From: Caldisphaera sp.
Lineage (GTDB): Archaea; Thermoproteota; Thermoprotei_A; Sulfolobales; Acidilobaceae
Direction of reading: 5' to 3'
Assembly (NCBI GenBank): GCA_049971805.1
Contig: JBMFKU010000025.1
Location: 1 to 17,302, forward strand
DNA length: 17,302 nucleotides
Below are positions 1-17,302 of the stretch, one piece after another. Below the pieces are notes generated by a model, which saw only the letters and a program-made list of their open reading frames with translations, was not told the DNA's origin and did not search any database. Each line of letters starts with the position of its first letter. The stretch's first letter is position 1. A program made the translations under genes and the position numbers.

Positions 1-1
1 G

Positions 2-118
2 TGTGGACCAACAACAGAAATTTATGTTGATGGCATTGAAATTTGGAATTTAGTTTTTAATGAATTTTATCAGGAAAAAGACAAGAATTTAAAACCATTA
101 AAAATTAAAGGAGTAGAT
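2..118 (+). other. alaS: Alanyl-tRNA synthetase fragment (probably foreign, chimeric contig end)
   Basis: Frame from nt 2 reads [39 protein letters not shown], matching the AlaRS signature (GP)CGPxxEI...EIWNLVFxxY...LxPLxxKxVD(TGMGLER). After GVD the sequence switches to RpoA''. Confidence 0.8.
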
Positions 119-550
119 TATAGGAGGGTTGAAACAAATAATATAATTGAAATATCTCATGTATTGGGAATAGAAGCTGGAAGAAATGCAATAATAAAAG
201 AAATCACTGATGTTTTGCAGAACTCAGGTCTGGACGTAGATATTAGACATATAATGTTGGTTGCAGATATGATGACATGGACTGGTAAAGTAAGACAAAT
301 TGGAAGATTGGGAGTTGTGGGAGAAAAGCCAAGCGTTATAGCAAGGGCTGCATTTGAAGTTACTGTTAATCAACTTTATAATGCAGCTATTTCAGGTGAG
401 GATGAAAAGTTTTATGGAGTAACAGAAAGTATATCAGCTGGGTTACTACCTAAATTAGGTACTGGAATAATAATGTTGGGGATGGGGGCTCAATCATTAA
501 AATCCCCAACAGATAAAAATTTAGAGGGTAGCAGTAAACAAGGGCAATAA
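98..550 (+). CDS. rpoA2: DNA-directed RNA polymerase subunit A'' (Rpo1C), 5'-truncated C-terminal part
   Basis: [33 protein letters not shown]...[14 protein letters not shown]...[13 protein letters not shown]...KLGTG motifs. The frame is open upstream of the ORF-track start at 164, and the gene sits in its canonical position before rpl30e. Confidence 0.95.
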
Positions 551-563
551 AAAGGTGAGAAAT

Positions 564-872
564 ATGTCGGTATCATTAGAAAAAGAGTTGAAGAATTTGC
601 TCAAAAGTGGCAAATATAATTTAGGATCTAAAAATACATTAAAATCTGTATTAAGAGGTGAGGCGAAGATGGTTATATTAGCAGATAATATGATAAATGA
701 AATAAGAGAAAAAATCGAAAAAAGTAGCAAGATGGGAAACATACCAGTATTTATATTCAAGGGAACGTCAGTTGAATTGGGAGCATTACTTGGAAAACCA
801 TTTAAGGTATCTGCAATAACAGTTATAGACCCAGGAGAGTCAAGGATCCTGGATCTTTCTGGAACAGCTTAG
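564..872 (+). CDS. rpl30e: 50S ribosomal protein L30e
   Basis: KSGKYNLGSKNTLK...GTSVELGALLGKPFKVSAITVIDPGESRIL. ATG at 564 follows the SD AGGTGA; the ORF-track GTG at 555 lies within the SD. Confidence 0.96.
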   Translation: MSVSLEKELKNLLKSGKYNLGSKNTLKSVLRGEAKMVILADNMINEIREKIEKSSKMGNIPVFIFKGTSVELGALLGKPFKVSAITVIDPGESRILDLSGTA

Positions 873-882
873 GGTGCGTGTA

Positions 883-1323
883 ATGGAAAATAGCAGCGGT
901 GATAGAATAGATTTGGAGGAGCTTAGATACTTATCTTTATTTCAAGACTTAACAAATGCAATGGCATATAGATGCATTACTGATAATGAGGCAAATAGGG
1001 TTTTTTATTTGGTTAATAAAAATGATGTTGGTAAGGCGATAGGTAAAGACGGTAAGAATGTAAAATCGTTATCTAAAATTTTAAACAAAAGTGTAGAAAT
1101 AGTTGAGTATTCTGATAATGTGGAAGAAATGGCAAAAAATCTTTTTCCAGGCATTTCTGTGATTAAGGTTGATCTAATAGATAAGGATAATACAAAAACT
1201 GTTTATGTCAAAGTAAAAGATGATGAAAAAGGTAAGGCGATAGGTAAAGACGGTAAGAATGTAAAAAGGGCTAAAATAATACTTAACAAATTATTTGGAG
1301 TAGAAAAGGTAGTGGTAAAATGA
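883..1323 (+). CDS. nusA: Archaeal NusA (two KH domains)
   Basis: Two GKAIGKDGKNVK KH GxxG loops, IVEYSD motif and synteny between rpl30e and rps12. ATG 883 follows AGGGTG. Confidence 0.95.
   Translation: MENSSGDRIDLEELRYLSLFQDLTNAMAYRCITDNEANRVFYLVNKNDVGKAIGKDGKNVKSLSKILNKSVEIVEYSDNVEEMAKNLFPGISVIKVDLIDKDNTKTVYVKVKDDEKGKAIGKDGKNVKRAKIILNKLFGVEKVVVK
1030..1266 (+). repeat. Perfect 36-bp direct repeat (1030-1065 and 1231-1266) inside nusA
   Basis: ggtaaggcgataggtaaagacggtaagaatgtaaaa occurs twice, in frame, 201 nt apart. Confidence 0.95.
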
Positions 1324-1380
1324 AACAAAGTTTTTATTCTCAAATTTATAGATATTAGTGTGCAAGAATGGGGAGGACTA

Positions 1381-1824
1381 ATGGGAGAAGGTAAATCACC
1401 AAATGGATTGTTTGCTGCTAGGCAAATAAGAAAAAAGAGGATGAAATTTAAGTGGTCTCAAAAAGAGTTTGAAAGAAGGATGTTAAAGTTAACTGAAAAA
1501 TACGATCCATTAGAAGGATCTCCTATGGCTAGGGCTATTGTTTTAGAAAAGGTTGGAGTTGAGTCGAGACAGCCAAATTCAGCATTAAGAAAATGCGTAA
1601 GATGCCAGCTAATTAAAAATAAGAAAGTTGTAACAGCTTTCGTTCCAAAAGATGGGGGTATATTGTACATAGATGAACACGATGAAGTTATAATAGAAGG
1701 GATAGGAGGTCCTAAGGGAGGTTCTCTGGGAGACATACCCGGAGTTAGATATAAGGTTGTAATGGTTAATGGAGTTTCACTAGATGCATTATGGAAAGGT
1801 AAGAAGCAGAAGGTAAAGAGATAA
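1381..1824 (+). CDS. rps12: 30S ribosomal protein S12 (uS12)
   Basis: [48 protein letters not shown] 1381 follows the SD GGGGAGGA. Confidence 0.98.
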
Positions 1825-1906
1825 TATACTTTAATCCTTAAAATTTTGTATAAATTTTAGTAAGACAATCTGGTAAGTCAATTAATTTTAATTGTTTTAC
1901 ATTATA

Positions 1907-2404
1907 CTATAAACTGCCTTGGTCTCCTTCATCTCCTTCGTTACCTTCTTCTGCATTGTTTTGATCTTCCATATCGGCCAACCTTTTAGTTACATAGATT
2001 GGTTTACTTGATATTATACCTAGGTAAATTGCATGACTTGGTATCATCTTAATGCTTATGTTTAATCCTTCTGCTTCGAACTCAACGCTTGCTGTATATA
2101 ATCCACTTTTTGAGTCCAGCTCATCTATTACTATTCTTTTTAATGTCTTGCCCATTAAATCCTTGAATTCTTCATGATTCATAAGAAAAGAAAATATAGA
2201 TTGTCTTCTAGGAGGGATCTCTCCATCATTATATAATCTTATAGCTTCTGCTACATCAGCCGGAATATTAACTAGGGAAAACATCCTTCCATCTTCTAAT
2301 GATAGAGTTAGTCCTATAACATATGTTCCAAATCCGCTGCTTACGTCTTGTATAACTTTGTAGTAGGTTTGTACGTTGGTAACTCTTAACAAATCTTCAT
2401 CCAT
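1907..2404 (-). CDS. Bifunctional nuclease (DUF151)-like protein, divergent, with acidic tail
   Basis: Pattern L..EDGR.F...NI...VAEAI......PRRQSI...LKRIVIDEL....LYTA......IPSHAIYLG....KPIYV resembles the DUF151 layout. SD GAGGGA precedes the ATG. Confidence 0.7.
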   Translation of the reverse strand: MDEDLLRVTNVQTYYKVIQDVSSGFGTYVIGLTLSLEDGRMFSLVNIPADVAEAIRLYNDGEIPPRRQSIFSFLMNHEEFKDLMGKTLKRIVIDELDSKSGLYTASVEFEAEGLNISIKMIPSHAIYLGIISSKPIYVTKRLADMEDQNNAEEGNEGDEGDQGSL

Positions 2405-2539
2405 ATATAATCCCTCGCATCTTATCTTTGTTATCTAAAACTCTTAAGTTTGTGGTTTCTAAATTTATTTATTAAATCTTTAAAAAATAGATTTTATAAT
2501 CCACAGAGTAAAACAGATAAGGGTGAAGAGGCGAGAAAA

Positions 2540-3157
2540 TTGAGCAATGAAGGACAAAATCTGCCAAATGTGGAGCAGGTAGGGAGCAATTTAAGCAATA
2601 TAAAGCTCTTCGATAAGTGGGGTTGGGAAAGCATTGATATAAGAGATCCAAGTCTTAAAAAATATATAAGCCTGAAACCAACCTATCTACCTCATACTGG
2701 AGGTAGACATGAGCATAAGAGATTTGGCAAAGCAGAAGTTTCAGTTGTTGAAAGATTAATCAATAGACTAATGTATCCTGGAAAAAATGGAGGCAAAAAG
2801 ATGCTTGCTTATAATATAGTTAGAAATGCATTTGATATAATATATTTAGAAACAAAGGAGAACCCTATACAGGTATTTGTTAGAGCAATAGAGAATGCTG
2901 CTCCTAGAGAAGAAACGACCAGAATAATGTATGGAGGTATCGTATATAGAGTTTCAGTTGATGTATCTTCACAAAGGAGAGTTGATTTAGCCATTAGGTT
3001 TATTACAGAAGGAGCTAGAGAGTGCTCGTTTGGTAATATTAAGCCTATAGAGCAATGTTTAGCAGAAGAGATAATTATGGCCTCAAGAAATGATGCGCAG
3101 TGCCATTCTATAAAGCAAAAAGAGGAAATAGAGAGAATAGCTTTGAGCTCAAGATGA
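2540..3157 (+). CDS. rps7: 30S ribosomal protein S7 (uS7)
   Basis: [62 protein letters not shown]. Probable start is TTG 2540 after GAGGCG; the start is uncertain. Confidence 0.97.
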
Positions 3158-3211
3158 TTTGATAAATTTTTTGTTTTCTATTTAGAGAAAGTCGAGACTT
3201 GAAGCAAAGTA

Positions 3212-3220
3212 TTTTTAAAT
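3212..3220 (+). promoter_or_regulatory. Putative TATA box for tuf-rps10
   Basis: TTTTTAAAT preceded by purine-rich GAAGCAAAG (BRE-like), about 50-60 nt upstream of the tuf ATG, and downstream of a T-rich tract after rps7. Confidence 0.45.
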
Positions 3221-3270
3221 CCCAGCTTAGTCTTAAAAGAAGGGATAAAAATAAATAAGAGGTGTTTAGC

Positions 3271-4581
3271 ATGCCTGAGAAGCCGCATTTGAATTTGGTA
3301 GTGATAGGGCACATAGATCACGGAAAGAGCACAACAACTGGCCATTTGCTATATAGATTGGGGTTAGTAGACGAAAAGAAGATGAGAGAATTAGAAGAAC
3401 AAGCTAAGGCTATGGGTAAAGAATCATTTAAATATGCATGGGTATTAGATAAAATGAAGGAGGAAAGAGAAAGAGGTATAACTATTGATCTATCATTCAT
3501 GAAATTCGAAACTAAGAAATTTGTATTTACAATTATTGATGCACCAGGTCACAGAGACTTCGTTAAAAACATGATAACTGGTGCAAGCCAAGCTGATGCT
3601 GCAATGCTTGTTGTTTCTGCAAGACAAGGAGAGTTTGAAGCAGGTATGAGCCCTGAAGGGCAGACTAGAGAGCACTTATTATTAGCCAAGACATTGGGTA
3701 TTGAACAAATGATTGTTGCAATTAACAAAATGGATGCTCCAGATGTAAATTATAGCCAGAAGAGATACGAAGAAGTTTCTAACACATTAAAGAAGTTTAT
3801 GAAAGGTTTAGGTTATAATGTTGATTCAATACCTTTTGTTCCAATCAGTGCATGGACAGGAGATAATATAATTGAAAGAAGTCCTAATATGCCTTGGTAT
3901 AAAGGGCCTATATTGGTCGAATCATTTGATAATCTACAAACACCTCCAAAGCCAACAGATAAACCATTAAGATTGCCTGTACAAAATGTATATACAATCC
4001 CAGGAGCAGGTACAGTTCCTGTGGGAAGAGTAGAAACAGGCGTTATGAAAGTAGGAGACAAGGTAATATTCATGCCAGCAGGTGTTGGGGGAGAAGTTAG
4101 AAGCATACAAATGCACTATCAGGACTTGCAGAAGGCAGAACCTGGAGATAACATAGGCTTTTCAGTAAGGGGTGTTGAAAAGAATCAAATAAGGAGAGGA
4201 GATGTAGTCGGTCCATATGATGCTCCGCCAACAGTTGCAGATGAGTTTGTTGCAAGAGTATTTGTTGTATGGCATCCAAGTGCCATAGCTGTTGGTTATA
4301 CACCAGTTATCCATATACATACTGCAACAGTAAGCGCCAAAGTTGTTGAAATAATATCAAAGCTAGATCCAAGAACTGGTAAGGAAGTTGAGAAAAATCC
4401 ACAATTCTTAAAAGCTGGAGATGTGGCAATGATAAGGTTCAAACCAATTAAACCAACTGTTATAGAAAAATACAGTGACTTTCCACAATTAGGAAGATTT
4501 GCTATGAGAGATATGAACAGAACTGTTGGTATAGGTATAGTAACTGATGTGAAGCCAGCAAAAATAGAAATAAAGAAGTAA
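3271..4581 (+). CDS. tuf: Translation elongation factor EF-1alpha
   Basis: GHIDHGKST, ERERGITID, DAPGHRDF, NKMD, LGRFAMRD. ATG 3271 follows the SD GAGGTG. Confidence 0.99.
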   Translation: MPEKPHLNLVVIGHIDHGKSTTTGHLLYRLGLVDEKKMRELEEQAKAMGKESFKYAWVLDKMKEERERGITIDLSFMKFETKKFVFTIIDAPGHRDFVKNMITGASQADAAMLVVSARQGEFEAGMSPEGQTREHLLLAKTLGIEQMIVAINKMDAPDVNYSQKRYEEVSNTLKKFMKGLGYNVDSIPFVPISAWTGDNIIERSPNMPWYKGPILVESFDNLQTPPKPTDKPLRLPVQNVYTIPGAGTVPVGRVETGVMKVGDKVIFMPAGVGGEVRSIQMHYQDLQKAEPGDNIGFSVRGVEKNQIRRGDVVGPYDAPPTVADEFVARVFVVWHPSAIAVGYTPVIHIHTATVSAKVVEIISKLDPRTGKEVEKNPQFLKAGDVAMIRFKPIKPTVIEKYSDFPQLGRFAMRDMNRTVGIGIVTDVKPAKIEIKK

Positions 4582-4602
4582 TAAAAATAATTGGTGGAAA
4601 AT

Positions 4603-4914
4603 TTGGCATTTAAAGTAAGGATATGGCTATGGAGCACCAATATAAAAAGTTTGGAATCAGTAGTAAATCAAATTAGAGAAATTGCTCAAAAAACAGGAGT
4701 GCCAATAAAAGGTCCAATTCCATTGCCAACAAAAAGGCTTGAGGTTCCATTATTAAGGTTACCTCATGGAGAAGGAAGCAAACATTGGGAGCACTGGGAA
4801 ATGAGAATACATAAAAGGTTAATTGATATAGAGGCAGATGAAAGAGTATTGAGGAGATTGATGAGAATCCAAGTACCCCATGACGTATATATAGAAATTA
4901 AATCTGGTAGATAG
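4603..4914 (+). CDS. rps10: 30S ribosomal protein S10 (uS10)
   Basis: [40 protein letters not shown]. Probable start is TTG 4603 after the SD GGTGGA. Confidence 0.97.
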
Positions 4915-4915
4915 G

Positions 4916-4923
4916 TTTTAAAC
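4916..4923 (+). promoter_or_regulatory. Putative TATA box of tRNA-Ser
   Basis: TTTTAAAC about 40 nt upstream of the mature tRNA 5' end. Confidence 0.45.
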
Positions 4924-4959
4924 TTATTTTTGTCCTATACAATAATATCTTTATGTAGG

Positions 4960-5045
4960 GCCGGGGTGCCCGAGCGGTCCAAGGGGACAGGCTGGAGACC
5001 TGTTGTCCCGTAAGGGACTCGCGGGTTCAAATCCCGCCCCCGGCG
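4960..5045 (+). tRNA. tRNA-Ser(GGA), intronless, CCA not encoded
   Basis: Acceptor stem GCCGGGG/CCCCGGC with G discriminator; anticodon arm ACAGG-CTGGAGA-CCTGT (GGA at 4994-4996); long variable arm GTCCC-GTAA-GGGAC; T arm GCGGG-TTCAAAT-CCCGC; followed by a TTTTT terminator-like tract. Confidence 0.98.
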
Positions 5046-5280
5046 TTTTTCTCAAAAAGGTGAAAGTTATGATAAATTTTGTTATGTTTGAAAAGTTGTA
5101 TCAATGAGAGATGAAAATAATTATATTAAGGAAATTAAAAGAAGAAAAAAGAAATTTTTAGGTATTTACATTATTTGCCTGTATTATTCCTAATAATTTT
5201 TCTGTTATTAGTTATACTTATAAAATATTAAAATGATTGGAATGGTTATTTCATTTAATAGCTATATTTTTGTATGTTTA

Positions 5281-5631
5281 TGTTATATGACAAAAGAAAA
5301 ACAAGCCTCGCCCTTTAGGGTGGGGTGGAGGTCAGCAATGCTTATAAAGTGCTCTCTAGTTTTTACAAGAGATGCAATAATTAGAGAAAATGTTGAGAAC
5401 AAAGCTGAACCGATTATTGCAAATATTATAACTAATATCACATCTATTAGATTCCAATCTATAGCTACTCCGACAAGCACAGTTAATATATATTATAATT
5501 ACTTGAGATAGTGCTCTATTACTTGCTGATAAAGCTTTTCTAAAGACTAAGCTTCCCTTAGTGTCGGGGCAACTAAAAACTTGTGAAGTATACCAAGGTC
5601 TCTCTCATATAACAGCTATACCATAAAATAT
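5281..5631 (-). pseudogene. ABC-2 type (DrrB-like) exporter permease, internal fragment with at least 3 frameshifts and an IS-derived insertion
   Basis: Joining frames on the minus strand gives IFYGIAVI/fs/DLGILHKFLVAPTLR/fs/SLVFRKALSASNRALSQVIIIY/fs/LTVLVGVAIDWNL...FSTFSLIIASLVKTREHFISI[insertion]GHIT*. This follows the ABC-2 permease pattern IFYGI..IWERDLG.LHKFLV.P..R..LV.GKAL...SL.IASLVKTRERFMGIGQ. Confidence 0.85.
5292..5335 (+). mobile_element. 44-bp non-autonomous IS200/IS605-family mini-element (single hairpin, PATE-like)
   Basis: TGAC|aaaagaaaaa-CAAG-cctcgccc-ttta-gggtgggg-tggagg-TCAG. GC-rich hairpin typical of IS605/TnpB element ends. Removing 5292-5335 restores the permease reading ...FISIG..., with no target duplication. 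Confidence 0.8.
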
Positions 5632-6053
5632 TTATATATTTTTAATATTTAATAATAAAGTAAATAAAAGTATAATAGGAAGCAAATAAGCAAAGGCTCT
5701 CTGGCCTTCTTTTATCTTAAACAAACCTTAAAAAGCTTTAATTCTATAAGAGCGTAATCTTTCTTTATTTTATCATAAACAATATTATAGATAAGGTATT
5801 TATTCTTAAGGTTAGTTAGATTCAATAATAACAAATAATATAAATGGTTATATTGAAGGAATAGTTAACTTAAGTTTAATTTAAAATCCATGTCTAATAA
5901 AAATTAAATTTTTTGTTAAAGTATAATAATTTTTAGTTTTTTATGCCAAGCCATTAAAGATATAGTTTATTTAGAGGATAGACAAATTTGAATTTAATAG
6001 CTTAGGTAATAAATTAGCAGTAGTTTCTATTTAGGTTACATAAAATTTAAGAT

Positions 6054-6068
6054 AGAAAAATTTATATA
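6054..6068 (+). promoter_or_regulatory. Putative BRE/TATA promoter of the carAB transcript
   Basis: AGAAAAA immediately followed by TTTATATA (6061-6068), a good archaeal BRE-TATA match. Confidence 0.55.
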
Positions 6069-6088
6069 GTGAAACTTTTATTGAACTA

Positions 6089-6235
6089 GTGGGCATTATA
6101 AATAGATACATAATAGGCGGAAAAACGATATTTAAGGTGTTTAATCTTATTTGTTGTTATTTAAAGAGTAAGATAATTGTTTCTTCCCAATTTAAGTTAA
6201 TTTATCAAAATAAAGGTGATGATTTTGATTTGTAA
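6089..6235 (+). CDS. Possible 48-aa leaderless uORF overlapping the carA start
   Basis: GTG...TAA open frame MGIINRYIIGGKTIFKVFNLICCYLKSKIIVSSQFKLIYQNKGDDFDL, starting about 21 nt after the TATA box. No homology recognised. Confidence 0.25.
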   Translation: MGIINRYIIGGKTIFKVFNLICCYLKSKIIVSSQFKLIYQNKGDDFDL

Positions 6236-7328
6236 AAGAAATTACAAAGGCTTCCTTTATTTACAAGATGGGACATTACTTGAAGGTTGCGGTTTTGGAT
6301 CAAGAGGCTATAGATATGGAGAGGTAGTTTTTGCTACATCAATGAACGGATATCCCGAATTACTAACAGATCCTTCATATAGAGGGCAGATATTGATCAT
6401 AACACACCCTTTAGTAGGAAATTATGGTGTGCCAAAAATCAAGAAATTAAAAAATAGGATTATTGAAAACTTTGAATCAGAAAAAATTCAAGTAGAGGGC
6501 CTGATAGTTTCTGAAGAAACAGATCCAAATAAACATAGCTTTAGTTTATCTTTGCATGAATGGTTATTAAATGAAGGTATTCCAGGGGTTAGCAATATAG
6601 ATACTAGAGCCTTAGTTAAAAAAATAAGGTCCAAAGGGGTTATAACTGGTATAATTTCTTCTGGAATTGAAATTAATAACATAGACAAAGAGTTTAATTA
6701 TGATGAAATAGATTTTACTGATTTAACTTCTCCAAAAGAAGTGATAGTTCATGAAGGAAAGATTAACAAATCTATTGTTGTAGTAGATTGCGGAGTTAAA
6801 CACGGTATCTTAAAGGGAATATATGATTCTTTTAATTATAATATAATAAGGGTTCCATGTAAATCTAATGCAAGTGACATAATTAAATTTAATCCAAAAG
6901 GAGTTGTGTTTAGTAATGGTCCAGGAAATCCTCATTTACTTAAAAAGCTTGTAGAAAGCTATAGCGCTATTTTGGAGTATAAGATACCAATATTGGGTAT
7001 TTGCTTGGGTCATCAAATAGGTACCATAGCTTTGGGAGGAAAGATAAATAAGATGAAATATGGTCATAGGGCTATTAACAAGCCAGTTATAGATTTGATA
7101 ACAGAAAAAAGCTATATTACAACTCATAACCATGGATATGCCATAATATCATTTAAAGACTTACCAAATAATGTGAAACCATGGTTTATAGATCCAGACG
7201 ATAAAATTATCGAAGGTTGGATAAGTGAAGAAAAGAAGATACTCTCCGTACAATTCCATCCAGAAGCTAGGCCAGGTCCATTAGATACTTTGTGGATATT
7301 TGATAAATTTAAGAAGATGGTGGGATAA
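6225..7328 (+). CDS. carA: Carbamoyl-phosphate synthase small (glutaminase) subunit
   Basis: GEVVFATSMNGYPE.LTDPSY.GQ, SNGPGNP, catalytic GICLGHQ, HNHGY, QFHPEA.PGP. Probable start is TTG 6225 after the SD GGTGA (6216 and 6219 are alternatives). Confidence 0.97.
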   Translation: MICKRNYKGFLYLQDGTLLEGCGFGSRGYRYGEVVFATSMNGYPELLTDPSYRGQILIITHPLVGNYGVPKIKKLKNRIIENFESEKIQVEGLIVSEETDPNKHSFSLSLHEWLLNEGIPGVSNIDTRALVKKIRSKGVITGIISSGIEINNIDKEFNYDEIDFTDLTSPKEVIVHEGKINKSIVVVDCGVKHGILKGIYDSFNYNIIRVPCKSNASDIIKFNPKGVVFSNGPGNPHLLKKLVESYSAILEYKIPILGICLGHQIGTIALGGKINKMKYGHRAINKPVIDLITEKSYITTHNHGYAIISFKDLPNNVKPWFIDPDDKIIEGWISEEKKILSVQFHPEARPGPLDTLWIFDKFKKMVG

Positions 7329-10300
7329 ATGAGCCAGAAAGAATATATTAAAAGGGTTTTAGTTATAGGTTCCGGTCCAATAAAAATAGCAGAAGCAGCT
7401 GAGTTTGATTATTCTGGATCTCAAGCGTTGAAAGCAGTTAAGGAGGAAGGTATGGAAGCCATTTTAGTTAGTCCAAATGTTGCAACAATACAGACATCTT
7501 ATAGGATGGCAGATAAGGTATATATGGTTCCTATATCTTTAGGCTCAATAAAAAATGTTATTGAAAAAGAAAGGCCTGATGGTATAATGATTAGTTTTGG
7601 TGGGCAGACCGCATTAAATGTAGGAATTGAATTGCATAATAACAAAATACTAAAAGAGTATGATATAAAAGTTTTGGGAACCCCCATAGAAGGGATAAAA
7701 AAGGCATTGAGCAGGGAAAAATTTAGAGAAACGATGATTATGGATAATATACCAATACCTCCAAGCTTTTCGTCAAGAAATGAAATGGATGCAATGTACA
7801 AGGCCAGAAAGTTAGGATACCCATTAATGATAAGAGTGAGCTATAATTTGGGTGGTAGGGGTTCAAGCATTGCTTGGAATGATGAGGAATTAAAGAATAG
7901 CTTAAAAAAAGCATTTTCTCAAAGTTATATAAATGAAATATTATTGGAGAAATATTTGTATCATTATAAAGAACTAGAGTATGAAGTAATGAGGGATTCT
8001 TACGGAAATAAAGCTGTGATAGCTTGTATTGAAAACTTAGATCCTATGGGTGTTCATACTGGAGAAAGTGTCGTAATATCTCCTTGCGAAACCATCGACA
8101 ACAATGAATATCAAACTATGAGAAGCCTATCCATGAAAGTATCTGATTCGATAGATTTGATTGGAGAAAGCAATGTACAGTTCGCTTTAAGCCCTAACAG
8201 TAGTGAAATTTATGTAATAGAAACAAATCCAAGGATGTCTAGGTCTTCGGCTTTGGCAAGCAAGATAACAGGCTATCCATTAGCCTATGTAGCTGCAAAG
8301 CTTGCATTAGGATATAGGCTTTATGAAATTGTAAATAAAATAACAGGTATAACAACTTCTTGCTTTGAGCCAAGTCTTGATTATGTAGCAATAAAAATGC
8401 CTAGATGGGATTTGCAAAAATTTGAAATGGTTGATAAATCAATAGATACTGAAATGAAAAGCATAGGGGAAGTCATGAGTATAGGAAGGAGCTTTGAGGA
8501 AGCCTTTCAAAAAGCAATTAGAATGCTAGATATTAATGAAGAGATATTTGATGGGGAGATTTATAATTCTAAAATGAGTAAGGAAGAGGCTTTATATAAA
8601 TTAAAAGAGAGAAGAGCATATTGGTTTCTCTATATTGCTAAGGCGATTAAAGAAGGATCGTCTGATGACGAGATATATGATGCAACAGGTATAGATAAGT
8701 TTTTCATTAAAAAAATAAGAAATATAGTAATTTTTTATGAAAGTCTTAAGGGTAGAAAAATAGGTGAATTAAACAACGATATGTTGATAGAGGCAAAAAG
8801 GTTAGGATTCAGCGATAAAATAATAGCTAAGGCTTTAAATGTTAAAGAAGAAGAGGTCAGAAGATTAAGAATTGAAAACAATCTGCTTCCTAAAATAAAA
8901 CAAATAGATACTTTAGCAGGGGAATGGCCAGCCATTACTAATTATATGTACACAACATATAATGGGAATGAAGATGATATTAATTTCTCGAAAGATAACA
9001 GCATCTTGATTATTGGTTCTGGAGTATTCAGGATAGGCGTTTCTGTAGAATTTGATTGGGGAACGGTTTCTTTAATAGATTCTCTTAAAAAATATCATAA
9101 TGTATATTTGTTAAATTATAACCCAGAAACAGTATCTACAGATTGGGATATAGCAAAGCAATTGTTCTTTGATGAAATAACACAAGAAAAGATTTTAGAT
9201 ATAGCAGAAAAATCTAATACAAAGAAAGTTGTTGTTTTTTCATCAGGTCAGATAGGTAATAATTTGGCAAAAGAGCTTGAAGAAAAAGGCCTCATAATTT
9301 ATGGTACAACTGGTAAGAGCATAGATGTCGCTGAAAATAGGGAGAAGTTTTCAATTATATTAGATAAGCTAGGAATTAAACAGCCTCCTTGGATTTCAGC
9401 AAGAAATTTAAACGAAGTCTTAAAATTTGTTGAAGAAATTGGATATCCAGTTTTAATAAGGCCAAGTTATGTTTTAAGCGGAGCGAGTATGAAAATAGCG
9501 TATAACTCTAATGAGCTTTTAAAATATATAAGCTCAGCAACAAAAATTTCTCCTAGATATCCAGTTATAATATCAAAATATTTTGAAGATGCAATAGAGG
9601 CGGAAATAGATGCAGTATCTGATTCTAAGGGAGTTGTAGGGGTTTTAAATGAGCATATAGAGGAAGCTGGTATACACAGCGGGGATTCAACAATGGTCAT
9701 TCCTCATAGAAAATTAAACGATGATATTTCAAATGAAATGGGTAAAATTTCATTAGTGCTTTCAAAAGAATTAAATATAAGGGGGCCTTTCAACTTACAG
9801 TTTGTAATAAAGGATTCTGTTCCATATATAATAGAATTAAATTTAAGACAAAGCAGGTCTTTTCCCTTTTCAAGCAAAGCTATAGGTGTTAACTTAATTG
9901 ATTTAAGCGTTAAGGCTATAGAAAGAGGATTGAATTTAGATGATTTTGAACTAATAAAGCCAAAGTCCTGGGCTGTTAAATCTCCTCAATTCTCTTGGTC
10001 TCAATTGAAGGGTGCATATCCAAGCTTAGGTGTTGAAATGAAAAGCACAGGAGAATCAGCAGGCTTTGGTATAACATTTTATGATGCATTATTAAAGAGC
10101 TGGCTTTCAGCTTCTCCCAATAGGATTCCCAATCCAGGTAAGTCGATTCTATTATATGGTATGAAAAATTTGAAGGATTTAATGGAAGCTAGTAAAACCT
10201 TAGAAGAAATTGGTTATAATATATACACAATAGATAAGTTTGAAGTCCATGGAAAGCAATTAAATTATAAGGAAGTTAATGATTTGATATTAAATAAAAA

Positions 10301-10481
10301 GATAGACTTGATTATTTCAGACGGCTATATGATTAATTATGACTATAATATCAGAAGAAATGCAGCAGACTTGAATATACCTATAATTCTTAATGGTAAA
10401 TTAGCTAAAGAAATCTCTATTGCATTTAAAGAAAATTACATATCATTTTATGAAAATAAAGAATATGGAGGAGGGATTTAA
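7329..10481 (+). CDS. carB: Carbamoyl-phosphate synthase large subunit
   Basis: [90 protein letters not shown]: two ATP-grasp halves. ATG directly follows the carA stop. Confidence 0.98.
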
Positions 10482-11021
10482 TTAAGTTTTGTTTCTTAAT
10501 CTGCTCTTAGCCCAGCCAATCAAGTCGTTATTTTTCATAATTTCCTGTATGAATTCAGGCAATGGATTTATTTTGAATTGCTTATCTTCAATTTTAACTA
10601 TTCCATTATATGAATCTATCGAAATTAATAGGCTTGTGGATTTTATATATGAACCAGTAAACGATAAATTTTTAATTTTCTCATTGATGTAATCAACTAT
10701 TTCGCTTGAAGTAAATATTGGCAGTCCTATGTTTATCGCATTTCTGAAGAATATTCTTGCATAGCTTTTTGCAATTATAGCTCCAATTCCTAAGGCTTTT
10801 ATTCCGCTTGCAGCCTGTTCTCTAGAGGAACCACTACCAAAATTTTTGCCAGCAATTAAAACATCGTTAGGTTTTACTCTTTTTATAAATTCTGATTCAA
10901 CCCCTTCAAAAATATGCTTTGCAACTTCGCTAGGCTCTGTTATCATTAAATACCTTCCAGGTATTATCACATCTGTATCTACATTATCTCCCAAAACATG
11001 TACATACCCTTTTACTATCAT
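10482..11021 (-). CDS. LeuD/HacB/DmdB-family hydro-lyase small subunit
   Basis: GDNVDTDVIIPGRYL, AGKNFGSGSSREQA, AKSYARIFFRNAINIGLP. ATG 11021 follows an SD GGGTGA that overlaps the large-subunit stop. Confidence 0.92.
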   Translation of the reverse strand: MIVKGYVHVLGDNVDTDVIIPGRYLMITEPSEVAKHIFEGVESEFIKRVKPNDVLIAGKNFGSGSSREQAASGIKALGIGAIIAKSYARIFFRNAINIGLPIFTSSEIVDYINEKIKNLSFTGSYIKSTSLLISIDSYNGIVKIEDKQFKINPLPEFIQEIMKNNDLIGWAKSRLRNKT

Positions 11022-11026
11022 TTTAA

Positions 11027-12331
11027 TCACCCATAAACAAATTTAGAAACTTCATTCCATTCTGCTAATTTTCTGGGATCTGTTATTTCTCCTTTTATAG
11101 CACTAGCAGCAGCTACAAAAGCATTGCTTAAATAGACCTTTGCCTTTGAAGAGCCCATTCTTCCTTGGAAGTTCCTGTTTGTTGTTGTGATTGCAATTTC
11201 TTCATCTGCTAGCAGACCCATGTGCAATCCTGCGCAAGCACCGCAGGTTGAATGCGTAACGAAAGCACCTGCATTTAAAAAAGTCTCTATTAGTCCTTCT
11301 TTTAACGCTTCTATATAAATCGATCTTGTTGCCGCAACTACGATTAACCTAACTCCTTTTGCTATTTTTTTGCCTTTTAGGATTGAGGCTGCTTGCCTTA
11401 AGTCAGTTAATGTTCCGTTTGCGCAGTTCCCAATATACACCTGGTTAACAGGTATACCTTCAACTTCTGATATTGGAGAAATGTTACCAGGAGAATGGGG
11501 CTTTGCTATCATAGGTTCCATCTTTGAGATATCATATCTTTTAACCAAATAATAATTGGCATTAAAATCTGACTTAACCAATAATTTATCGTACTGGCTT
11601 AAAAACTTTGATTTAGCCCATAATATTATATTATCATTTGGCTGAAATATACCAGATTTAGCCCCAGCTTCTACAGACATGTTTGAAATATGCATATATT
11701 CATCTACATTAAACTTTAACAAAGCATCACCAGAAAATTCCATAGACATATAAGTAGCTCCATCAACCCCTATATCATCAATTATATTTAATACTAAATC
11801 TTTTCCAGTAACAAAAGGAGGTCTTTTTCCATTTATTTCAAAATTTATTGATTCTGGAACCAAAAACCATAGGTATCCCAAAGCCATAGAAACTCCCATA
11901 TCTGTTGCTCCAAAGCCAGTACCTAAAGAATTAAATGCTCCATAGGTTGTTGTATGAGAATCGCCTCCAATGATAAGTGATCCTGGCTTAATAAAGCCTG
12001 ATTCAGGCAATAATGTATGTTCTATTCCTTCACCTATTTCAAATATATTTTTTAATCCTTGTTTTTTAGCAAAGTCCCTTAACATTTTATTGTTTTGGGC
12101 TGCATCAATATTCGGAGGAGGAGAAAAATGATCTAAAACAATTACTATGTTTTCTTTATTTGCAACTTTTTCTGCACCGATCTTATCGAATTGTTTAATA
12201 GCAACAGGCCCACTAACATCATTTAAAAGAATAATATCTGGACTTGCGAGTACATAATTTCCAGCTTTTGCCTCATCAGAGTCCTTTGTTAAATGATTAT
12301 GAAAAATTTTTTCTGCAATTGTTTTCCCCAT
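11027..12331 (-). CDS. LeuC/HacA/DmdA-family [4Fe-4S] hydro-lyase large subunit
   Basis: KTIAEKI, LDHF, GIEH, GGDSHTTTYGA, NMSVEAGAK, three cluster Cys (GNCANG and CGAC), TTNRNFQGRMG. ATG 12331 follows the SD AGGTGA. Confidence 0.93.
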   Translation of the reverse strand: MGKTIAEKIFHNHLTKDSDEAKAGNYVLASPDIILLNDVSGPVAIKQFDKIGAEKVANKENIVIVLDHFSPPPNIDAAQNNKMLRDFAKKQGLKNIFEIGEGIEHTLLPESGFIKPGSLIIGGDSHTTTYGAFNSLGTGFGATDMGVSMALGYLWFLVPESINFEINGKRPPFVTGKDLVLNIIDDIGVDGATYMSMEFSGDALLKFNVDEYMHISNMSVEAGAKSGIFQPNDNIILWAKSKFLSQYDKLLVKSDFNANYYLVKRYDISKMEPMIAKPHSPGNISPISEVEGIPVNQVYIGNCANGTLTDLRQAASILKGKKIAKGVRLIVVAATRSIYIEALKEGLIETFLNAGAFVTHSTCGACAGLHMGLLADEEIAITTTNRNFQGRMGSSKAKVYLSNAFVAAASAIKGEITDPRKLAEWNEVSKFVYG

Positions 12332-12332
12332 C

Positions 12333-12761
12333 TTATTCACCTTCAATTACCTTTAATGCAGCTTCAGCAACTTCCATGTCTTCTGTATAATGTCCTCCGC
12401 TTACGCCAATTCCTCCAATTGTTTTTCCGTTGATTTTTATCGGAAAACCACCTCCAAATATTACAAGCCTATCAATACCTGTAGTCGCACCCGCTGCAAG
12501 TGGAGGGTCATTTTTTATGAAATCATACCATGTATGTGTCGGTAAATTATATCCTGCAGCTGTGTATGCTTTGTCTATTGCTACCTGTACGCTTAATAAT
12601 GGTGCTCCGTCCATTCTCAAAAATGCTTTTAATATACCACTCTCATCAACAATTGCAATTACAGAAGGTTTTCCAATTTCCAATGCTTTTTGCTTTGCTG
12701 TGTCTATCATCTTAAGAGAAAGCTCGTCGGTAATACTTTCCTTAACAAAGGTTTTCTTCAT
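12333..12761 (-). CDS. GlcG/HbpS-family (DUF336, heme-binding-like) protein
   Basis: IAIVDESG.L..F.RMDGA..LS..VA..KAYTA...GGFPI...G..IGGIGVSGG...EDMEVA signature. Confidence 0.92.
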   Translation of the reverse strand: MKKTFVKESITDELSLKMIDTAKQKALEIGKPSVIAIVDESGILKAFLRMDGAPLLSVQVAIDKAYTAAGYNLPTHTWYDFIKNDPPLAAGATTGIDRLVIFGGGFPIKINGKTIGGIGVSGGHYTEDMEVAEAALKVIEGE

Positions 12762-12767
12762 GGGTTT

Positions 12768-13670
12768 TCACTTCGTTACATATTTCTTTTCTAGTTGATT
12801 AATTTCTGGAAAACCCATGAAATCTATTAATTCGCTAAAATTAACCATCTTTTCAGCTAATTTATTGGATACTCCATTATTTTTTACATCAAATAAAAAT
12901 TCTTTAATAGCCTTATAAGCGGGCGATAATGATGCTAGTGGTATAATAACTAACTTATAACCAAATTTTCTGAGAGTATTTAAATCAACGAGTGGTGATT
13001 TTGCACCAGGTCCTACCCAATTAAACAATAAAGGTATGTTCTTTAATTCCTTAGGTATAGACTCTATTTGTTCCATGGTTTCAGGAGCTTCAACAAAAAT
13101 CATTTCTGCACCAGCTTTATAATATTGCTTTGCTCTTTCCAATGCCATTTCAAAACCTTCAACAGCTATTGCGTCGGTTCTTGCAATTATTAGAAAATTA
13201 GGATCTCTTTTAGCATCTTTTGCAGCTCTTATTTTCTCTACCATTTCTTCCATTGGAATCAGTTCTTTTCCTGTAGTATGACCGCATTTCTTTGGGAAGA
13301 TTTGATCCTCTATGTGCAAACCTGAGACTCCAGCATTTTCATAGTCCTGCACAGTTCTAATAACATTCAATGGATTACCGTAACCAGTGTCTGCATCGGC
13401 GATAACTGGAATATTAACGGAATTGGCAATCCTTCTTGCATTATCTAGCATTTCACTCATAGTTACTAAACCTATATCAGGATATCCTAAAATGCTTGCC
13501 GCAGTTCCAAATCCTGTCATGTAGACAGCATCAAATCCCATAAATTCTATTAGCCTAGCACTAAATGCATCATAAGCTCCAGGAGCAACTATTATTTCTT
13601 TATTTGCCATCAAGTCACGTAAATATTTTGTGGTTTTTTTAGTACGTTTTAATAAAATGTTTTCTACCAT
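12768..13670 (-). CDS. Isocitrate lyase/PEP mutase superfamily C-C lyase (PrpB / 2,3-dimethylmalate lyase-like)
   Basis: APGAYDAFSA, YMTGFG, PDIG, DADTGYG, HIEDQ, catalytic loop KKCGH (13278-13292), IIARTDA, IFVEA. ATG 13670 follows the SD GGTGGGA. Confidence 0.92.
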   Translation of the reverse strand: MVENILLKRTKKTTKYLRDLMANKEIIVAPGAYDAFSARLIEFMGFDAVYMTGFGTAASILGYPDIGLVTMSEMLDNARRIANSVNIPVIADADTGYGNPLNVIRTVQDYENAGVSGLHIEDQIFPKKCGHTTGKELIPMEEMVEKIRAAKDAKRDPNFLIIARTDAIAVEGFEMALERAKQYYKAGAEMIFVEAPETMEQIESIPKELKNIPLLFNWVGPGAKSPLVDLNTLRKFGYKLVIIPLASLSPAYKAIKEFLFDVKNNGVSNKLAEKMVNFSELIDFMGFPEINQLEKKYVTK

Positions 13671-13682
13671 AATAAATCCCAC

Positions 13683-13843
13683 CGATTATTTTATAAATGA
13701 AAACAAAGATAATATGCTTAATATAAAAGAGCTTTAATGACTGAAATAAAAGTTTAACAACTATAATTCTTATTATTATTTAATTCTGATTAGGAGGAAG
13801 TCTATTTATCTCAGTTAAACAGCTTATTAATAGGGGAAATGGA
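13683..13843. promoter_or_regulatory. Divergent promoter region between the lyase operon and the dehydrogenase
   Basis: AT-rich spacer between head-to-head genes; TTTTATAT on the minus strand at 13728-13721. Confidence 0.5.
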
Positions 13844-14707
13844 ATGAAAATTGGGTTAATAGGTTTAGGTGTTATGGGTTATAGGGTCGCAGTTAATTTG
13901 AGGAACTCTAATATGCTTGATTACATATACAATAAAACTGAATCAAAGGCGTTAGATTTTTCCAAAAAATATAATGTTGCATATTTTAAAAATCCAGAAG
14001 AGCTCGCAAAGAATTCAGATTTCATAATAACGGTTTTATCAGATGATAACGCAATATCTGGCATTGTAAAAAAGATTCTACCTTATTTAAAAAATAAAAT
14101 TTTGGTTGATTTATCAACTATTTCTCCTGCAATAAGCATTAGCTTATCTGAGCAGGTATCTTCTTATGGTGGAATAATGTTTGACGCACCCATGATGGGT
14201 ACATCTATAGATGTTGAGCAAAAAAGAGTTACAATAATAGTTGGTGGTCCGAAGGATAAGTTTGATATTGTTAGAGAAGTTTTAAGCAATACATCAAATA
14301 AAATAATTTATGCTGGAAAGAATGGCACTGGATTATATATTAAATTAGCTGGAAATATGATGTTTGCTTCGTTTATGAACGGATTGGCTGAATCCATTAG
14401 CTTTGCTGAGAAGGCTGGAATATCCAAGGAACAAATAACTGATCTTTTCTTGAATATCAGTAGTACGAGAAGTCCTGCAAGTAATTTAAAGTTACCTAAA
14501 ATGTTAAATTCAGACTTTGATATACAGTTTGCATTAAAGCACATGAGAAAAGATACTGAAATAATGGTAAGGGAAGCTCAAAATTTAAAGATTCCATTAC
14601 CTTTAACCTCTTTGGTATCAAACTTATTCAGGATTGCAGAAGGTCTAGGATTAGGAGAGCTTGATGTCTCATCAATAATAGAACTTTACAGAAAAACAAG
14701 AGAATAA
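13844..14707 (+). CDS. NAD(P)-dependent beta-hydroxyacid dehydrogenase (3-hydroxyisobutyrate DH / tartronate semialdehyde reductase family)
   Basis: Rossmann KIGLIGLGVMG, VDLSTISP, DAPMMG, catalytic Lys in GLYIKLAGN, FALKHMRKD. Confidence 0.92.
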   Translation: MKIGLIGLGVMGYRVAVNLRNSNMLDYIYNKTESKALDFSKKYNVAYFKNPEELAKNSDFIITVLSDDNAISGIVKKILPYLKNKILVDLSTISPAISISLSEQVSSYGGIMFDAPMMGTSIDVEQKRVTIIVGGPKDKFDIVREVLSNTSNKIIYAGKNGTGLYIKLAGNMMFASFMNGLAESISFAEKAGISKEQITDLFLNISSTRSPASNLKLPKMLNSDFDIQFALKHMRKDTEIMVREAQNLKIPLPLTSLVSNLFRIAEGLGLGELDVSSIIELYRKTRE

Positions 14708-14787
14708 ATCTTTAACTAAAAATTAAATTAATTTAAAAAATAATAAAAACTTAATACAAAGGATTTTCTAAGGTTAGTTGATGAAAG

Positions 14788-15690
14788 ATGGTGAAATTAA
14801 TAAGTGTTTGGGGCAAGGGAGGAGTTGGGAAATCAACTATAGCATCATCTATAAGCTTGCTTTATAATAGAAAAGGATTTAATACATTGCTTTTATCTAC
14901 AGATCCAACTCCAGCTTCAACTAGAATTCTTTGCAAAAAAGAAGTTAAGACGCCAACAGAGTGCGATGGAGTAAAAATAATAGAGCTAAGTGAAGAAGAT
15001 ATTTTAAGCTTGTGGAAAAAAAGATTTGGAGATGAAGTATACAATGTAATATCATCATTTTTGCCCGTTGATTATTCAATAATAGATTATGTTTCTAGAG
15101 CCCCTGGAATTTCTGATGAGTTTACTCTATATTATCTTTACGAGCTGTTCAAGAGCAATGAGTATGATGTTATAGTATGGGATACGACTGGAGCTGGAGG
15201 TAGCCTAAATTTACTTAAAATTGAAAAGGAATTATATGAGCATATGGGCGATGCTGCTAAACTTTATTTAAAGGTAAGATCGACATTAGAAAAATTAAGG
15301 AAAGCTCAATATGAACCTCTCGAATTAATAAATTCTTGGAGAGAACTTGCTAAAAACATATTTGATATATTGTCCTCTAATGATCACGATTTAATATTGG
15401 TCTCAGAGCCCACTAGTTTATCTTTTTTCGTTACCAAAAAAATTTTAGAAGATTTGAATTTGCATAATATATATACAAGACTAATCATAATAAATAAGGT
15501 ATTTAATGAAAAAATTTGCTCTAATTGCAACTTTATTGATGAATTGGTTAAAGAAAGTAAGGATTCATTGAACTTATTTGATAGCATAAAAGATATAGAA
15601 AAAATCATAATACCATATATTGACAACCCAGAAAAAAGAATTGAAAATATCATTGATATAATAAATGAGAAAAACCAAAAAATATTCTAA
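14788..15690 (+). CDS. Single-domain ArsA/Get3-family ATPase
   Basis: GKGGVGKST P-loop, LLSTDP switch I, APG.DE, YDVIVWDT switch II, IINKV, C-terminal CxxC (CSNC, 15517-15528). Confidence 0.9.
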   Translation: MVKLISVWGKGGVGKSTIASSISLLYNRKGFNTLLLSTDPTPASTRILCKKEVKTPTECDGVKIIELSEEDILSLWKKRFGDEVYNVISSFLPVDYSIIDYVSRAPGISDEFTLYYLYELFKSNEYDVIVWDTTGAGGSLNLLKIEKELYEHMGDAAKLYLKVRSTLEKLRKAQYEPLELINSWRELAKNIFDILSSNDHDLILVSEPTSLSFFVTKKILEDLNLHNIYTRLIIINKVFNEKICSNCNFIDELVKESKDSLNLFDSIKDIEKIIIPYIDNPEKRIENIIDIINEKNQKIF

Positions 15691-15815
15691 AATAAATGAA
15701 AAATTAACATAAAAGAATTATTTAATGGATTTTTGTTATATGAATCTTGTAAAAAATTAATAACAAGATATAAAAATTTATAAGTAAAGAAAATTACAAA
15801 AAACTGGGGATTAAA

Positions 15816-16403
15816 GTGCAAAGTGATGAATATAAAAGAGCTAAAATTAACTCAGCATCTAATTATGGCCTAATTGGATCAATTCTAGTTATACTAGGTT
15901 TCATACCTCGTATTGGTAGTGCATTAGCTATTATAGGATTTATTTTGATATTAATATCATTATATGAGCTATCACAGATATATAATAATAATTTAATATT
16001 TGATAATGCATTAAAGGCATTAATAGCAAGCATTGTGGGATTTATAATAGTAGCATTCGTGTCAGTTTCTGCTCTTTTTACTGCTTTGTCTCACGGGTTT
16101 ACAGCTGCATTGATTTTAGCAATGGTTGCATTCATAATATTTTATCTAATTATATTAGTTTATGGCTACTTCATTAGACAAGCATATGCTCAGCTATCTA
16201 CTGTAACTGGTATACAGAGATTTGAAAGCGTTGGGAAATTTTATTGGTTAGGGGCTGTACTTTTAATAGTTTTTGTTGGAGTTGTTTTAATATTAATAGC
16301 AGATATATATGCTATATTAGCATTTCATGAATTAAATATGAAAACCAGTATTTCTATGCAACCAGCACAACAAGGGAGTATAAGCCAGCCAAGTCAGCCA
16401 TGA
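15816..16403 (+). CDS. DUF996-like multi-pass membrane protein
   Basis: AK...GLIGSIL......IIG.ILILI.L..LS..Y....IF, F......LS..TG...F...G....GA.L.I..VG pattern; about 5 hydrophobic segments; GGGGA SD before the GTG. Confidence 0.75.
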   Translation: MQSDEYKRAKINSASNYGLIGSILVILGFIPRIGSALAIIGFILILISLYELSQIYNNNLIFDNALKALIASIVGFIIVAFVSVSALFTALSHGFTAALILAMVAFIIFYLIILVYGYFIRQAYAQLSTVTGIQRFESVGKFYWLGAVLLIVFVGVVLILIADIYAILAFHELNMKTSISMQPAQQGSISQPSQP

Positions 16404-16536
16404 AATATAATAAATAATGCTAAATAAATTTATGTATAAAGCTTGGTATAAAAATTTTCAAAATTTATCTATATATGTGATAGTAATTAAATTGTTTAAT
16501 ATTTTTGTACATTTTATAATAATAGGGTGATTTCCT

Positions 16537-17043
16537 ATGGAAGACATATTTTGTAGAATAGCCAAAGGTGAAGAAAAATCTTTCACAGCATATTCAGATG
16601 ATAAATTAATGGTAATAATGGATATATTTCCAATGTCAAAAGGACAAGCATTGGTTATACCAAAGCAACATTTTGTTTTCTTTTATGAAATGTCTAAAGA
16701 TCTTATACAGCATTTCTATTATATAGCAAATATAACTGGTAAGGCAATGATGAAATCATTTAATCCTAAAGCTATAGCTATGCTTGCGAGAGGCTTAAGG
16801 GTACCTCATTATCATTTAATATTAATGCCAATAAGAAATGGGGATATAAACGATAGATTTTTTTCTGTTTTAGATGCATATTCAGGTTTTCCAAAGATTT
16901 CGATCGATGAGCTAAGATCGAGGCTTGATTATTTTAATTCTTTAGTATTAGAAGGAAGACCGAAGGTTAGTGAAGAAGAACTTGAAAAGGATAGGGAAGC
17001 TTTAAGCAAAGCAATTAATGAAGAGCTGGAAAAATCCGATTAA
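16537..17043 (+). CDS. HIT-family protein with degenerate histidine triad
   Basis: DIFCRI.KGE, DIFP..KGQALVIPK.H, VPHYHLILMP (HxHxI instead of HxHxH). SD GGGTGA. Confidence 0.85.
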   Translation: MEDIFCRIAKGEEKSFTAYSDDKLMVIMDIFPMSKGQALVIPKQHFVFFYEMSKDLIQHFYYIANITGKAMMKSFNPKAIAMLARGLRVPHYHLILMPIRNGDINDRFFSVLDAYSGFPKISIDELRSRLDYFNSLVLEGRPKVSEEELEKDREALSKAINEELEKSD

Positions 17044-17142
17044 GGTTTATTTTCATAAAATATATATTTTAAGAAATACATAAGATTCACATATTTCTTT
17101 GTACTTCTTTAAATTCATATATGTTCTTGCAAATAAAAATTT

Positions 17143-17302
17143 CAGGCTCTAACTTCTTTTCCTACACAAAGGATTGTTAGAATTCCAAAATGTTATGTAT
17201 CTTTTCTTATTGTGATAGAGACTGTAATATTTTTAATAACTTCTAGATACTGCAGAAGGTACATAACTCCCAGCGATGTTGCAGAGATATTCGGCATGAG
17301 CA
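17143..17302 (+). mobile_element. Left end and 5' part of an IS607-family element (tnpA serine recombinase, N-terminal HTH), truncated by the window end
   Basis: The plus frame at 17254-17301 reads RRYITPSDVAEIFGMS, closely resembling the recalled N-terminus of Sulfolobales IS607 TnpA (MERYLTPSEVAEIFGMS...). The left boundary is approximate. Confidence 0.65.

Follow-up and report, generated by a model that had tools for sequence, protein, structure and literature searches.

Four co-directional genes are located on the minus strand, between positions 13670 and 10482 of the stretch of DNA analysed here (17,302 nt; the "window"). The first gene (13670-12768; ATG at 13670, TGA at 12770-12768) encodes a 300-aa lyase of the isocitrate lyase (ICL)/PEP mutase superfamily, and the second (12761-12333; ATG at 12761, TAA at 12335-12333) encodes a GlcG/DUF336 (HbpS-like) protein of 142 aa. 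These are followed by genes for a LeuC-like large subunit of 434 aa (12331-11027; ATG at 12331, TGA at 11029-11027) and a LeuD-like small subunit of the LeuD/DmdB family, 179 aa in length (11021-10482; ATG at 11021, TAA at 10484-10482). A reading of the reverse complement and the list of open reading frames agree on gaps of 6, 1, and 5 nt between successive genes. Pfam matches (PEP_mutase/ICL, HbpS-like, Aconitase, and Aconitase_C) correspond to the families named in an initial annotation, which was made from the sequence alone.

That annotation also described ribosome-binding sites embedded in the ends of upstream genes, and these are indeed present. GGTGA occurs within the end of the GlcG gene (12341-12337), 5 nt ahead of the LeuC start, and again overlapping the LeuC stop codon (11031-11027), 5 nt ahead of the LeuD start. 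A weaker site, AGTGA (12772-12768), overlaps the lyase stop codon and lies 6 nt ahead of the GlcG start. Upstream of the lyase gene, inspection of the sequence reveals AT-rich, TATA-like boxes at 13697-13689 (TTTATAAAA) and at about 13729-13720. The minus-strand region in which they lie (13671..13760) is a candidate promoter for the operon.

The flanking genes in the window are carAB on one side and, on the other, genes for an HIBADH-family dehydrogenase, a Get3/ArsA-like ATPase, a DUF996 protein, and an HIT protein. As originally noted, leuA, leuB, and lysine-AAA genes are absent from the 17,302-nt window. No transporter or regulator is found at the window locus. The host had been guessed to be a thermoacidophilic archaeon, and a close homologue is in fact named Caldisphaera sp.

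The GlcG protein matches PF03928 with 128.8 bits (gathering threshold 25), and its solved relatives include NahX (the best, at 90.7 bits), EfgA (57.9 bits), OrfY, and PduO-C. The gene is directly downstream of the lyase gene in every examined locus that has GlcG, namely the window, six metagenome loci, and a distant genome of the same order (G071). Relatives of GlcG are described in aldehyde-forming pathways (PMC8153426).

Gene linkage and mobility

The window LeuC falls outside the clades of LeuB-linked large subunits. It belongs to a 35-row clade in an 87-row IQ-TREE tree (SH-aLRT 99) and to a 67-tip clade in a 190-row FastTree tree (support 100). In these trees, which set the clade against LeuB-linked large subunits, it does not group with the LeuB-linked enzymes.

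Gene neighbours also set the clade apart, in a collection of loci gathered by similarity to the window in which relatives are non-independent samples. LeuB-like neighbours are found at 0 of 42 evaluable loci of the 67-tip clade versus 37 of 63 outside it, and a lyase of the ICL superfamily is a neighbour at 12 of the 42 versus none of the 63. Eight clade loci instead carry a LeuA-like enzyme together with a CoA-transferase, and 22 have neither partner system beside LeuC. (One clade locus that is not evaluable, L200, has an Iso_dh-like match upstream.) Similarly, for the 14 metagenome loci whose LeuC is at least 53% identical, a lyase orthologue is present in nine and the LeuA-like/CoA-transferase pair in two. 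No examined locus has both partner systems. This pattern marks out a clade of LeuCD-type hydratases that has no LeuB-like neighbour at any evaluable locus and, where a partner is present, pairs with either of two distinct C-C cleavage systems.

The pairing of lyase and LeuCD recurs in shuffled gene orders in G071, in a second genome (G324), and in metagenome loci. The order lyase-GlcG-LeuC-LeuD is shared by the window and G071, whose four genes are 61-73% identical to those in the window; this recurrence indicates that the arrangement is not due to chance. The order is lyase-LeuC-LeuD in L154, L155, and G324, and LeuC-LeuD-lyase-GlcG in L156-159, L164, and L165. At other positions, G071 also retains a canonical LeuC gene and one of LeuB size, and G324 has no Iso_dh, its lyase-linked LeuC being its sole aconitase-family gene. 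In a third genome (G452), a 63% identical lyase orthologue stands apart from the other genes, as neither LeuCD nor GlcG is encoded within roughly 7 kb of it.

The genes carB and the HIBADH-like gene are separated by 270 bp in the closed genome G005 and by about 130 bp in G006, and the 3.3-kb operon lies between them in the window. G006 carries an operon remnant at another site, behind the same 132-nt upstream sequence. In the sister genome, the candidate promoter region accompanies the operon: these 132 nt (window positions 13751-13620) are 86% identical in L009, where they directly precede the deletion remnant. There, about 1.2 kb has been deleted in frame, which removed the lyase gene and most of the GlcG gene. 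Because the sister genome kept LeuCD, the hydratase is useful without the lyase, and coupling is not obligatory. The operon is an insertion into a conserved carB/dehydrogenase junction, most likely an accessory and horizontally mobile one.

A hydratase and a lyase of these two families are known from the nicotinate fermentation of Eubacterium barkeri, which employs dimethylmaleate hydratase (DmdAB) and 2,3-dimethylmalate lyase (Dml). The operon might be a true equivalent that ends a nicotinate-type degradation, given that both families occur in one operon and that a 2,3-dimethylmalate lyase (DMML) is the second-best solved match of the lyase. Moreover, G071 has genes for a CoxLMS-type molybdenum hydroxylase, CoxD, and CoxE directly upstream on the same strand, and this hydroxylase class includes nicotinate dehydrogenase. 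However, molybdenum hydroxylases are common in the order to which G071 belongs, so this neighbour may be there by chance, and the neighbours in the window are housekeeping genes. The alternative partner enzymes also argue against dimethylmalate. Enzymes of the LeuA/homocitrate-synthase family join acetyl-CoA to a 2-oxo acid to form 2-alkylmalyl-CoA, or carry out the reverse cleavage. For a LeuA-like enzyme with a class III CoA-transferase, this chemistry is consistent with a 2-alkylmalate being the intermediate common to both partner systems. Since the pair would release acetyl-CoA, it agrees better with a 2-alkylmalate whose C3 is unsubstituted than with 2,3-dimethylmalate. Equivalence to DmdAB and Dml is accordingly improbable. 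The analogy with E. barkeri drawn in the initial annotation holds for the linkage of hydratase and lyase; as to the substrate, the alternative partner pair points away from dimethylmalate and toward a 2-alkylmalate such as citramalate.

The lyase active site

The lyase matches Pfam PEP_mutase (PF13714) with 188.6 bits and has the catalytic-loop pattern K-[KR]-C-G-H in the form PKKCGH, as do all 10 orthologues; both features place it in the isocitrate lyase/PEP mutase superfamily. Its best NCBIfam match is the prpB equivalog, but the score of 295.4 is below the cut-off of 354.4. In profile comparisons with solved lyases, petal death protein (PDP, 1zlp) scores highest at 292 bits, followed by Aspergillus niger DMML (3fa3) at 272, OAH at 258, and PrpB enzymes at no more than 249.

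Residues near the substrate agree with this ranking. PrpB uses Thr/Arg/Arg for distal-carboxylate binding (sites numbered as in E. coli PrpB). Neither the window lyase nor any of 10 orthologues keeps these residues, which are exchanged for Val, Ala, Ser, or Ile at the first site, for Pro, Thr, Ser, Val, or Ala at the second, and for Phe at the third. The corresponding motifs are NWV, SPA, and NF in the window lyase versus NMT, FRxAM, and xR in PrpB proteins of the genus. A Trp beside the replaced triad is kept in 9 of the 10 orthologues, with Leu in the other (L145).

The window lyase shares the K(K/R)CGH loop with PDP and DMML and, like them, has hydrophobic residues in place of the PrpB triad. 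It also has Pro (IPL) where DMML has Pro (FPF) and oxaloacetate hydrolase has Ser. By its nearest solved lyases, its hydrophobic pocket for a C3 substituent, and this marker, the sequence has the characteristics of a PDP/DMML-type (2R)-alkylmalate lyase. The relation to PDP and DMML is distant, and, unlike both, the window lyase and its nearest relatives have GPG/GKG inserted behind their NW motif. A PDP/DMML-like signature, not one of the PrpB type, is nonetheless supported for the predicted enzyme. This signature and the recurrent linkage favour the earlier proposal of a hydratase and a lyase that work together on a substituted maleate or malate.

The methylcitrate cycle also employs aconitase-family enzymes, and the initial annotation had named it as an example of the same chemistry. 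Moreover, the lyase shares its fold and catalytic Cys loop with PrpB, and prpB is its top NCBIfam match. Thus, the operon could be a second methylcitrate-cycle set, in which LeuCD carries out the dehydration or rehydration of 2-methylcitrate/2-methyl-cis-aconitate and the lyase, as an isoenzyme of PrpB, forms pyruvate and succinate. However, identity as PrpB is rejected by the sub-threshold score and the absence of the triad, and the LeuD loop is hydrophobic. In addition, the genome encodes a complete methylcitrate set elsewhere, consisting of a genuine PrpB (contig C22; 410 bits, above the cut-off), PrpD, AcnA, and a citrate/2-methylcitrate synthase. We consider a second such set quite unlikely.

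The hydratase and leucine biosynthesis

The LeuC-like protein passes the subfamily model NF001614 (537.5 versus a cut-off of 385), and the LeuD-like protein passes TIGR02087 (159.7 versus 108.95). The cluster cysteines C303, C363, and C366 of LeuC are invariant in 26 sequences. Together, these features identify a two-subunit hydro-lyase of the aconitase superfamily (LeuC/HacA/DmdA large subunit, LeuD/DmdB small subunit). In contrast, both proteins fail the leucine-type LeuCD equivalogs that were used (NCBIfam TIGR02083/TIGR02084), with 508.8 versus 610.65 for LEU2 and 167 versus 245.85 for leud. Four of four LeuB-linked controls pass the LEU2 cut-off (672-718), whereas six of six genes not linked to LeuB fail it (409-531).

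The predicted substrate loop of LeuD, GRYLMITEP, is hydrophobic. Its YLMI segment corresponds to FLTI in G071, YLVY in Methanocaldococcus jannaschii isopropylmalate isomerase, and YLRT in homoaconitase (2pkp). A homoaconitase (HacAB) was rejected because the Arg-Thr of YLRT is missing and the HacA_Meth score is below its cut-off (448.9 versus 550).

The operon encodes the only LeuCD-type pair in its genome (96.6% complete), its relatives are automatically annotated as 3-isopropylmalate dehydratase, and the genome encodes IlvC, which provides part of the pathway to branched-chain amino acids. There is also one LeuA-family gene, on contig C34. The pair might therefore be a housekeeping isopropylmalate isomerase, or a homoaconitase, of leucine or lysine synthesis that happens to lie beside an unrelated lyase gene. 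However, the single Iso_dh gene of the genome encodes an NADP-IDH (559 bits versus a cut-off of 484). Each of seven genomes of the genus (92-99% complete, one closed) likewise has exactly one Iso_dh, which is IDH-sized, so no LeuB, and no homoisocitrate dehydrogenase, was found among them. LeuCD of the operon type is present in only two of the seven and missing from the other five, and just one of eight sampled genomes of the family, besides the window's own, has a LeuC of any kind. The LeuA-like gene is divergent (192 versus IPMS/HCS cut-offs of 517), is the only such gene, and is shared with three genus genomes without LeuCD. Among these genomes there is thus no recognizable LeuA/LeuB set for LeuCD to work with. 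When the failed cut-offs, the separate clade free of LeuB-like neighbours, and the altered loop are added, a housekeeping role is very unlikely.

The initial annotation's statement that this is not leucine biosynthesis is therefore supported. Although the pair is the only LeuCD of its genome, it neither groups with true isopropylmalate isomerases nor coexists with a recognizable leuA/leuB set. Genome annotation names these genes 3-isopropylmalate dehydratase and methylisocitrate lyase, which would wrongly assign a leucine pathway to organisms where LeuB was not found.

A candidate route and its relation to known systems

The four genes probably form one horizontally mobile catabolic operon, in which a LeuCD hydratase and a C2-C3 lyase are accompanied by GlcG as an accessory protein. 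Most likely, an alkylmaleate is hydrated and the resulting alkylmalate is cleaved; we infer this chemistry, its direction, and the substrate from the gene families and residues described above. LeuCD would be an oxygen-sensitive [4Fe-4S] hydro-lyase that hydrates a cis-2-butenedioate bearing a small non-carboxylated substituent, or else interconverts 2- and 3-alkylmalates through the alkylmaleate. Its product would be a (2R)-configured alkylmalate. The Mg-dependent lyase would then split the C2-C3 bond by using the Cys of the KKCGH loop, to give a 2-oxo acid and a short monocarboxylate. GlcG may be a small-molecule-binding protein tied to the lyase, perhaps binding a reactive oxo or aldehyde product.

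The hydrophobic LeuD loop and the replaced lyase triad suggest that both enzymes accept a non-carboxylated substituent. Conversion of citraconate to (R)-citramalate, and thence to pyruvate and acetate, is the foremost candidate, although only a tentative one. Maleate/D-malate and 3-methylmalate (giving glyoxylate and propionate) are each less probable, 2,3-dimethylmalate is slightly less probable still, and other substrates are also conceivable. For citraconate and other alkylmaleates, no source is known in Caldisphaera sp. The literature searched contains no assignment of genes for citraconate/(R)-citramalate catabolism. The known itaconate gene cluster, as described in PMC9875883, does not use citraconate or (R)-citramalate.

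It is possible, though doubtful, that the LeuCD clade as a whole represents a horizontally exchanged pathway for C5-type alkylmaleates (citraconate, (R)-citramalate) in two interchangeable versions. One would be CoA-free and use the PDP/DMML-like lyase, usually with GlcG as its dedicated partner for handling the reactive oxo or aldehyde product. The other would be CoA-dependent, with a class III CoA-transferase and a LeuA-like enzyme acting as a 2-alkylmalyl-CoA lyase. Both gene sets occur in several bacterial phyla as well as in thermoacidophilic Thermoproteota and Thermoplasmatota, and the genome studied here has both, the LeuA-like/CoA-transferase module being outside the window. This coexistence, together with the aldehyde-forming settings of GlcG relatives, could suit a lyase that condenses glyoxylate and propionate to 3-methylmalate, a LeuCD that isomerises it through citraconate to citramalate, and a LeuA-like/CoA-transferase pair that forms pyruvate and acetyl-CoA, but this is highly improbable given that the two partners share no examined locus, that G071 and G324 have lyase and LeuCD with no LeuA-like orthologue, that the LeuA-like gene persists in genus genomes lacking LeuCD, and that malate synthase or another glyoxylate source was not found. 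The preferred reading, hydration followed by cleavage, makes the LeuCD clade without LeuB neighbours a testable route for alkylmaleate/alkylmalate breakdown, and the operon provides a defined setting for work on GlcG/DUF336, a so far unexplained family.

Several known systems resemble parts of this arrangement. The best solved match of the window LeuD (132.7 bits) is the small subunit (3vba) of the M. jannaschii isopropylmalate/citramalate isomerase, which shares the hydrophobic specificity loop. Hydration of maleate and of citraconate-type substrates has been reported for the M. jannaschii enzyme (PMC8307300). The window LeuCD differs in that it is not LeuB-linked, lies in another clade, and fails the equivalog models.

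The alternative partners of the clade resemble the succinyl-CoA:D-citramalate CoA-transferase and R-citramalyl-CoA lyase of Chloroflexus, in that a class III CoA-transferase is found beside a DRE-TIM metallolyase. However, the archaeal enzyme, encoded outside the window, is of the LeuA/homocitrate-synthase type by sequence, whereas the Chloroflexus lyase is of the HMG-CoA-lyase type.

A further parallel is DmdAB/Dml, in which a two-subunit LeuCD-type Fe-S hydratase is likewise encoded with an ICL-superfamily lyase. The predicted logic is also alike, because a substituted maleate is hydrated and the C2-C3 bond of the (2R)-hydroxy acid is then cleaved. This likeness is one of hydratase-lyase linkage, and the window operon differs in its archaeal host, the GlcG gene after the lyase, and the lack of nicotinate-pathway neighbours in the window. 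Relative to DmdAB/Dml, the operon is thus a new form of a hydratase-lyase module that is already known in type.

Operon organization and genomic setting

The window carries, on its minus strand, four genes that probably constitute a mobile catabolic operon. On this sequence-based reading, a LeuCD-type Fe-S hydro-lyase would hydrate or isomerise an alkylmaleate or alkylmalate, and a lyase resembling petal death protein (PDP) and 2,3-dimethylmalate lyase (DMML) would cleave a (2R)-hydroxy acid, releasing a 2-oxo acid and a short carboxylate.

The initial annotation described four co-directional genes with gaps of 6, 1 and 5 nt. Open reading frames and profile matches from Pfam and NCBIfam, which confirm all four families, bear this out as written. 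The genes encode a 300-aa lyase of the isocitrate lyase (ICL) superfamily (13670-12768), GlcG (12761-12333), a LeuC-like protein (12331-11027) and a LeuD-like protein (11021-10482). GGTGA boxes at 12341-12337 and 11031-11027 lie inside or overlap the ends of upstream genes, 5 nt ahead of the next ATG. A sigma-70 promoter and terminator scan, a model that is inapplicable to archaea, gave counts no higher than those in shuffled sequence.

The window is one entire 17.3-kb contig of a 1.52-Mb archaeal genome with a G+C content of 31% and an estimated completeness of 96.6%. The closest relative with a name is an Acidilobaceae archaeon MAG, and one close homologue is assigned to Caldisphaera sp. The operon is flanked by housekeeping genes: on one side a cluster of RNA polymerase, ribosomal-protein and EF-1α genes followed by carAB, and on the other genes for a HIBADH-family dehydrogenase, a Get3/ArsA-like ATPase, DUF996 and HIT proteins. 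No transporter or regulator is encoded at the locus itself. Within the first flank, the region of lowest G+C content on the contig (27%; 5000-6200) lies between rps10 and carA, and its sole ORF (5233-5511) encodes 92 aa with no Pfam match. A 165-aa ORF on the minus strand (1907-2404), which weakly matches a bifunctional-nuclease domain (29.8 bits), runs opposite to the otherwise co-directional rpoA''-L30e-NusA-S12-S7-EF1α-S10 cluster that encloses it.

The 3' end of carB is only 270 bp from the HIBADH-like gene in a closed genome of the same genus (G005), and the two genes are ~130 bp apart on contig C5 of a sister genome (G006). In the window, they are separated by 3.3 kb of operon sequence with borders at 10482 and ~13779, and the carB stop codon directly adjoins that of LeuD. 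Because the two genes are close neighbors in relatives without the operon between them, the 3.3-kb operon is an insertion. For the same reason, the HIBADH-like gene (13844-14707) is placed outside the module. It had been considered as a glyoxylate reductase or Hgd analogue, and it is also missing at the operon locus of G071, a closed genome from another family. The Get3/ArsA-like ATPase (14788-15690) lies 2 kb from GlcG, and the EfgA paper (PMC8153426) mentions binding of Get-pathway proteins by Ybr137w, a DUF336 protein of yeast. However, because the operon is an insertion, this proximity is probably coincidental.

The sister genome G006 carries its copy on a different contig, and thus at another genomic site, which suggests that the operon has moved. 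Positions 4625-6692 of that locus (L009) correspond to 13751-10488 of the window. A stretch of 132 nt matching window positions 13751-13620 at 86% identity, comprising the upstream region and lyase codons 1-17, joins directly to the counterpart of 12423-10488 (90% identical). An in-frame deletion of ~1.2 kb has thus removed the lyase and most of GlcG, leaving LeuCD behind the same upstream sequence. The deletion thereby joins these 17 lyase codons to the final ~25 codons of GlcG, and the resulting short ORF of ~40 codons precedes intact LeuCD. The remnant adjoins a cluster encoding a cyclase, an HTH_10 regulator, a class III CoA-transferase, a LeuA-like enzyme and an MFS transporter, which is also found on contig C34 of the window's own genome.

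Phylogeny, distribution and leucine biosynthesis

The LeuCD-type pair is the only one in its genome, where the other aconitase-family gene encodes a 900-aa AcnA. The sole Iso_dh-family gene encodes an NADP isocitrate dehydrogenase (IDH; 559 bits vs. a cut-off of 484), and the sole LeuA-family gene, on C34, is divergent (192 bits vs. 517). The genome encodes IlvC, hence part of branched-chain amino-acid synthesis, yet no LeuB step was found in this 96.6% complete assembly. Seven genomes of the genus, including the window's own, were searched (completeness 92-99%, G005 being closed). All seven have AcnA and a single Iso_dh gene each, whose open frame spans 421-438 aa, and a LeuC-type gene is present in only two of them, G006 and the genome of the window. 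An order-wide search detected LeuC at E ≤ 1e-20 in one of eight sampled genomes of the family besides the window's. A sole leuCD accompanied by leuA and leuB, which would have argued for leucine synthesis, is therefore not what these genomes hold, as each contains a single Iso_dh gene of IDH size.

Phylogenetic analysis also separates the window LeuC from leucine-linked enzymes. A quick IQ-TREE search (LG+G4) was run on 87 of 135 collected large subunits, namely every third control and all archaeal and context-bearing sequences, with canonical LeuC genes from an alignment-based genome scan as controls. The window LeuC falls in a clade of 35 sequences (SH-aLRT 99, stem 0.31), apart from a bacterial clade of 28 and an archaeal LeuC/HacA clade of 24. 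FastTree recovers the same clade (67 tips, support 100) among 190 full-length homologues, after removal of duplicate loci and of matches under 380 residues.

Neighbors within 4 kb were counted at loci where LeuC is preceded by at least 1.5 kb of sequence and followed by at least 2.5 kb; these loci were collected by similarity to the window and are mutually related, so that the counts show a pattern rather than amounting to a statistical test. LeuB-like genes are found at none of 42 clade loci vs. 37 of 63 other tips, and distant LeuA-like genes at 2 vs. 39. Conversely, an ICL-superfamily lyase (12 of 42), GlcG (4 of 42), and the C34-type LeuA-like enzyme (≥38% identity) with CoA-transferase (≥40%; 8 of 42) are neighbors within the clade and at none of the 63 other tips. 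One clade locus that is too short for counting (L200) has an Iso_dh-like match upstream. The NCBIfam LEU2 equivalog model, with a cut-off of 610.65, gives independent support for this separation: all four LeuB-linked controls score above it (672-718), and all six genes without a LeuB link score below (409-531), as does the window LeuC (508.8). Annotation of the operon as leucine-type genes appears to be a systematic error, which the present assignment would correct.

Among 80 sampled genomes of the order, the closest large subunit is that of G071 (2.7 Mb; 68% identity), and the remaining matches reach at most 46%. G071 has the four genes in the window order, with identities of 68, 73, 68 and 61%. 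Because a canonical LeuC, a LeuB-size Iso_dh, IDH and AcnA are encoded elsewhere in this genome, its operon is clearly an extra. Directly upstream and on the same strand (L049, 10858-16463) are genes for a CoxLMS-type molybdenum hydroxylase and CoxD/CoxE-like proteins, and convergent genes downstream (4876-7441) encode an enolase-superfamily (MR_MLE) protein and a GlcD-like FAD oxidase. At a Chloroflexota locus (L018), LeuCD is likewise followed by an MR_MLE gene.

A metagenome scan yielded 14 loci with LeuC at ≥53% identity, nine of which have a lyase orthologue (57-75% identical). Gene order is lyase-LeuC-LeuD without GlcG in two (L154, L155), LeuC-LeuD-lyase-GlcG in six (L156-159, L164, L165), and LeuC-LeuD-lyase up to the contig end in one (L163). 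The LeuA-like enzyme and CoA-transferase replace the lyase in two (L160, L162), and neither partner is present in three (L161, L166, L167), with L161 and L167 cut off by contig ends. A scan of genome contigs with the lyase peptide found three relatives only, at 40-41% identity.

Clade members in Alcaligenaceae adjoin a lyase of the same superfamily, TctC receptors and a GntR/FCD regulator, and those in Thermoplasmatota adjoin an HTH_10 regulator, CoA-transferase, LeuA-like enzyme and MFS transporter. In G324, from yet another family, an SSF transporter and HTH_10 regulator accompany lyase-LeuC-LeuD, with a LeuC that falls outside the 67-tip clade. This linkage despite reshuffled gene order, together with the transporters and regulators, looks like that of a catabolic module for an imported acid. 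The G324 genome (1.4 Mb, 99% complete) has no Iso_dh-family gene, and its lyase-adjacent LeuC is the sole aconitase-family gene; it thus appears to lack both IDH and AcnA.

Active sites and candidate substrates

A profile built from the window lyase and nine orthologues was compared with solved structures. The best matches are PDP (1zlp, 292 bits) and DMML (3fa3, 272 bits), followed by oxaloacetate acetylhydrolase (258 bits), a chain titled carboxyvinyl-carboxyphosphonate phosphorylmutase (257 bits) and PrpB entries (249-232 bits). A role of the lyase in phosphonate biosynthesis was rejected, as the PEP mutase model scores 137 vs. 319 and the protein retains the Cys loop typical of lyases.

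In an alignment of the window lyase with PrpBs of the genus and other relatives, the PKKCGH catalytic loop and the FVEA glutamate are retained in the window lyase and its orthologues. PrpBs of the genus have NMT, FR[AS]AM and [ST]R at three positions that we take to be Thr212, Arg241 and Arg270 of Escherichia coli PrpB, the residues that bind the CH2-COO- arm of methylisocitrate. Instead, the first position reads N[WL]-[VASI] in the window lyase and all 10 orthologues, the second lacks Arg, and the third is Phe. The window lyase also has a Pro (IPL) as in DMML (FPF), where oxaloacetate hydrolase has Ser (FSF). The LeuD specificity loop is GRYLMITEP in the window and GRFLTITDP in G071; the equivalent is YLVY in the solved Methanocaldococcus jannaschii isopropylmalate/citramalate isomerase and YLRT in the solved homoaconitase. 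Because the Thr/Arg/Arg set is replaced and the LeuD loop has these residues, both active sites point to a substrate with a small uncharged substituent, which would exclude methylisocitrate and aconitate- or homoaconitate-type acids. A genuine methylcitrate set is encoded elsewhere in the genome: PrpB on contig C22 (410 bits vs. 354), PrpD on contig C4, AcnA and a citrate/2-methylcitrate synthase.

Within the general hydratase-lyase reading, conversion of citraconate via (R)-citramalate to pyruvate and acetate is our tentative first choice. Cleavage of D-malate formed from maleate, yielding glyoxylate and acetate, seems unlikely, as does that of 3-methylmalate to glyoxylate and propionate; cleavage of 2,3-dimethylmalate to pyruvate and propionate is less likely still. 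The LeuCD of M. jannaschii shows maleate hydratase activity (PMC8307300). The Pseudomonas itaconate cluster does not support growth on (R)-citramalate or citraconate (PMC9875883), and no citraconate genes emerged from passages of PMC12290011 or from a term search in PMC13491972.

GlcG directly follows the lyase wherever it is present (window, G071 and six metagenome loci). Because it is absent from L154, L155 and G324, GlcG is an accessory component. Among solved structures, those closest to it are NahX (90.7 bits), a Klebsiella OrfY-type protein, the C-terminal domain of PduO, and EfgA. The last of these senses formaldehyde, and DUF336 genes occur in aldehyde-forming pathways, such as those for glycolate and propanediol, where their role is described as unknown (PMC8153426). 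Our guess is that GlcG handles the oxo or aldehyde compound that the lyase releases. A 546-aa metagenome protein (P0029) resembles a GlcG-LeuC fusion. However, the first 30 GlcG residues and the C-terminal GVSGG motif are missing before LeuC, and it is probably a frameshift read-through or similar artefact, which serves solely as an example of GlcG located immediately before LeuC and not as evidence of binding.

A proposed alternative, CoA-dependent partner

The cluster beside the G006 remnant (L009 3-4261; C34 258-5351) comprises genes for an MFS transporter, LeuA-like enzyme, class III CoA-transferase and HTH_10 regulator, with a cyclase in the genus. It is also found at L013, L015, L016, L019, L076, L160, L162, L171 and L172, and recurs beside clade LeuCD in Thermoplasmatota and some Thermoproteota; L015 and L016 form one co-directional run of LeuC-LeuD-LeuA-like-CoA-transferase. 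The LeuA-like protein is a DRE-TIM enzyme of the LeuA/homocitrate synthase family (347 aa) that lacks a regulatory domain. Among solved structures it matches a homocitrate synthase best (101 bits); it keeps the HxH metal motif and has REGLQ in place of REGEQ, and it is invariably paired with the CoA-transferase.

Enzymes of this family make or split 2-alkylmalyl-CoA from acetyl-CoA and a 2-oxo acid, and by this established chemistry the C34-type enzyme is predicted to form or break 2-alkylmalyl-CoA. The window lyase is predicted to break that same C2-C3 bond with the free acid as substrate. Both partners were not found together at any locus examined, and no orthologue of the LeuA-like gene was found in G071 or G324, which carry the lyase version. 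We infer from these observations that the two may be alternative back ends for one hydratase product, which could be a 2-alkylmalate that lacks a substituent at C3, for example (R)-citramalate or D-malate. This proposal is weakened by three genus genomes that have the LeuA-like cluster without LeuCD, and by the genome G452, in which a lyase orthologue (63%) has no LeuCD within ~7 kb. The same three genomes, together with G071 and G324, led us to reject the cluster as an obligatory partner.

The initial proposal of a hydratase plus lyase outside leucine synthesis is thus supported at the level of comparative genomics, by the failure to find LeuB, the clade, the gene linkage and the active sites. 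The module also allows a direct experimental test. Our literature search on its enzyme families and substrates, which covered mostly titles and abstracts, found no description of an archaeal operon of this kind.

Among known systems, Chloroflexus has citramalate enzymes. The module is likened to DmdAB/Dml, the hydratase and lyase system of Eubacterium barkeri, because both pair a hydratase with a lyase. However, the module described here differs from DmdAB/Dml in its new enzyme clade, its new host range, its GlcG partner and a CoA-dependent back end that is apparently interchangeable with the lyase.
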